NCBI GenBank assembly: GCA_964637115.1
Contig: CAZWVL010000001.1
Location: 91,105 to 155,104 of the forward strand
Length of the DNA stretch: 64,000 nt
Direction: 5' to 3'
From: an uncultured Methanosarcinales archaeon
GTDB lineage: Archaea; Nanobdellota; Nanobdellia; Woesearchaeales; ARS49
Both the position numbers and the translations under genes were made by a program. Shown one piece after another: positions 1 through 64,000 of the stretch. The notes under the pieces are model-generated. The model was not told the DNA's origin, made no database searches, and saw nothing but the letters and a program-made list of their open reading frames with translations. Every line of letters starts with the position of its first letter. The stretch's first letter is position 1.

Positions 1-246
1 AAGCAGCTGCCCTATCTTGGAAAAGTGTTATGCGATGGAACTGCACGAGACGCAGCACACGCAACACTGGCAAAAGTAATAGAAAACGATTTCAACCTGG
101 TGGAATACACGGTAGAACAGAGCAACTGCCCTGAAGCAGGACGGGCAAGCCTGCAGAAAGCGCAGGAAAACTTTGCAATCGGAGAATACGAGATAATGCT
201 TGATTATCTGAAAGCTGCAGTAATGCAGGCAAGTGCGTGCGCATGA
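1..246 (+). CDS. 3' end of a hypothetical protein (begins before the window)
   Basis: Frame is open from base 1; its TGA overlaps the ATG of the next gene (ATGA at 243-246). Confidence 0.6.
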   Translation, partial: KQLPYLGKVLCDGTARDAAHATLAKVIENDFNLVEYTVEQSNCPEAGRASLQKAQENFAIGEYEIMLDYLKAAVMQASACA

Positions 247-809
247 AATTCTCGAAGTTTGAAATAAAAGAAATAGTGAAAGCCTGGATAGGAGTATCTT
301 TAGTGTTTGCCATAGCGATGGCCGGCTTGAAGGGGCTGGTTGTTGCGCTGCCAATTGCTTTAGTAACAGGCGGAATAGGATTTCTGCTTCACGAATTAGC
401 ACACAAATATGTCGCACAAAAATACAAGTGCTGGGCAGAATTCAGAGCGAATAATTCAGCATTGCTCATTGGATTATTGCTGAGTTTCTTTGGATTTATT
501 TTACTGGCGCCAGGCGGAGTGTACATCCACGGAGCAAACAGAAACCAGCACGGAAAGATAGCGCTTGCAGGGCCGTTGACGAATGTTATACTTGCGCTGC
601 TCTTTTTTGGACTAACAACAATAGTTTCAACACCGTTGATGACTGCAACTGCAAAATACGGATTTCAGATAAATGCATTCTTAGGAGTCTTTAATTTAAT
701 ACCGGTTTTGCCATTTGACGGTAGAGCTGTTTGGCAGTGGAATCGCGCGGTGTATCTGCTAACAGTTGCGGCGGCGGGGATTCTGACATTTTTTTCATTA
801 GCAGCTTAG
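243..809 (+). CDS. Site-2 protease (M50) family intramembrane zinc metalloprotease
   Basis: HELAH zinc motif in a hydrophobic segment, LAGP, and NLIPVLPFDG (NxxPxxxxDG) motif; multiple TM segments. Confidence 0.92.
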   Translation: MKFSKFEIKEIVKAWIGVSLVFAIAMAGLKGLVVALPIALVTGGIGFLLHELAHKYVAQKYKCWAEFRANNSALLIGLLLSFFGFILLAPGGVYIHGANRNQHGKIALAGPLTNVILALLFFGLTTIVSTPLMTATAKYGFQINAFLGVFNLIPVLPFDGRAVWQWNRAVYLLTVAAAGILTFFSLAA

Positions 810-1137
810 CAATTCTCGCTTCGTATGCTTTAAGCTTCTCCCGGTCAGTATTGAACAACTGAATCCACTGTTGAATATTGCGCTCGCCCTTATCCTGAAC
901 CTTCACTGCAGCATACCTTAATGCGTCATACGCTTCACCGATATCCTTGATCAAATCTTCACTAGTACGAAAATCAACAAGCACGTATAATTCAACAGTC
1001 TTGTTTGTCCTGATTTCAAGATTGATGCAGGGTAGACCATTTGGAAGAGAATAATCCGGATTCTGGTCAACGTACTCGGCATGATCATTATGTTGTGCAA
1101 TAATTTTGTCAATACAGTCCAGCTTATTCATCTTCAC
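691..1137 (-). CDS. Hypothetical protein
   Basis: 148-aa ORF directly downstream of the TPR gene on the same strand; its 3' end overlaps the M50 gene convergently by 119 nt. Confidence 0.55.
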   Translation of the reverse strand: MKMNKLDCIDKIIAQHNDHAEYVDQNPDYSLPNGLPCINLEIRTNKTVELYVLVDFRTSEDLIKDIGEAYDALRYAAVKVQDKGERNIQQWIQLFNTDREKLKAYEARIAKLLMKKMSESPPPQLLADTPRDSTAKQLYRQMAKPVLN

Positions 1138-2220
1138 TCACTTCTTGCGTAATTCCTTAAGCATTTCGTAAACTTTTTCTCCGTCATCAATTCCAATAAG
1201 CTTCTTCTTAATTACAGAAAAATGATAGACATTCTCAAGTTTGCCAAGACCATCGTTTAATCCCCTGTTAATTTCTTCAAAAGCGGAATCAAACCTTTTA
1301 AACGCCTTCAAGCGCTGTTCATCATTTTCTGCAGCAAGTAAATCAAAACTACCCGCAAAGAAACATTCATATTGAGCCAAAAACCAATCGCGTTCCAAAT
1401 ATTTTTCCTTCGTCATTTCCTTGGCCCACCGATACTTGGAAATTTCATATAAGAAATCAGCTGCTTTCAGTTTGTCCTCTCTTGTGGTGGCTTCTATCTT
1501 CAATCTAGTATTCACTGCACGCGCCTCTTTGTATGACAATTCCATTCCAGCAGCAATCAGTTCCAGCTTTTTATCGGCATTTCCGGGAAGCTTATTCAGT
1601 TCTTCCATCGCTCTTCCAGGCTGTTTACCTCCAGCACATGCACCCCAAAGACTCAAGTAAGAACGAGTATCATCTGGTTTTAATGTCACGCATTGGCGAA
1701 AGGCAGGCAACGCCTTGTCGTATTCTTTGAAGCGGCAATGAGTTGTTCCGAGGTAAAGCCACAATTCTGCATCATCTTGCTTGGCTGTAGTCGCAGCCTC
1801 CAAATGAGAAATGGCATCCTTGTACATTTGCATGGACAATTTTGATGCTTGTTCAGCTGATTCAATGCCATATGCATCTGTCAAAAGTTTCTTGCCTAAA
1901 GGAGGCAGCAACTCATAAGCGTGCAGTCCCTGAGCGGCTTTAAAAGTTTCGCGAGCAAGCTTGTCCTGCATTCTTAACAGGACTTCCTTGTGCTTATTGT
2001 CATTTGAAAGCTTGACTACCTGCTTGTATAGTTCAGTTGCTTTCTCCCTGCTGCTCGGCTGATCGATCTTGTACTGCTGATTTTCACTCCACAACTTTTT
2101 TGATTTCTCAACAAGCGCTTCAATGTCTTCCTGAAAAATCACGTGCCGGTCTATCGGCAAATTGGTATAATTATGAGGAAGAAAAGCAAGCGACGCCGCA
2201 ATAAGTTCCTTAAGTCCCAT
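1138..2220 (-). CDS. TPR-repeat protein
   Basis: TPR-like helices AELWLYLGTTHCRFKEYDKALPAFRQCVTLKPDD; all-helical character. Confidence 0.75.
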   Translation of the reverse strand: MGLKELIAASLAFLPHNYTNLPIDRHVIFQEDIEALVEKSKKLWSENQQYKIDQPSSREKATELYKQVVKLSNDNKHKEVLLRMQDKLARETFKAAQGLHAYELLPPLGKKLLTDAYGIESAEQASKLSMQMYKDAISHLEAATTAKQDDAELWLYLGTTHCRFKEYDKALPAFRQCVTLKPDDTRSYLSLWGACAGGKQPGRAMEELNKLPGNADKKLELIAAGMELSYKEARAVNTRLKIEATTREDKLKAADFLYEISKYRWAKEMTKEKYLERDWFLAQYECFFAGSFDLLAAENDEQRLKAFKRFDSAFEEINRGLNDGLGKLENVYHFSVIKKKLIGIDDGEKVYEMLKELRKK

Positions 2221-2778
2221 TTGCACCCACTAATAGACGAGGAAATAGGTCTGTTTTTAAAGCTTTTGACCAATTTGTCAGAAAGTATTAATAGACGTGT
2301 GTGTAGTAGTGGCTGGGGTGTGAAAGTGACGACATACTGGTTTCCGTTGCCGCAAAAAAGAGCTTCCGATGACAAGTTTGCAAAACTCCGAAAACAGGGA
2401 GAAATCTATGTGCTCCGGCGAAAAATTCTTCAGGTTTTGTCGTCAGACTGCGACGTGCCTGTAAGCTTTGACCCAACAACAAAATCACTAACTGCACTCC
2501 TGCGCGGAAAAGACGGGAAAGACAATCTTTACATATCAACAGATGGACGAGAACTTGAACATTTGCAACGATTAGAATTAGCTGATGGAAAGAAAAGAAG
2601 CCATATTGAATACATGCGCGCACTAAAGGCAATTGTCATCGAGCGGCTGAATGCACGCGGGCTGACCTACCGTGATTTGCTGTTTGCAGATACCTGCAAT
2701 ATTCCTAAGGTCTACCGAGGCGTATTTGAACTATCAATTGACAGAATAGTGGACAAGTACTTTCTTTCACCAGAATAA
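2173..2778 (+). CDS. Hypothetical protein (start uncertain)
   Basis: About 200-aa ORF filling the gap before lhr; no recognisable motif. Confidence 0.55.
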   Translation: MRKKSKRRRNKFLKSHLHPLIDEEIGLFLKLLTNLSESINRRVCSSGWGVKVTTYWFPLPQKRASDDKFAKLRKQGEIYVLRRKILQVLSSDCDVPVSFDPTTKSLTALLRGKDGKDNLYISTDGRELEHLQRLELADGKKRSHIEYMRALKAIVIERLNARGLTYRDLLFADTCNIPKVYRGVFELSIDRIVDKYFLSPE

Positions 2779-2864
2779 TGTCCACTGGACAAGTTCTCGC
2801 ATAAGCTTTTTATAGCGTCTGTAAGATTAGAGTGGTAGAACAACAGCTATTAATTATTTTCAAT

Positions 2865-5800
2865 ATGGAAAATAATAAAACATTGACGTGGAAAGAGAAA
2901 CCAAATACGGCAGCAGAAGTAGATACAATACTCACACCAACAGTCAAAAAATGGTTTTATTCCAGATTTCCAAACTATTCTTTGCCACAGCTGTATGGCG
3001 TTCTTGAGATACATTCACGCAACAACATCATTGTTTCAGCGCCTACAGGTGCAACAAAGACACTAACTGGATTTCTTTCTATTTTAAACGAGCTTGTTGA
3101 CTCAGCAGAAAAAGGAGTTTTGCAAGACAAAGTTTATGCGGTCTATATTTCACCTTTGAAAGCACTGTCAAACGACATTTCCAAGAACTTGAAAGAACCG
3201 CTTGAACAAATAGAACAAATTGCCGGCAAAAGTTTAGGCATTCGAGTTGGTGTTCGCACAGGCGATACAACTGCCACAGAGAAAAGCAAGATGCTCAAGC
3301 ATCCGCCGCACATTTTAATCACTACGCCAGAAAGTTTGTGCATAATGATGACCTCTATGAAGTTCAGAGAGCATCTGAAAGGAGTAGAATGGTGCATTGT
3401 AGACGAAATACACGCGCTTGCAGAAAACAAAAGAGGAGTAGACCTTTCTTTATCACTCGAACGCCTGCAGCACTTGTCTGCTGGAATGTGCAGGATAGGT
3501 CTTTCAGCAACAGTAGCGCCAATAGACCAAATTGCGCAGTACCTTGTCGGCAATGGAAGATCATGCAAGATAATAGAAATTCAGTTCTTGAAGAATTTAG
3601 ACTTGAAAGTGCTTTCTCCTGTTGACAATTTAATTGACACGCCCCACGGTATTGCCCACCACGCGATGTACACGCTCATTGACGAATTAATCCAGCAGCA
3701 CAAGACAACACTGGTGTTTACTAACACACGTGCAGCAACTGAGCGCGTTGTAGATCACCTGAAAACACGATTTCCGAGCAAATATGTAGGAAACATTGGA
3801 GCGCATCACGGCAGCATGAGCAAAAGAATGCGTCTTGAAATCGAGGATAAACTACGAAAAGGAGAATTGAAAGCAGTTGTCTGCTCAACATCACTCGAAC
3901 TGGGCATTGACATTGGTTACATTGACTTAGTTATTTGCCTTGGCTCTCCAAAATCAGTTGCAAGATTCCTTCAAAGAGCCGGCAGAAGCGGGCACAAACT
4001 CCACGAAACAGTCAAAGCACGCATAATCGTAATGGACCGAGATGATTTAGTTGAATGTGCAGTATTATTGAAAAGCGCCATAGAGAAGAAAATAGACAAA
4101 GTACACATTCCTTGTAATGCACTTGACGTTCTTGCGCAACAATTATTGGGAATGGCGCTGGAAGAGGTCTGGGAAGAAAAAGAGCTCTACAAAGTCGTAA
4201 AACAAAGCTACTGCTACAAAGACCTGAAACTGAACGATTTCAACCAAATTCTCAGCTATCTTGCAGGAGAGTTTGTAGATCTTGAAGACAGACACATCTA
4301 TGCAAAGATTTGGCGCCAAGACGGCAAAATAGGAAAGAAAGGCAAGATGACAAGAGTCATCTACATGATGAATATCGGCACGATTCCAGACGAATCGTTC
4401 ATCACCGTAAAAGTAGGCACGGAAACAGTCGGCATGCTCGACGAAGGATTTGTAGAACGAATGAAACCAGGCGATGTGTTTGTACTTGGTGGAGACACGT
4501 ACATGTTCAAGTTCACCCGCGGAATGGTGGCGCAAGTCTCAACTTCCGTGAATAGGCCCCCGACAGTACCCCGCTGGGCTTCAGAAATGCTGCCATTAAG
4601 CTTTGACCTGGCAAATGAAATTGGCAGATTCAGACGATTAATGATGGAGAAGTTCACATCCGGCGAGAATAAAGCAGCCATTCTGAAATTCATCAATGAA
4701 CATTTGTATGTCGATGACAAAGCAGCAAATGCCATCTATGAATATTTCAAAGAACAATACGATTACTGCAAGAAGATACCCAGCGACAAAACAATTCTGA
4801 TCGAATATTATGTTGATGAGCGCGATCAAAAAATAATCTTTCATTCCCTGTTTGGCAGGCGAGTCAATGATTGTTTGAGCAGAGCAGTCGCGTTCGCGCT
4901 TTCAAGAACAGAACACAAAGATGTTGAGTTAGGAATGAACGACAACGGCTTTTACATTAATGGAACCAGGAAACTGAACCCGATAAAAGCAATCAAACTA
5001 CTCAAAGCAGACAAGTTAAACATGGTGATGAGCACTGCTATAGAAAAAAGCGAAGTTTTCAAAAGGCGCTTCAGGCACTGCGCGACACGTTCACTAATGA
5101 TATTGCGCAATTACATGGGACATCAGAAAAGAGTAGGAAGGCAGCAGGTAAGCTCGATGATATTGATGAGCGCATTAAAACAACTTGATCCGGAATTTGC
5201 AATTCTCAATGAAGCAAAAAGAGAATGTTTGGAAGACGTGATGGACATCGAGAATACAAAAAAAATATTGCACGGCATTGAAGACGGCACAATCAAACTT
5301 GTTGAGATAGAAACAAAGATTCCATCTCCATTCGCTTTGAATTTGGCGCTTATGGGTTATATGGACGTGTTGCGTATAGAAGACAAATATGAATTCCTGC
5401 GCAGGATGCACGAGCAGATTCTGGCGAAAATCTCCGGCAAGGAAGCAAAAGCAGTCAGCGGAAGCTCATTTGTAGAAAAATCACGTGGAGAACGCAATGA
5501 ATTCAAAGAAATCTTGAAACGAGAAGCATGGAATTTGAAAAAAGTTCCAAAATTCGCCAAAGCAGAGCTCGTGCGCGTTATTGACGGCGAACGAAGCAAC
5601 ATAGACCCGCGATTTATTGAGGGCATCAACACATACCGCGCCGAAATTGAAGCGAACTGGCCTGAAGAGCTGAAAAAGTTTTTATTTACTGTTTTGAACG
5701 ACCTGAAAACAGGAGATTTCTCCTACCAAGACTTTTGGAATGAAGAAAGCGCAAAAGAAGAAGAAAAAGTAGAGTTAGAGAAGCAGGAACTATTTGAGCA

Positions 5801-5999
5801 GTTCAACGAAGCAGCGAAAAGAGCAAAATTAGACCCGCAAATACGCTATGACGTCTACAAGATGATTGCAGGAGACAAGGAAGGCTTCAGAGATGATACT
5901 TTAAAATGGCTCAAACAGCTGTTCTCCAAAACAGTTTCGTCAATGTGGAAGGACGATATAGCCAAGTTTTTACAGAAAAAATTAAAAGAGCTGGCATAA
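2865..5999 (+). CDS. lhr: Lhr-family SF2 ATP-dependent helicase with an extra C-terminal tandem helical repeat
   Basis: Motif I SAPTGATKT, SPLKAL, VRTGDT, DEIH, GLSAT, HHGS, LELGIDIG and QRAGRSGH; downstream Lhr winged-helix and domain 4 (FGRRVN, SPFA). Confidence 0.93.
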   Translation: MENNKTLTWKEKPNTAAEVDTILTPTVKKWFYSRFPNYSLPQLYGVLEIHSRNNIIVSAPTGATKTLTGFLSILNELVDSAEKGVLQDKVYAVYISPLKALSNDISKNLKEPLEQIEQIAGKSLGIRVGVRTGDTTATEKSKMLKHPPHILITTPESLCIMMTSMKFREHLKGVEWCIVDEIHALAENKRGVDLSLSLERLQHLSAGMCRIGLSATVAPIDQIAQYLVGNGRSCKIIEIQFLKNLDLKVLSPVDNLIDTPHGIAHHAMYTLIDELIQQHKTTLVFTNTRAATERVVDHLKTRFPSKYVGNIGAHHGSMSKRMRLEIEDKLRKGELKAVVCSTSLELGIDIGYIDLVICLGSPKSVARFLQRAGRSGHKLHETVKARIIVMDRDDLVECAVLLKSAIEKKIDKVHIPCNALDVLAQQLLGMALEEVWEEKELYKVVKQSYCYKDLKLNDFNQILSYLAGEFVDLEDRHIYAKIWRQDGKIGKKGKMTRVIYMMNIGTIPDESFITVKVGTETVGMLDEGFVERMKPGDVFVLGGDTYMFKFTRGMVAQVSTSVNRPPTVPRWASEMLPLSFDLANEIGRFRRLMMEKFTSGENKAAILKFINEHLYVDDKAANAIYEYFKEQYDYCKKIPSDKTILIEYYVDERDQKIIFHSLFGRRVNDCLSRAVAFALSRTEHKDVELGMNDNGFYINGTRKLNPIKAIKLLKADKLNMVMSTAIEKSEVFKRRFRHCATRSLMILRNYMGHQKRVGRQQVSSMILMSALKQLDPEFAILNEAKRECLEDVMDIENTKKILHGIEDGTIKLVEIETKIPSPFALNLALMGYMDVLRIEDKYEFLRRMHEQILAKISGKEAKAVSGSSFVEKSRGERNEFKEILKREAWNLKKVPKFAKAELVRVIDGERSNIDPRFIEGINTYRAEIEANWPEELKKFLFTVLNDLKTGDFSYQDFWNEESAKEEEKVELEKQELFEQFNEAAKRAKLDPQIRYDVYKMIAGDKEGFRDDTLKWLKQLFSKTVSSMWKDDIAKFLQKKLKELA

Positions 6000-6007
6000 A
6001 ATCATAT

Positions 6008-6883
6008 ATGATGATCACTGTAGTGGGTGCAGGCAAGTTCGGGCAGGCTATTTCCAAATTACTTGGCCAGAACAAGCACCAAATGGTAGACGTAGAGAAA
6101 GACGGTACGTATTCTTCTGATACTGTTGAAAAAATCAAGAAATCAGACAAATTAATCATATGCGTGCCAAGTCCCTTTTTGCAGGATTGCACAAACATGC
6201 TCTCAGGCATAATCAAGCCGGACGCAAAAATACTTTCCTGCACAAAAGGCATTTATGACAATTTGAAAACACCATCAGAAATTATCAAAGAACAACTTGC
6301 AAACCCGGTTGCGGCATTAATGGGGCCAAATCTTGCAGCCGAAATAATGCAAAACAAGCCGGCAATAGCAGTCATTGCAGGAGACAATTCACACGAATGG
6401 GCAAGCTACTTTAACAGCACAACATTCAAAGCAATTGCTGAAACAGACATTGTCGGAATAGAATTCGGTGGAGCAATCAAGAACGTTGTTGCTTTAGGAG
6501 CAGGATTGCTTGACGGATATTATGAAAAGGACACTTGCAACTCAATGGGAAGTTTTGTGGCATTTGCATTGCGCGAAATACAGCATTTGTATGAACACAA
6601 ATCAAGCTCAACAATACCAGAATTAAGTTTTATCGGCGATTTATTTGCAACCTGCATGTCAGAAAATTCCAGAAACCACCAGTTTGGACACCAATTCGGC
6701 AGTGTTTTGCGGGAAGGAAAGCCAACACCAAAGCCGGAGCAGACAGTTGAAGGATATAGGACGTTGCAAATTGTGCAAACATATGCTGAGAAAAACAAGA
6801 TAACAATGCCGACGATAACTGCACTATACAATGTATTCTTCAGAAATGGAAAAATTGAGAATATCATAGAGAGTTGGAGATAA
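6008..6883 (+). CDS. gpsA: NAD(P)H-dependent glycerol-3-phosphate dehydrogenase (bacterial GpsA type)
   Basis: VVGAGKFG Rossmann loop, MGPNLAAEI, EFGGAIKNVVALGAG (catalytic Lys), GDLFATC-x-SENSRN and TVEG. Confidence 0.9.
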   Translation: MMITVVGAGKFGQAISKLLGQNKHQMVDVEKDGTYSSDTVEKIKKSDKLIICVPSPFLQDCTNMLSGIIKPDAKILSCTKGIYDNLKTPSEIIKEQLANPVAALMGPNLAAEIMQNKPAIAVIAGDNSHEWASYFNSTTFKAIAETDIVGIEFGGAIKNVVALGAGLLDGYYEKDTCNSMGSFVAFALREIQHLYEHKSSSTIPELSFIGDLFATCMSENSRNHQFGHQFGSVLREGKPTPKPEQTVEGYRTLQIVQTYAEKNKITMPTITALYNVFFRNGKIENIIESWR

Positions 6884-6885
6884 AA

Positions 6886-8049
6886 ATGTATACGAAAATA
6901 TTAGCAACGGCAAGTTACGTTCCTGAAACCAGACGCACAAATGCAGATTTGGAAAAAATGGTTGATACAACAGATGAATGGATAATGGACCGTGTTGGCA
7001 TAAAAGAAAGACGAATATCCAAACCACACGAAAGCCATGCGTTCATGGCAACACAATCGGTAATGAAAGTTGTTGAAAAAGCAGGCATACATCCAAGACA
7101 AGCAAGCATAATTCTAACAGGAAACACGCACGTACAAGGACTAATACCGCCAAAATCGCCCCAATGGGCGCTGGGGCCAAACATGGCAGCATATGATGTC
7201 GTTGCGGACAACACGAGCGGTATTGTTGAGTCAGCAAGAAACCTTTTCAGAACACTTTCAATACGAGGGGACACCAGCTATACAGGAGAAGTAAGCGGAC
7301 AGCTTGGACAAGGAGTAATTTATCATCACCAGCAAACAGGCCTTTCACAAGTCATAGCCAAAGAACTTGGAATGAACTCAAAATTCTCATTCGACGTAAT
7401 AACGGGCTGCGCCTCATTCAATTATGGATTAGCCCTCGCAGACACTCTTGTAAAAAAAACATATCCAGAATACGTTGTAGTAGCGGCTGTTGACAAATTG
7501 CTTGGCATCACAAATCCGAAAGACAGGTCAACAATCATATTATTTGGAGAGCTGGCAGGAGCAGCACTGATTGGACCAAGCAAGCAGGAAGGATTCATAT
7601 CACACCACTTAGAAACAGAAGGCAAGCTAAAAGACACGATAGCGATAAAACAAGAGCCGGGATGGGACAAGCCATACTTCTGGCAGGACGGCAAGGCAGT
7701 TTACAAGTGGGCAGTGCCAAAAATAGTTGAACTGACACGAAAAGCTGTTGAAGAAACACGCGACATTGGCGGCAACAGATTGTTTATAGTTCCCCACCAG
7801 GCAAACCCGCGAATGGTTGAAACGGCAAAAAAGAATACTGTTTTCAAAAATGTCTATGCAACCATTGTAACAGGAGACATGTTCGGAAACAGCTCGACAG
7901 CCTCCATAGCACACGCGCTTGATGTGTTATTGACAGAAGGCGTGCAGGTCAACGGCCACAAAGCAAAACCAGAAAAAGGCGACTACATCGGCATACTTGG
8001 ATTTGGAGCGGGATTGTCGTCAGCTGTCAATGTGTACCGCTGCGCTTAA
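6886..8049 (+). CDS. fabH: 3-oxoacyl-ACP synthase III (KAS III) family protein with an internal insertion
   Basis: N-terminal SYVPE...TNADLEKMVDTTDEWIMDRVGIKERRI; Cys-His-Asn triad GCASF / PHQAN / GNSSTAS; C-terminal GFGAGLS. Confidence 0.88.
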   Translation: MYTKILATASYVPETRRTNADLEKMVDTTDEWIMDRVGIKERRISKPHESHAFMATQSVMKVVEKAGIHPRQASIILTGNTHVQGLIPPKSPQWALGPNMAAYDVVADNTSGIVESARNLFRTLSIRGDTSYTGEVSGQLGQGVIYHHQQTGLSQVIAKELGMNSKFSFDVITGCASFNYGLALADTLVKKTYPEYVVVAAVDKLLGITNPKDRSTIILFGELAGAALIGPSKQEGFISHHLETEGKLKDTIAIKQEPGWDKPYFWQDGKAVYKWAVPKIVELTRKAVEETRDIGGNRLFIVPHQANPRMVETAKKNTVFKNVYATIVTGDMFGNSSTASIAHALDVLLTEGVQVNGHKAKPEKGDYIGILGFGAGLSSAVNVYRCA

Positions 8050-8079
8050 TTTATAAACTGTTAATTGTCAATTCAATAA

Positions 8080-9273
8080 ATGAATATTAAGTTCAATATT
8101 CCTTTAATGTATGCAATTGCGTCTTTGATGTGGGCGCGATTCTTCCTTCCCGTGCTTGCATTATTCTATATTGCATCTCAAGTGTCCATTGAACAATTCA
8201 CTATCATCATGGGCGCGTTTGCGCTCGCGAACTTCATTCTTGAAATTCCAACCGGCGTTATTGCTGACTTGATTGGAAAGAAAAAGACACTTTTGATAGG
8301 ACGCTCCATGTATGTTATTGAAATTTTGATAATTGCATTTATGAATGGCTTCTGGCCTTTTCTTATTGCAAAAGTTATCAGTGGTATTGCCGTTAGTTTT
8401 GTCTCCGGAGCAAATGAAGCGATGCTCTATGACACTCTGAAAAAGCAGGGGAGAGTCCACGAACACAAGAAAGTCACGGGCATTATGTTCACGCTCACCA
8501 ACATATCAATGGCATTTGTGTTCATTATTGGCGCTTATTTGTTCTCAATCAACAATAAATTGCCTGCGTTCGTGTCGTTGCCTTTTATCGTCGTTGGCGT
8601 CATACTCACCTGCTTTTTGCAGGAACCTTACAAAAGCAAAAAGAAGGCGACGTTTACAAATGCCTGGCTCCACTTCAAAGAAGGATTGGCGTGTGTCCGG
8701 CACAACCCTGTCCTGAAATACCTCATCGCGTTCTCCATGGTTATCGTAGCACTTATTGACATTAACACGTCCGTCTCATCGGCTTATTTCGAGAAGATTC
8801 TCATTCCAGTAGCATATATCGGCGCGGTTGCATTTGCCGCAAGTATGCTCATTGCATTAGTAAGCAGAAAAGTTCACACGCTCGAACACCGAATCGGAGA
8901 CAAGCGCAGCCTTCAATTGATACTCGCGCTCATGATACTCGGTATGCTGCTCATGTCGTTGCTTATTCAATATTATGGCGTTTTGTTTTATTTCATTATC
9001 TCAATATCTGTTGGCTTCTATTTCGTCCTTGTCAATCATTATGTCAATGTGCACGTTGACACGGCACATCGCGCAACAATAATTTCTATAAAGCACATGG
9101 CGGTCCAACTGGCCGCATTTCTTCTGTTTCCGATGTTCGGACATGTTACGAAGAAATATTCGATGGGAACCGCATACTGGGCATTCGGCATATTTTTAGT
9201 TGCATATTCAGTATTCTTGTATTTGTATTCACGTAATATAAAAATAGGTGGATTAAACGAGAAAACTGCTTAA
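8080..9273 (+). CDS. MFS transporter
   Basis: About 12 hydrophobic segments; MFS motif A EIPTGVIADLIGKKKT; SGANEAMLYD; RATIIS. Confidence 0.9.
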   Translation: MNIKFNIPLMYAIASLMWARFFLPVLALFYIASQVSIEQFTIIMGAFALANFILEIPTGVIADLIGKKKTLLIGRSMYVIEILIIAFMNGFWPFLIAKVISGIAVSFVSGANEAMLYDTLKKQGRVHEHKKVTGIMFTLTNISMAFVFIIGAYLFSINNKLPAFVSLPFIVVGVILTCFLQEPYKSKKKATFTNAWLHFKEGLACVRHNPVLKYLIAFSMVIVALIDINTSVSSAYFEKILIPVAYIGAVAFAASMLIALVSRKVHTLEHRIGDKRSLQLILALMILGMLLMSLLIQYYGVLFYFIISISVGFYFVLVNHYVNVHVDTAHRATIISIKHMAVQLAAFLLFPMFGHVTKKYSMGTAYWAFGIFLVAYSVFLYLYSRNIKIGGLNEKTA

Positions 9274-9293
9274 AACAAAATACTGCAAAGAAA

Positions 9294-9737
9294 TCAGCGA
9301 TTATCAGGCCGAGATGATTCTGCGTTTATTTTATCATCAATCGTGACAGACTCTCCTGTAATTTCCTGCGCCTTTTGTTCTACCACGTTTTTATATTTCA
9401 TCATATAATCCAAAACATTTTTTTTGCGCTTCTTGACAGGAGCTGTTTGAACAAAATTGTCAGAACTAGGAATCATTTCTACCGCAGTCCTAAGTGTTGC
9501 GTTAATTCCAAATCCAAGAGCGATTACAAAAGGCACTGCAACCATATACCAGCGCTTGCCAATGGCTGTCTCGTACACAAAATTCGCTGTTGCTTTGTAC
9601 GCACGCGCAACTGAATCAACCGTAACGTTGGCATATCTTGTTACATCATTATGAAATTTCTCAGCATCAACACCTAAGAATATCGACTCTTCGTGAGGTT
9701 TCCACTCTCTGCCTCCTGTGTAAATCCCTGTCTTCAC
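9294..9737 (-). CDS. Hypothetical single-pass membrane protein
   Basis: 147-aa ORF with one hydrophobic stretch (WYMVAVPFVIALGFGI). Confidence 0.6.
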   Translation of the reverse strand: MKTGIYTGGREWKPHEESIFLGVDAEKFHNDVTRYANVTVDSVARAYKATANFVYETAIGKRWYMVAVPFVIALGFGINATLRTAVEMIPSSDNFVQTAPVKKRKKNVLDYMMKYKNVVEQKAQEITGESVTIDDKINAESSRPDNR

Positions 9738-9790
9738 ACCCTTCTTTAAAACAACAGGCTTTTTAAATATGATGACCTAAATATGTCAAC

Positions 9791-10636
9791 ATGCGCTACC
9801 TGTTATTGTTCATTCTTCTTGCATCAATTGTACAGGCACTCCCGCAGCCATCAGGCTGGGTGAATGACTATGCAAACATACTTTCTCTTGATGAAAAAAT
9901 GCAGTTAAATTCGCTCATTGACTCGATTGAGAAGAATACGACAGCAGAAATTGCAATCGTAACAGTGTTGAGCCTTGAAGGCAAGCCAGTAGAAGAAGTT
10001 GCGCTCAATTACATGTCAGAATGGGGTATTGGGAAAGAGAAAAATGACAATGGAATTGTAATCCTGGTATCGCCCACAGAACGCCTATATAGAATAGAGG
10101 TCGGCTATGGAGCAGAAGGCGTCATTACAGACGCGCGGGCAGGAAGAATAGGAAGAGAAATACTTGCGCTCTATTTCAAGGAAGGAAAGTACGGCGATGG
10201 ATTATACATTGCAGTGGAAGAGATAGGAGGATTATTGCGGCAGGATCCGAGCATAATGGCAGAATACACTCCGCGAAAGGAGTTTTTCAACATACTTGCG
10301 CCGTGGATATTTTTCCTTGGGTTTTTCATCACAATGGTCATCGCGCGTATCTCAGCACACCAGAAGAAAAAGCAATTCAGGACTTACTGCATATCTGAAG
10401 GAATATTTGTACTAATACTCATCATTATCGGCATCTGGGTGCCGCACATAGCGTTTATTCTTGCAGCGCCATTCTTTCTAATTATAGGACTTATCGCATA
10501 CGCTGCGGCAATAGCGCGCGGCAAACAATTCCACGGCTGGATACCGATTGGAGGGCATTTAGGAGGGCGCCCAGGAGGCTTTGGAGGATTTGGAGGAGGA
10601 ACAGGAGGAGGCGGCGGGGCGAGTGGAGGATGGTAG
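9791..10636 (+). CDS. TPM-domain (YgcG/TLP18.3-like) membrane protein
   Basis: Signal peptide, WVNDYANIL, EIAIVTV, WGIG...NDNGIVILV, RIEVGYGAEG, and a Gly-rich tail GGGTGGGGGASGGW. Confidence 0.92.
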   Translation: MRYLLLFILLASIVQALPQPSGWVNDYANILSLDEKMQLNSLIDSIEKNTTAEIAIVTVLSLEGKPVEEVALNYMSEWGIGKEKNDNGIVILVSPTERLYRIEVGYGAEGVITDARAGRIGREILALYFKEGKYGDGLYIAVEEIGGLLRQDPSIMAEYTPRKEFFNILAPWIFFLGFFITMVIARISAHQKKKQFRTYCISEGIFVLILIIIGIWVPHIAFILAAPFFLIIGLIAYAAAIARGKQFHGWIPIGGHLGGRPGGFGGFGGGTGGGGGASGGW

Positions 10637-10645
10637 CATTGTTAA

Positions 10646-12862
10646 GTGGTAACATCAGCAAGCTTTAAAAGGGCGACTTATTCTTTAGAATTTATGGGCG
10701 GCGATGAAATCATAGTCAAAACCTTGGAAGAACTTCTTCTTCAGCTCACTCCGGAAGAAAGAGCAAAGGCCCTGCCAGAACTCAGGAAACTTGTTGACAG
10801 AAGCATTGCGAAAGGAGAAACAGTGGTGCTTAAGGGCATAAGAACTGTTGATGTAAACTCAGAAAAAGAGAACCCTGCTGCCACCAATTATTACGTCATC
10901 AAGAGGGAAATAGGTAGAGGCGGAATGGGAATAGTTTACAAGGCTTATGATGCTGAACTCGAGCGCGAAGTTGCACTAAAAATTTTGAGAGGCAAAGACG
11001 AAGAAAGCATTAAACGTTTTGAAAAGGAGCGCAAGATAACTGCGCAACTCGACCACCCAAACTTTGCGCGCGTTCTAACGATCGGCGAAATGGACACGCC
11101 TGATGGAAAAATGCCTTTCTACACAATGCCTTATATCGTAGGAGACAATCTTGCAGACTTCATCAAGTGGCGCGGAGCGCCTGGAGATAAAGGACAAAAA
11201 TTGCGCAGCGAGTTCACGTTAGTTCGTTTGCTGGGAATGCAACAGCTGATTTGTCAGGCGATACAAAGCGCCCACGGCAAAGGCATAATGCACAGGGACC
11301 TAAAGCCAGCAAACATACTTGTTGGCCCATACGGCGAAGTTTATGTAGTTGATTTTGGCCTGACAAAAAGAATCAAGGAAGTCGAGAATGATTCACGGTC
11401 CTTGGAAGCAAAGGTTGGAAGGGAACTTAAAGACGAACAGGACCTCACAGGTGACGCTGGAATGGGAACCCAGAATTACATGTCTCCGGAGCAGATTCTG
11501 GAACCAAGAAAAGTAGACCATCGCGCAGACATTTTCGGACTTGGAGGAATACTATATTACATCTTGGCCGGAGAAATACCAAAATACATCGAGCCAAGCA
11601 AAAAAGAGGTTGAGGAATCTGGAGCAACTGGAGGATTTCTTTTGGCTCTATCTTCCTACAGAATCAGATTTACACTGGATAAATGCAAAATAATCCCTCC
11701 GAGTCAGGTTGTTGCAGAAAGACGCGAGAAACTGAAGGTAATCCAAGAAAGCGGTATTGGCGTCATAATGCCAGAACCGGTAGATCCGGCGCTTGAAGCA
11801 ATTTGCATGAAAGCACTGAGAAAAAATCCAGAAGAAAGATACCAATCCTGCAGGGAGATGTGGGAGGCGCTGCAACAATTCATCGAAGGCAAACCAGAAA
11901 TGATTCTTGAGAACGAAGCCAAAGAACTGACAAAGGTCATGTCCAAGCAAAACCTGGACAAAACACTTGAGAATCTGGAAATGGCAGAAGTAAAAGTCCA
12001 AGAAGCAATCAACAAGCTGGAAAGAATAAAACGTATGGCGCTGGAAGAAAAGCTGAAAATGATAGATCTGCAGATCCTAAAAGCACGAGTTTACGACCAG
12101 CGCGGACTAAGCGGCCTGATTGTCGAAACCATAGAAAAAGCAAAAACCCTGATAGAAGCGCCACTTAACATTACACAACGGCAATACATACGATTGCTGA
12201 TCATGGAAGGGCTCGCAAAATTCAACCAGAAAACCTATGATGAAGCAAAGGAAATACAATTGAAAGCCATAGAGTTGTGCAAATCGCACCCGGAGAAAAA
12301 ACTTTTGGTATCAGCGTACCACAATTACGCCATGGCGTGCCTGTATGATTTCAGCAGGAGACAGGATATGGCTGATTTCAACAATGCAAAGCATGCATTT
12401 GGTGAGTGTTACAAACTCGCAGACCAGCTTACAGATGTTTTTAATGCAGTACACGCACGAACTATGCTGGCCAATTTGCTTCTTGAAAAAAATGAATATC
12501 GGGAAGAAGTAAAGTCAACCTTGGAAACAGCCTTAAAGATTGCTGCGGGCGATAATTCGCTTACCGCAGAAGTTCATACGTTGCTGAGCTGGTATTATTT
12601 CAAACAAAACAGCTATCACGAAACGATAACACATGGCGAATTGGCAGTTTCCCTTGCTGATAAGACAGACAACCAGATAAACCTGAACGAATCACGGCTC
12701 GCACTCGGGCAGGCATACCATCACCTTGGCAATGCTGAGAAGCGCATCCAAAACTTGAAGCCGGTGCTATCCTTCAAGTATGCCCGCGAGCCCTTGTCGT
12801 ACGAAGATGCCATAAAGGAATTCTACGCGAAGAACAATTTGGATATAACGGAGCTTGATTAG
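10646..12862 (+). CDS. Hanks-type Ser/Thr protein kinase with C-terminal TPR-like repeats (start may be ATG 10694)
   Basis: IGRGGMGIVY, VALK, HRDLKPANIL, DFGL, GTQNYMSPEQ, ADIFGLG, RYQS; helical-repeat C-terminus; no TM segment. Confidence 0.93.
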   Translation: MVTSASFKRATYSLEFMGGDEIIVKTLEELLLQLTPEERAKALPELRKLVDRSIAKGETVVLKGIRTVDVNSEKENPAATNYYVIKREIGRGGMGIVYKAYDAELEREVALKILRGKDEESIKRFEKERKITAQLDHPNFARVLTIGEMDTPDGKMPFYTMPYIVGDNLADFIKWRGAPGDKGQKLRSEFTLVRLLGMQQLICQAIQSAHGKGIMHRDLKPANILVGPYGEVYVVDFGLTKRIKEVENDSRSLEAKVGRELKDEQDLTGDAGMGTQNYMSPEQILEPRKVDHRADIFGLGGILYYILAGEIPKYIEPSKKEVEESGATGGFLLALSSYRIRFTLDKCKIIPPSQVVAERREKLKVIQESGIGVIMPEPVDPALEAICMKALRKNPEERYQSCREMWEALQQFIEGKPEMILENEAKELTKVMSKQNLDKTLENLEMAEVKVQEAINKLERIKRMALEEKLKMIDLQILKARVYDQRGLSGLIVETIEKAKTLIEAPLNITQRQYIRLLIMEGLAKFNQKTYDEAKEIQLKAIELCKSHPEKKLLVSAYHNYAMACLYDFSRRQDMADFNNAKHAFGECYKLADQLTDVFNAVHARTMLANLLLEKNEYREEVKSTLETALKIAAGDNSLTAEVHTLLSWYYFKQNSYHETITHGELAVSLADKTDNQINLNESRLALGQAYHHLGNAEKRIQNLKPVLSFKYAREPLSYEDAIKEFYAKNNLDITELD

Positions 12863-12935
12863 TACATACAAAAGATTTATATAGGAGTAGGATACCTTTT
12901 TGTATACTAGTGTAGAGATAAAAGAGGTGCTTACT

Positions 12936-13490
12936 ATGAGAAAAGGAAGTGCATTGATTCTGACTATCGTTTTGGCGGTTGCCGTTGTCGGCCTGGCGTT
13001 TATTTTTGCAAATAAAATGGAAACGCCAACCGGGTATACTATAGGAGGCGGCGGCAGCATTCCAGCGCTCTATTTAGATCCGAACTTAAAGGCAGGCGGT
13101 GGACAAGCTATTGGTTACAACCCTTCTGCTCAGGGCGCACTTGCTAACGCCATAAAGCAGTGCTGCGAATTGCTCTGCATGCAAGTCCAGATACCCATGG
13201 GCAACTGCATTGGAAGTTGTATGAGTGTAAAAGCAGACTTTGACATGAACGGTGTTATCGACTGTGCAGAGGGAACTCCTGAGCCAACAGAAACGCCCGC
13301 ACCTACGGAAACGCCTACAACTGTTCCAACTCAGGTGCCAACGCCTACAACAGTTCCGACTCAAGTACCAACGCCTACAACAGTTCCGACTCCATGCGCT
13401 GGAGGATTCGAAAGTTGCAATGAGTTTGCGGATCCCCCGGTCCTGTGTTGCGCCGGCTTTACATGCATTGAAGGACAGTGCTTCACGTAA
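12936..13490 (+). CDS. Surface protein: class III-like signal peptide, Cys-rich/EF-hand-like module, Pro/Thr linker, Cys-rich tip
   Basis: MRKG followed by SALILTIVLAVAVV; DFDMNGVID loop; PT repeats; C-terminal CAGGFESCNEF...CCAGFTCIEGQC; SD gaggtg upstream. Confidence 0.75.
   Translation: MRKGSALILTIVLAVAVVGLAFIFANKMETPTGYTIGGGGSIPALYLDPNLKAGGGQAIGYNPSAQGALANAIKQCCELLCMQVQIPMGNCIGSCMSVKADFDMNGVIDCAEGTPEPTETPAPTETPTTVPTQVPTPTTVPTQVPTPTTVPTPCAGGFESCNEFADPPVLCCAGFTCIEGQCFT
13311..13392 (+). repeat. Coding 30-bp tandem repeat (about 2.7 copies; TPTTVPTQVP)
   Basis: acgcctacaa-c(t/a)gttcc(a/g)ac-tca(g/a)gt(g/a)cca units starting at 13311, 13341 and 13371. Confidence 0.9.
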
Positions 13491-13548
13491 GATTACATTA
13501 AGTCTTCGTGAGTTTTTTCTTTTTTCTTTCTTGTGGTCCAAAGATTTT

Positions 13549-14667
13549 TCAGTCCTTAAAATACAGAGTTAGATTTGCTTCCATATTGTATAATTTGTGC
13601 CTTGCGGCTGAAAAACAGACCTCTTTCTTTTCTTCTTCAAGCTGATCGCACACTGCTGCTGTTTTGTCTGAGGCGTATTTTCCCATGTACTGCATGGCTC
13701 CCTCGATGCACATGATTTGTTCTTCTTCAGAACCGTGCGAGCAAACTTTCTGAATGCTTATGGTATTTGAAGAAATAAAGCCAGAGTAAGCATTTCCAAT
13801 CCCATGAAAACAGCCATGCCTGAATTTCCCATTCAGCTGTTCGCATTCCTGGGCCAGAGCTTGGAGTACACCTTCCAAATCTTTACCTTGGAGATAGTAC
13901 CGTGTAGCCACAAGACCTACTTTGCCACGGGCGCATGCGGCAGGATGGTCAAAGGTATCGCACGGATAGAAAAGACTCTTTGTTTTCGCATCCTCTTTGT
14001 CATGCTCTACAGTATACTCCATATAGCCTCCACTTGCACAATAGTATTCCATTTTTTTGTCATCAAACTCAGCACATCCTTTAAGCGCTTCTGCAATGTC
14101 ATAACCCGATAAAAACATAATCGCATGACCAACTCCATGGGCGCATTCTCCAGGGCCATATGAAGTCGTCATTTCTGAATTATTAAAGCAGATTTCTTTC
14201 ATCAGCGGTTTTAGCTTATCTAAATCAATGTGGCCTTCTTCATCGGACTGTGCGCCTGTAAATGCTTCCATGAGAACGCCGTGCATGCATCCTGTAAGAC
14301 ATTTGTTGCTGCAAATACGCAGGCTTTGTTCGATGTTCTGTTTTTTTGCAAAAATTATCTTGCCAAGATCATGCGCTTCTATGTGGCATTTTGGCCAAAG
14401 CGTTTCGATTCCTGACAAAATACCATTCGCACCAATAACGTCGATGTATTCTTCGTACAATGAGCGCTGGTTTTTAGTCATATTTTTCAGCTTTTCCACA
14501 AACTCTGCCTGTTGCTTTTGCATCGTGCTTGGCTCAACGAAAAACGGCAGTTTATCGGTTTGCTCCAATAGCTGTGTGCTCTGATTTTCCAAAGCAATAC
14601 TGCCGGTTGGACTACGACAGGCGATAAGAAACAGAATAACAACCCACCCTTTGCACATGAAGCCCAT
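13549..14667 (-). CDS. Secreted or lipid-anchored Cys/His-rich helical repeat protein
   Basis: Lipobox-like LFLIAC; repeated C-x-H/x-G motifs (CHIEAHDLG, CMHGV, CAHGVGH, CASGGYME, CFHGIG, CIEGA). Confidence 0.75.
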   Translation of the reverse strand: MGFMCKGWVVILFLIACRSPTGSIALENQSTQLLEQTDKLPFFVEPSTMQKQQAEFVEKLKNMTKNQRSLYEEYIDVIGANGILSGIETLWPKCHIEAHDLGKIIFAKKQNIEQSLRICSNKCLTGCMHGVLMEAFTGAQSDEEGHIDLDKLKPLMKEICFNNSEMTTSYGPGECAHGVGHAIMFLSGYDIAEALKGCAEFDDKKMEYYCASGGYMEYTVEHDKEDAKTKSLFYPCDTFDHPAACARGKVGLVATRYYLQGKDLEGVLQALAQECEQLNGKFRHGCFHGIGNAYSGFISSNTISIQKVCSHGSEEEQIMCIEGAMQYMGKYASDKTAAVCDQLEEEKKEVCFSAARHKLYNMEANLTLYFKD

Positions 14668-14746
14668 TTGGATAGCTTTTGCTTGTTACCTTAAAAAATT
14701 TGCTTTAGGAGTAAGCTTTTTAAGCACGCGATACAGAACAGACGCT

Positions 14747-15319
14747 ATGGCATTCAAAATGAAAGCATGGATGTGGATTTTATTAATAATCATTATTCTC
14801 GGCATCTGGTTCTTTTCAAGCTACAACGGACTAGTAAAAAGAGAAATAGCAGTTGACAAAGCGTGGTCAGACATTGAAGTCCAGTATCAAAGAAGATTTG
14901 ACTTGATTCCTAATTTGGTTAATACAGTGAAAGGCTACGCAGGATTTGAAGAACGCGTTATTACTGCAGTTACTGAAGCACGAAGTAGATGGCAAGGAGC
15001 GGTATCTGCAGGCAATACCAATGAGGCAGTTGCAGCAGCAGGACAATTTGAAGGCGCATTATCAAGATTAATTGCAGTTGCAGAGAACTATCCAGACTTG
15101 AAAGCTTCACAAACATACCTTTCCTTAATGGATGAATTAGCCGGCACTGAAAATAGGGTGGCTGTAGCAAGAACAAGATACAATGAAGCATCAGCAGACT
15201 ACAACTATGCAATTAGAAGAATTCCAACAAGCATCGTTGCAGGTATGTTCGGCTTTGAAAAGAAAACACTATTTGAAGCAAAACAAGGCGCAGAAGAAGT
15301 GCCAGTAGTAAAAGTATAA
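14747..15319 (+). CDS. lemA: LemA family protein
   Basis: N-terminal TM, YNGLV, WSDIEVQYQRRFDLIPNLVNTVKGYA, AVAENYPDLKA, ENRVAVARTRYN. Confidence 0.95.
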   Translation: MAFKMKAWMWILLIIIILGIWFFSSYNGLVKREIAVDKAWSDIEVQYQRRFDLIPNLVNTVKGYAGFEERVITAVTEARSRWQGAVSAGNTNEAVAAAGQFEGALSRLIAVAENYPDLKASQTYLSLMDELAGTENRVAVARTRYNEASADYNYAIRRIPTSIVAGMFGFEKKTLFEAKQGAEEVPVVKV

Positions 15320-15344
15320 ATACGAGTTCTTTTTTGCTTCCAAT

Positions 15345-15866
15345 ATGAGTGAAAGACAAGGATTACTTCCGTGGCCAAGCGATGGCATTTGTGATAAAGT
15401 TTCTGCTGCAATGCCACATTCTGAGTACATCCGTGAACAGTTTATTTTCATGGCACAACACAATCGTGTCGTTGCAAGCGAATTGGAACTAACATCCCGC
15501 TTTTTCGAAGAATTCGGAGACTATTGTGGCGAGATGCACTTGTTTGCAGGCCTGCAAACGCACCTTATGCTATACCTTGCATCACAAGAAAACAAGCAAA
15601 AGCTTCCATTCGCAAACCGATCAATCGTTGAAGTTATTGAACACAGCCTTGAAGAAGCTGACGATTATGTCAAGGAAACGTTCGAACGCCTCAAAGAAGA
15701 CAACCCTCCTGTTCACGGCTATCTTCACGAGTTATGCAAGTCAAGAGATGCGATAAAAAACGGGCCGGCTGCCATGAAAGCAATCAAAAGCGGAGGAATA
15801 TTCGTTTATTCAATGCTTGAATTGCAGGCAGAAGCAGACAAGCTAGGAAAACAGTTAAAGCAGTAA
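15345..15866 (+). CDS. Hypothetical protein
   Basis: 173-aa ORF between lemA and the cupin gene; no motif recognised. Confidence 0.65.
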   Translation: MSERQGLLPWPSDGICDKVSAAMPHSEYIREQFIFMAQHNRVVASELELTSRFFEEFGDYCGEMHLFAGLQTHLMLYLASQENKQKLPFANRSIVEVIEHSLEEADDYVKETFERLKEDNPPVHGYLHELCKSRDAIKNGPAAMKAIKSGGIFVYSMLELQAEADKLGKQLKQ

Positions 15867-15898
15867 ATTTTATATCTTGCACACGCTTTCTAGCCTTC

Positions 15899-16231
15899 AT
15901 GAACGTCAGAGTATTAACCTGGAACAAACCGCGCGTGCCGACAGAAGAAGAACTGCGCGTGCAAATGGTAAAAGAAGGCATGAATCCGGTTGTTGAAGTC
16001 ATGGACAAAAATGAGTTTACGGAAGTCCACTCGCACAAAACAGACGAAACACGCATATTAGTCAAAGGAAGCGTAGAATTCTGCGCAGAAGGAAGAAGCT
16101 ATGTTTTGAAACCAGGAGACAGGATAGACTTGGAAGCAAATACGGCACATACAGCAAAGAATCTGGAAAGAGGGCAGTCAGTGATGCTTTGTTCTACCAA
16201 AGGAAAGACGGTTGCGATAGAAATTTACTGA
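15899..16231 (+). CDS. Cupin-domain protein
   Basis: HSHKTDE (motif 1) and LKPGDRIDLEANTAHTA (motif 2). Confidence 0.9.
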   Translation: MNVRVLTWNKPRVPTEEELRVQMVKEGMNPVVEVMDKNEFTEVHSHKTDETRILVKGSVEFCAEGRSYVLKPGDRIDLEANTAHTAKNLERGQSVMLCSTKGKTVAIEIY

Positions 16232-17337
16232 TACGTTTCTCTGAGCGCCTTTAAAACAAACTCATCGGGAACTTCGGTTGCATACCCTCCTTTAAAATCA
16301 CACATTTCCCCAATATGTTTTGCCAGCGCGTATCGAGCTTTTCCCTGACGCGCCTTTTTGTCAAGTATTGTTGCCTTTTTAAGTTCGTCAATAGAAATTT
16401 CTGAATGAATTGTTGTCGGCTGACCAAAACGCTTCAACAACACTTCCTCGCGTGCCAATTCTTCCAGCGAGAAAAAGCCCATTTCAATAGCCATCCTGCC
16501 CTCGGCCTGCAGTCCAATGGAAACCGCTTCACCGTGCATCAGATTTCCATATTTCCTTTGTTCCAGCACGTGCCCCACAGTGTGCCCATGATTCAGTATT
16601 TGTCGCAACGCCGTTTCTTCTGGATCAAGCTCGACAACTGTTCCCTTAATGATCGCATTCTCCTTTGCACAATAGATTAAAGTTTCACGATCTTTTGCAA
16701 GAATCTTGTCAACATTCTGTTCCAAAAAGCCAAAAAAGTCAGCACTCCTGATAACTCCGTGCTTAACCCATTCCGCAATACCTTCACGATAGGAGCGCTC
16801 AGGCAGTGTTTCAAGCGTTGCAACATCAACGTAAATTCTTTTCGGCTGCTGAATCTGGCCATACCTGTTTTTTGCCTTTTTCGAATTGACTCCGGTCTTG
16901 CCCCCAATGGCTGCATCAGCCTGCGCAGCAGTTGATGTTGGGAACAATACGCAAGGCACTCCACGCGCATATGTAGCTGCCAGAAAACCGCCTAGGTCAG
17001 TAACCACACCTCCACCAACGCAGCAAACAACAGAATCTCTTCCAAAGCCCTCAGCGTCCATCTGATCGCCGATAGTCTCGTATGTCGCCAGCTGCTTATT
17101 TTCTTCTCCTGCAGGAAAATCAAAAATGTGCGCTTTAATACCCTCATTTCTCAAAGCAGAAGCCAACTTCTCGGCATACGGCTTTACATTTGAATCGGTT
17201 ATGATAGCGTGCTTAAACCCATATTTCAGTTCTGCCAGCTCACGCGCGGCCCGCTCGAAAAGATTAACTCCAACAACAATGTCATAAGAATCCTTGCCCA
17301 GCTCCAGTCGCATGACGTCATCTTTGATTGTGACCAT
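16225..17337 (-). CDS. aroB: 3-dehydroquinate synthase (sugar-phosphate cyclase superfamily)
   Basis: GEENK, GGGVVTDLGGF, AQADAAIGGKTGVN, KN, AEWVKHG, LNHGHTVGH, HGEAV, DKK. Confidence 0.85.
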   Translation of the reverse strand: MVTIKDDVMRLELGKDSYDIVVGVNLFERAARELAELKYGFKHAIITDSNVKPYAEKLASALRNEGIKAHIFDFPAGEENKQLATYETIGDQMDAEGFGRDSVVCCVGGGVVTDLGGFLAATYARGVPCVLFPTSTAAQADAAIGGKTGVNSKKAKNRYGQIQQPKRIYVDVATLETLPERSYREGIAEWVKHGVIRSADFFGFLEQNVDKILAKDRETLIYCAKENAIIKGTVVELDPEETALRQILNHGHTVGHVLEQRKYGNLMHGEAVSIGLQAEGRMAIEMGFFSLEELAREEVLLKRFGQPTTIHSEISIDELKKATILDKKARQGKARYALAKHIGEMCDFKGGYATEVPDEFVLKALRETYQ

Positions 17338-17407
17338 TCTGCTGACGATTTGAGCAACATTTATAAACATTTATCGACTTCAACGTAATGATTAATGGGG
17401 TGAAAAT

Positions 17408-18001
17408 ATGATATACGAAGCAAAAAATTTTGACCATCTAATTGGAATTAAAGGTCTTTCTGACCAATTGATGAAAAACCATTTTACTTTGTATCAAGGG
17501 TACGTTACCAACACAAATAAGCTTGCAGATGCACTTTCTGCAATGGTTAAAGCAGGAAACGTTGCAACACCGGAATTTGCGGAATTAAAAAGAAGATTTG
17601 GATGGGAGTTTAATGGAATGCGGTTGCACGAATTGTTCTTCAGATGCCTTTCAAAAGAACCCAAAGCAATTTCAGAAGGCAACCTCAAGAAAGCGCTTGT
17701 GCGTGAATTCGGTTCAGCAGAAAACTGGGAAAAAGAAATGAAAGCGATTTGCACAATGCGCGGTATAGGTTGGGGCGTATTGTATTATGATATTTCAACA
17801 GGAAGATTGTTTAATTGCTGGATAAACGAACACGATGTCGGGCATTTGGCAAGCTGTGCGCCGATACTTGTTATCGATGTGTTTGAACACGCATTCATGA
17901 TAGACTACGGCCTAAAGCGAGCAGATTACGTGGAGGCAGTATTCAAGGATGTCAACTGGGCAGAAGTGGAAAAACTCTTTGCGTTAGTCGGCGGCAAATG
18001 A
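17408..18001 (+). CDS. sod: Fe/Mn superoxide dismutase
   Basis: Metal ligands in NHFTLYQGY, LHELFF and DVFEHAF; GIGWG. Confidence 0.92.
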   Translation: MIYEAKNFDHLIGIKGLSDQLMKNHFTLYQGYVTNTNKLADALSAMVKAGNVATPEFAELKRRFGWEFNGMRLHELFFRCLSKEPKAISEGNLKKALVREFGSAENWEKEMKAICTMRGIGWGVLYYDISTGRLFNCWINEHDVGHLASCAPILVIDVFEHAFMIDYGLKRADYVEAVFKDVNWAEVEKLFALVGGK

Positions 18002-18519
18002 GAATAGCTGTTGGCAGCAAGAATCCCGTAAAAATAGCGGCAGTAGCGAATGTTGTTAAGAAAATATGGCCGGATGCGGAAGTAATTGGAATTGAGGTTG
18101 ACCACGGCATGGGCATACAACCAAACTCAACAGAAGAAGGCATTTCCGGTGCTACAAAAAGAGCTGAACTGGCATTAAAAGAAGGAAATGCCGATATCGG
18201 ATTTGGGCTTGAAGGAAACACGCGTAATATTGAGTACGGCACGCTACTCGACGGCTGGGTGGTTGCAATCGGCAAACAAGGCAACAGGGGCATTGCCAAC
18301 TCGGGAAGTATTTTACTGCCGGAAAAAGTAGCGGCAGAAGTCAGAAAGGGAAAAGAACTCGGTCCGGTCATGGACGAACTTATTGGCGAACATAACACAA
18401 AACAAAAAGAGGGAACAGTGGGAATATTGACAAAAGGAATGTTAACACGCACACAAGCGTTTGAGAACGGAGTAACGTGCGCATTAGCGCCATTCCTTAG
18501 CCCACAATATTATCAATGA
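17998..18519 (+). CDS. yjjX: Inosine/xanthosine triphosphatase (YjjX family)
   Basis: VGSKNPVKIAAV, GLEG, GKELGPVMDEL, GTVGILT, TRTQAF. Confidence 0.9.
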   Translation: MRIAVGSKNPVKIAAVANVVKKIWPDAEVIGIEVDHGMGIQPNSTEEGISGATKRAELALKEGNADIGFGLEGNTRNIEYGTLLDGWVVAIGKQGNRGIANSGSILLPEKVAAEVRKGKELGPVMDELIGEHNTKQKEGTVGILTKGMLTRTQAFENGVTCALAPFLSPQYYQ

Positions 18520-19010
18520 AACATAATCAAAAGCGAAATATTCTTTTTATTATGATGATATTGTGCGCGCTACTTGTAGCAGTTGCACTTTATACTTATT
18601 TTGCTTACGAAAAAGTAACGGCTTTGAAAAATCTGGACGTAAAGCTTGTCAGCATCCGCGCAGAAGAATTCAAGATAAATAGGTTCACTCTTGTAATTGA
18701 CTTGGATATTTACAATCCAAACGAAAAAGAAGTTTCTGTAGGAGATTTCACGGCACAGGCATATTCCAATGACGTTCTGCTGGCAACAGTTGACTTGCCG
18801 GCATTCAAAATTCCTTCACAACGCTCACACCCAACAGAATACCATCTTGGCATAAATTATATCGATGTAGGCTTTGCTTTACTGCAGGCACTCAAAGAAA
18901 AAAAGGTAACATGGCAAGTCAATGGAACATATTTTATACAACTGCCGCTTGGCGTAGCGTATCCATACACTTTTGACATAAAACGAGAATGGAACCCAAG
19001 CTCTTCATAG
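18516..19010 (+). CDS. Membrane-anchored LEA-2/WHy domain protein
   Basis: N-terminal TM followed by LDIYNPN and a beta-rich Ig-like pattern. Confidence 0.75.
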   Translation: MKHNQKRNILFIMMILCALLVAVALYTYFAYEKVTALKNLDVKLVSIRAEEFKINRFTLVIDLDIYNPNEKEVSVGDFTAQAYSNDVLLATVDLPAFKIPSQRSHPTEYHLGINYIDVGFALLQALKEKKVTWQVNGTYFIQLPLGVAYPYTFDIKREWNPSSS

Positions 19011-19405
19011 CACCAAAAGCATTCATCGTGCACAACGGAAAAGTGCTCATTCTTCGCGAATCTCCAAAATATGGCGCTGGGACGAATATCGGCAGGTATG
19101 ATGTTGTTGGCGGCAGACTCAACCCTGGAGAAAAATGGGATGAAGGATTGTTGAGAGAAATCAAGGAAGAAACGGGATTATCTGTAAAGGTTGGAAAACC
19201 ATTTGCGGTAGGCGAATGGCGGCCTGTGGTTAAGGGTGAGCAGTGGCATATTGTTGGCGTGTTCTTTGAATGCCATACAGAATCGCCAAATGTAATTATG
19301 GACACGGAACACGATGAGCACCAGTGGATAAACCCAAAAGAATATCGGAAATACAACTTAATACCAAACTTGCACCCCATATTTGAGACTTTCTTACACA
19401 AATAG
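18989..19405 (+). CDS. NUDIX hydrolase
   Basis: Nudix box GGRLNPGEKWDEGLLREIKEETGL. Confidence 0.93.
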   Translation: MEPKLFIAPKAFIVHNGKVLILRESPKYGAGTNIGRYDVVGGRLNPGEKWDEGLLREIKEETGLSVKVGKPFAVGEWRPVVKGEQWHIVGVFFECHTESPNVIMDTEHDEHQWINPKEYRKYNLIPNLHPIFETFLHK

Positions 19406-19443
19406 CATCTTATTCTTCACTACTCTACAATACATATTTGTCA

Positions 19444-19456
19444 CAAAGTTTAAAAG
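19444..19456 (+). promoter_or_regulatory. Candidate archaeal BRE/TATA promoter of the wHTH-sigma operon
   Basis: caaagTTTAAAAg about 40 nt upstream of ATG 19492; similar elements precede many genes in the window. Confidence 0.5.
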
Positions 19457-19491
19457 ATGAACTCATAAAGTGATATAGAAATCGTGGTGGG

Positions 19492-20202
19492 ATGATGCGG
19501 GAAACTAATGATTCGTTATCTGGATTGATAAACGATTTATTAGGTATAGAATTAAACATTACAGGAGCTAAACTGGCAGCAAGAGCTTCAACTTTGAAAC
19601 GCAGAGTTCTAGACGACCAAGATGTTTTTGGTCCTTTCTTAAAAAAAGCAGGAACCGGAAGAGCCACAAGATATGAAATTGTTGATGTTCCCAATTTCAA
19701 AGAAAAACTGAAGAAAGTTCTGGAGGAAGAGAATGAAGATCCTGAGGCAGGAAAATACTCTTTCAGAGAGCTCGTAGGAGAGGCTGTAGTTCAAGTGGCT
19801 GGAGAACTCACAAAACCAGAACTTAACAGTTTGATAACAATGTACATGTCAATGTACAAAACAGACTCACAAGTTGCGGAATGTATGACAAAAGGCCGAG
19901 TAGATTTCAGATATACAGTTCATCATCCTAAACAACTCAAAGAAAGATTAGTGGAGCTCATAAACCAGCACAGACATGGAGATATACACCCACAGTTGGA
20001 AAAAACAAAAGCAGAAGTATACACGATTAATGAGATAAGAAAAACAGCGGGATTAACCTTTGAACGAATGGCCGCATACATGGCAGAACCAAAATATGCA
20101 AAACTGCTAGGCGATGTTTCTAAAAACAAAGCAGGAGAAATAGGCTATCCCAAGAGAAATGCGGATGACTTCATAAAGGCGGTGCAAAGAAATGACGCAT
20201 AA
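19492..20202 (+). CDS. Hypothetical protein with three tandem winged-HTH-like repeats
   Basis: Three units of about 60-70 aa, each helix...wing (KAGTGRATRYEI / TKGRVDFRYTV / KNKAGEIGYP) plus a final amphipathic helix; overlaps the sigma-like gene by 11 nt. Confidence 0.7.
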   Translation: MMRETNDSLSGLINDLLGIELNITGAKLAARASTLKRRVLDDQDVFGPFLKKAGTGRATRYEIVDVPNFKEKLKKVLEEENEDPEAGKYSFRELVGEAVVQVAGELTKPELNSLITMYMSMYKTDSQVAECMTKGRVDFRYTVHHPKQLKERLVELINQHRHGDIHPQLEKTKAEVYTINEIRKTAGLTFERMAAYMAEPKYAKLLGDVSKNKAGEIGYPKRNADDFIKAVQRNDA

Positions 20203-22525
20203 AGGAGAGGAAGTGGGCCTTTCAGCATACAGAAAAGACTACGTCCACCCGATGGAAGCGCCAGAAGTCTTCAGAAGCGTAAGAGCGCTGGACATTTATG
20301 AGGGATTCTCAAGGCATCCAAACCTGCGCAAGACAATCCGCGTTGAAGGAGTAATCCGCGAGGATATGGTGCAAGTGGATGATATAGGATTATTTCAAAG
20401 AGTAAGTTTTGACAAGCTTGCACAAGCATTTGGGCTGAAGGATTTACATTGCCTTCGGCAATTTTTCTTTGAAACCTGGGGAGAAAAAGTAGGCGCGGCA
20501 TCAAACGTGCTTGTGGCGGACTTCCTAGCGTACGTCACGCGCGCGCAGAGCAGGCTGTTCCGCGTGTTCCCTGAAAATAATGGACAAATCACGACATACC
20601 CATTTATGGAAATGCACAATGTCGCACTGCCAGAATATTACAGGGAAAGAGGAAAAATTCCTGTAAGCGTGTTAAAAGACTACCTTGCGGCTGTGCTTGA
20701 TGATTTGAAAGAAACAGGAGCGCTACCCAGAAAAAAACTAAGCGGAGTAGTAAACGCGCACTATCAAAACATTGCATTTGTTGAAGGACACGTACAAGCA
20801 GGAGATGAGTTCATTCCAACAAGGCAAGCATTCAGAGCGCTCAGCCCATATTTTACTGGAAAAGAAATCAAACATTACTTGGGCAATGGAAAGATAACAT
20901 CTGAAAAAAGGGGAGTGACAAAATTATTCAAAGTAGCGGATCTGCAGAGCCTAATAAAAGAACACTTAACTACGGGAGACGACATTTCACGACGTGCACT
21001 TGAAAGAGAACTTGCACGGGACGTAACTTTACCGGTATTAAAAGTAGGAATAAAAAACAGCGCGATTCACTATGCCACACTTTTGTTGCAGCCAGGACTA
21101 AGAAATGCAGACTACGGAAAAATTCAGAGTGTTGTAGAAAAGCTGAACAAACTCGGTATCATGGTTCTAGAACCTGATGCAGAAAAGGTATTCAAAAATT
21201 TCACTTACAACTACAAATTAGACAGTCCGCCGGACGCTTCACAAAACCCGCTCCAGTATTACTTGTGGGATATAGGAAAAATAGAGATTCTTGATAAAGA
21301 CTCGCAAAAAGACATTGGAAAAATAATGATACAACAGAGAGAAAAATTCACGTACAAATTACTGCGCAACCCTCACGCGGCAAGAAAAATTGCTGCAACA
21401 CTTGCAGATATAATAGAAAAAGGACACGGATTGAAGTCCGCAAGCATATTCACAGGAGAAGACAGCCTGAATAAAGCACTAAAATGGCACGAAGTCGTTG
21501 AAGAACTGGAAAAACTGGAAAGCAAGGCAACAAGACTTGAAAAAGAACTTTCATCCGTACAGGAACGAGGCAAACTTGTAAAAGAGTACCGTTCGCTTCA
21601 AGACAAAATTGAGAACAGAATACGCGGATACGGCCTGCAAACAAGATGGCTGGCAAAAGTTGCAGAAAAATACATAACAGAAGAAATGCCTGTTGAAGAA
21701 TTTGACAATAAAACAGAAATTCTAACCAGCCACCAATTATACAAAGATACGAGAGACTGTTTAATCAAGCAGATACTAAAACTGGTAGTGTCGTGCGCAA
21801 AACGCTATGTTTCCAAAAGCCCGTATGGAAGCTTTGCAGACAGAATGCTCAACCTAATCTCGCTCGGCAACATTGGAGCAATAAGTGCAGTTGAAAGATG
21901 GAATCCGGACTTAAGCTCAATCACCACATACGGATACTGGTGGATGAGACAGAGCATTACCAGACACATGTATGAAACAAGAGGAATGCAAGCCGGCGAT
22001 TCACACGCAATGAGAGAAGCGGTACGTGTATATGCGAAAGAAAGACGGCGATTCTTCCAAACACACTTCCGAGAGCCAGGCCTGGATGAACTTTCAAAAA
22101 GACTAAACGTGTCAATAGAAAGATTAGCAGAAATAAGACTGTGGTCAAAACGCACCGTATCGCTTGACCAAGCAATAAATGATGATGAAGAATCACGAAT
22201 GGGCGACTTAATAGGCAAAAAAGACCCAGATCTTGAAAAGCCAAAGTACGACGAAGTTGCATTGCAAATGTTGATTCAAAAAATAGTTACGCCCAAGCAA
22301 TGGAAAGTTCTGTACGGAAGATTCTATGAGGACAAAACGCTTGAGGAAGTCGCACAAAGAACTGATTTGAGAAAAAACAAGATCGGCGCCACCGGGCCCA
22401 TGACACGAGAACGCATACGCCAAATTGAAGCAAAAGCACTTGCCAAACTCCGAGATCCTATCCATCTCAAAAAAATTGAAGGACTAACTGGGGAAGTTCC
22501 TGGCGTTGAAATCCCGCTTGATTAG
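20192..22525 (+). CDS. Sigma-70 family (RpoD-like) protein with a long N-terminal HTH-like extension
   Basis: Region 1.2 YYLWDIGKIEIL; region 2 KLVVSCAKRY...LGNIGA...TTYGYWWMRQSITR; region 3 REPGLDELSKRL...VSLDQAI; region 4 TLEEVA...TRERIRQIEAKALAKLR. Confidence 0.92.
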   Translation: MTHKGEEVGLSAYRKDYVHPMEAPEVFRSVRALDIYEGFSRHPNLRKTIRVEGVIREDMVQVDDIGLFQRVSFDKLAQAFGLKDLHCLRQFFFETWGEKVGAASNVLVADFLAYVTRAQSRLFRVFPENNGQITTYPFMEMHNVALPEYYRERGKIPVSVLKDYLAAVLDDLKETGALPRKKLSGVVNAHYQNIAFVEGHVQAGDEFIPTRQAFRALSPYFTGKEIKHYLGNGKITSEKRGVTKLFKVADLQSLIKEHLTTGDDISRRALERELARDVTLPVLKVGIKNSAIHYATLLLQPGLRNADYGKIQSVVEKLNKLGIMVLEPDAEKVFKNFTYNYKLDSPPDASQNPLQYYLWDIGKIEILDKDSQKDIGKIMIQQREKFTYKLLRNPHAARKIAATLADIIEKGHGLKSASIFTGEDSLNKALKWHEVVEELEKLESKATRLEKELSSVQERGKLVKEYRSLQDKIENRIRGYGLQTRWLAKVAEKYITEEMPVEEFDNKTEILTSHQLYKDTRDCLIKQILKLVVSCAKRYVSKSPYGSFADRMLNLISLGNIGAISAVERWNPDLSSITTYGYWWMRQSITRHMYETRGMQAGDSHAMREAVRVYAKERRRFFQTHFREPGLDELSKRLNVSIERLAEIRLWSKRTVSLDQAINDDEESRMGDLIGKKDPDLEKPKYDEVALQMLIQKIVTPKQWKVLYGRFYEDKTLEEVAQRTDLRKNKIGATGPMTRERIRQIEAKALAKLRDPIHLKKIEGLTGEVPGVEIPLD

Positions 22526-22620
22526 TCATAACAGAAACGTATCCAAGCGGTAGTGAATTTTGAATACTGCCTTCCGAAAACTTTAAAAGCGAGAGGGCTA
22601 TATACTGTTAAGGGAGAAAC

Positions 22621-23442
22621 ATGAGTGAAACACTATTCGATTTATTGGTTGTAGAGACAGAAATTTCAGGTCCAACAAACTCGGTTCTAGAGAAAGCTCT
22701 GGCCAACATTGAAAAACAAAGAGAAACACAAATCTTCGACAAATTCGGGCGCGACATCAAATCAGCTTCAATTGATTACACGGTCATAATACAGCCAAAA
22801 GCAGAAGGCAAGAAACCAGAAGCAATCACTTCTACAAGCACAAAATCATACGAAGATGCAGTTGCAAAAGCAAGCAAGGATGGCAAGGTAGAATACGAAG
22901 AAACAGTAACACTAAAACTGGTCGAAAAGTTCAAAGTTCCATACATTCTTGAAAAAGCAAGGGCATCAGCGCCAAGCAAAAGAAGACTGCTTTCGGCACT
23001 CGAACGCGAAGAAAGAACACTGCGCGAACGCTACGGAAACGACATGACAAAAGAGCCAAACGATGTTCACTATTCTGTAGCATTCCATACAGGTGTGTGG
23101 AATGAAGACAAAGGAAGGCCAAACGGTGCTGTTGCAGGAGTAGGAATCAGCAGAACATCACTGGTTGAAGCGATGGATAAAGCTGCAGAGGACACAGGCA
23201 AAGCAAAGCACAGGGGAGAATTATACGCAGGAACACACACGTTCAAAATTTACATGACTGCCCAGGTTAAGGACTTGGTAGAAGCAGAAGCAAGGGCAAG
23301 AGAAGAAGCAAAAGAAGCTAAAGCTTCAAGCGGAGCGCTTGTCGGTGCTGGAGCATCAAGTCGTTCATCGGGTCGTACTTACGGAGGCGGCGGCACAATG
23401 TCATATGCTGCAAGCGCTCCTACAAAAACAGACCTATTCTAA
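22621..23442 (+). CDS. Hypothetical protein, possibly with two dodecin-like modules
   Basis: STSTKSYEDAVAKASKDGKVEY..VTLKL and GISRTSLVEAMDKAAEDT; low-complexity G/S/A tail; own TATA (ctttaaaag) and SD (aggga). Confidence 0.65.
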   Translation: MSETLFDLLVVETEISGPTNSVLEKALANIEKQRETQIFDKFGRDIKSASIDYTVIIQPKAEGKKPEAITSTSTKSYEDAVAKASKDGKVEYEETVTLKLVEKFKVPYILEKARASAPSKRRLLSALEREERTLRERYGNDMTKEPNDVHYSVAFHTGVWNEDKGRPNGAVAGVGISRTSLVEAMDKAAEDTGKAKHRGELYAGTHTFKIYMTAQVKDLVEAEARAREEAKEAKASSGALVGAGASSRSSGRTYGGGGTMSYAASAPTKTDLF

Positions 23443-25127
23443 ATTTTAGATTTTCTTAACTTATCAAGAACTCTATCGCGATAGCCGTCTAAGCGCAGCT
23501 GGTTGTAACAATTAGAGGCCATGCCAAGCAATTCTGTGAAAATTCGCGCATAACTGGCAGACATCCAAGCATCAAACTTCTCTCCAAGTTTTCCACGCGC
23601 ATAAGCTTCAAAAGCCTCCATGGAAGAAGTATGAGGAGCGAGAACTTCTTTAGCAAAACAAACCCTATCTGCTGCTTCATAACAAAAGTTTGCCTTCTTT
23701 TCCAAAAGATACAACGCTTTCTCATCACCGTTGCGCAAAGCCCTGAAACGCTGCATGTGCTCATCATCAATCTGTTCGGGAGCCAGCACTCCTAAAGTGC
23801 CTGAACCAAAGCTCATTCCCCCGATGTGAAAATTACCGCTAATGCGCTGATCTATCATTCTTTGCAATCTTTTCATCCGTTTTTCTACATTTCTTTGCGC
23901 GTCAAGTCTTGAAAGTTCGTCTCCGCCATCCTCATTTCTCAAATCAAACTCCACAGAGTGCTCTGACATGGAAAAAAGAAGATCCTTTCTCGCTTCTTTG
24001 CGAGCATTCTGGTAGAGTGCCTCAGCCATAGAAAACTTTCTGACAGAATCATTATTCTTAACTTTGCTGTGAGAATAAATGACGGCTTCCAAGAACTCAG
24101 GTCTTAGCTGGCTATAATCTCCTTCCAAGTATGAATTCTGAATCTTGTCCTCTAATTTGCATTGCTCTTCAACGGTCAGGCCAAGAAAATCTTCACGAAG
24201 GGAGCTTATGGTTGCCATCGGCAAGACCATGACTGGAATATTGTCAAGAAATTCTGCCCAGCCGGACTCCCTGAAGAAATAACCAGTGACCTCTTCCCGT
24301 ATAATTTTATTGCCGTCAAAAAATATCTTGTTCTCTAAACCGCGCTTTTGCACCAGAAGGCGGTCAAGCGTTACTCCGCTTACAAGCGCCTGCTCTTTAG
24401 GATAATATCTTACAAACCATTCTGCAGGCAAGGGAGTTCTGGTTTTCCAAAAATCAACAGTAGAATAGCCGGCGCGCTGGCCTTTCACGAGCATCTTGGC
24501 AGCACCTTCGTCTGAACGCAAGTATTTGATGCGCTCAAGATATTCTGCTTCAGTAAAAGTGTCAACATAAGTGAATTCAAACTCATCAACCTGGCCGTGC
24601 TCCTCATTCTTAATGGAGAATGTTTTATCATCGTAATTCCAAGTAACTGCGCCAAGAGGCAGCATTTCCTGGCACAAAACCCATAAATTCTCCTCGCCAA
24701 CATCAACTTCAACGATTGCGTGAGCAGAAACAAAAGAACTGCCAGCGCGCCTGCAGCCCTCGATTTCTCTGATTACTGGACGCAAGCCGCATTCCTTTGC
24801 AACCACATAATTAGCGACCATCTGCGTGGAGCATATCGCCTCAGACATTTCATGCGGAAGCTGAAAATAAGTACCTTTGCGCAAGGCATCCCCAAAGCCA
24901 TACTTGTGGCCGAGGTGTTTTTTAATAACTTGTGCGATAAGCTTCTTGTCATTCAAGATATCTGGACGTTTAGGATGAGAAGGATTGTCAAGAATTTTTT
25001 CAAGATCACGAATCTGGCTTTTAGCGCCTTTTTCTTCCAGCTGTTTAATCTTCATCACGTAAGCAGCGTCGATAATCAACGCACGCTTTTTCACAGCCCA
25101 CTCTAAAGTTTCAGGAGGAAAACTCAT
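23439..25127 (-). CDS. Hypothetical protein with a possible transglutaminase-like (Cys-His) domain
   Basis: 562-aa ORF; ICSTQMVANYVVAKECGL ... SAHAIVEVD resembles a TGase-like core. Confidence 0.65.
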   Translation of the reverse strand: MSFPPETLEWAVKKRALIIDAAYVMKIKQLEEKGAKSQIRDLEKILDNPSHPKRPDILNDKKLIAQVIKKHLGHKYGFGDALRKGTYFQLPHEMSEAICSTQMVANYVVAKECGLRPVIREIEGCRRAGSSFVSAHAIVEVDVGEENLWVLCQEMLPLGAVTWNYDDKTFSIKNEEHGQVDEFEFTYVDTFTEAEYLERIKYLRSDEGAAKMLVKGQRAGYSTVDFWKTRTPLPAEWFVRYYPKEQALVSGVTLDRLLVQKRGLENKIFFDGNKIIREEVTGYFFRESGWAEFLDNIPVMVLPMATISSLREDFLGLTVEEQCKLEDKIQNSYLEGDYSQLRPEFLEAVIYSHSKVKNNDSVRKFSMAEALYQNARKEARKDLLFSMSEHSVEFDLRNEDGGDELSRLDAQRNVEKRMKRLQRMIDQRISGNFHIGGMSFGSGTLGVLAPEQIDDEHMQRFRALRNGDEKALYLLEKKANFCYEAADRVCFAKEVLAPHTSSMEAFEAYARGKLGEKFDAWMSASYARIFTELLGMASNCYNQLRLDGYRDRVLDKLRKSKI

Positions 25128-25132
25128 TTTGG

Positions 25133-26653
25133 CTAAAATACTTTGCCCATATCAGTGCCTGCCACTTTCTTTTGCGTTTCAGCGCTTGGAGGCCTTTCAA
25201 TTTTCTGATATGTAGGTATAGGAGTTACAGTGACAAGCTGCATGCCAAAGCGCTCTTTCTCAGTATTAAGTGCATAGACAAGAGCGCGCTCGTGAATGTG
25301 CACTCCGCTTTCAGTCCTTATCTGATTCCTCAAATCATTAACGCTAAATGAACCATAACCGAATGTCGGCAAGGCTTTCTGGATTGCCACTCTATACTCA
25401 TCTGTGACAGTTATTTCTGCAAACTCATAAACCCACTTCAAACCGTCTTTTCTCTTTTGCCTGATGCCAAAATCTTCCATGGAAAGAGACATGTTCCTGC
25501 CAACGCTGATAAAATCCAGTGAAATTCCAAGCTCTTTAACACTTTCACCTACGCGTTCAGAAGTGAATTCGTCATAGCCAATGTCCGCTCTAACTATTTC
25601 CAAAGCCCTTTTAATGTAAAACTTATTAACAGAGGCTCGTTCGATTGGACGCAGGCACGAAATAATTTTCTTGATGAACTCGTCTTCTGGGATCGGCCGT
25701 TGGCCTGTTTTGGAAAACTTGTGTCGTTCTTCTTTGCTGATGCCGAACAAAGCAGGCTCAGAACGAAGGTAACTTCCAATCAAGCCGGCGGTTAAAATAC
25801 AGCCTGCTGGCAAGTCTTTCTTGACACGTCCTGAAAGAAACCGCTGGCCGGTAGCGTAACTGTCAATAACTCTCTTCATTTCCAAAAGTGCGAGCAATTC
25901 AGGCGGTCTTTCTGTAGGGCCACTGCCAAGAATACCGCTTCTGGCGGGAATTATTTCGGACGTTGGACTGGACTGTGCATACCTTGGAAGCGAGACTGCC
26001 ACTGGATGGACCCTGAAAAGTTCAATTGGAATGCTAAGGTACTCATTTTTCTGCAATTTGTCAAGAATTTCATCAGCGCACGGGATAACGTAATGAATCC
26101 TGTCAAGGGCAGATAGTTCTGAAATGAAATTAAGCTCTTTAACAGCGCCTTCGAAAGTAGACAATGAGAGCTTCATCTTTGTTGCGTTCTCACGGTGATT
26201 TTCCAAAGGCAGGATTTTGTCCTGCAGGTCTGCAAGCTCAACCAGTTTATCAGAAGTCGGAGCAGCGCCGGGCTTCCTTAAAGCGGTCCATTCTGCATCA
26301 ACTTTTCTTTTAATTTCCTCAAGTTCACCTATTGTCTTTTCACCGGCACTTAGTTCTGAAGCTATTTTTCTCTGCCTTTGGCCTATGGCACCGATTACAC
26401 GGCCAAGATAAGCGCCCTGAACCTCGTTCCATCTGGTAATGATTGGCATTCTGGCTTCGTGGTCGCAGATTGTTGCAAGGCTAGCAGTCCTGTAGTACTT
26501 GTCACGAGTCTTTTTGTAAAGAACAGGATCAGTATTTTCCAAATCGCGGTTTGAATTCTGGCGCAACTCTTCCCACGATTCCTCAACCCATTTTGAGAGC
26601 TTGCTCTTTGCTTCTGGACTGAGACCTTGAGCAGTTTGATTATCTTCTGGCAT
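25133..26653 (-). CDS. Hypothetical coiled-coil plus multi-winged-helix protein
   Basis: 506 aa; N-terminal coiled coil; C-terminal wHTH-like units such as FSVNDLRNQIRTESGVHIHERALVYAL. Confidence 0.65.
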   Translation of the reverse strand: MPEDNQTAQGLSPEAKSKLSKWVEESWEELRQNSNRDLENTDPVLYKKTRDKYYRTASLATICDHEARMPIITRWNEVQGAYLGRVIGAIGQRQRKIASELSAGEKTIGELEEIKRKVDAEWTALRKPGAAPTSDKLVELADLQDKILPLENHRENATKMKLSLSTFEGAVKELNFISELSALDRIHYVIPCADEILDKLQKNEYLSIPIELFRVHPVAVSLPRYAQSSPTSEIIPARSGILGSGPTERPPELLALLEMKRVIDSYATGQRFLSGRVKKDLPAGCILTAGLIGSYLRSEPALFGISKEERHKFSKTGQRPIPEDEFIKKIISCLRPIERASVNKFYIKRALEIVRADIGYDEFTSERVGESVKELGISLDFISVGRNMSLSMEDFGIRQKRKDGLKWVYEFAEITVTDEYRVAIQKALPTFGYGSFSVNDLRNQIRTESGVHIHERALVYALNTEKERFGMQLVTVTPIPTYQKIERPPSAETQKKVAGTDMGKVF

Positions 26654-26741
26654 AATTCCCCCAATATTTCATCACTCAACAATAGTCATTTAAGTGTCAT
26701 TTATAAGCTTTTCTGTCTAAATGTATGCCGTAATAGACGAG

Positions 26742-27863
26742 CTAATCCTTATGTTCACGATGCTGTACGCCAAGCGCATCTATGTAGAATTCTCTTCGCT
26801 GATTTTCCATTGATGAATAATCAGCAGGTTTTTTCTTTTCCCAGGTCTGCAAGTCGTTAAGAACTATGTTACAAACGTGCTTGAGAGAATCAAGAGACTC
26901 CTTGCCCTGGTAGACAAATGTGCCCTTTCCACGCATTACAAGGACTGCGAAAGATTGATCGTGCCAGCGGTAGAATAATGCTGCCTTGTTATTTTCAAGG
27001 CTTTTTCTGTCAACGTGAATGTGCTGGAGAAGCTGCGCCAGAACTCTGAGCGATTCCTTTCTTTCAAGAGCTATTTTTAATCCTTTTTTGATTTCCCGTT
27101 CTCCCTTGTAGCCGAGCTCTTTGAGCATGGAGATTGCTTTTCCATAATTTTTTTCTTCCAAGTGTTGTGTTGCAGTGTCAAGGTCCTGATCGAATGCACT
27201 TTCTAAGTTGTCGAGCTGCACTTCATATGGCGCTTTGAGCTCTCGACGCTTTAGTGCAAGCACATCTGCATAGTTGGCCGCATCTCCTAATTTATCCTTC
27301 ACAGCATCCAATGCCTGCTGTTCAGTCTCCCTTATTTTGTGCCGAATATCATCTGTTCTGCGCCTGACGTAAGCATCCCTTATTCCGTTCTCTTCAATGA
27401 AATCACGTAAATTTTGTACAGCATCAATAATGCCGTCTTTCGTAAGACGCGGCTCGCGGATTCCTGCCACTTTATCATAAACTACAGGATCATCAAAGCC
27501 CCTGTCGCTCAAATCATCTGCAACGCGCGTTAATCCATGCTCATAAGCAAGCTCTTCAAATCCTATTCCGAACAAATCACGCTGCAATTGTTCGCTCAGC
27601 TTGCTTGGATCTTTTGGAGGATCTATTCTTGTCATTACGGCAGTTTCCAGGACGCCTATATCCTTTCCCCTGAAGTCAAGAAGCCGGTCGTATTTTCCCG
27701 GCTCGCCCTTGAGAACGTCAAGAATTTCCCTGAATGTTTGAACAGAGTCATAGCCGCATTGGAATAATAATTCGGCGTAATGCCCTCTGCGCGAAAGCCT
27801 GTGCACCTCTCTTTTGCGCGGGCTTCTCAACAAATCTAACAATACCTCTAGCGGCTCCCACAT
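26742..27863 (-). CDS. Hypothetical protein
   Basis: 373-aa ORF, charged and helical; weak HhH-like N-terminus (AELLFQCGYDSV). Confidence 0.65.
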   Translation of the reverse strand: MWEPLEVLLDLLRSPRKREVHRLSRRGHYAELLFQCGYDSVQTFREILDVLKGEPGKYDRLLDFRGKDIGVLETAVMTRIDPPKDPSKLSEQLQRDLFGIGFEELAYEHGLTRVADDLSDRGFDDPVVYDKVAGIREPRLTKDGIIDAVQNLRDFIEENGIRDAYVRRRTDDIRHKIRETEQQALDAVKDKLGDAANYADVLALKRRELKAPYEVQLDNLESAFDQDLDTATQHLEEKNYGKAISMLKELGYKGEREIKKGLKIALERKESLRVLAQLLQHIHVDRKSLENNKAALFYRWHDQSFAVLVMRGKGTFVYQGKESLDSLKHVCNIVLNDLQTWEKKKPADYSSMENQRREFYIDALGVQHREHKD

Positions 27864-27981
27864 GTCATATCAAATAGTTTTGCAGCTTAAAAAGTTTGCG
27901 CCTATTTTTTACTGGATTTTGGTGAAACTAATCCAATTTGTCATAATATTTATAAATACAGAGTAGGGGCTGTGATGGTGG

Positions 27982-29367
27982 GTGCGGGAAGTGAACTGTA
28001 GACAAGTATACGGGATTCTTGAAACACTGAAACAGGGAAAAAACCCTGCTTTTGATGAAAAGGCAATAGATTACCTGCAAAACCGCCCGTTAATTTTGCT
28101 GATGTCAGAAGAGGACTATTCTGCAGCAAAGCAGAAAGAAGCGGAATTAGAACGATTGAGAGAACAACTAGACAGCCAGGGAAAGGCAGTCCTTTTTACT
28201 AGCGGAAAACTTGGAGAGCACAGAAAAGTAAAACCAAACGGCATTTTTTCAAGCAAAGCAAAGGAATCATACGACAAGATTGAGTTCGCACTTGAAAAAC
28301 GGCTTAAAGATGAAAGGGACAAGTTTGAGCTGGCGCAAATAGAGCACAACCGCGTAAAAGAAGTATGCGATGAAATTATTGGGTATGCCGGAACTGCTCA
28401 TGGCTATGTTAAGGTAACCTCTCTGGGTGAAAGAAGAATAGTGGAACTAAAAGCAAGACTGTACAGGCTTGCAGACCAGGAATTTGAACTGCTGGAAAAA
28501 GAAATGAAAGAGACAAACACCCGTCTTGAACAAAGGTTTAATCGATGGCAGACACTTTATGCTATGGTGCGCGCAAACAAAAGCTGTCTTGATGGTGAAA
28601 ATCTGCGCGCAGCATTTGCAACTTTATCGCAGCGGGAAGCAGACGGTGAACAAAATCTTGTAAGATTCAAATCAATGCAGCGAGAATTTGACCGGCAGGG
28701 CTTTTATAGCGAAAATGGAGGACTTGGTTACAAAACATATGCGCTTATGGCGCTGGAAGAAGGCAGTCCGGAAGAAATAGTGTCAAGAGTAGACATGGCA
28801 CACAAGATAGCCCTCAAAAATTTCAATCCAGGTCCTGGAACCACAGATCTTGCAGCAATGATTGCCAGAAATACCACAGTGCAGACACTGCCGACAAAAC
28901 TTGACAGGTTTTCAGAATTATATTACCGGCTTCCAAACATTGAAAATATTCACTCACGCGGAACTGCGGCTGCAATAATGGCAGAATCAGAAGAGACAGA
29001 AGCAAGATTGGTCGAGAAATTCGATTCAGTACATCAAAGATTGTGCATCATCGCACAATCGTCAACGTTGCTGCCTTCATTAGTTGAGGCAGCTGCTCGC
29101 TTTTCAAGGTTTGGAGAAGAAGAATTCAAGAAACTGGTGCCAGCATACATCCACACAAAGGACAGAGTGGCTGGGCTATACGGCTACAGCATAGCTGTAG
29201 AACTTGCGCTCAAGCCAGGAAACATTAACGAAATATGCGATATTTTCGACCTGACTGTTGAAAAGGCATGGCAATGCGCAGAAATACCTGCTGTTGAAAA
29301 ATACTCCATTTCTGCGCAATTGATGAGCAGCGCGTGGAAACTCGCAGAACTGCAAATGGCAAAATAA
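27982..29367 (+). CDS. Hypothetical coiled-coil / helical-repeat protein
   Basis: 461-aa ORF starting at GTG behind a TATA-like tttataaa; coiled-coil N-terminal half. Confidence 0.7.
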   Translation: MREVNCRQVYGILETLKQGKNPAFDEKAIDYLQNRPLILLMSEEDYSAAKQKEAELERLREQLDSQGKAVLFTSGKLGEHRKVKPNGIFSSKAKESYDKIEFALEKRLKDERDKFELAQIEHNRVKEVCDEIIGYAGTAHGYVKVTSLGERRIVELKARLYRLADQEFELLEKEMKETNTRLEQRFNRWQTLYAMVRANKSCLDGENLRAAFATLSQREADGEQNLVRFKSMQREFDRQGFYSENGGLGYKTYALMALEEGSPEEIVSRVDMAHKIALKNFNPGPGTTDLAAMIARNTTVQTLPTKLDRFSELYYRLPNIENIHSRGTAAAIMAESEETEARLVEKFDSVHQRLCIIAQSSTLLPSLVEAAARFSRFGEEEFKKLVPAYIHTKDRVAGLYGYSIAVELALKPGNINEICDIFDLTVEKAWQCAEIPAVEKYSISAQLMSSAWKLAELQMAK

Positions 29368-29444
29368 TGCTTCTTTCGTAACTACTCCAGAATAGAAATT
29401 CATATAAAAGGGATTTTGAAAGAGTTTGTTAGGTATTAAACGGG

Positions 29445-29987
29445 GTGGAAACTATGGAAATATCTGATGCAGTACAAGAAGCCATAGAGGCAAATAAAGG
29501 TTTTGTAGTCATTCTTGCTGGCTCGAACAGCGACCAAGGCCATATAGACAAAGTTGCTGCTGCACTAACGAAATATCAACTTCCTCATCAAGTCAGAATA
29601 TGCTCGGCCCACAAGCAACCTGAAGCTCTGCAGGGGCTGATAGAAGATTATGACTTTATTGAAGGTGCGCTTGCATATGTCGCGATTGCTGGAGGCACTG
29701 ATGCATTATCTGGCGGAAGTTCATTCAACTCAATACGCCCTGTCATCAGCAACCCGCCAGACGCTCCAAACGACAGCTGTCTCACAAACCCGCCCGGAAG
29801 TTCGAACAGTTATGTCACACGAGCGGATAACGCGGCACGATTCATTGCACAAATGTTCTCACACCTTCCAGGTACCCCTTATGCAGATATTCTTCGTGAA
29901 GAAATCAAAGACAAAATCAAAAAGCTGGAAGACGCAGACAGAAAATTCAGCGTTTTTCCATACGTACCACCAGAGGTGAAAAAATGA
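29445..29987 (+). CDS. purE: AIR carboxylase PurE (resembles class II / PAICS type)
   Basis: VVILAGSNSD, ICSAHKQPE, VAIAG, PVISNPP, AARFIAQMF; first gene of the pur cluster. Confidence 0.88.
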   Translation: METMEISDAVQEAIEANKGFVVILAGSNSDQGHIDKVAAALTKYQLPHQVRICSAHKQPEALQGLIEDYDFIEGALAYVAIAGGTDALSGGSSFNSIRPVISNPPDAPNDSCLTNPPGSSNSYVTRADNAARFIAQMFSHLPGTPYADILREEIKDKIKKLEDADRKFSVFPYVPPEVKK

Positions 29988-31111
29988 ACTACCTGCGAGT
30001 TGTTGAAAACGAAACAAGTGTAAAATCGCTCGGAGTTATTAAAGAGCCAACTGATACAGAAACCGGCGTCTTTGATTTCATATACCGCGACGATTTCTAC
30101 AGCATACAAGATTGGGGAAAAATGCCCATACCAGAAGGCGCTACATTAGACAATCGGCCTGTGGCGGTTGTGGCTGCCTTCAATTTTGAAATGATTCGAG
30201 ACCTTGGATTTCCAGTTGCATATCTCGGAACTGTTGGAAACGATGGGGAAGCACGCAGTTTTAACGAATTTAAGGCAATGGGAGAAATTCCAAACAAGCT
30301 CCGCCTCAAAATGGTTCACAGAATAAAGCCAGACTACAAGGAAGGAGTCTATGATTATGGCAAATTCAAAAATCCCGGAGTCCAGCACTACGTCATTCCA
30401 TTAGAATTCATCTGGAGAGCAGAAGCAGGACCTGACAGCAGTTTTTGGACACACATAAAGGACAACGATTACAAATTATCAGACTTCGGGCTTCCTGAGG
30501 ATTTGAAACCCGGAGATAGGCTCCCCTTTCCAGTCCTAGACCATTCGAGCAAGTATGAAGACCACGACAGATATTTCTCAGGAGCTGTGGCAAAAGAATT
30601 GGCCGGGTTAAGCGCTGGCCAATGGGGATACCTGAACGACATGCGCTTGATAATCAATCACAGGCTAAGCCATCACGCATCACAAATAGGCATCAAAAGG
30701 CCAGACGGAAAACAAGAATTCCTGAGCAATCTGGAACTCGGAGACGTTGCAGGCACTTGGCACGAAGACAGATTTGAATACCAAACAAAAAGCGGAATAA
30801 TGGTAAAGGTCAGCAAACAAACTCCAAGAGATTACAACGCACTGCGCAACCCAGAATGGGCAAAACAATGCAAAGAACTGAAAAAACAAGCGGAAAGAGA
30901 AGGATTCACAGACTGGAGGCAAAGAGTAACTGTAAAACCGGAACCACTTGAGCCAGAATTCTTCAAACAATACAACAACTTGATGTATGCTGCAACAAAC
31001 GCGTGGGTTGGCTGGAGCATTTTCCCAGGCGCGTCAAACTTGGAAGAAGCCTGTGTTGAAGCTGACAAGTACCTGAAAGATTATAAGATGAGGCTGCAGA
31101 AACCTGCATAA
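29984..31111 (+). CDS. purC: SAICAR synthetase (long type)
   Basis: SVKSL, YRDDFYSIQDWG, IPLEFIWR, DHSSKYEDHDRY, DGKQEF, VSKQTPRDY; context between purE and purB. Confidence 0.85.
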   Translation: MNYLRVVENETSVKSLGVIKEPTDTETGVFDFIYRDDFYSIQDWGKMPIPEGATLDNRPVAVVAAFNFEMIRDLGFPVAYLGTVGNDGEARSFNEFKAMGEIPNKLRLKMVHRIKPDYKEGVYDYGKFKNPGVQHYVIPLEFIWRAEAGPDSSFWTHIKDNDYKLSDFGLPEDLKPGDRLPFPVLDHSSKYEDHDRYFSGAVAKELAGLSAGQWGYLNDMRLIINHRLSHHASQIGIKRPDGKQEFLSNLELGDVAGTWHEDRFEYQTKSGIMVKVSKQTPRDYNALRNPEWAKQCKELKKQAEREGFTDWRQRVTVKPEPLEPEFFKQYNNLMYAATNAWVGWSIFPGASNLEEACVEADKYLKDYKMRLQKPA

Positions 31112-31198
31112 ATGGCAAAACAAATAATTCTGGAACCAGACAGAACATTTCAAACGGAAAAAAGCGAGACAAATTGATAACATATTACGGGTGAGAAT

Positions 31199-32662
31199 AT
31201 GAGCGATCCATACGAAGAAAGATACACGAGCAAGGAAATGCAAGAGTTGCATTCTGACAAAGTGAAGTATGGCACGTGGAGGCGGCTCTGGGTATCTGTT
31301 GCTAAAGTACAAAAAGAAATGGGGCTCGCAGACAAAGCAACTGGAAAACCAATAATTACTGATGAGATGATTTCTGAACTTGAAGCAAATGTCAGTAATC
31401 TCAATGTTGAACGTGCCAAAGAGATAGAGAAGAAAACAAAACACGACGTTATGGCTCATATCAAGGCGTTCAAAGAGCAATGTCCTACAGCAGGCGGCAT
31501 ACTTCATCTTGCCTTAACGAGCAGGGCAATAACGGACAACCAAGAACTGTATATGATTCGTGAGTCTATGAATCTTGTGCGCAAAAAACTTGTCAACGCA
31601 ATTGACTATATGGCGAAAAGTGCAACGGAGTATTCCGGCATAATGACGCTTGCCTTTACACACTTTCAGCCAGCCCAAGCAACAGTTGTGGGAAGAAGAT
31701 TAGCAATGCATGGAGAAGAACTGCTGCTGGCCCTTGATGATCTTGAATACAGAATTGACAATCTTCCGCTCAGAGGCGTTGCAGGAACCGTCGGAACTCA
31801 TACTGATATGCTCTCATTATTTGACGGTGATTATGAAAAAGTCAAGAAACTAGAGGAAAAATTCGCGAAAGACCTCGGTTTCAACAAAGTTTTGCAGTGC
31901 ACAGGGCAAACTTATCACCGAATGATAGACTACCAAGTCGGAAGCACTCTATTCAACATAGGCATAGCCGCGCGCAGGTTTGCAACAACCATACGGCTGT
32001 TGCAAGGACTCGAGGAGATGGAAGAACCATTCGCAGAGACGCAGGTTGGCTCAACAGCAATGCCGTGGAAACGAAATCCGAAAAATGCAGAACGGATGTC
32101 AGGACTTGTATATTGTCTTGACAGCGCCGTGAATGCATTAGGACAAGTGGCCGCAAACCAATGGCTAGAAGGCAGTGTAGAAGACTCCTCTCCGCGACGA
32201 ATCAAGATTCGAGAAGAATTCTATGCCGTAGATGGGATACTTGATCTTTACATCGATATTGCCAGAGGCGTGAAAGTATATAATGAAATGATTTCTGCGC
32301 ATGTAAGAGATAAGCTTCCACTGATAGCAACGAATACTTTCATGATGGAAGCCGTAAAAAAAGGAGGCGACAGTCAACAGTTACACGGAGTCGACCGTCA
32401 ACAGTTACACGAGTTTTTCAGAGAACACGCGCACGCATCCACCACACAGTATCGTGCAGGAGGAAAAAATGACTTCCTTGAACGCATTGCAAACGACCAG
32501 CGAATCAACCTCACTAAAGATGAAATTGAGTCAATGCTCAAGAATCCGGCATTGTTTGTTGGAGATGCAATCGAACAGACAAACGATTTCGTTAATGCTG
32601 CTGCCAAACGAACTCAGCCGTACAAATCAATGCTTGGTTACGTGCCAAACGTAGAGGTGTAA
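31199..32662 (+). CDS. purB: Adenylosuccinate lyase
   Basis: TKHDVMAH, FTHFQPAQ, RGVAGTVGT and the fumarate-lyase signature GSTAMPWKRNP. Confidence 0.95.
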   Translation: MSDPYEERYTSKEMQELHSDKVKYGTWRRLWVSVAKVQKEMGLADKATGKPIITDEMISELEANVSNLNVERAKEIEKKTKHDVMAHIKAFKEQCPTAGGILHLALTSRAITDNQELYMIRESMNLVRKKLVNAIDYMAKSATEYSGIMTLAFTHFQPAQATVVGRRLAMHGEELLLALDDLEYRIDNLPLRGVAGTVGTHTDMLSLFDGDYEKVKKLEEKFAKDLGFNKVLQCTGQTYHRMIDYQVGSTLFNIGIAARRFATTIRLLQGLEEMEEPFAETQVGSTAMPWKRNPKNAERMSGLVYCLDSAVNALGQVAANQWLEGSVEDSSPRRIKIREEFYAVDGILDLYIDIARGVKVYNEMISAHVRDKLPLIATNTFMMEAVKKGGDSQQLHGVDRQQLHEFFREHAHASTTQYRAGGKNDFLERIANDQRINLTKDEIESMLKNPALFVGDAIEQTNDFVNAAAKRTQPYKSMLGYVPNVEV

Positions 32663-32663
32663 C

Positions 32664-33845
32664 GTGTCAGACAAACCAAACGTGCTTGTGCTGTTTTACG
32701 ACAAGAAGGACAAGGAAAGAATCATAACAGTAAATAGAGAGGGAACTCTGGTTGACGAACAGGCAGCAAAAAAAGCAGGCATAGATGTATTCCATACAAC
32801 GCTTGGATCTGAAATTGAAAGAGGCTTCAGCTACAGCGGAGTAAAGCCTACCATTCGTACAGCTTCGCCAAGCCATGAGCCGGCGCTCGTCAAAATGATA
32901 TTTAACAGGTACAAAGAAAATGATGGTGTAAGATATGACGGCATAATGGTTGTCGCGGGATTATCGTGCACGTTAGATATGCCAAAAATGATTCTTGATG
33001 AACTTTACAATTACGAAACAGTAAAAGCAGAGTCTGTAGATTTCAATCTGAAAGTCGAAATGAAATCCAATTACTACGGACAGCCGAAAAGGATTCCATT
33101 TATCGGCGTGCCAACAAAAGATGCAAGCTCGAATGGACACAGAGCTTTTTTCTCAATGATTGAAGCAAGCGGTCCAAGAGACACGGTATGCACAGGAGTT
33201 GAGCACGGATATGCTGCAGCAAAGCTCATGACAGGAATGCTCACCAACAAATGGGACTATGTTTCCATAATAGTTCCGAATATGACGGGAGGCTTAGGAT
33301 ATGATACCGGGCTTATTTTGAAGGCAGAGCTTGACAAATGGCTGAAGGATTTTTACCAGCCGCTTCAGGACCCTGTTGTGCAATTTGGTCTAACGTCATT
33401 CGATGACTTTGTAAGAGGACCAAAAAGAGAAGACTTAAGTGACTGGAAACCACCATCAAACATCCTGCCAGTGTGTATATACAGTGATATTTATGAATTA
33501 AGAAAAATTAACGAGATGGCAAACTTCGTAGTTGGTGTTTCAGCTCTTGAAAGAAAGGTAAGCGACGAAGAATTCGTGAAAGAAACAACAGGATTGGATC
33601 GTGTTTTACACTCGCGAACACGGCACGGAGTAAATCCGGCGAATTTTATCGCAAAAATTTTGTCAATGCAGCCTTACGCTGTCCAGAGGTATGAGATTAA
33701 ACACAACGAGGTTACGGGAAAAACCGAAAAAATGCCCAAAGCGCCAGAAATATTATTGCTGAATCCAAACACATTCAGCAAAGCGCGCGCAGAAAAATCA
33801 AGGCCGAACTTTGTGGAATATTTGGGAGACGAATTGGTGGCTTAA
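32664..33845 (+). CDS. Hypothetical protein in the pur operon with a degenerate PurE-like domain
   Basis: IMVVAGLS, IPFIGVPT...NGHRAFFSMIE, VCTGVEHGYAAAKLMTGML parallel the PurE C-terminal motifs. Confidence 0.6.
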   Translation: MSDKPNVLVLFYDKKDKERIITVNREGTLVDEQAAKKAGIDVFHTTLGSEIERGFSYSGVKPTIRTASPSHEPALVKMIFNRYKENDGVRYDGIMVVAGLSCTLDMPKMILDELYNYETVKAESVDFNLKVEMKSNYYGQPKRIPFIGVPTKDASSNGHRAFFSMIEASGPRDTVCTGVEHGYAAAKLMTGMLTNKWDYVSIIVPNMTGGLGYDTGLILKAELDKWLKDFYQPLQDPVVQFGLTSFDDFVRGPKREDLSDWKPPSNILPVCIYSDIYELRKINEMANFVVGVSALERKVSDEEFVKETTGLDRVLHSRTRHGVNPANFIAKILSMQPYAVQRYEIKHNEVTGKTEKMPKAPEILLLNPNTFSKARAEKSRPNFVEYLGDELVA

Positions 33846-33846
33846 A

Positions 33847-35067
33847 ATGGCTGAACGCGGAACAGATATTTCAAAATTCAAGCGAGTGTATAGCAAACGC
33901 AATGAAGGCGCATTTCCAAATGTCATGGCACTTATGCTTCAGAAAGAATGGGATTTGAAATATGGAGAAAATCCCAACCAGCACGCTGCCATTTATTTCA
34001 TGCAAAACGCCCGCACGATTGCTGAATTAACCAACTTGCAATATGTCCGCTCGGATGGCAAGGGCAAAGGCGGATTGTCATTAACTAATACGATGGACAT
34101 AACGCGCGCGATGGACAACCTGAAATGGTTTTCAGACCCTGCCTGCGTCATAATGAAGCACAATGTTGATGCAGCCTTCAAGAAAAAGAAGAAAGGAAGC
34201 AATGAAACACAAGACCAACTTTACAGAATTGTGCGCGACGTGGATAGAAGAAGCTGTTTTGGAGGAACTGCCGTTTTCAATAGTCCATTAGAAATGAGAA
34301 CAGCGGATGCATTGTTTGAATTGTATAAACCAGAAGAAGGCAGCAGATACCGAATGGACGTCATCGCCGCTCCAGGATTTGAGGAAGGCGTTGTTGGCAA
34401 GATTGAGAAATATTCTAATGTCGTCCGCATAGCAGAATTTTCCGGCTGTGACAAACTTCCCAAATTTATCGGCGATGAAACTTACGGCCTTGTTTCAGTC
34501 AAGGAAATGCCAACAGGCAGAATTGGGGTTCAGGACATTTACTTAACCAGCATCAAAGGCGTTGAAAACCTTGTTTTAGACGCGATGATTGTAGATAAAG
34601 ATGGGAAAAAGCACGTTATTGAGCGCGACCCAACAAAACAAGAGCTTGACGACATGCTGACTGCCTGGTGGCTCAATATCACAGGCGCACGAAGCAACGG
34701 CATTGTAATCGTGAAAGACGGAGTTACTGTTTCAGTTGGGTCAGGACAAGTTGAAAGAGTAGGCGCTGTTGAACAAGCCATTGTCAAAGGCATACAAAAA
34801 GCAATGGATCGAGAAGGTATTGAATACGACCCGTTATATGGAATACAAGGGTATGAGAAGCTCAATGAAAACCCATTAAAAGGAGCAGTGTGCTCTTCAG
34901 ACGCATTCTTCCCCTTCCCTGATGCGGTTAAACTGCTCGGCAGAATGGGGATAACTGCAGTAATTCAGCCATTTGGCGCGGAAAATGATGCTTTAGTCAT
35001 TGACGAAGCAAACAAATACAAAATGGCGATGACGGCGACAGGAGAACGATGCTTTGGGCACTGGTGA
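33847..35067 (+). CDS. purH: AICAR transformylase (stand-alone C-terminal half of PurH)
   Basis: LKYGENPNQHAA, IMKHN, SCFGG, ARSNGIV, GSGQVERV, SSDAFFPFPD, QPFG, GERCFGH. Confidence 0.92.
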   Translation: MAERGTDISKFKRVYSKRNEGAFPNVMALMLQKEWDLKYGENPNQHAAIYFMQNARTIAELTNLQYVRSDGKGKGGLSLTNTMDITRAMDNLKWFSDPACVIMKHNVDAAFKKKKKGSNETQDQLYRIVRDVDRRSCFGGTAVFNSPLEMRTADALFELYKPEEGSRYRMDVIAAPGFEEGVVGKIEKYSNVVRIAEFSGCDKLPKFIGDETYGLVSVKEMPTGRIGVQDIYLTSIKGVENLVLDAMIVDKDGKKHVIERDPTKQELDDMLTAWWLNITGARSNGIVIVKDGVTVSVGSGQVERVGAVEQAIVKGIQKAMDREGIEYDPLYGIQGYEKLNENPLKGAVCSSDAFFPFPDAVKLLGRMGITAVIQPFGAENDALVIDEANKYKMAMTATGERCFGHW

Positions 35068-35071
35068 TTAA

Positions 35072-36652
35072 GTGAGAGACGAAATACTTGTTGTTGATTA
35101 TGGCGGACAGTATACGCAAAACATAGCCAGAAGAATACGCGAGCTTGGCGTTTATTCTCGTATTGTAAGCTGCAATAAGGTAACACCGCGCGACATTCAA
35201 CGGGCAAACGGCATCATCAACTCAGGAGGGCCAAAAAGCTGTATTGATCCAGATGCGCCGCACTATAACCCGCTACTGTTCTCAACAGACACGCCCTCTC
35301 TTGACATATGCTACGGCATGCAACTCAGGGCAAACATACTTCCCGGAGGAGAAGTTGTTCACGGAAAAAAACGTGAGTACGGCAGAAACCTGGTTACAAT
35401 TGTTGAGCGAAATGACCTGCTCTATAAAGGCCTTGAAAAAAGAATCCAAGCCTGGATGAGCCACGGAGACAAGGTAACCAAAGTGCCAGACGGATATAGA
35501 GTAACGGCAAAAACAGAAAACGACATCATTGCAGCAATGTCTAACCCTGCGCTAAACAGTTACAGTGTGCAATTCCATCCAGAAGTCACGCACACGCCAG
35601 ACGGCATGGACATTCTTGCAAACTTTGTGTATCGCATTGCCAAATGCAAAAAAGGAAGCTGGGATCTTGAAAAATATGTTAATAATATCCTGAATGACAT
35701 TGGAAAGAGTGTTAGAGGCAGAGATGTTATCATGTTTGCATCAGGCGGAGTTGACAGCACTGTTGCAGCAGCACTGCTTGCAAAAGCAAAAGAAAAAGGC
35801 AAAGATGTTGGCAGAGTATATGTCGTGCATATTGACAACGGACTAATGCGAACCAATGAAAGCAAGCGAGTTGTAGAATATTTGTCAAAATTAAAAGGAA
35901 TGGAAAAAATAATCTTTGAAGATGAGTCTGATTATTTCCTAAATAAACTAAAGGGAGTAGTAAATCCAATCAGAAAGAGAGAGATCATAGGCGATGCTTT
36001 CATCGACGTTCAGCAAAAGATCATAAAAAGACTCAAGTTGTCAAAAAACACAATGCTATGCCAGGGAACGCTTTACACAGACCTAATCGAAAGCGGAAAA
36101 GGTGTTGGAACGCACGCATCAGTCATCAAAATACACCACAACGTAGCCTCTCCCTATGTACTCGCGAAGCGAAAACAGGGATTAATCGTAGAACCTCTCC
36201 GAGAACTCTTCAAAGACGAATCAAGACGCATTGGAAAATATCTTGGCATTCCTGAAGAAATTGTCTGGAGGCAACCATTCCCCGGACCTGGATTAGGCAT
36301 CAGGGCTATTGGAAGACCGCTAACCAAAAAACGGCTTGATTCGCTCAGACACGCCACAGACATCCTTGAAGAAGAAATCAAAAAAGCGGGCCTTGACAGG
36401 AAAATATGGCAATACTTCCCGGCGTTGCTGGGCACGAAAGCAGTTGGAGTTAAGGGAGATGCGGGCACTCATCAGGAAATCTGCGCCATAAGAGCAGTTA
36501 CAAGCATAGACGGCATGACTGCAGACTGGTTCAGAATGCCACACCGAGTAATGGACGCAATTTCACGCAGAATCATGAATGAAGTTTCCGGCATTGGCAG
36601 GGTGTTATACGACGTTGGTTCAAAACCGCCGGAAACAATTGAGTTTGAATGA
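35072..36652 (+). CDS. guaA: GMP synthase (glutamine-hydrolysing, fused)
   Basis: DYGGQYTQ, ICYGMQ, WMSHGD, QFHPEV, SGGVDS, QPFPGPGLGIR, KPPETIEFE. Confidence 0.96.
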   Translation: MRDEILVVDYGGQYTQNIARRIRELGVYSRIVSCNKVTPRDIQRANGIINSGGPKSCIDPDAPHYNPLLFSTDTPSLDICYGMQLRANILPGGEVVHGKKREYGRNLVTIVERNDLLYKGLEKRIQAWMSHGDKVTKVPDGYRVTAKTENDIIAAMSNPALNSYSVQFHPEVTHTPDGMDILANFVYRIAKCKKGSWDLEKYVNNILNDIGKSVRGRDVIMFASGGVDSTVAAALLAKAKEKGKDVGRVYVVHIDNGLMRTNESKRVVEYLSKLKGMEKIIFEDESDYFLNKLKGVVNPIRKREIIGDAFIDVQQKIIKRLKLSKNTMLCQGTLYTDLIESGKGVGTHASVIKIHHNVASPYVLAKRKQGLIVEPLRELFKDESRRIGKYLGIPEEIVWRQPFPGPGLGIRAIGRPLTKKRLDSLRHATDILEEEIKKAGLDRKIWQYFPALLGTKAVGVKGDAGTHQEICAIRAVTSIDGMTADWFRMPHRVMDAISRRIMNEVSGIGRVLYDVGSKPPETIEFE

Positions 36653-36661
36653 GGTGAAACA

Positions 36662-37309
36662 ATGGTACAAGACCAAATTGAAATCAAAAGAGCATTAATC
36701 AGCGTCAGCGATAAAAGCGGACTTGCAGATTTGTTGAAGAAATTAGATCCGCAGCGAAGAGGAATTGAGATTATTTCAAGCGGCGGCACGGCTGGTGCCA
36801 TACGAAAACTCGGCTATACGGCAATCGATGTTGAAATTTACACCGGCTATCCGGAATCACCGGGTGGATATGTAAAAACGCTACAACCAAAAATCCACAA
36901 CGGCATTTTGTTGGATACTGAGGATAGAGTACACACAGAATTTATGGAAAAACATGGTGTACTGTCGATAGATCTTGTGGTCAACAACTTGTATCCTTTC
37001 AAAGAAACAGTCAAAAAGGAAGGAATCACTATTGAAAAGGCAAGAGAAGACATCGACATTGGCGGATCAGCATTAATACGCGCGTCTTCGAAAAGCTACA
37101 AGAGAGTCGCAACACTCATAGACTGGCAAGACCTGGAACTTCTCGAATTGTCTGGCAATTCAATCATTACGCAGTTCGATTCCAGATATAAACTTGCGCA
37201 AAAAGGGTTTGAGCACACTGCTTCGTACGATGCAGCAATTGCAGATTACCTGCTTACTCAAGGCATACAGAACAAAGTGAGGCCATTCTACTTTGGAGAC
37301 AAGAAATAA
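36662..37309 (+). CDS. purH: IMP cyclohydrolase (stand-alone MGS-like N-terminal half of PurH)
   Basis: RALISVSDKSGL, SSGGTA, YTGYPESPGGYVKTLQPKIH, VNNLYPF, IDIGGSALIRA. Confidence 0.92.
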   Translation: MVQDQIEIKRALISVSDKSGLADLLKKLDPQRRGIEIISSGGTAGAIRKLGYTAIDVEIYTGYPESPGGYVKTLQPKIHNGILLDTEDRVHTEFMEKHGVLSIDLVVNNLYPFKETVKKEGITIEKAREDIDIGGSALIRASSKSYKRVATLIDWQDLELLELSGNSIITQFDSRYKLAQKGFEHTASYDAAIADYLLTQGIQNKVRPFYFGDKK

Positions 37310-37390
37310 TCTGCCTGAACTGAAATATTTGCTATTGTTAAGTAGTTAAAATAGCAAGTTATTTAAGGTTGTTAGTACTATTTTTCGTCG

Positions 37391-38110
37391 ATGAAACCAT
37401 ATTTTGCTCCTGAACTAACGGACAAAGTGAACAGCATATTGTGGAGCATAGGCAATGAGCAGCGCGCCATACTTACCGGAGCAGTGCTTCTTTGGGAGCA
37501 ACAGGACACGCGGCAACTGGGCGACGCTTATCATGCATGGAGCGGCAAACGCGACTGCCATGTAATTAAAAAACACCTCACTGACTGCTTAGTGCCGCTA
37601 GACATTGCGGTTCACGACCCAAAACATAATACGTACTGCCTCACCGAGAACGGCGACTATTTTGCAAAGCCAATCGCCGTTGCCGCATTACATTTTGTTG
37701 CTGAAACCAATATTTCCTTATGCGAGATATTCCCAGGATACATGCGTACAAGACGCAATTTACCTCTTGCGCGAAACACAGCTGAATTATTACTGCAGCT
37801 TTCTCTTGGTAATCAAGAAACTGAATCGCTTGAACGAGCCATGATGGTACAAGCGCCAGTAACTTTGCTCGTAAAGAAGCTTTTGCAAAGTGATTTGAAA
37901 CGACTAAGCAAAGCAGGCCTAGTTGAGTATTCTACTGATGGCGCGCAACTTACGGGCCGCGGCCGCACAGCGTTGCCATTCTTTTATAAATTAAGAAACG
38001 CCTTTCTTGACGAAGCTTTGCTTAAGGAGTTGCAGTCTAAAACACTTGAATTAACTGCGGACATTACCACAAAAGCAATGGAAATATACCGAAAAAAATC
38101 ACCGTATTAG
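37391..38110 (+). CDS. Tandem winged-helix protein (putative regulator)
   Basis: Two wHTH wings: HLTDCLVPLDIAV...YCLTENG and DLKRLSKAGLVEY...QLTGRG. Confidence 0.65.
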   Translation: MKPYFAPELTDKVNSILWSIGNEQRAILTGAVLLWEQQDTRQLGDAYHAWSGKRDCHVIKKHLTDCLVPLDIAVHDPKHNTYCLTENGDYFAKPIAVAALHFVAETNISLCEIFPGYMRTRRNLPLARNTAELLLQLSLGNQETESLERAMMVQAPVTLLVKKLLQSDLKRLSKAGLVEYSTDGAQLTGRGRTALPFFYKLRNAFLDEALLKELQSKTLELTADITTKAMEIYRKKSPY

Positions 38111-38824
38111 AGATGATAACAATTTCGCGCCTTCAATTAATCTGGGGCCCGGACGATTAAGCAAAGAATCATCAATCACGAACACTTTGTTGTTCTTGAC
38201 TGCCTTCAAGTCTTTCCAGCCCTCTCTTTCAGTGATTTTTTCCTTAGGAACTCTTGTGCTTACACCGCACCAAGAAATTACGATGATGTCAGGATCAAAT
38301 TTTTTGACATCTTCTGTCGTGATTAAATGGCTGACAATGCCGCTTTTGCCCAAACTAATGCCACCGACAATTTCCACTATATCCGGCACCCAGTTGCAGG
38401 AAACAGTCATTGGCCACTCCTCAACGTAAACTTTAACAGAAGGCGAACGCTTAAGACTTTTCAAAACATCATTCATACCGGCAACAAGATTGTCAGCTTC
38501 AGCAGCCTTGTTTACACATCTGCCGATAGCCACGAAAGAATCGAACACAGACTGCAATGTTCTCGGATCGGTATGAAGCACGTTCATACTGATGGACTGC
38601 AGCTCACTTGCCAATTTTTCCTGCACGATAGTTGATGTGAAAATGACATCCGGCTTTGCTGCGCGCACCTTGACCAAATCAACATCAACCCAGCCACCCA
38701 TTTTCTGCTTTGCAGTTGCGGCAAGCGGATAATCACAAAACTTTGTCACGCCAACTATGTCATCATCCAAACCAAGCGCAAACAAGAGTTCGGTGATGCT
38801 TGGCGACAGGGAAACAACCCGCAT
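38099..38824 (-). CDS. BtuF-like cobalamin/metal-binding protein lacking a signal peptide
   Basis: MRVVSLSPSITELLFALG, VGVTKFCDYP, AVKNNKVF, NRPGPRLIEG. Confidence 0.88.
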   Translation of the reverse strand: MRVVSLSPSITELLFALGLDDDIVGVTKFCDYPLAATAKQKMGGWVDVDLVKVRAAKPDVIFTSTIVQEKLASELQSISMNVLHTDPRTLQSVFDSFVAIGRCVNKAAEADNLVAGMNDVLKSLKRSPSVKVYVEEWPMTVSCNWVPDIVEIVGGISLGKSGIVSHLITTEDVKKFDPDIIVISWCGVSTRVPKEKITEREGWKDLKAVKNNKVFVIDDSLLNRPGPRLIEGAKLLSSLIR

Positions 38825-38872
38825 ACCGACGACAGAGATGCATTAATATATAAGTTTTTCAAGCCTACAGAA

Positions 38873-38988
38873 CATATCAAGAACCACCAATAATGCGTAT
38901 GTTTGTGGTGGTTCTTGAGTATGCTCGGAAACCCCGTGCTTATCCAACCGGATAAAACTAGTGGTTTCCGAGCAGGGGTTTCCGACAT
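38873..38988. other. Highly palindromic intergenic element / putative structured leader
   Basis: 13-bp perfect stem 38877-38889/38906-38918; 12-bp stem 38922-38933/38963-38974; competing 11-bp stem 38925-38935/38975-38985; inner 6-bp hairpin 38940-38955. Confidence 0.75.
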
Positions 38989-39705
38989 ATGCCGACCAAA
39001 CTAGCACCAGGAGTTTATGCAGTAGACGTTTGCACGTATCTGCCAGATGTTAAAACACTCATAATTTCTGATTTACACTTGGGATATGAGGAATCGCTAG
39101 GGAAGCAGGGAGTTCTTGTGCCAAGAACACAATATAAACGGATATTAAAACGGCTTGACTGGATACTTGAGCACGTTGCAGTTGAACACGTTGTTCTTAA
39201 TGGAGATGTAAAGCACGAATTCGGCACGATTTCAAAGCAGGAATGGAGAGAAGTAAGAAGATTAATGGAGTACTTCCAGAAGAATAACATTGAGATTACT
39301 GTCGTCAGAGGAAATCACGATACCATTCTTGGACCAATTGCACGCGTTTTGCAAGTGAAAGAAGTTACAGAAGCGTGTCACAAAAACATCCTGATAACGC
39401 ACGGCGACTATGTTCCAAAGAAATTATCTCCAATTATCATCATGGGGCACGAGCATCCTGCAATAACTCTCCGAGAGAAAGCAAAATCTGAGAAATTCAA
39501 GTGTTTTATCAAGGGAAAATACAAAAAAAGTACATTGATTGTACAACCATCAATGAATCCCCTTACTGAGGGCACTGATGTACTGAAAGAACAAGTGTTA
39601 AGTCCGCTGATAAAAGATATTCTGAGTTTTGACGTGTTTATTGTTGACGATAAAACGCACGAAGTATTGCCGTTTGGGAAAATAAGAAAACTTAGCAGTC
39701 AGTAA
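38989..39705 (+). CDS. Calcineurin-like metallophosphoesterase (of the type often associated with Lhr)
   Basis: SDLHLGYE, NGDVKH, RGNHD, THGD, GHEHPA, PSMNP. Confidence 0.92.
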   Translation: MPTKLAPGVYAVDVCTYLPDVKTLIISDLHLGYEESLGKQGVLVPRTQYKRILKRLDWILEHVAVEHVVLNGDVKHEFGTISKQEWREVRRLMEYFQKNNIEITVVRGNHDTILGPIARVLQVKEVTEACHKNILITHGDYVPKKLSPIIIMGHEHPAITLREKAKSEKFKCFIKGKYKKSTLIVQPSMNPLTEGTDVLKEQVLSPLIKDILSFDVFIVDDKTHEVLPFGKIRKLSSQ

Positions 39706-39835
39706 GACTCTTTATCGGTGTTGATTCATCATCGTTTGAGAACCATCTGTCGCTGCCGTCAATGTGGCCGCAGCTCTTACAGACTGTCTGCACTTCGCCA
39801 ACCTTCAGTTTTTTGCATTTAGGACACTGTATCAT
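39692..39835 (-). CDS. 47-aa C4 zinc-finger microprotein (paralog B; not in the ORF track)
   Basis: Hand translation MIQCPKCKKLKVGEVQTVCKSCGHIDGSDRWFSNDDESTPIKSLTDC; SD-like agggtgg; BRE/TATA cgaaaagcttataaa upstream. Confidence 0.8.
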   Translation of the reverse strand: MIQCPKCKKLKVGEVQTVCKSCGHIDGSDRWFSNDDESTPIKSLTDC

Positions 39836-39940
39836 GTTATCCACCCTTTCAATAGAGTAATTCAGAATTTACGACTTTATAAGCTTTTCGGTTTTTGTCA
39901 CAATAAGGTAGTAAATTACTGTTTATTTTCTATATATAAA

Positions 39941-40084
39941 TTATTCTAACTCTTTAACAGAAATATTCTCATCATCCAGAGTAAACCACCTGTCGCCACC
40001 AGTGTTGAAAGTATACATGCAATACCTGCAGAAACTCTGCATTTCTCCGATGGCCAATTTTCCGCATTGCGGACAATGTGTCAT
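39941..40084 (-). CDS. 47-aa C4 zinc-finger microprotein (paralog A)
   Basis: MTHCPQCGKLAIGEMQSFCRYCMYTFNTGGDRWFTLDDENISVKELE; SD-like aggggt; homology to paralog B fixes the start at 40084. Confidence 0.8.
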   Translation of the reverse strand: MTHCPQCGKLAIGEMQSFCRYCMYTFNTGGDRWFTLDDENISVKELE

Positions 40085-40218
40085 TTTGTACCCCTTTGGA
40101 ACCCCGCGGTCTCTAGAACAAGTCCCGCAGGCACTTGCGCACCTGCGGGATTGTCGTAGTGAGTGAAGACTATGAATCGAGAACATTCGGTTCTCAGGCA
40201 TGGAAAACTTTCAGTTTC

Positions 40219-40341
40219 CTACGCGTCTAACCAATTATACTCGGGCACGTTTCGGTGCTCACAGGCACGGCAGACATACGGATCATTTGCTGCACTCTTG
40301 CCTATGATTTCCCCGCAACCCACGCAGTGTAGTTTTTTCAT
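40219..40341 (-). CDS. 40-aa C4 zinc-ribbon microprotein (not in the ORF track)
   Basis: MKKLHCVGCGEIIGKSAANDPYVCRACEHRNVPEYNWLDA; its ATG overlaps the upstream stop (ATGA). Confidence 0.75.
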   Translation of the reverse strand: MKKLHCVGCGEIIGKSAANDPYVCRACEHRNVPEYNWLDA

Positions 40342-40460
40342 CGTCGCATTAACCGGCGAAGAACACTGTCAAAGTGTTCTTCGTCGCTCTGATGTAGTTT
40401 AACAAAATCCCTGATTTCCTCGACGTCCCGGATGAAGACCTTATTCGAATTCATCTTCAT
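40338..40460 (-). CDS. 40-aa ribbon-helix-helix-like microprotein (not in the ORF track)
   Basis: MKMNSNKVFIRDVEEIRDFVKLHQSDEEHFDSVLRRLMRR; GGAGG immediately upstream; overlaps both neighbouring genes. Confidence 0.6.
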   Translation of the reverse strand: MKMNSNKVFIRDVEEIRDFVKLHQSDEEHFDSVLRRLMRR

Positions 40461-40635
40461 CCTCCCAGGCATCGACCATTTCGTTGTCTGCTAGCTCCAC
40501 CCCCTTCTCAAAGGCAATCTCCCATGGAGCCGCGTCATCAGCCTTATCTTCCATGATCTCAATCTGGTCCTCTTCTTCCACGCCTAGGTGGTCATTGAAA
40601 TGGGCCTGCTCAACAAGTACTAGTTTTTGTTTCAT
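40441..40635 (-). CDS. 64-aa highly acidic microprotein
   Basis: MKQKLVLV...APWEIAFEKGV...AWEDEDEFE; strong SD ggaggtg. Confidence 0.75.
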   Translation of the reverse strand: MKQKLVLVEQAHFNDHLGVEEEDQIEIMEDKADDAAPWEIAFEKGVELADNEMVDAWEDEDEFE

Positions 40636-40739
40636 ACACCCCACCTCCTGATTATATTATAACCCTGAGAGTCAATATGGGAGAATTTCATTTATATTTT
40701 GTCCTGATAGAATATAAAATTTATATAAGATGGCTGAAT

Positions 40740-40856
40740 TTATAATGAGGAGAAAGATTTATATAGAAATGCCATATTTATCAGGCACTATTAACCATTT
40801 ATAGTGTATAAGGGGGCATTGCTAAACTTTAAGGGGGATTATAATGAGGAGAAAAG
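40740..40856 (+). repeat. 18-bp direct repeat ttataatgaggagaaaag (two copies)
   Basis: Copies at 40740-40757 and 40839-40856; the second contains the start codon of the AbrB-PhoU regulator. Confidence 0.8.
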
Positions 40857-41743
40857 TTATACAAATAGCGGAATCAACACAACTTATATCACTCCCGCGC
40901 AAGTGGGCGCTCAAACACAGTGTAAAAAAAGCGCAAGAACTTGAGGTTGAAGAGCAAGGAAACAAGCTCGTTATCTCCACAACCACAGAAGACGAATCCA
41001 AAAAAGGAGTTCTAGATTTAAGAGACCAGCCAAAGCTCAAAAGACGCTCGGTCTGCGCAGCATATCTCAGAGGTTATGACGAGCTTGAAGTTCTGTATTC
41101 CAAGCCAGAATACATCCAAATCATCCAAAGCATCATCCCAGAATTCACTGGATACGATATTATCAAACAAGACAAGAACAGTTGCGTCATCAAGCAAATT
41201 TCAAAACCAACAGCCGAAGAATTCGAGAATGTGTTCAATAGACTATTTCTTTTGCTTCACGACACGCTCCAAATGATGACGGACGGTTTAAAGAAAAATG
41301 ACCTTGAGCAACTTAAAGGCATCCAGTTCAGAGAAGTAAACATCAACAAATACTCAAATTTCTGCAGAAGACTTGTCAACAAAGGTGGCTATTCAGCTCC
41401 GGAAATTAACAGCAGCATTTATTTCATATTGATGAGTATTGAGTTTCTTGGAGACGAATGCAAGGATTTAACGCGATACATACTTGAAGAAAAGAAATTT
41501 GACAAAGAGCTTGTACCAATTCTTGAAGAAATGAGCCTTTTATATGAAAACATGTATTTAGCATTCAAAACAAGGAGCAGAATGAAATGCGCTGAGAATG
41601 CTCTGGTGTATGACAAGCTGCATTTGCATGTTGAAAACATGTTTAGAAAGGCCAAAGCAGACCATATCGTTTACCACTACGTATCCCGCATAATCCAAAT
41701 CATTGTTCAAATGCAGGAAGCAGTGCTGTTACTTTCGGTATAA
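40844..41743 (+). CDS. Archaeal AbrB/MazE-PhoU phosphate-uptake regulator family protein
   Basis: RKVIQ...ISLPRKW AbrB-like N-terminus, AYLRGYDELEV, PEFTGYDII, and a PhoU-like helical C-terminus. Confidence 0.88.
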   Translation: MRRKVIQIAESTQLISLPRKWALKHSVKKAQELEVEEQGNKLVISTTTEDESKKGVLDLRDQPKLKRRSVCAAYLRGYDELEVLYSKPEYIQIIQSIIPEFTGYDIIKQDKNSCVIKQISKPTAEEFENVFNRLFLLLHDTLQMMTDGLKKNDLEQLKGIQFREVNINKYSNFCRRLVNKGGYSAPEINSSIYFILMSIEFLGDECKDLTRYILEEKKFDKELVPILEEMSLLYENMYLAFKTRSRMKCAENALVYDKLHLHVENMFRKAKADHIVYHYVSRIIQIIVQMQEAVLLLSV

Positions 41744-42466
41744 TCCGAAAATCTCTTTTAGAATCAGCCTGTAGCTGGCAAATCCAGCATATACTTTTTT
41801 CGCGCCGGCCTTTTTCATCTCTCCGCCCGTATATTTACTTGCGTGCAGAACACCGATTGGTATCGCTTCAACCATTTTAGCTGCTTTCATATCATTCAAT
41901 GAATCTCCAAACACCGCAACTTCAGCATGATTGAAATCATGCTTGTATTTTTCCTCAAGCATGCCAACACAACTTTCAATTGCGCGAACACGATCGCTTG
42001 CAGATACTATTGCGGTAACGTATCTACGAATTCCAGTGGCGCGCAATATTGATATACACGCTTCCTCAGGCCCGCCTGTATAAACGCCAATTGGAATATC
42101 CGCGCTTCTGAGCTCCCTAAAGAACTCCTCTACATTTTCGCATAAATATTTATTCGGATTTTTCTCGGCCCTTATGCGCCTTGCCAATCCAGATTCGTAC
42201 TCATTCTTGCACGCCAAAAATCGCCCGAATGAAGCGTCTTCTGGAACAAACACCTTATTTGCTTTCTTGTATGCGAGTTCCAAGACATCAATTATGATTT
42301 GAGTCATCGACACACCACAATATGCATTTCTTTTCAGCAAAGTCATATCCCCGTGAACTTTGAAATTTCTCCAAAGAGATTCAGCCAATGCCTTATTTGC
42401 AACATCTGTAATTTCAACCAACGTCTTATCACAATCAAATAATGCGACCTTTGCTTTAAACATCAT
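41729..42466 (-). CDS. HAD-superfamily phosphatase (paralog 2)
   Basis: FDCDKT, VYTG, FGDSLNDMKAA. Confidence 0.9.
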   Translation of the reverse strand: MMFKAKVALFDCDKTLVEITDVANKALAESLWRNFKVHGDMTLLKRNAYCGVSMTQIIIDVLELAYKKANKVFVPEDASFGRFLACKNEYESGLARRIRAEKNPNKYLCENVEEFFRELRSADIPIGVYTGGPEEACISILRATGIRRYVTAIVSASDRVRAIESCVGMLEEKYKHDFNHAEVAVFGDSLNDMKAAKMVEAIPIGVLHASKYTGGEMKKAGAKKVYAGFASYRLILKEIFGLYRK

Positions 42467-43221
42467 TACACCTTCACACCAAACACTTCGTAAATTATTT
42501 TCTTATAATCACGGAAACTTTCATAAATTTTGAAAGGCTTCTCATTCTGCAAATCCTTCTCTGAAAACAAGCTTTTTTCCAAAATGCCAACACTCTTGGC
42601 CTTGTATTTATTGGCTGAGCGAATATCATTGGGTGCGTCGCCGAACACAGCAATGTTATTTGTCGGCAGACTCCCGATTTTGGGCCGCAGGTCCTTGATG
42701 CACATGTTAATGAGCTGAACGCGGTCTACTGCGCTTTTGTGATCGCTTGTGCATGTAGCTTCAAAATAGCCTCCAAGGCCTGTTACTTCCAGAACTTTTT
42801 TATGTACATCGGAAATTCCTCCAGTAAACACCCCGCGATGAATTCCTGTTGCACGAAGAGCATCTAGGAACTGATAAACCCCAGGGCATACAAGTCTTCG
42901 CGGCTGTGTGTGCTCTGTAAGATGAGAATTCAATGCTCCTACATAATTTCTCATAGCGTCCTCAATTTTTGAATCAATGTACCAGTGTTCATAATCAGTT
43001 TTTTTTTCAACAAGCCGTGCAATTATGTATGCCATGTGCTGGCCTGCATATTCAGAAGGGCTAAGATCGCCCAGCACACCGTGAATCCCGAACACCTTGT
43101 GCATTGTTTCGTCCAGCGCGCGGTCTACAAGGTGCGAAATCTCAATCAATGTCTTATCGGTATCGAACAGTGCAATCTGCTTATGTGCTTTTATCATTTT
43201 GTGCAAGATCTTTCCAGCCAA
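42466..43221 (-). CDS. HAD-superfamily phosphatase (paralog 1)
   Basis: FDTDKT, VFTGG, FGDAPNDIRSA. Confidence 0.9.
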   Translation of the reverse strand: MAGKILHKMIKAHKQIALFDTDKTLIEISHLVDRALDETMHKVFGIHGVLGDLSPSEYAGQHMAYIIARLVEKKTDYEHWYIDSKIEDAMRNYVGALNSHLTEHTQPRRLVCPGVYQFLDALRATGIHRGVFTGGISDVHKKVLEVTGLGGYFEATCTSDHKSAVDRVQLINMCIKDLRPKIGSLPTNNIAVFGDAPNDIRSANKYKAKSVGILEKSLFSEKDLQNEKPFKIYESFRDYKKIIYEVFGVKV

Positions 43222-45895
43222 TGTAATTGATCAGGAAGTTACGGAGTCTAGATATGTTGAGATCCTCAAGGCGTCTCTTCACATAACCCATATGATGTGT
43301 CTTGTCGGACAACAAGTCTTCACAGAACGCTTTGTATTTGCTATATGCTTTAAGAGTCTGATAATTGTCTTTTCGTTCGCTTCCCTCAAGCTTGTCCAAG
43401 CGGTCATATTCCTGTTTAAACGTTCCAAGCGGTTTGTAACGCTCGAGTTCTGGGTACTTCTTTTCCATTTGGCTTATCACTTGGCTTACAAGTTCCACCT
43501 CACCGTCTTTGTCACCGACAATTGTCATATGCCTGAACAATGATTCGATCTGCTGCAGGCGCCTGAACTTATCAAGCGTGAAATTTGGCTGGATGCGCGG
43601 AAGATAAGTTGTAAGCAATTCGCGTATGTTTGCCCTGCGCTTGCCGTTGGTTTCTGTGTCCAGCACTGCAGTCGCCCTCTGCTTGAAATCATCATACGCC
43701 TTGTGCCGCTCCTCAGATATCTGTTCTGCGCAATTTTTCCAGTATCCCTGCAGGCGGTCAATGACAATTCGCGCGAGCCACCTGTTAAGCAAATAATCAG
43801 TCATAACTGATTTAGAAGGCGTGTTAAACCCGACCAGTTCGTGCTCAACCGCAGTAATCGCGTCTGCAATACCAAGACGTTTGTCCCTGTTCTCAAGATC
43901 AACGCGCGATTTCCTGCTGTGCGTAATCAAGTCCACGTGAATGTTTGGATTTTCACCCGTATACTCAACCAGATAATTGCGGATGTTGCTGTCGGTATAG
44001 AACAGCCAGAGCCACTCAGGAGAACGCAGAAGCTCATCTTCCAAATTGCTGAGTATATATCTCAATTCTTTTTTCTTTTCTCTTCCCAAAAGAATGCGCG
44101 GTTTCCTTTCATCCTGCAAAGTCGCTGGGCGGATTTCGCCTTCAACAAGCTTGGTAAAAACGCGCTTGATGTAAAAGCCGACTTGACGATAGCGGGTGCC
44201 TCCCAGATGTATCGCATGCCTCGTTTTTCGCACGTCAGTCAAATTTGTCAAATGTTCTGTTCCAACAACCTGAAGCTTTGCACAGGCATCAATAACCCAC
44301 TCCAGATGCCCGACTTTTGTTTCATCAATGCTTGCCTTGAGCTTTTTCTCAGCTTCAGGATCTTTTGCGAGTGCGTTCAGGTCCTCAAAGTATTTCGCCA
44401 GCTGCCTGCCGCGCACGCGTGGCATTATTTCGAAAATGTCATAGAACTCAGTGTCTGATGGCTTTCCCAGCAAAGTTGCAGAGCCAGGCAGTCCGAGCTG
44501 TTCTTCTTCAGCGCCAATCTTGATTTTCAGTTTGTCGGCCTCTCCGGCAAGCTCGTTAAGATTCTTGCATTCATTTAATGCACGGTCAACGCTCACTGGA
44601 GCTTTATAACGCTTGGCGACCAAGTCATCGCTCAGCTCATATACCCTGTTCAGGCCTGTCAGCTGCATAAGGCGTGAACCCTGCACATTAACTTCGCGCT
44701 GGTCAAAAATCTGCACGATTTCCAATTCAACATTTGAGCGCGGCGTCAAGGGTTCGGAAAGAGGATCGGCCTGCTTGATGATGCGCTTGATTAAATCATT
44801 CGCCCTTGCCGCATTTTCAGGCGAACCCTCAAGAACATACGCCTGCACCAAATATGCGAGCGCGTCATAATTGTAGTATGCACGCGGATCTGATTTCATG
44901 TACTCGTGCAGGTGGCCAAGGCCTTGCTGCAGGAGCACCTCATTATCTTTCTTTGTCTGTGCGCGCTTTGATATCGGAGTGATGGCATTTTTCTCATCAT
45001 AAAGAATTACAAACGCCTTGCCCAGCAGGTAGCTAATTTCTGTAACTGAAGAGGCTTTTCTCTTCTCCTGCAGGAAACCGATAAGCCCTTCCAAACCGTC
45101 AGAGAATTCCTTTGGCAGCGCATCCCTGCGCATTTTACGGCGCAGGAGCAATCCAGCATATGCAGTTATTGAACGCATCTCATAGCGGTGAATTTGCAAT
45201 ATCTGCGAATACAGAGCAACTGCTTCCCTCCACATCCCTTTCCTTCGCTTCCATTCTGCTTCTTCGCGCATCTTCGGGATGTCTCGTCCTTGCTCTTCGG
45301 AATCATCTATGCGTACGCGCACCACGGTATCGTGCTGCGAATGCTGTTCAGCTAGCCGCAATTCTCCGAAAATTTGATCAAGATCTTGATGGACTTTCAA
45401 AACGGGCGGGAAAGTGTGCGCAGGATAATTTTTGAATGTTGTATTAAACTCGGTTTCACGGTGAGTTATTGAAATGCATGGCGTCACTGTTTTTTCCAGG
45501 ATGTTTTGAACGACCATGAAGCGCTCCCGTCCTTCTTCCGCGCTTTCGTACCCTGCGATTATGCCTGTAAGATGAAACTCTTCAGTCAACCTGTCATTGT
45601 AAAACTTCGTAAGTTCTTCAACAGTATGTCCTGGAATAACGCGATAATTTTCAGCGCTTAATCTAAGTTTTAGCGCCTCGGCAAGCTTCTGATTAGGTTC
45701 AGAGATGAGAACAGATTTCTTTGTGTGTTCCATAAACAGCGCCATCGATTCTTTAATCATTGTTTTTTCATCAGTAGAACGACTTCTCAGAACATATTCA
45801 ACGCGACGTGTGATCTTTCTAAGCTCCTCAGCCGCTTCTGAGTTGAGCGTGAACATCGCGATTATTTTCTCTTCTAAAGATGGCGTATCACTCAT
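43181..45895 (-). CDS. Large multidomain protein: receiver-like, TPR and protein-kinase-like/APH-like domains
   Basis: SVLISEPNQKLAEALKLRLSAENYRV (REC-like, no acidic pocket); TPR helices; GLNRVYEL-SDDLVAKRY...NE, IMPRVRGRQL, YTDSNIRNYL, RVDLE. Confidence 0.7.
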   Translation of the reverse strand: MSDTPSLEEKIIAMFTLNSEAAEELRKITRRVEYVLRSRSTDEKTMIKESMALFMEHTKKSVLISEPNQKLAEALKLRLSAENYRVIPGHTVEELTKFYNDRLTEEFHLTGIIAGYESAEEGRERFMVVQNILEKTVTPCISITHRETEFNTTFKNYPAHTFPPVLKVHQDLDQIFGELRLAEQHSQHDTVVRVRIDDSEEQGRDIPKMREEAEWKRRKGMWREAVALYSQILQIHRYEMRSITAYAGLLLRRKMRRDALPKEFSDGLEGLIGFLQEKRKASSVTEISYLLGKAFVILYDEKNAITPISKRAQTKKDNEVLLQQGLGHLHEYMKSDPRAYYNYDALAYLVQAYVLEGSPENAARANDLIKRIIKQADPLSEPLTPRSNVELEIVQIFDQREVNVQGSRLMQLTGLNRVYELSDDLVAKRYKAPVSVDRALNECKNLNELAGEADKLKIKIGAEEEQLGLPGSATLLGKPSDTEFYDIFEIMPRVRGRQLAKYFEDLNALAKDPEAEKKLKASIDETKVGHLEWVIDACAKLQVVGTEHLTNLTDVRKTRHAIHLGGTRYRQVGFYIKRVFTKLVEGEIRPATLQDERKPRILLGREKKKELRYILSNLEDELLRSPEWLWLFYTDSNIRNYLVEYTGENPNIHVDLITHSRKSRVDLENRDKRLGIADAITAVEHELVGFNTPSKSVMTDYLLNRWLARIVIDRLQGYWKNCAEQISEERHKAYDDFKQRATAVLDTETNGKRRANIRELLTTYLPRIQPNFTLDKFRRLQQIESLFRHMTIVGDKDGEVELVSQVISQMEKKYPELERYKPLGTFKQEYDRLDKLEGSERKDNYQTLKAYSKYKAFCEDLLSDKTHHMGYVKRRLEDLNISRLRNFLINYIGWKDLAQNDKST

Positions 45896-46030
45896 GCAGT
45901 ACAAGTCAGGTATCTAAGATACCTCCCCCTTGGTTACTATTGCTAAGTTACTAATACTGGAGCGCCATTTATAAAGTTTTCCTAGTCTGAGCAATAGATT
46001 TAAATACCCAAACTTCTTACATTTATTTGA

Positions 46031-46345
46031 GTGAAGATGATAACGGGGGTAAGCATGACGGGTCCAGGTACACCAGACACTTCAATAGACATTTATGTAG
46101 CTGCGCTTACGCCTGAAGAAAAGAAAGCAATGTATGACTTGATTATGCATCGCGAAAAAACAAAAAAGACCTGGCCAGAGTTGCGCGAATCTTATCAGCG
46201 TACTGCTGATCAGATAGTTCTGTTCAGTATGCGTGGTGATTTAGAAAAAGACATTCAGCGCATTGATATACTTTCCACTTTTGAAAGCAAATATGGCGAT
46301 GTTTCAAAATATTTCGCGAATGGCAAGAACGGAAACGGCCATTAG
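46031..46345 (+). CDS. Hypothetical protein
   Basis: 104-aa ORF behind TATA-like gatttaaata. Confidence 0.6.
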   Translation: MKMITGVSMTGPGTPDTSIDIYVAALTPEEKKAMYDLIMHREKTKKTWPELRESYQRTADQIVLFSMRGDLEKDIQRIDILSTFESKYGDVSKYFANGKNGNGH

Positions 46346-46407
46346 TTCTTTCTTTTCAGTAGTAACAGACCGAAAAGCATATAAACCCTCGACGGAGACC
46401 TATATCC

Positions 46408-47232
46408 ATGATTGAACTCGATGTGGCTGTTGAACTGGCGCAGAAAGCAGGCAAGCGCATAATGGAGTTATACAACGACACAACTGCGGGCATCCAGGAA
46501 TGGGCAAAATTAGATCATTCAATTCTAACGCAGGCCGATGTTGATTCCAACCGCATAATTCTGGAAGGCTTGAAAGACGCGTTTCCAAGATACGCCGTTC
46601 TAAGCGAGGAAAGTGTTGACGACAAGAGAAGACTTTCCAGCGATGATTTATGGATTGTCGACCCATTGGACGGCACAAAAGACTTCAAAGGAGGAACAGG
46701 AGATTTTTCAGTACTGATAGCGTACGCCTGGCAAAAACATCCTATTGTTGCTGTCGTTTATGCGCCGGCTCTTGGCAAACTATACACTGCAGAGCTCGGA
46801 GGCGGTGCATATCTTCTTGAAAAAGGACAACAAACAAGATTGAAAGTCTCATCTCATCCGCTTGAAGAAGCAATCATCACGCTCAGCAGAAAAGAATTTG
46901 CTCCAGATGCGGCAGAAGCAGTCAGACAACTCCTTGGAATGAAGGGATTCATACAAGCAGGCAGCATGAGCATCAAAGTCGGATACATTACGGAAGGCAA
47001 AGGAGACCTTTACGTAAATAACGATCCCGGCGCGGGCGAATGGGATTCATGCGCACCAGATCTTATCCTGACAGAAGCGGGTGGCAAAATAACTGACTAC
47101 GATGGCAAACCAATCGCCTACAATAAAGAAGACCCGCACATGCCGCGCGGCATTGTTTGTTCAAACGGACCAATTCATGATGACATCCTAAAAAAGATTG
47201 AACCGATAATCCCACTCAAGCGGACATCGTGA
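46408..47232 (+). CDS. cysQ: Inositol monophosphatase / CysQ (PAP phosphatase) family, paralog 1
   Basis: TQAD, LSEE, WIVDPLDGTKDF, GSMSIK, EWDSCA. Confidence 0.88.
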   Translation: MIELDVAVELAQKAGKRIMELYNDTTAGIQEWAKLDHSILTQADVDSNRIILEGLKDAFPRYAVLSEESVDDKRRLSSDDLWIVDPLDGTKDFKGGTGDFSVLIAYAWQKHPIVAVVYAPALGKLYTAELGGGAYLLEKGQQTRLKVSSHPLEEAIITLSRKEFAPDAAEAVRQLLGMKGFIQAGSMSIKVGYITEGKGDLYVNNDPGAGEWDSCAPDLILTEAGGKITDYDGKPIAYNKEDPHMPRGIVCSNGPIHDDILKKIEPIIPLKRTS

Positions 47233-48053
47233 AAATGACAGAACTCGACATCGCGGTTGAACTGACAAAAAAGGCAGGACAAAGGATAATTGAAATATAC
47301 GACGCAGGAGATGTCATTGCTTGGCAAAAATCTGACAGAACATTCCTGACTCAGGCTGATGTTGATTCAAACGACATTATCGTGGACGAATTGAAGAAGA
47401 TATTTCCCTCGCACGCCATTCTTTCTGAAGAAGAGGAGGACAACAGGAGCAGACTCTCCAACGAGCATCTCTGGATTTTCGATCCGCTTGACGGAACTTC
47501 TGATTTCAGAAGCAGAACAGGAGATTTCGCTGTCATGATTGCTTATGCTCACAAAAACGAGCCAGTATTCGGCGTTGTATATGTTCCAGTACGCGACCAG
47601 TTATACACTGCAGAAAAAGGAAAAGGCGCGTTCCTTACTGAAAGCGGAAGCACCAGACGGCTACGTGTAATACCACGCCTTCTGGAAGAATCAGTCATCG
47701 TATTAAGCAGAAAGGAATTCACACCAGAAGAAGCACAAGAAGTTGGGCGCAAATACGGAGCAAAAGGCGCCATTCAGTCAGGAAGTTTTGGTGTAAAAGT
47801 AGGCCTAATAGCAGAAGGGAAAGCAGACTTTTACATCAACAACGACACCAATGCAGGTGAATGGGACAGCGCTGCACCCGGGCTCATTCTGAAAGAAGCT
47901 GGAGGAACAATCACTGATTACGATGGCAAATTGCTAGCATATAACAAACCCGACCCCCACTTGCCGCGGGGAGCAATATGCAGCACGGGCCGAATACACG
48001 AAGATATCCTTAAAGCAGCCGAGAAATACGCACCACTCAAGCCGCGCAAGTAA
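47229..48053 (+). CDS. cysQ: Inositol monophosphatase / CysQ family, paralog 2
   Basis: TQAD, LSEE, WIFDPLDGTSDF, GSFGVK, EWDSAA; visibly similar to paralog 1 along its length. Confidence 0.88.
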   Translation: MKMTELDIAVELTKKAGQRIIEIYDAGDVIAWQKSDRTFLTQADVDSNDIIVDELKKIFPSHAILSEEEEDNRSRLSNEHLWIFDPLDGTSDFRSRTGDFAVMIAYAHKNEPVFGVVYVPVRDQLYTAEKGKGAFLTESGSTRRLRVIPRLLEESVIVLSRKEFTPEEAQEVGRKYGAKGAIQSGSFGVKVGLIAEGKADFYINNDTNAGEWDSAAPGLILKEAGGTITDYDGKLLAYNKPDPHLPRGAICSTGRIHEDILKAAEKYAPLKPRK

Positions 48054-48094
48054 CGACAGCAACCTTTAAAAAGATACTTCTGATTTTTAGCACT

Positions 48095-49567
48095 ATGCCA
48101 ACAGAAGAAGAACTCATAGCAGAACGCAAGAGAAAAAGAGAAGAACTCTTGAAATTGGGAATTAATCCTTATCCTTACAAATACGAGCCGACGCACAAGT
48201 CAAACGAGCTTCTTGACAAGTACAAAGGATTGCAGCCTGAACAAAGAACTACTGATACAGTGAAAGTTGCGGGAAGAATTGTTGGTCTTAGAAGAATGGG
48301 CAAAGCGACATTCATGCACTTGCTTGACCAAAACGGAAAAGTGCAGATTTATTTCAAGTTTGATGACATTCCTAAGATTTACGAACAATTGAAACTAATG
48401 GACCTGGGAGACTGGTTAGGTGTTGAAGGAACAGTTTTCAAAACAAAAACAGGCGAGATAACAGTCTGGGCGAATAATTTTGAGATTCTCTGCAAAGCAC
48501 TGCGCCCGCTGCCAGAGAAATGGCACGGACTAACTGACATTGAACAAAGGTACAGAAAAAGATACGTTGACTTGTTTGTAAACCCGGAAGTGCGCAAGAC
48601 ATTCTTCCAACGCACTAAGATACTTAATTCACTTAGGAATGAACTTGACAAAAGAGGATTCCTTGAAGTTGAAACACCAATCCTCCAGCCAATTTATGGT
48701 GGAGCTGCCGCAAAACCGTTTAAGTCGCACTTGAACTCATTAAAAATGGACGTTTTTTTAAGAATTGCGCCAGAGTTGTATTTGAAACGATTGATTGTCG
48801 GCGGAATTGAACGGGTCTATGAGATAGGTAAGCTCTTCCGCAACGAAGACATAGACAGGACACATAATCCGGAGTTTAGTTCTATTGAAATTTACCAAGC
48901 ATATGCAGACTTTAATGACGTAAGAGTACTTACCGAAGACCTATGGGTGGCAGCTGCAAAAGCAATTCATGGAAGCACAAAGTTTGAATTCCAAGGACAA
49001 GTCATAGATGTAAAAAAGCCATGGCAAACCTACACGATGGTGGAAGCACTGAAAAAGTTTGCAGGCATTGATTCTGAAAAGTTAACAATGCAGGACATGA
49101 ACAAACTCTGTCAGCAGCACAAGTTGCAAGTTGTTGCCAATCCGTCAAAAGGACAGTTAATTCAAGCCCTATTTGAAGAACTTGTTGAAGATAAACTAAT
49201 ACAACCAACATTCATCACACACCATCCTGTAGAAAGCACGCCTTTATGCAAACCGTGCAGAGAAGACCACCTGAAAGAACACTTTATTGAACGTTTTGAA
49301 GGATACATAGCAGGCATGGAAATAGCAAATGCATACTCAGAATTAAATGATCCAGTGTTGCAAAGATCACTTCTTGAAGCGCAGGCAAAAGAACTCCGCG
49401 CAGGCAGCGAAGAAGCACACCCAATGGACGAAGACTTCATCGAAGCAATAGAATACGGAATGCCGCCAACCGGCGGCTTTGCCATCGGACTAGACAGAAT
49501 GATAATGCTCCTGACAAACAATCCAAGCATTAGAGACGTACTATTTTTCCCATTTATGAAACAGTGA
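48095..49567 (+). CDS. lysS: Lysyl-tRNA synthetase, class II
   Basis: OB-fold N-terminus, YRKRYVDL, LEVETP, RIAPELYLKRL, FRNEDIDRTHNPEF, EYGMPPTGG. Confidence 0.97.
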   Translation: MPTEEELIAERKRKREELLKLGINPYPYKYEPTHKSNELLDKYKGLQPEQRTTDTVKVAGRIVGLRRMGKATFMHLLDQNGKVQIYFKFDDIPKIYEQLKLMDLGDWLGVEGTVFKTKTGEITVWANNFEILCKALRPLPEKWHGLTDIEQRYRKRYVDLFVNPEVRKTFFQRTKILNSLRNELDKRGFLEVETPILQPIYGGAAAKPFKSHLNSLKMDVFLRIAPELYLKRLIVGGIERVYEIGKLFRNEDIDRTHNPEFSSIEIYQAYADFNDVRVLTEDLWVAAAKAIHGSTKFEFQGQVIDVKKPWQTYTMVEALKKFAGIDSEKLTMQDMNKLCQQHKLQVVANPSKGQLIQALFEELVEDKLIQPTFITHHPVESTPLCKPCREDHLKEHFIERFEGYIAGMEIANAYSELNDPVLQRSLLEAQAKELRAGSEEAHPMDEDFIEAIEYGMPPTGGFAIGLDRMIMLLTNNPSIRDVLFFPFMKQ

Positions 49568-49571
49568 TACA

Positions 49572-49910
49572 ATGAACAAAATAATCTTAGGACTAACGGC
49601 CAGAGTAGTGCTCTTTGGCAAAAATGGAAAAAAAGAAGTGATTGCAAGAGTTGACACAGGAGCAACAAAGAGCAGCATAGACCGAGATTTAGCAAAGGAA
49701 CTTGACTTGGGGCCTACATTAACGCATACGAGAATAAAAAGCGCGCACGGCACAAGATACAGGCCTGTCGTGACTTCCGATGTGCTTATTGGTGGTCAGA
49801 TGATACACGCAGAATTCAACATCGCAGAAAGAGAACACATGAAATACAAAGTACTAATAGGACAGAACATTTTAAAAAAGGGCTTCCTGATAGACCCGAG
49901 CAAACCATGA
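49572..49910 (+). CDS. RimK-associated retropepsin-like protease
   Basis: ARVDTGATKSSID, REHMKYKVLIG; overlaps the rimK-like gene (ATGA). Confidence 0.88.
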   Translation: MNKIILGLTARVVLFGKNGKKEVIARVDTGATKSSIDRDLAKELDLGPTLTHTRIKSAHGTRYRPVVTSDVLIGGQMIHAEFNIAEREHMKYKVLIGQNILKKGFLIDPSKP

Positions 49911-50980
49911 AAGCAGCACTTATTTCACTCGGAAGTATTTCTTCGCGCTGGACAATAGAAGCGCTGAAAAAACACTTTGATACAGTAGACCACATAGACA
50001 TCCAAGAATTAGAAGTTTCTCTGGGTGGCAAGAAAGGACAAGTATTGTACCAAGGCAAACCACTGCCAGAATACGACTGCATCTACGCAAAAGGAAGCTT
50101 CAGATACGCAACACTTTTGCGGGCAGTAACCACTTTACTCCAAAAAACAACTTACATGCCCCTGAAAGCAGCATCATACACAATTGGGCATGACAAAGTC
50201 TTGACTCATTTGAAATTCCAAGAAAACAATGTTCCGCAGCCAACAACATACTTAGCTTCAACAGCTGATGCGGGCAAGAAAATAATCAAAAAAGCGACCT
50301 TTCCTGTAGTAATGAAGCTTCCAGCAGGCACGCACGGCAAAGGAGTAATGCTTGCGGACAGCGTGGAAAGCGCGAGCTCAATGATAGACGCACTGGCTCT
50401 GCTAAAACAACCATTCCTGATACAAGAATACATTGAAACAGATGGCCGCGATTATCGCGTTATTGTAGTAGGAGACAAGGTAGCTGCAGCAATGAAAAGA
50501 GTGGCTGCAAAAGGAGAAAAAAGAGCAAACATACATTCAGGTGGCCACGGAGAAAAAGTAGAGCTTGACGAAAAAACAGCAAAAATAGCCATTTCCGCCG
50601 CAAGGGCAACTGGGTGCGATATCTGCGCTGTAGACATCTTAAAATCACCAAAGGGCCCCTTGGTGCTTGAAGTAAATTTGTCGCCAGGACTGCAAGGTAT
50701 CACTAAAGTTACGAAAATAGACGTTGCAAAAATCATCGCTGATTTTCTCTTCAAGCAGACAAAGGTATTCAGAGAAGGCGGCAAGGAAGCAATACTGCGA
50801 GAACTCGCAGCAGAGCAGGAAATACACGGTCCATTAGACTTCAAAGGAAACAGGATATTGCTCCCAGAAATAGTCACAATGGCATCAAAAATAAAAGAAG
50901 ACGATGAAGTCATGCTCAAAGCAAAGAAAGGACATATAGAAATAACAAAAACAGGTTCTGTGGAAAAAGGAAAGGAATAA
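49907..50980 (+). CDS. rimK: RimK-family ATP-grasp alpha-L-glutamate ligase with a C-terminal AbrB-like domain
   Basis: DKVLTH, PVVMK..GTHGKGV, IQEYI, DYRVIVVG, RANIHSGG, LEVNLSPG; tail LDFKGNRILLPE...KEDDEVMLKAKKGHIEI. Confidence 0.88.
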   Translation: MKAALISLGSISSRWTIEALKKHFDTVDHIDIQELEVSLGGKKGQVLYQGKPLPEYDCIYAKGSFRYATLLRAVTTLLQKTTYMPLKAASYTIGHDKVLTHLKFQENNVPQPTTYLASTADAGKKIIKKATFPVVMKLPAGTHGKGVMLADSVESASSMIDALALLKQPFLIQEYIETDGRDYRVIVVGDKVAAAMKRVAAKGEKRANIHSGGHGEKVELDEKTAKIAISAARATGCDICAVDILKSPKGPLVLEVNLSPGLQGITKVTKIDVAKIIADFLFKQTKVFREGGKEAILRELAAEQEIHGPLDFKGNRILLPEIVTMASKIKEDDEVMLKAKKGHIEITKTGSVEKGKE

Positions 50981-50991
50981 TTGACTGTTTT

Positions 50992-51453
50992 TTATTTGGT
51001 ATGAGTTACTTCGTAATATAATATTCCATATGAACTGCTACCTGGTCTCTTGACAAGTTTAAAATATTCTTCTGTCGGGCGTTTTTGTCTGGAAACATCA
51101 AAGGTAAGCTCCACAACCTGGCCTTCTACGCTTTCTCCCAATTCCCACTGCTTCAGTTGAAAGTTCCATTTCTGTAATGCATATTCCTCAACCGGCCCGT
51201 GTTGAACGTCAAAATTTCTTAAAACGCGCACGACAGCTTCAGGAGTGACTTCACTGAGCGCCTGCTTATCAAAAAGATTTGCTGCAGCCTCAAATTCGCC
51301 GTATGCAAGCCGGTCATACCATTCTTCCACTGTTAACATTGCCTCATCTGCTTCCTTTTGACCAGTCTCAATCTGCTTTTGTGTGATTTGAGGAGTACAA
51401 CCTGCAAGGAGAATGAAAAACCCTAGAAAGATTCCTAGTTGCAGCTTAATCAT
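50992..51453 (-). CDS. Lipoprotein-like secreted protein (NTF2-like fold suspected)
   Basis: Lipobox LAGC; EEWYDRLAYGEFEAAANLF. Confidence 0.65.
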   Translation of the reverse strand: MIKLQLGIFLGFFILLAGCTPQITQKQIETGQKEADEAMLTVEEWYDRLAYGEFEAAANLFDKQALSEVTPEAVVRVLRNFDVQHGPVEEYALQKWNFQLKQWELGESVEGQVVELTFDVSRQKRPTEEYFKLVKRPGSSSYGILYYEVTHTK

Positions 51454-51459
51454 AAGTTA

Positions 51460-51882
51460 CTAGCACTCGCCAATAACAATGGAGACAATCTCTCCGCCGC
51501 AGTTATCTGTGCAGACTCTCTCTGCAGCTTCTCTAGTAACTGAAGTAATTCCCTGCTCCATGCAGTTGCAAGTGTAACAACTCTGGTCAGGCAAACCTGT
51601 TTCTGCAGCCCTGCCTGCAGGGAAAGCAATAGTACCCGGCGCTGAAACACCGCTAATGCTTCCTCCATATTCCTTTGCAGCAGGAATGACAAAATGGCCA
51701 GTAACAGGGCTTTCAGATTGGACTTCTGAGCTAATCGCCTCGCCAGAGCTTGCCAATGGAAGATAAGCCTGGCCGGATGCAGAGTTGCCCGGTAAAAGAT
51801 AGAATATAATGCCTCCCAGAGCAGTAACTGCTACTGCCAGGAAAATCAACAATTCCGCATTACCCTTTTTGGACACCATCAT
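51460..51882 (-). CDS. Class III signal-peptide (pilin-like) surface protein, Cys-rich
   Basis: SKKG followed by NAELLIFLAVAV; C-terminal CYTCNC...CTDNC...C. Confidence 0.65.
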   Translation of the reverse strand: MMVSKKGNAELLIFLAVAVTALGGIIFYLLPGNSASGQAYLPLASSGEAISSEVQSESPVTGHFVIPAAKEYGGSISGVSAPGTIAFPAGRAAETGLPDQSCYTCNCMEQGITSVTREAAERVCTDNCGGEIVSIVIGEC

Positions 51883-51908
51883 TCATCACCTGCTTAATAT
51901 GAAAATTT

Positions 51909-52394
51909 TTAAATGTATTGCTGCCTGAAAACACCTGGCGGCAAATCTTCTCTTGACACCTTAGGAATACCTTCTTTTTCCAATTCACGCGGATACGTCA
52001 ACTCAGGACCCCCGCTCGCAATACTATTTTGCTGAACCCTCAAATAATCAATATCATATTTCCCAGGAACCAATTGTGCACCGGCAACACGCCACTTGTT
52101 ACGGCACCACGCCAAACACTGCTTAAGAAAATCACCGCCTCTTCTTTCTAAATCCCATTCATGACGCGGTTTCTCTATAGGCGTGCCGTGACAGGTAGAT
52201 TGACATTGAAGCAAACCATACTGCATTTCGCCTGGACTGGGCATTGGAGGAACATACGCGGCACCCCAAGTGGACCTTAAGCTGAACATACCTTCTGCAT
52301 TATTTTGAGGCAGCAAAACGTAGAATGCGCCTCCAAAAGCAATTACAACAATAACTAAGAATATCCACAACTCTACACTGCCTCTTTTATGCAT
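51909..52394 (-). CDS. Class III signal-peptide (pilin-like) surface protein
   Basis: HKRG followed by SVELWIFLVIVVIAF; CQSTC and CLAWC. Confidence 0.65.
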   Translation of the reverse strand: MHKRGSVELWIFLVIVVIAFGGAFYVLLPQNNAEGMFSLRSTWGAAYVPPMPSPGEMQYGLLQCQSTCHGTPIEKPRHEWDLERRGGDFLKQCLAWCRNKWRVAGAQLVPGKYDIDYLRVQQNSIASGGPELTYPRELEKEGIPKVSREDLPPGVFRQQYI

Positions 52395-52431
52395 ATCCTG
52401 ATTTCAGACGGTTTGATATAAAAAGCTTTCT

Positions 52432-52656
52432 TTATCTATTGTGATTAAGGTGGATAACAAAACCAACAAACATAAACCAAATGACTATAAGGACTGCCAT
52501 GAAAGGCGAAATAGGATCAGTGCCTGGAATACCCTGCAACGCTCCGCCAACCTGAATTGAAGAACTTGACGAAAGCCGCCAGAAAAGAAGGAATGCTGCA
52601 CTGACAACAATAATCAATGCAGTATACAAATGAACCTCTTTCATATTGGTCTTCAA
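52432..52656 (-). CDS. Small two-TM membrane protein
   Basis: 74 aa with two hydrophobic segments. Confidence 0.6.
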   Translation of the reverse strand: MKTNMKEVHLYTALIIVVSAAFLLFWRLSSSSSIQVGGALQGIPGTDPISPFMAVLIVIWFMFVGFVIHLNHNR

Positions 52657-52706
52657 GAGCAGTTGTTATAAAAAGGTTTTTAATGTGCTGCCTGTCCGAC
52701 GATAGC

Positions 52707-53387
52707 ATGAAGCTTGGCGTATTGTATTCGGGAGGCAAGGACAGCACTCTGGCATTAATTAAGGCACAACAGCACCACGAGGTTGCATGCCTAATCAGCA
52801 TTATTTCTGAAAACAAGGAAAGCTTCATGTTCCACACTCCCAATATCGATATGACTTTATTGCAGTCACAGGCACTAGGCATTCCGTTAGTGCGCGTTAC
52901 GACAAAAGGAGAAAAAGAAAAAGAGCTTGAAGATTTGAAAAAAGCGATTGATGAAGCAGTTAAGCGGTATCAGATTGAAGGAATTGTTACGGGTGCAGTC
53001 AAAAGCACTTATCAGGCAAGCAGAGTGCAAAGAATCTGCCACGAACTGGGAATCTGGTGCTTTAATCCATTGTGGCTGATGGACCAGGTTGAATTATTGC
53101 ACGAAGTCTTGCAGAAAGGAATAACGGCAATAATATCTGGCGTTTTTGCAGAGCCATTGGACAAAAGTTATCTTGGAGCTGCAATTGACAGTAAAATGAT
53201 TGAACGACTCGCTAAAGTTGGCTCTACTCACCACATCAATCCCGCAGGCGAAGGCGGAGAAATAGAGACAACAGTGCTTGACGCGCCAATATTCAAGAAA
53301 AAAATCGTGATTACGAAGAACTCAACAGAATATGCCAATTACAGCGGTGTGTTTGCGATAGAAGATGCGAGGCTGGAACAAAAATGA
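52707..53387 (+). CDS. dph6: Diphthine--ammonia ligase (diphthamide synthase, DUF71/COG2102)
   Basis: YSGGKDS PP-loop, SFMFHT, GAVKSTYQ, NPLW, PAGEGGEIET. Confidence 0.93.
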   Translation: MKLGVLYSGGKDSTLALIKAQQHHEVACLISIISENKESFMFHTPNIDMTLLQSQALGIPLVRVTTKGEKEKELEDLKKAIDEAVKRYQIEGIVTGAVKSTYQASRVQRICHELGIWCFNPLWLMDQVELLHEVLQKGITAIISGVFAEPLDKSYLGAAIDSKMIERLAKVGSTHHINPAGEGGEIETTVLDAPIFKKKIVITKNSTEYANYSGVFAIEDARLEQK

Positions 53388-53896
53388 TTCTTATAATCTC
53401 GACTTGCAAAGAACATCTCAGCGAATCAGAATTTGTAAGACCAATAGCCATGTTAATAGAAAACCACAACATTTTACATTATTCAAAAGTCAAGCCAGCA
53501 GACATTAAAGCAGCAGATAAAATAATCATTGCGGGCACGGCACTGAAAGACTTCGATTATCTTGCAGGAGATTTCAGCTGGTTGAAGAAATACGACAAGC
53601 AAGTCTTAGGAATATGCGCTGGAATGCAAGTCGTTGCAAAAGAATTTGGAGTACCACTTGAGGAGCATACAACTATTGGACCGCAGAAAGTGGAAGTAAT
53701 TGAAGACAATAAGCTTGCAAAAGAGGAATTTAACGCATATTTCCTCCACACTAAGACAGGAACAGGCAATTTTAAGGTACTTGCCACGTCAAATGGCAAA
53801 CCGTGCATGATAAAACATAACGAAAAGGAAATATATGGGTGCATCTTCCATCCAGAAGTTATGAACGAAGATATTATCAGGAGGTTTGTACAATGA
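53384..53896 (+). CDS. Stand-alone class I glutamine amidotransferase
   Basis: LGICAGMQ nucleophile elbow and FHPE; overlaps the dph6 stop (ATGA). Confidence 0.88.
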   Translation: MILIISTCKEHLSESEFVRPIAMLIENHNILHYSKVKPADIKAADKIIIAGTALKDFDYLAGDFSWLKKYDKQVLGICAGMQVVAKEFGVPLEEHTTIGPQKVEVIEDNKLAKEEFNAYFLHTKTGTGNFKVLATSNGKPCMIKHNEKEIYGCIFHPEVMNEDIIRRFVQ

Positions 53897-54414
53897 GGTG
53901 GGTGATTTTGACGTTACTTCTCATTGCTGGGTGCACACAAGGAGAACGCACGGCAAAATCTGAGAACCAACATCAAGATGTCCAAGAAACCTTGCAAGAA
54001 AGCCAACCAGCGGCACAAGAAATAGAGCCCGTTGAACTTAAACTTGATAAAACGAAGTATGAAGAACTGATTAATCGACACTGTGCAGACTTCTTACAAC
54101 TCGAAATACATGCTGGAAAATCCATTCAAATGCAAAAACTGGAAAAGGAAATAATGAAGATGGGAGCAAATAATTGCTACGATGACATTGCGACAGTTAC
54201 AAATGAGGAAAAGCTTTGCAAACTAACAGAAGCATTTTCGGCAAGCCAATTACATCACACTACAACGGAAGCGTATGAATATTGCTTGAAAAGCACCGGT
54301 GCCTATAACTTACGACCTGAACTTTGCGAGCAAATAACAACAGAAGAAATCAGAAAACTTTGCTTTGCAGATTTAGAATTTTACAAGGAGGAAAAGGCAA
54401 ATGCCAGTCAGTAA
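53893..54414 (+). CDS. Lipoprotein-like Cys-rich secreted protein
   Basis: Lipobox IAGC; regularly spaced Cys in helical repeats. Confidence 0.7.
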   Translation: MRWVILTLLLIAGCTQGERTAKSENQHQDVQETLQESQPAAQEIEPVELKLDKTKYEELINRHCADFLQLEIHAGKSIQMQKLEKEIMKMGANNCYDDIATVTNEEKLCKLTEAFSASQLHHTTTEAYEYCLKSTGAYNLRPELCEQITTEEIRKLCFADLEFYKEEKANASQ

Positions 54415-54712
54415 AGCCTCGTGGATAACAGTGCTGGTGGGCGCAATTATACAATTATTTACTGCTTATAGAATGGTTACGATAAAATACCTGAACTTTT
54501 TGGCAAAGTATCCCGATTCAGCATATCTTTTTCTTATTGCCGGAGCATTATATTTTGTAATCGGCTTCTTCATGTTCTATACTGTTTTACTTTTACGCAA
54601 AGAAAAGACGTGCAGACGCGGAAGCATATTCGCAATAATTCTAAGTATACTTGGGCTGAATATTGTTGCTCTTGTAGGAGCCATAATAGGCTTCATAAAA
54701 TCACGCAAGTGA
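54401..54712 (+). CDS. Small multi-pass membrane protein
   Basis: 103 aa with 3-4 hydrophobic segments. Confidence 0.7.
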   Translation: MPVSKASWITVLVGAIIQLFTAYRMVTIKYLNFLAKYPDSAYLFLIAGALYFVIGFFMFYTVLLLRKEKTCRRGSIFAIILSILGLNIVALVGAIIGFIKSRK

Positions 54713-54753
54713 TTCCCGCAAAACATAAATACTCGAACGCTCCCCGATGGTTT

Positions 54754-55185
54754 ATGAAACTTTCATTTATTCTGTTGATGTTATTTCTTATCAGCTGCGC
54801 GCCAGCTGCACAGGAAGTAACTACAAAGCCAATTGTTGAATCAAAGCCAATGGTGCAGCCGAAAATCGAAGCGCTGGAGCCCCAGGTCAAAGCTCCCCAA
54901 GTCCAGATTACAGAAACACAACCTCCACAGAAAACAACACCGCCAAAATCAAGTTTGTCGCTGGAACAACAATGCATTGATCTTTGCGAGAATAATTGCG
55001 CAGAAACAGCACAAAATTCCTGCACGCAAAGTGAACGTTCAACGTGCAAAGATTATTGCGGCGACAATCCAGCAGTAGACCCGTCAGCCTGCACGCAAGC
55101 CTGCTCCTATCTCAATCAGCCAAACGTCTGCAAGCAACAGATGGAACAGTTTTGCTCGGCAAATTGTGTATCGTTCTGCCACTAA
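54754..55185 (+). CDS. Lipoprotein-like protein with a Pro/Gln linker and CxxxC-rich domain
   Basis: Signal ending LFLISC; 12 Cys in the C-terminal ~65 aa. Confidence 0.72.
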   Translation: MKLSFILLMLFLISCAPAAQEVTTKPIVESKPMVQPKIEALEPQVKAPQVQITETQPPQKTTPPKSSLSLEQQCIDLCENNCAETAQNSCTQSERSTCKDYCGDNPAVDPSACTQACSYLNQPNVCKQQMEQFCSANCVSFCH

Positions 55186-55496
55186 TTAATCAACTTTACA
55201 AGTTTTTTCTTTTGTGTTTTAGAAAGCGCGGACTTGACAGCATTATCCAGCGCGCTTGATTCGCGTTTCACGTAATCGTAAGCAAGTTCAGGACGAGAAA
55301 CAAGCTTGCCTGCATGAATGACGTATTTTTTCCACGAGATATTTTTAATCTGGTAAATCAGTTCTGCAAGTTCAGCAGCTTCGGATGAATGTTTTTTTGC
55401 GTGTTCTGGCATGCGGTCCGGACTAAGATACGGTTTTCCCTGTGTTCGCTGCAAATACTGCAGGCGTGTTGCTTCGTATAATTCTCTGTCGCCCAT
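55182..55496 (-). CDS. Hypothetical protein
   Basis: 104-aa ORF downstream of srp54. Confidence 0.6.
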   Translation of the reverse strand: MGDRELYEATRLQYLQRTQGKPYLSPDRMPEHAKKHSSEAAELAELIYQIKNISWKKYVIHAGKLVSRPELAYDYVKRESSALDNAVKSALSKTQKKKLVKLIN

Positions 55497-55514
55497 TCTT
55501 CACTCACTATTTTG

Positions 55515-56039
55515 TTATATAAACTCGTCGTCATCAGGAGTTACCTGTCTATATGCTGGAATTAAATTCGGTTTAGGCTTTGGCTGACCATTTTCCCTGG
55601 TATATCCTGCCTGCCATTTCTTGAATTCTGGCGTTTTTTTAACGTCCTCCATCTTGGGAAGAGACGCTTCTGTAATCAACTCAATAGGGCTCTTTGAATT
55701 AATTTTCTTCGGAAGCTGCCAGTTGACAGGATGAAAAGATTCTTTCAGGCTTTTTTCAAGCTCTCTGACTTCGCGAAGAGTTTTGCCTGCGTCCTTTTCA
55801 TTTATCATCAAAGAATACCAAGCAGTCAGTCCGTGACCGCAAACAGGAATTGGCTTGAAATAAAACCGTTCTGAACGGATGTAAAAGTCGCCTTTGTCAA
55901 TCTGCGTTACAACAACTCTTGTCACCTGTTCAGGCTCGTAGCAATTAAAACAATACTTTCCCTTGTTAAATCCATTATTACCTGTCATTTCACTCACCCT
56001 GACTACGTCACAAAGCACTTCTTTATCAATGTTACTCAA
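55515..56039 (-). CDS. Hypothetical protein (possible CxxC...CxH zinc site)
   Basis: Abuts the srp54 stop; CFNC and VCGH. Confidence 0.6.
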   Translation of the reverse strand: MSNIDKEVLCDVVRVSEMTGNNGFNKGKYCFNCYEPEQVTRVVVTQIDKGDFYIRSERFYFKPIPVCGHGLTAWYSLMINEKDAGKTLREVRELEKSLKESFHPVNWQLPKKINSKSPIELITEASLPKMEDVKKTPEFKKWQAGYTRENGQPKPKPNLIPAYRQVTPDDDEFI

Positions 56040-57392
56040 TCAAAACTTCAAATTCGGCCCAGCTTTCTTGGCCATCTTCTTCATCAGCTTCTCAGGATTC
56101 TCTCCCTTAAGCATTTTAACCATCTTCTTTGACTGCTTGTACTGCTTAATCATGTCCCTAATGTCACCAGTTGAAACACCAGAACCCTTGCTGATTCTTT
56201 CTATTCTCTGCGCGTCAATAACATCCGGCTCTTCCAATTCTCCCTTTGTCATTGAATTCATGGCGTGCTTCCACTTCTGCAGCTTGCCTTCTTGCACCTG
56301 CAATGCCTCTTTTGGCAGGCTTATGGAGCCCAAACCAGGAATCATTTCCAAAACTTTGCCCAACGGACCCATCTTAGACATAGCTTCCATCTGACTGTAA
56401 AGGTCAATCAAATTAAACTCTCCTTTCAACAGCTTTTTCTCAATATCTTTAGCTTCTTCCTCAGTAATTGCTTCTTTGGCTTTTTCTAATAAAGCTTCCA
56501 AGTCGCCCATGCCTAAAAGTCTGCCAACAAAACCTTTGGGATTAAACTGTTCGAAATCGTCAACTTTTTCTCCAACACCTATGAATTTTATTGGAGCGCC
56601 TGTAACTGCACAAGCGCTTAAAGCTCCTCCGCCTTTTGCAGTACCGTCCATCTTCGTAACAACAACACCAGTTATAGCGCCGGCCTCGTGGAACGCTTTG
56701 GCCTGCGATTGAGCGGCCTGGCCAATGTCTGCAGAGATGACTAATAACGCTTCGTCAGGCTTAGCTAATTCGTGAACTTTCTTTAATTCTTCAATCAGGT
56801 CCTGAGATAAAGCGTCTCTGCCTGCCGTGTCAACGATAATTAAGTCAAACTTCTTGAACTCTGGTTCAAAGTGCTTATAGATTTTTATTGGATCTTTCTC
56901 GCCTTTATTGACAAAAACAGGAACGTTAATTACCTTTCCTACCTGCTCCAACTGGTCCATAGCAGCAGGACGATGAACGTCAAGACCCAACAAGGCAACA
57001 CGTTTTCCTCTTTTCATGAAATATTTTGCAATCTTGCCTGAAGTAGTTGTTTTACCTGAGCCAAACAAGCCAATAAGCATAATCTTGTTCGGCATTTTGT
57101 CGCCAAGCTTCAATTCAGATTTCTCTCCGCCCAAGAATTTAGTTAATTCCTCATAAACAATATTGATTAAATGCTCCTTCTTTGTCAAAGCGCCAGGAGT
57201 TTCCTCTTTCAGAATACGGTCCTTGATTTTTTGCGTTAATTCAAACACCAGCTTGACATTAACGTCAGCCTGCAAAAGCGCTCTCTGAATATCTTTAATT
57301 AGTTCATTAATGAGTTTTTCATCTACAAACATCGACTTTGCAATCTTCTGCAAAGTATTCTTCAAGCTCTCAGAAAGCTTTTCCAAAACCAT
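56040..57392 (-). CDS. srp54: Signal recognition particle 54-kDa protein
   Basis: MVLEKL start, ALLQADVNV, GLFGSGKTTT, DTAGR, TKMDGTAKGGG, Met-rich M domain. Confidence 0.97.
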   Translation of the reverse strand: MVLEKLSESLKNTLQKIAKSMFVDEKLINELIKDIQRALLQADVNVKLVFELTQKIKDRILKEETPGALTKKEHLINIVYEELTKFLGGEKSELKLGDKMPNKIMLIGLFGSGKTTTSGKIAKYFMKRGKRVALLGLDVHRPAAMDQLEQVGKVINVPVFVNKGEKDPIKIYKHFEPEFKKFDLIIVDTAGRDALSQDLIEELKKVHELAKPDEALLVISADIGQAAQSQAKAFHEAGAITGVVVTKMDGTAKGGGALSACAVTGAPIKFIGVGEKVDDFEQFNPKGFVGRLLGMGDLEALLEKAKEAITEEEAKDIEKKLLKGEFNLIDLYSQMEAMSKMGPLGKVLEMIPGLGSISLPKEALQVQEGKLQKWKHAMNSMTKGELEEPDVIDAQRIERISKGSGVSTGDIRDMIKQYKQSKKMVKMLKGENPEKLMKKMAKKAGPNLKF

Positions 57393-57444
57393 ACATAAAT
57401 GCCTATGAGGAGGGTTTATAAAGGTTATTGCCTGTCTGCAAAAC

Positions 57445-57786
57445 ATGGCGGCTATAGACGAGGTTGTCAAAACAATTGACGAAACCATTTCACAGGCACG
57501 AGCCACTTTTGAAGACCAATTCCAAGCCCTAAAAGCACGCCAAGAAAAACGTTCAGGTCCTGTTGCTTTTTCATCCACAAAGGGTCTAACGCAGCAATGC
57601 GTTTCTTGCAGCAAGGAAATCGTCAACTATGCCGTTTTTGGCAGATGCATCGAAGGAGAAAGAGAAGGTTTTGTCAACATCAGCTGGAATTGCAACAATT
57701 GCAAAAAACGTTTTGTTTTCATGGGCCCCAGAAGCTCAGTCGTAGATAAGCTATTGCACTTGTCTTATCAGCTAAAAGCGGCCTAA
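57445..57786 (+). CDS. Small protein with a CxxC...CxxC zinc-binding motif
   Basis: CVSC and CNNC after an N-terminal coiled-coil helix. Confidence 0.65.
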   Translation: MAAIDEVVKTIDETISQARATFEDQFQALKARQEKRSGPVAFSSTKGLTQQCVSCSKEIVNYAVFGRCIEGEREGFVNISWNCNNCKKRFVFMGPRSSVVDKLLHLSYQLKAA

Positions 57787-57840
57787 ATATTCTTTTTCAG
57801 ACGAGAAAAAATTATAAACCTCGCTTATTGACGGCAAGGC

Positions 57841-58602
57841 ATGACTAATTTAGCGGGGGTAGAGCATATCAAGACTCTTGGATTTCCCACAACGAAAAAG
57901 TTCGGGCTTTACCTTCCGGAGAATGTTTACGGAATAGATCTTGATGAGCTTTACCGCGATGCACCATCAGGCGCAACCATTTATGTCAATTACCGCGGTA
58001 TCAAAATCGACCACGGCCCAAATGGAATACGACCTATCAAAATAAAAACAAGCAACGGCGTTCCCAGAGAAAAGTTTTTTGAAACATTTGAAGAAATGAG
58101 GCAAAACTGCAAATTGCCGCTCTATGACCAGATATTCGGCGTCTGCCAAACAATTTGCCAGCTGGATGCCATCATCTCAGGCATCTGCGTCAAAGACGAC
58201 CAAGACGGTTTTGGACGTTTAACAGCAGAAGCAACTTTTGGAATGAGAAAAGGCGACTTTGACCCTCATCTTTCCATTGGAGACCAGATTGTCGGAGACA
58301 GAAGAATAGCCCATAACAGGCAGTTCAATGTCGCGCCTGTCGAAAAAATACCTTCTCAACATCAGCATCTCTATTCTCACAAAGATTTGGCAATTTATCA
58401 TATGCTAGATGTTATGCGAACAACAATGAGAAACTTCGGCGAAGGAATAACTGGCATTGAATTCATGGTTGATTTGCGCAAAAGCGAAATCTTTTTTGTG
58501 GACTTCTACCACTCCAGACATCCGAACCCTGATACGCAAGCAGGAAAACCATCCGTCTATCATACTGCTGAAGAAAAAATCGAAGCAGACAAAGCCGCGT
58601 GA
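57841..58602 (+). CDS. Stand-alone PEP-synthase/PPDK N-terminal-like ATP-grasp protein (tentative)
   Basis: LDAIISGICVK...TAEATFGMRKG and GIEFMVD...IFFVD resemble PPDK_N motifs. Confidence 0.5.
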   Translation: MTNLAGVEHIKTLGFPTTKKFGLYLPENVYGIDLDELYRDAPSGATIYVNYRGIKIDHGPNGIRPIKIKTSNGVPREKFFETFEEMRQNCKLPLYDQIFGVCQTICQLDAIISGICVKDDQDGFGRLTAEATFGMRKGDFDPHLSIGDQIVGDRRIAHNRQFNVAPVEKIPSQHQHLYSHKDLAIYHMLDVMRTTMRNFGEGITGIEFMVDLRKSEIFFVDFYHSRHPNPDTQAGKPSVYHTAEEKIEADKAA

Positions 58603-59235
58603 CTACTTTTCCCTTGCGGCATGTATCGCGTGCTCAATAATGGAAGGAGTCCAGCCCTTTTCTGCGAGCTGCATCCTGATGTCCTTCAAAGATTTTTGAT
58701 GCTCAAACTGATGCTTGACAAAATTAATTAATTCGTCCGGAGCAGGATGAATGTGCTCTTCTTTGTGGGTTTCCCTGTGGACATAATACTGCTCTCTCAG
58801 CCAGAATATAAGAATGACGATTACGATAAGCAGTAAAATGTTAAATCCGAGCAAAAAAACAATGTATGTTGGGAACCTAATTTGTGCGGGAGCTTCTAGC
58901 GACGGACGCGCGTCAACCTTATTCGCTATCGCATCAACAGTTGACTGAATCTGCACAACATTTGCCAGCATAGAACGCTGGAAACTGTCCATCTGTCCCT
59001 GCAACTGCGAGATTTCATTTGTACGCTGTTCCTGCCACACTCTGTTTTCGTTTCTTAACTCTGTAACATTGCCGCCCAATGATATAGCTGCATCCTGCAA
59101 TCTTAGAATGTGAATATTATCCAACGGAAAATCAGAATACCGCTTGATTTCGCCGGAAGTATTAGTTATAAGATTCTGCTGGGCAAACACTGCGGTTGCA
59201 AGCAACAGAGCTAACAACAAAAGCCTCTTTTTCAT
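58603..59235 (-). CDS. Membrane protein: signal peptide, coiled coil, TM, C-terminal three-helix domain
   Basis: LINFVK...SLKDIRMQLAEKGWTPSIIEHA cytoplasmic tail of a type common in DPANN proteins (recalled, not searched). Confidence 0.7.
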   Translation of the reverse strand: MKKRLLLLALLLATAVFAQQNLITNTSGEIKRYSDFPLDNIHILRLQDAAISLGGNVTELRNENRVWQEQRTNEISQLQGQMDSFQRSMLANVVQIQSTVDAIANKVDARPSLEAPAQIRFPTYIVFLLGFNILLLIVIVILIFWLREQYYVHRETHKEEHIHPAPDELINFVKHQFEHQKSLKDIRMQLAEKGWTPSIIEHAIHAAREK

Positions 59236-59255
59236 TATGAATAATTTTCAGAGGT

Positions 59256-59269
59256 AAAGGTATTTAAAG
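59256..59269 (+). promoter_or_regulatory. BRE/TATA promoter of tRNA-Pro
   Basis: aaaggtaTTTAAAg about 30 nt upstream of the tRNA. Confidence 0.6.
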
Positions 59270-59297
59270 GTTGTGCAGGAAATCAACATCGCACCAC

Positions 59298-59380
59298 GGG
59301 GCTGTCTGCTAGTGGTAGGCTACATCCTTGGGGAAGATTCCAAAATGGATGTGACCCCGGTCCGATTCCGGGCAGTCCCA
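59298..59380 (+). tRNA. tRNA-Pro(GGG) with a 12-nt intron at position 37/38 (59334-59345)
   Basis: Acceptor GGGGCTG/CAGTCCC, anticodon stem CATCC/GGATG, anticodon GGG at 59330-59332, T-arm CCCGG-TCCGATT-CCGGG; central helix TTGG/CCAA with 3-nt bulges; CCA not encoded. Confidence 0.88.
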
Positions 59381-59390
59381 TTTGTCATAA

Positions 59391-60335
59391 TTATCTTTTC
59401 AACTGATTAAATTCATTCAGAGTTGAGACCATGCCATACCTGCTGCTGCATTCTGCAAAGAATCTGAATGCGACTTGTGCACCTTTTCGAAATCTGAGGG
59501 CGCTACAAACAACAACTGCTCCCATTCCAAGATAGACAAACCCTTTTAGAAGCGCCATGGCTGGAAGGCGTGCATGTTTCAGCACAGGAATGAGCATATC
59601 AAATTTGGGATTTGGGAAGTAGCGGGAGGAAAAATCCTCACCATGCATTATCCTGATTCGCGTGCGATCTTTGCCCTGTCCGCTAATGATGCGCGAGTAG
59701 TTGATAAGCTTGTTTTCATTAAAATGCCACGAGCTGTTCGACGGAAATTTCCGAATATTAATGCCCTTCTGATGAAGCCGTGCTCCCATCTCAAATTCTG
59801 CTCCAAAAGGAAGCTCTTCAGCAAAACCTCCCATCGCGTCAAAACATTTTCTTGTCAAGGCTGAATTGTGGAAATCAAAATAATAATCATTCACCTTATA
59901 GCGTTTCAACCGCTTCCTCACGGCATAGAAAAAATTGTCCTGCGCCATAAACACTATTGAATCGCTTGGAACAGATTGAACACCCCCTGCAGCTGCTTGA
60001 ATATTCTCCTTTTGGAAAAGTTCAGCGTATCGTTTCAGCCAGATTCTATCGGGATGACAATGCGATTCGATAAAACAGAGAATTTTCCCATATGACTGTT
60101 TTACGGCTTCATTAACGAGCGCTGCACGATTCTTGCCAGGACATCGGAGGACACGCAAATGCGGATAGCGCTTTTCAATATCAGTAAGGAGCGCTTTATC
60201 TTCTTTGGAAAAGTTGCCGCAATCTGTTAAAATCACTTCATACTTATCAGCATAATCTTGTGTACAGATCGCGTGGATGCACGGCAAAAGCGTACCCTGC
60301 GAGTCCACATCGGACACGATGATGCTGGCCTTCAT
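59391..60335 (-). CDS. Glycosyltransferase family 2
   Basis: SIIV, EVILTDCG, NRAALVNEAV, CFIESHC (altered DxD), GGFAEELPFGAEFE. Confidence 0.8.
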   Translation of the reverse strand: MKASIIVSDVDSQGTLLPCIHAICTQDYADKYEVILTDCGNFSKEDKALLTDIEKRYPHLRVLRCPGKNRAALVNEAVKQSYGKILCFIESHCHPDRIWLKRYAELFQKENIQAAAGGVQSVPSDSIVFMAQDNFFYAVRKRLKRYKVNDYYFDFHNSALTRKCFDAMGGFAEELPFGAEFEMGARLHQKGINIRKFPSNSSWHFNENKLINYSRIISGQGKDRTRIRIMHGEDFSSRYFPNPKFDMLIPVLKHARLPAMALLKGFVYLGMGAVVVCSALRFRKGAQVAFRFFAECSSRYGMVSTLNEFNQLKR

Positions 60336-60395
60336 TTCTTCACGCTCTCATATACATCAGGAGAACACGCGCACTATTTTAAATCCTTTTGTCGC

Positions 60396-60803
60396 TCAGC
60401 CGGGAATTATGAAACCAACAATGCCTCCGATAATGAATCCGAAGATAAAGCCTACAATCGTCACGATTAGCCAGGCAAGTGCTGACTTGCCCCACGATAG
60501 TTCGTAGAACTTTCGAATGAGCCACAAAAGCACGGCTGCGTTGATAACAAAGAACAACAAATTAAGCAGTGCGTTGCCGACAAGCACCGGATTAAAGGTT
60601 GGAAACAGGCTAAGAACAAAGCTCACTGCACCAGCAACAAAAGAAACACTGAGCGCAGTCTTAAATCCCTTTTTAGCAGAATCGCGGTCTGCACTCAACA
60701 GTTTCTGCGCAGTAAACCACAGCGCAAGCGCGTTAATAAAAATAATGATTACGATTGTCACAATATTGATTAAAAATGTGCTTAACATTGCCATATTCAC
60801 CAC
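60396..60803 (-). CDS. Four-TM membrane protein
   Basis: Entirely hydrophobic, 135 aa. Confidence 0.7.
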   Translation of the reverse strand: MVNMAMLSTFLINIVTIVIIIFINALALWFTAQKLLSADRDSAKKGFKTALSVSFVAGAVSFVLSLFPTFNPVLVGNALLNLLFFVINAAVLLWLIRKFYELSWGKSALAWLIVTIVGFIFGFIIGGIVGFIIPG

Positions 60804-61390
60804 CTCAACTCATGATATAGTTCGCCGTAAATGGAAAAGCTGAAAACTGTGAGCCAGAAGGCCATAAATCCCATGATTAGGAAAGGTCCTACGAACGTGA
60901 ATGAAAGAAGAATGGTTGCAAAGTTCAACAGGATAGCTATAATAGTGCCAATTATGAAGACCAATAACCACGTGGCCAGATATTTCCCAGAAAAACACTT
61001 TGCAAATACACTTCTGTCAAACGCGTCCTTAAAACGCCCGTTTGCATATGAAACCCAGGCCATAGGCAAGAAATAATACGCCAAAATTGCAAGAATAATG
61101 GATGCGACTAAAACTGGAATGTCAAATTCTTCAGTAAAAAAGCCAACTGAAAAAACGATAAGTGCAGGCAGAGCGTAGATAATCATTATTACGGAAGCAA
61201 GAAGGCCTTGAATCCACATAGCTCCAAATTGCCACATTGGCAGTTTTTTTCCATATATTCTTCGAGCGCACTCAAGACCATAGCCGTATGTCATAAAGTT
61301 GACAATTGGAATAAATGACAGGATAATTCCTATAGCGAGCCTGCGCCAGTCAGAAAATGTCAGCCAGAGAGATTGTTTGAATTCAACCAT
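60797..61390 (-). CDS. DUF4013-like archaeal membrane protein
   Basis: IGIILSFIPIVNFMTYGY...LPMW...QG pattern typical of DUF4013. Confidence 0.75.
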   Translation of the reverse strand: MVEFKQSLWLTFSDWRRLAIGIILSFIPIVNFMTYGYGLECARRIYGKKLPMWQFGAMWIQGLLASVIMIIYALPALIVFSVGFFTEEFDIPVLVASIILAILAYYFLPMAWVSYANGRFKDAFDRSVFAKCFSGKYLATWLLVFIIGTIIAILLNFATILLSFTFVGPFLIMGFMAFWLTVFSFSIYGELYHELRW

Positions 61391-61494
61391 AATAACCCCA
61401 TATAGTACCGCTCTGCCCTGCTTATAAGCTTTTATAGGCACTGAATAGTGAATACTTTATATACTAGATTTGCTCATTTCTTAGTCACTTTATA

Positions 61495-62361
61495 GTGATT
61501 AAAATGGGAAGGTTTATAAATGAAAAGCGCTTCCTCAAAGGCATGTACAGCCTGAAAGAGCTAGAAAGCAAAATGCCAGTTTATCTTGATCAGCGCGTCA
61601 AGATTGATCCGGCAATACTTGCAGAGCAGCTGAACTTAAACGGCTGGCTGGACGAACAACTCGTAGAACAACTTCTTGGAAAGTCCAAAAAATGCGTTAT
61701 AACAGTATTTGCCACTGATTACGGTGTTGAAGCGGTTGTGAAAGGCGAGTCTGCCAAAGACAAAGATGAACAATCAACATTTCCAGGATTTTATGTTGCG
61801 GCCAAGGCCAGCGATCTGACGATTCCAAAAGAGCTCGAACGTGCAACAGCTTACATAAGCAGAAAATACACGCCAAAACTCGGACGCTTCAAGATTGCCC
61901 CTGAATCTTTCCGCATTGCACGAGTTGAGCCAGACGTCAAAAACAAACAAGCGCTCGTAGACATAATCTCGGAAAAACTTCCATTTTCAACCGAACAGGA
62001 ATATTGGGATAATTACGTAACCCCAGAACTCACGATAAGATACGATTGCGGCAGGGCAATGCGCGTGCTTGACGAGGCATTTGAACACCACTATGCCAGT
62101 GCAAGAATTCCGCACGACAAAACTGAAAAATGGGCCCGCGGAATGATGCATTCAAGTCTATACAGTTTTGTTGAAATGATGAAACAACACGGCAGACAAA
62201 ATAACAAAGTGATGCAATATAAAACAAGTCAAGGCTTTTTTAACATAAGCAATCTTGACTTCTGCGTCTTTTACAATCCAGAGGTTGAAAAACAGGTCAT
62301 TGCAGGCAAACGACAAGTGAAAGTTCCAGTATCATTTATTGTAAAAGCGGAGGAACAATGA
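61495..62361 (+). CDS. Hypothetical protein coupled to the ADP-ribosylglycohydrolase gene
   Basis: 288-aa ORF; its stop overlaps the next ATG (ATGA). Confidence 0.7.
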   Translation: MIKMGRFINEKRFLKGMYSLKELESKMPVYLDQRVKIDPAILAEQLNLNGWLDEQLVEQLLGKSKKCVITVFATDYGVEAVVKGESAKDKDEQSTFPGFYVAAKASDLTIPKELERATAYISRKYTPKLGRFKIAPESFRIARVEPDVKNKQALVDIISEKLPFSTEQEYWDNYVTPELTIRYDCGRAMRVLDEAFEHHYASARIPHDKTEKWARGMMHSSLYSFVEMMKQHGRQNNKVMQYKTSQGFFNISNLDFCVFYNPEVEKQVIAGKRQVKVPVSFIVKAEEQ

Positions 62362-63311
62362 AACTTGAAGACCGTTCTATAGGAAGTTTTGTCGGAGGCG
62401 TAATAGGCGATGCATTCGGCATGCCAACCGAAGGAATTGGTCCGGCAGGATTGCTGGAAAACTATGGCGGCTGCGTGTGCGATTTCGTTGACCCTGTAGC
62501 TCCACATCCAAATGGACATCTTAAAGCGGGTCAGTACACTGACGATGGACAGCAAATGATAGCACTTGCTGAGACATTAGTAAATTGCAAGCGCTTCGAC
62601 ATCCACGATTTTGGCAAGCGCATCGCTGTGTGGGGAAAAAGAAACCTCACAGAGCCTGGTTACGAGCGCTTTCCAGGAGCAACCAGCATGTCTGCAGCTT
62701 ATTCCTTGGAACAGGGTATAAGCCCATTTAAATCAGGAAGCACAAGCACGACAAGCTGCGGATCTGCAATGCGCGCAGGACCAATCGGCATTTATTTCCA
62801 CAAAAACATCGATGACGTCACAAAATACGCACATCTATCAAGCGTTCCCACACATAATACTCAAGCGTGCAAAGAAGGCGCGGCAGTTGTCGCACTAACA
62901 GTTGCACATTTATTGCGCGATGAAAATCCTTTGGCTGCAGTACGCAAAGTAATTGAAACCGTTAATCATCCGGAATTGCGGAAGCAATGCGAAATGGCTT
63001 ACGAACTCAGAGAAGCACAGCCAAAGTTAGTTGCTGACAAAATAGGCACGTCTGCAAGTGTGCTCGATACAGTGCCATTCGCACTTTACAGCTTCCTTCA
63101 TTCTCCAAACGATTTTCTACAAGTAATGATAACTGCTGCAAACGCAGTTCCTGGCGACACAGACAGCTTTGGATGCATAGCGGGCAAGTTTGCAGGAGCG
63201 CATCTTGGTCTTAGCGCAATTCCAGAGCGTTTGCAAACAAGGCTTGAAGACGGGCTGAAAATAAGGGAACTTGCACTGCAACTCTACAAGTCTGCAGAAA
63301 GATTTGGATGA
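62358..63311 (+). CDS. ADP-ribosylglycohydrolase (DraG/ARH family)
   Basis: GDAFGMP, YTDD, SCGSAMR, PTH, GDTDSFGCIAG. Confidence 0.93.
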   Translation: MKLEDRSIGSFVGGVIGDAFGMPTEGIGPAGLLENYGGCVCDFVDPVAPHPNGHLKAGQYTDDGQQMIALAETLVNCKRFDIHDFGKRIAVWGKRNLTEPGYERFPGATSMSAAYSLEQGISPFKSGSTSTTSCGSAMRAGPIGIYFHKNIDDVTKYAHLSSVPTHNTQACKEGAAVVALTVAHLLRDENPLAAVRKVIETVNHPELRKQCEMAYELREAQPKLVADKIGTSASVLDTVPFALYSFLHSPNDFLQVMITAANAVPGDTDSFGCIAGKFAGAHLGLSAIPERLQTRLEDGLKIRELALQLYKSAERFG

Positions 63312-63316
63312 TTTTT

Positions 63317-63736
63317 TTATTCTGGTGATACCATAATAATGTTTTTTTCCTTAAGCAATCTGCGCAGATTGTCAATGTGCCCTTTGCATAAGTTGAATTC
63401 ATTGATTGCTTCGCTTAGTTTGCCGGCTCTTGCGTGTTCAAGACCTTTGTGTATTCGCTGAACAGAAATGCTAAGCAGATAACGCGCAGCAGCAAAATAA
63501 TCCTGCGGAAGACTTGGAGAAAAATGTTTATTTATCTGCTCGGTTAATTCCCTTGTTGGACTTCTTTCGCATGCATGCATTTGAGCAGCCAGCTGGTTAG
63601 ACCGGTTATAGAAGGGTACTACCTTTTCGTTGACAAGCTGAGCTGCAGCATCGTTAGACCTCAGTTTACTAACCAATGCGTCCAGGATGCTGGAAAAATC
63701 TTCCAATGCGTCTGTCATAATAGAATAAAAATTCAT
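63317..63736 (-). CDS. Hypothetical protein
   Basis: 139-aa helical ORF. Confidence 0.6.
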   Translation of the reverse strand: MNFYSIMTDALEDFSSILDALVSKLRSNDAAAQLVNEKVVPFYNRSNQLAAQMHACERSPTRELTEQINKHFSPSLPQDYFAAARYLLSISVQRIHKGLEHARAGKLSEAINEFNLCKGHIDNLRRLLKEKNIIMVSPE

Positions 63737-63741
63737 TTAAT

Positions 63742-63999
63742 TTATAATGATTGCGAAGCCGATTTAAGTTTCCTGAGATTTTCCTTCAAGCGCGCAAGAC
63801 GCTTGCTAAAATCATCATCTTTTGCGGAAACTTTCGGTTTTGGCCTGCGAGGACGGAATGCGAATGCCAGGCCAATAAGTACAAGAGAGATGATTGCAAA
63901 TCCGGCAATTGGCATTCGAAGATCCCTAATATCCTCTATGAAGCGGCCGGCAATTTCCGGCAGCTTTCCTGACTCCGGAGTGTAACTCCACGTCTTCAG
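63742..63999 (-). CDS. 3' end of a C-terminally membrane-anchored protein (runs off the window)
   Basis: Hand translation ...MPIAGFAIISLVLIGLAFAFRPRRPK...SASQSL followed by a stop; frame open to the window edge. Confidence 0.6.
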   Translation of the reverse strand: MKTWSYTPESGKLPEIAGRFIEDIRDLRMPIAGFAIISLVLIGLAFAFRPRRPKPKVSAKDDDFSKRLARLKENLRKLKSASQSL

Positions 64000-64000
64000 A

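What the first reader, a model, noticed from the sequence alone, without database searches (positions are those of the whole stretch)
6008..8049. Bacterial-type lipid genes gpsA (G3P dehydrogenase) and fabH (KAS III) tightly coupled in an archaeon
The two genes are 2 nt apart and both retain catalytic motifs. Canonical archaeal lipids use G1P (EgsA) and isoprenoid ethers, whereas GpsA supplies G3P and KAS III primes acyl chains for bacterial ester lipids (established). Co-transcription suggests a route to G3P/acyl-based or hybrid lipids, or an acyl-CoA condensation unrelated to membranes (inference). An MFS transporter follows on the same strand.
Basis: partly seen in the sequence, partly recalled or inferred. 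Interest (0 to 1): 0.65.

Follow-up and report, generated by a model that had tools for sequence, protein, structure and literature searches.

The report
Short GpsA plus orphan FabH-like pair
A tiny uncultured archaeon (Woesearchaeota) really does carry a shortened glycerol-3-phosphate dehydrogenase next to a remodelled bacterial-type FabH enzyme. The rest of its genome shows that the pair cannot start fatty-acid synthesis, and it more likely serves lipid assembly from scavenged parts, a trait already reported in outline for this group.

Summary
**Observation: confirmed.**
- Window 6008-6883 encodes a 291-aa GpsA-family enzyme. Window 6886-8049 encodes a 387-aa FabH/KAS III-family enzyme. They are 2 nt apart and all catalytic residues are intact.
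- The setting is a 1.27-Mb DPANN (Woesearchaeota-type) genome. The join is not chimeric.

**Both proteins are unusual clades.**
- The GpsA lacks about 25 residues of the N-domain and sits on a very long branch.
- The FabH-like protein carries a 60-90-aa insert and falls outside all standard FabH sampled.

**Genome census (98% complete).**
- Absent: EgsA, GGGPS, DGGGPS, GGPPS, the MVA and MEP pathways, ACP, FabD/F/Z/I, acetyl-CoA carboxylase, thiolase and beta-oxidation.
- Present: PlsB-like and PlsC-like acyltransferases, CarS, PgsA, and a second CDP-alcohol transferase.

**Reading.**
- GpsA is the only recognisable G3P source. It probably feeds PgsA and the acyltransferases, using scavenged lipid parts.
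- The FabH-like enzyme cannot prime a fatty-acid synthase. Its substrates are unknown.

**Conservation.**
- The pair is co-inherited in part of the clade.
- Each gene also occurs alone in relatives, always in a variable slot usually just downstream of the Lhr helicase gene.
- The MFS gene is not conserved.

**Verdict:** Bacterial-type lipid genes in Woesearchaeota are already published. The two divergent clades and the ACP-less FabH are new details.

The parts
2832..5999 (+). Lhr-type large helicase. It is the conserved upstream neighbour, 8 nt before gpsA.
   Evidence: NF010338 scores 1144 bits, above the 849 cut-off. It lies upstream of gpsA and/or the fabH-like gene in L003-L006, L092-L095, L107 and G159.
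6008..6883 (+). Short GpsA-family NAD(P)H-dependent glycerol-3-phosphate dehydrogenase (291 aa). About 25 residues of the N-domain are deleted.
   Evidence: - Pfam N, C and GPD_NAD_C_bact domains match.
- Catalytic K80, K158/N159, D211, T215 and R222 are invariant.
- The AF2 model has pLDDT 92.9.
- The best fold match is T. maritima GpsA 1Z82, TMq 0.82.
- It forms its own clade of 43 rows, support 100, stem 1.86.
6876..6879 (+). GGAG Shine-Dalgarno-like motif inside the 3' end of gpsA, 6 nt before the fabH-like ATG.
   Evidence: Read directly from the sequence. Its function is inferred.
6886..8049 (+). FabH/KAS III-family condensing enzyme (387 aa) with intact Cys175-His304-Asn335.
   Evidence: - Pfam ACP_syn_III and ACP_syn_III_C match.
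- The profile scores 245 bits against E. coli FabH structures.
- The AF2 model has pLDDT 93.5 and pTM 0.94.
- Foldseek's best match is FabH, TMt 0.87-0.90.
7147..7380 (+). Family-specific insert in the FabH-like protein, about residues 88-165. It precedes the strand that carries Cys175 and is predicted as extra strands plus a helix.
   Evidence: - Alignments A1 and A2 show it.
- It is present in all 24 family members and absent from all standard FabH.
- Predicted elements are E100-107, H111-120, E121-127, E132-135 and E140-149, with pLDDT 77-94.
8080..9273 (+). MFS transporter (efflux-type). It is not a conserved partner of the pair.
   Evidence: - MFS_1 scores 116 bits, with only weak Tet/DHA-like hits.
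- It is absent after the pair in L003, L005, L006 and L106.
- It is present after gpsA alone in L094.
- E. coli GlpT gives no hit.
9294..9737 (-). Small gene of unknown function. It marks the downstream border of the variable slot.
   Evidence: There is no Pfam match. A convergent gene of 128-159 aa sits at the same position in L003, L005, L092, L093 and L095.

Best explanation
These are two intact genes, co-inherited in part of a clade of DPANN (Woesearchaeota-type) archaea. They sit in a variable slot usually found downstream of the Lhr helicase gene.

**1. The short GpsA.**
- Shown: all DHAP-binding and catalytic residues, the fold, and an NAD(P)-binding Rossmann core are kept.
- Inferred: it reduces DHAP (from the genome's TIM) to sn-glycerol-3-phosphate.
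- It is the only recognisable G3P source in a cell that encodes no G1P dehydrogenase and no GGGPS or DGGGPS. The cell also has no isoprenoid pathway, fatty-acid synthase or beta-oxidation.
- Inferred consumers of G3P:
  - PgsA, for the head-group step. It lies in an operon with CarS.
  - The PlsB-like and PlsC-like acyltransferases, for the backbone step.
- On this reading the cell assembles or remodels phospholipids from acyl or lipid parts scavenged from a host or the environment.

**2. The FabH-like protein.**
- Shown: the Cys-His-Asn triad, the CoA adenine sandwich (W32/R214) and Arg309 (E. coli R249) are conserved.
- So it is a KAS III-type Claisen condensing enzyme.
- It must work on CoA thioesters or imported thioesters. 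No ACP is encoded in this genome or in the six relatives searched, four of which carry the FabH-like gene.
- No malonyl-CoA source was found in this genome, so it cannot prime a type II synthase.
- It is an accessory, fast-evolving gene. Its product is most likely a beta-ketoacyl thioester of unknown fate. This step is the weakest part of the explanation.
For: **Genes and motifs.**

**Folds.**

**Census of the own genome (98% complete).**
- Two PF01553 acyltransferases: one PlsC-like, one like the PlsB catalytic domain.
- No GGGPS; the only hit is TIM.
- No EgsA; the only hit is AroB.
- No ACP.
- The single UbiA is decaprenyl-phosphate phosphoribosyltransferase-like, not DGGGPS.
- No thiolase.
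- No PlsX/Y, FabD/F/Z, AccA-D, IspA or CdsA. E. coli FabI hits only the FabG-like SDR, weakly (33 bits).
- No FadA/B/D/E.
- No Dxr, IspG or IspH.
- No HMGR.
- No GlpK/F/D/Q/T.
- CarS and two CDP-alcohol transferases are present. One of the transferases reaches the PgsA equivalog cut-off, 129 > 109.

**Relatives.** All six have acyltransferases and none has ACP.

**Pair adjacency.**
- It is kept down to 36% FabH-like identity.
- Divergence of the two genes is correlated: Spearman 0.95, n = 10.
Against: - No enzyme assay, lipid analysis or transcript exists. The three metatranscriptome runs from one of the two source studies hold none of the sequence.
- Each gene occurs alone in relatives, so they are not obligate partners.
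  - gpsA only: L092-L094.
  - fabH-like only: L095, L107, L108, G159.
- No acyl-CoA ligase of the FadD type was found. Only a weak PaaK-like ligase and an ADP-forming CoA-ligase alpha-like gene lie next to the PlsC-like gene. How scavenged acids would be activated is therefore unclear.
- The PlsB-like and PlsC-like proteins score far below the equivalog cut-offs.
- A decarboxylating condensing enzyme with no encoded malonyl donor is unexplained.
- The long GpsA stem and the deletion could mean a changed substrate or cofactor.
Confidence: 0.5

Rival explanations
1. First reader's main reading. GpsA plus FabH start de novo synthesis of bacterial-type G3P fatty-acyl ester lipids, with KAS III priming acyl chains.
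For: - Both enzymes are catalytically intact.
- Acyltransferases and one FabG-like SDR exist.
- Other Woesearchaeota are reported to carry FabG, FabI, FabZ and G3P dehydrogenase (PMC10936187, PMC8204110).
Against: - No ACP, FabD, FabF/B, FabZ, acetyl-CoA carboxylase, thiolase or crotonase/ACAD is found in a 98%-complete genome. The only FabI match is the FabG-like SDR itself, at 33 bits.
- Six relatives also lack ACP.
- The SDR is unlinked and scores equally as a glucose dehydrogenase.
Confidence: 0.04
2. The adjacency is positional only. Both genes are independent accessory cargo in a variable slot downstream of Lhr. GpsA serves head-group or redox needs. The FabH-like enzyme makes an unrelated small molecule, for example a polyketide-like, signalling or cofactor precursor, as BioZ, PqsD or NphT7-type KAS III enzymes do.
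For: - The same slot holds gpsA alone, the fabH-like gene alone, toxin-antitoxin genes or an MFS gene in relatives.
- L108 has the fabH-like gene elsewhere without gpsA.
- The FabH-like protein evolves much faster than GpsA and the flanks: 30% identity against 76-77% for Lhr and SOD in G159.
- Intergenic gaps are short everywhere in this genome.
Against: - gpsA-then-fabH order and adjacency persist from 64% down to 36% FabH-like identity, also where Lhr is not upstream (L106).
- The divergences are tightly correlated.
- A GGAG lies in the gpsA 3' end and the gap is 2-3 nt in three lineages.
Confidence: 0.27
3. The FabH-like protein is not a condensing enzyme. It is a KAS III-fold acyltransferase (CerJ/ChlB6/DpsC-like chemistry) that loads an acyl group from acyl-CoA onto G3P, DHAP or a lyso-lipid, replacing PlsY or PlsX.
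For: - It follows the only G3P-forming enzyme.
- PlsX and PlsY are absent.
- No malonyl donor is encoded, which fits chemistry that needs none.
- The CoA-binding residues are kept.
Against: - His304 and Asn335, needed for decarboxylative condensation, are invariant in 24 divergent members. That known KAS III-fold acyltransferases usually lose part of the triad is from memory and was not tested here.
- A PlsB-like acyltransferase already exists.
- The nearest structures and sequences are genuine FabH, not the acyltransferase-type relatives.
Confidence: 0.07
4. NphT7-like acetoacetyl-CoA synthase that replaces the missing thiolase at the start of a mevalonate pathway.
For: No thiolase is present in the genome. 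The protein is in the KAS III family and has CoA-binding residues.
Against: No HMG-CoA reductase, no IspA-type prenyl diphosphate synthase and no acetyl-CoA carboxylase for malonyl-CoA.
Confidence: 0.02
5. Assembly artefact or bacterial contamination: a bacterial fragment mis-joined into an archaeal bin.
For: Both families are typically bacterial.
Against: - GC is uniform across the window.
- The flanks are lineage-typical and syntenic in many independent assemblies.
- A single contig of an independent run spans gpsA, fabH and MFS with 0 mismatches.
- Both proteins form clades found only in DPANN-type contexts.
Confidence: 0.01

Closest known systems
Bacterial GpsA (NAD(P)H-dependent sn-glycerol-3-phosphate dehydrogenase, EC 1.1.1.94), e.g. 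Thermotoga maritima TM0378 (PDB 1Z82). Also the archaeal Archaeoglobus fulgidus GpsA (1TXG).
   Same: - Same two-domain fold: TMq 0.82 to 1Z82 and 0.81 to 1TXG.
- GxGxxG is present, and all substrate and catalytic residues are invariant: TKG Lys, KN, D..T, SRN.
   Different: - It is about 40 residues shorter. A 25-residue block after strand 2 of the Rossmann domain (the ...LW.R....N..YLPG... segment) is deleted.
- It is at most 36% identical to any standard GpsA, including those of other Woesearchaeales.
- It is separated from them by a stem of about 2.5 substitutions per site.
- It scores below every NCBIfam gpsA cut-off.
Bacterial FabH (beta-ketoacyl-ACP synthase III, EC 2.3.1.180), e.g. E. 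coli FabH (PDB 1EBL, 1HN9).
   Same: - Same fold, TMt 0.87-0.90.
- The profile scores 245 bits.
- Kept residues: the Cys-His-Asn triad, W32, R36, R151 (CoA binding), R249 and K214 (ACP docking patch), G305.
   Different: - A 60-90-aa insert lies before the strand that bears the active-site Cys.
- Family-specific changes: F87 to I/V/L, M207 to Q, L205 to F, A111 to G.
- The score is below the TIGR00747 cut-off.
- No ACP, FabD or ACC is encoded in the genome.
- The family lies outside the clade of 75 standard FabH, support 100.
Bacterial-type lipid genes reported in Woesearchaeota and other DPANN: GpsA, PlsC, FabG/I/Z, MEP pathway (Coleman et al. 2019, PMC6431249; Castelle et al. 2021, PMC8204110; Zhang et al. 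2024, PMC10936187).
   Same: Same host group and the same general phenomenon: G3P dehydrogenase and acyltransferases in an archaeon that lacks the G1P pathway.
   Different: - This genome has no MEP pathway and no FabZ, and only a weak FabI match to the FabG-like SDR.
- Its GpsA is not the common Woesearchaeal clade.
- gpsA is not next to plsC here.
- FabH was not named in the passages I read.
Archaeal ACP-independent fatty-acid synthase of Sulfolobus acidocaldarius: ketothiolase/DUF35, SDR, dehydratase, enoyl reductase (bioRxiv 10.1101/2024.07.05.601840).
   Same: Condensation would have to run on CoA thioesters, without ACP.
   Different: No thiolase is present. No dehydratase or enoyl reductase was found. 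The condensing enzyme here is KAS III-type, not a thiolase.

Membership tests
GpsA (NAD(P)H-dependent G3P dehydrogenase) | Pfam NAD_Gly3P_dh_N and NAD_Gly3P_dh_C domains above gathering score | tested here: met
   85.3 bits against 23.1, and 111.4 bits against 25.
GpsA (NAD(P)H-dependent G3P dehydrogenase) | Curated NCBIfam gpsA equivalog/subfamily cut-off | tested here: not met
   The best is NF000942 at 186.5 bits against a cut-off of 257. All 14 gpsA models score below their cut-offs.
GpsA (NAD(P)H-dependent G3P dehydrogenase) | Nucleotide-binding GxGxxG and the DHAP-binding/catalytic residues (Lys of TKG, Lys-Asn, Asp, Thr, Arg of SRN) | tested here: met
   GAGKFG is present. K80, K158, N159, D211, T215, R222 and N223 are invariant across short and standard GpsA.
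GpsA (NAD(P)H-dependent G3P dehydrogenase) | Full-length N-terminal domain | tested here: not met
   A 25-residue block is deleted in all of the roughly 47 clade members. The model still folds as a compact Rossmann domain, pLDDT 92.9.
GpsA (NAD(P)H-dependent G3P dehydrogenase) | DHAP to sn-G3P activity | not testable with these tools
   Needs an enzyme assay or complementation of an E. coli gpsA mutant.
FabH / KAS III (EC 2.3.1.180) | ACP_syn_III and ACP_syn_III_C domains, thiolase fold | tested here: met
   57.7 and 39.7 bits, both above cut-off. Foldseek TMt is 0.87-0.90 to FabH structures.
FabH / KAS III (EC 2.3.1.180) | Curated fabH cut-off (TIGR00747 / NF006829) | tested here: not met
   218 bits against 292.1, and 228 bits against 249.
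FabH / KAS III (EC 2.3.1.180) | Cys-His-Asn catalytic triad | tested here: met
   C175, H304 and N335 are present in 24 of 24 family members.
FabH / KAS III (EC 2.3.1.180) | Acyl-CoA primer site (E. coli W32, R36, R151) | tested here: met
   W is present in 21 of 24, R in 19 of 24 and R in 21 of 24. The window protein has all three.
FabH / KAS III (EC 2.3.1.180) | Malonyl-ACP as extender: ACP, FabD and a malonyl-CoA source encoded | tested here: not met
   - No PP-binding protein in the own genome or in six relatives.
- No FabD or AccA-D.
- The docking Arg (E. coli R249) is nevertheless kept in 20 of 24.
Bacterial phosphatidic-acid and PG pathway (GpsA, PlsB or PlsX/Y, PlsC, CdsA, PgsA) | G3P acyltransferase and lyso-PA acyltransferase | tested here: inconclusive
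   There are two PF01553 proteins above the Pfam cut-off. They score far below the plsB cut-off (59 against 618) and the AGP_acyltrn cut-off (53 against 103).
Bacterial phosphatidic-acid and PG pathway (GpsA, PlsB or PlsX/Y, PlsC, CdsA, PgsA) | CdsA and PgsA | tested here: inconclusive
   PgsA is met: TIGR00560 at 129.1 bits, above 109.1. CdsA is absent. The archaeal homologue CarS is present instead: PF01864 at 95.5 bits, NF003114 at 131 against 148.
Archaeal ether-lipid core pathway (EgsA, GGGPS, DGGGPS, GGPPS, MVA) | Presence of the core enzymes | tested here: not met
   - The EgsA search hits only AroB.
- The GGGPS search hits only TIM.
- The UbiA protein is DPPRS-like.
- No IspA-type synthase and no HMGR.
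-.

The most novel reading that the evidence does not exclude
The insert-bearing FabH clade is a new kind of KAS III that works in cells with no acyl carrier protein and no encoded malonyl donor. It is co-inherited with a truncated GpsA.

It could do one of two things:
- Use thioesters taken from a host. The ACP-docking arginine is conserved although no ACP is encoded.
- Catalyse a new condensation or acyl transfer that joins an acyl chain to the G3P or DHAP made next door.

Either would give these DPANN archaea a private step for building G3P-based lipids from scavenged material.
Probability: 0.12. Interest if true: 0.75.

Novelty: new variant of a known kind. Interest (0 to 1): 0.4.

Why it matters
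Whether any archaeon builds G3P-based or acyl-containing membrane lipids bears on the 'lipid divide' and on how DPANN cells obtain their membranes.

- **A sharp, testable case.** This genome has lost every recognisable route to G1P, isoprenoids and fatty acids. It keeps a G3P-forming enzyme, acyltransferases, CarS and PgsA.
- **A puzzle for enzymologists.** The orphan FabH-like enzyme has an intact triad, no ACP and no malonyl source.
- **A caution.** The presence of 'fabH' and 'gpsA' annotations in an archaeal bin is not evidence for bacterial-type fatty-acid synthesis.

Tried and rejected
- **Rfam and tRNA scans of the window.** Nothing found.
- **Fe-ADH_2 hit as EgsA.** Rejected; it is AroB, TIGR01357 at 312 bits.
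- **PcrB hit as GGGPS.** Rejected; it is archaeal TIM.
- **UbiA as DGGGPS.** Rejected; it is decaprenyl-phosphate phosphoribosyltransferase-like.
- **The search for related loci with the broad alignment A2.** Failed for lack of a conserved stretch. It worked with A3.
- **Insert as an internal duplication.**
  - HMMER aligned E. coli FabH residues 85-110 to two places of the family profile.
  - A direct alignment of the two segments scores no better than shuffles: 19 against a mean of 18.
  - The duplication is therefore not shown.
- **Transcript evidence.** The three metatranscriptome runs listed, all from one of the two source studies, hold none of the words.
- **First ORF extraction for L063 and L064.** It took the wrong strand. 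G159 was re-examined on the whole contig.
- **MFS as a G3P transporter.** E. coli GlpT gives no hit.
- **Model coordinates.** They are not available in the Python box. The position of the insert relative to the dimer interface and acyl pocket could not be measured.
Full report
**1.

- The + strand carries four closely spaced ORFs:
  - an Lhr-type helicase at 2832-5999;
  - a 291-aa GpsA-family protein at 6008-6883;
  - a 387-aa FabH-family protein at 6886-8049;
  - an MFS transporter at 8080-9273.
- The FabH-like start is ATG 6886, because every homologue begins M(F/Y)(T/S)KIL. This leaves a 2-nt gap after the gpsA stop. A GGAG lies at 6876-6879.
- Pfam domains of both proteins pass the gathering scores. 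All curated NCBIfam gpsA and fabH cut-offs are missed, so both are divergent members.
- Catalytic residues are intact.
  - GpsA: GAGKFG, K80, K158-N159, D211, T215, R222-N223.
  - FabH-like: C175, H304, N335.

**2. The host is an archaeon and the join is real**

- The window is C1:91105-155104 of a 1.27-Mb, 27-contig genome rated 98% complete.
- An archaeal-type TIM lies on the same contig. An archaeal PCNA and a CarS lie elsewhere.
- Close relatives of both proteins are titled Candidatus Woesearchaeota archaeon. Earlier notes of this scan reached the same placement.
- Eight sediment metagenome runs from two studies hold the stretch.
- A single contig of run X3 covers 5970-9500 without a difference.
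- GC content is uniform. Chimerism and contamination are rejected.

**3. Both proteins belong to unusual clades**

*GpsA*
- About 47 clusters of roughly 290 aa share 49-87% identity. The next hits are standard 330-aa GpsA at about 31%.
- In a tree the short clade (43 rows) has support 100 and a stem of 1.86.
- GpsA of other Woesearchaeales form a separate clade nested among standard GpsA.
- The difference is a 25-residue deletion after the second strand of the Rossmann domain, plus small loop losses.
- The AF2 model is confident (pLDDT 92.9). It matches T. maritima GpsA with TMq 0.82.

*FabH-like*
- About 17 clusters were found among 5.8 billion proteins, and about 16 representatives at 50% identity.
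- All are 370-430 aa and carry a 60-90-aa insert before the strand that holds the active-site Cys.
- The model is confident, including the insert (pLDDT 93.5, pTM 0.94).
- The best structural and sequence matches are genuine FabH, not specialised KAS III relatives.
- In a tree, the 75 standard-length FabH form a clade with support 100 and branch 0.66. This clade includes those of six other Woesearchaeales genomes and excludes the insert-bearing family.
- In the residue census the family keeps the triad (24/24), the CoA-binding W32, R36 and R151, and the ACP-docking R249 (20/24).
- The family has its own substitutions: F87 to I/V/L, M207 to Q, L205 to F, A111 to G.

**4. Genome-wide lipid census**

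| Gene or pathway | Result |
|---|---|
| EgsA | absent; only AroB hits |
| GGGPS | absent; only TIM hits |
| DGGGPS | absent; the one UbiA is DPPRS-like |
| IspA-type prenyl synthase | absent |
| HMG-CoA reductase | absent |
| Dxr, IspG, IspH | absent |
| ACP | absent |
| FabD, FabF, FabZ, AccA-D, PlsX, PlsY, CdsA | absent |
| FabI | only a 33-bit match to the FabG-like SDR |
| Thiolase | absent |
| FadA/B/D/E | absent |
| GlpK/F/D/Q/T | absent |
| PlsC-like acyltransferase, followed by a weak PaaK-like ligase and an ADP-forming CoA-ligase alpha-like gene | present |
| PlsB-catalytic-domain-like acyltransferase | present |
| CarS-PgsA operon (PgsA above its equivalog cut-off) | present |
| Second CDP-alcohol transferase | present |
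| UppS | present |
| One generic FabG-like SDR, unlinked | present |

Six relatives all have PF01553 acyltransferases and none has ACP.

**5. Synteny and distribution**

| Arrangement | Where seen |
|---|---|
| gpsA then fabH-like, adjacent (gaps 2-58 nt) | window, L003/4, L005, L006/7, L096, L106 |
| same, inferred from equal contig lengths | six short contigs |
| gpsA alone | L092, L093 (after PIN/MazE genes); L094 (Lhr-gpsA-MFS) |
| fabH-like alone | L095, L107, G159 (directly after Lhr); L108 (elsewhere, near a CarS gene) |

- Identities of the two proteins to the window's copies co-vary: Spearman 0.95, n = 10.
- The FabH-like protein diverges faster, 36-64% against 51-87%.
- In G159 it is 30% identical, while the flanking Lhr and SOD are 76-77%.
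- Across 301 genomes of the order, any FabH homologue occurs in 9 and any GpsA homologue in 67.
- The MFS gene is not a conserved partner.

**6. Interpretation**

*GpsA (fairly secure by inference)*
- It is the only recognisable source of G3P.
- Two kinds of G3P consumers are encoded: PgsA for the head group, and PlsB/PlsC-like acyltransferases for the backbone.
- The cell cannot make G1P, isoprenoid chains or fatty acids. It must therefore build its membrane from scavenged parts, as is generally assumed for DPANN.

*FabH-like (unresolved)*
- Its conserved triad says decarboxylative Claisen condensation, and its CoA site says an acyl-CoA primer.
- There is no ACP, no malonyl-CoA source and no elongation enzymes. 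It cannot prime a fatty-acid synthase.
- A mevalonate-feeding NphT7-like role is excluded by the lack of HMGR.
- An acyltransferase role, an unrelated small-molecule role and use of host-derived thioesters remain possible.

**7. Novelty**

- G3P dehydrogenase, PlsC and Fab genes in Woesearchaeota/DPANN are published (PMC6431249, PMC8204110, PMC10936187).
- Several earlier notes of this scan describe related loci.
- Three details are new here:
  - this GpsA is a separate, truncated, long-branch clade;
  - the FabH-like protein is a separate insert-bearing clade with no carrier protein in any of the genomes checked;
  - the two are co-inherited in a variable slot usually found next to Lhr.
- This is a new variant of a known kind. 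It is of moderate interest, with a low-probability but interesting biochemical upside.

Noticed in passing
window 16225-17370 (-): A full-length 3-dehydroquinate synthase (AroB, TIGR01357 at 312 bits, above the 305 cut-off) in a 1.27-Mb DPANN genome. It is syntenic in relative L094.
   Followed up: partly
G000 C2:94178-95187 (-): CarS (CDP-archaeol synthase family) overlaps a PgsA-equivalog gene by 7 nt, in a genome that has no GGGPS, DGGGPS or EgsA. The question is what lipid CarS activates.
   Followed up: partly
G000 C2:140249-143632 (+): A PlsC-like acyltransferase is followed by a 487-aa protein with weak PaaK/FlxY-like ligase similarity, and then by an ADP-forming CoA-ligase alpha-like protein. 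This is a possible acyl-activation and acyl-transfer operon.
   Followed up: partly
window 5999 and 6811-6948: Assembly graphs of runs X3, X5 and X7 branch at the Lhr/gpsA junction. One loose end encodes an alternative gpsA start, MIVIVGA. The graphs of X1, X5 and X7 also break at both ends of a 138-nt unitig covering the gpsA/fabH junction, which suggests co-existing strains.
   Followed up: no
L092 and L093, just upstream of gpsA: PIN, or MazE plus PIN, toxin-antitoxin-type genes sit between Lhr and gpsA in two relatives. This marks the slot as a variable region.
   Followed up: no
L065-L070 (genomes G120, G082, G237, G026, G234, G076): Other Woesearchaeales carry standard-length FabH homologues that fall inside the ordinary FabH clade. 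These are acquisitions separate from the insert-bearing family.
   Followed up: partly
L014, L015 (CAYSMN01, CAZDUA01): Two MAGs that carry the pair are titled 'uncultured Methanosarcinales archaeon'. Their gene content and synteny match the Woesearchaeota relatives, so the label looks wrong.
   Followed up: no
G000 C12:10382-11272 (-): The only UbiA-family gene resembles decaprenyl-phosphate phosphoribosyltransferase (NF008977 at 211 bits), a cell-envelope arabinan-pathway enzyme of actinobacteria.
   Followed up: no
window 48095-49567 (+): The lysyl-tRNA synthetase is the class II bacterial type (TIGR00499 at 590 bits), another bacterial-type housekeeping gene on this archaeal contig.
   Followed up: no
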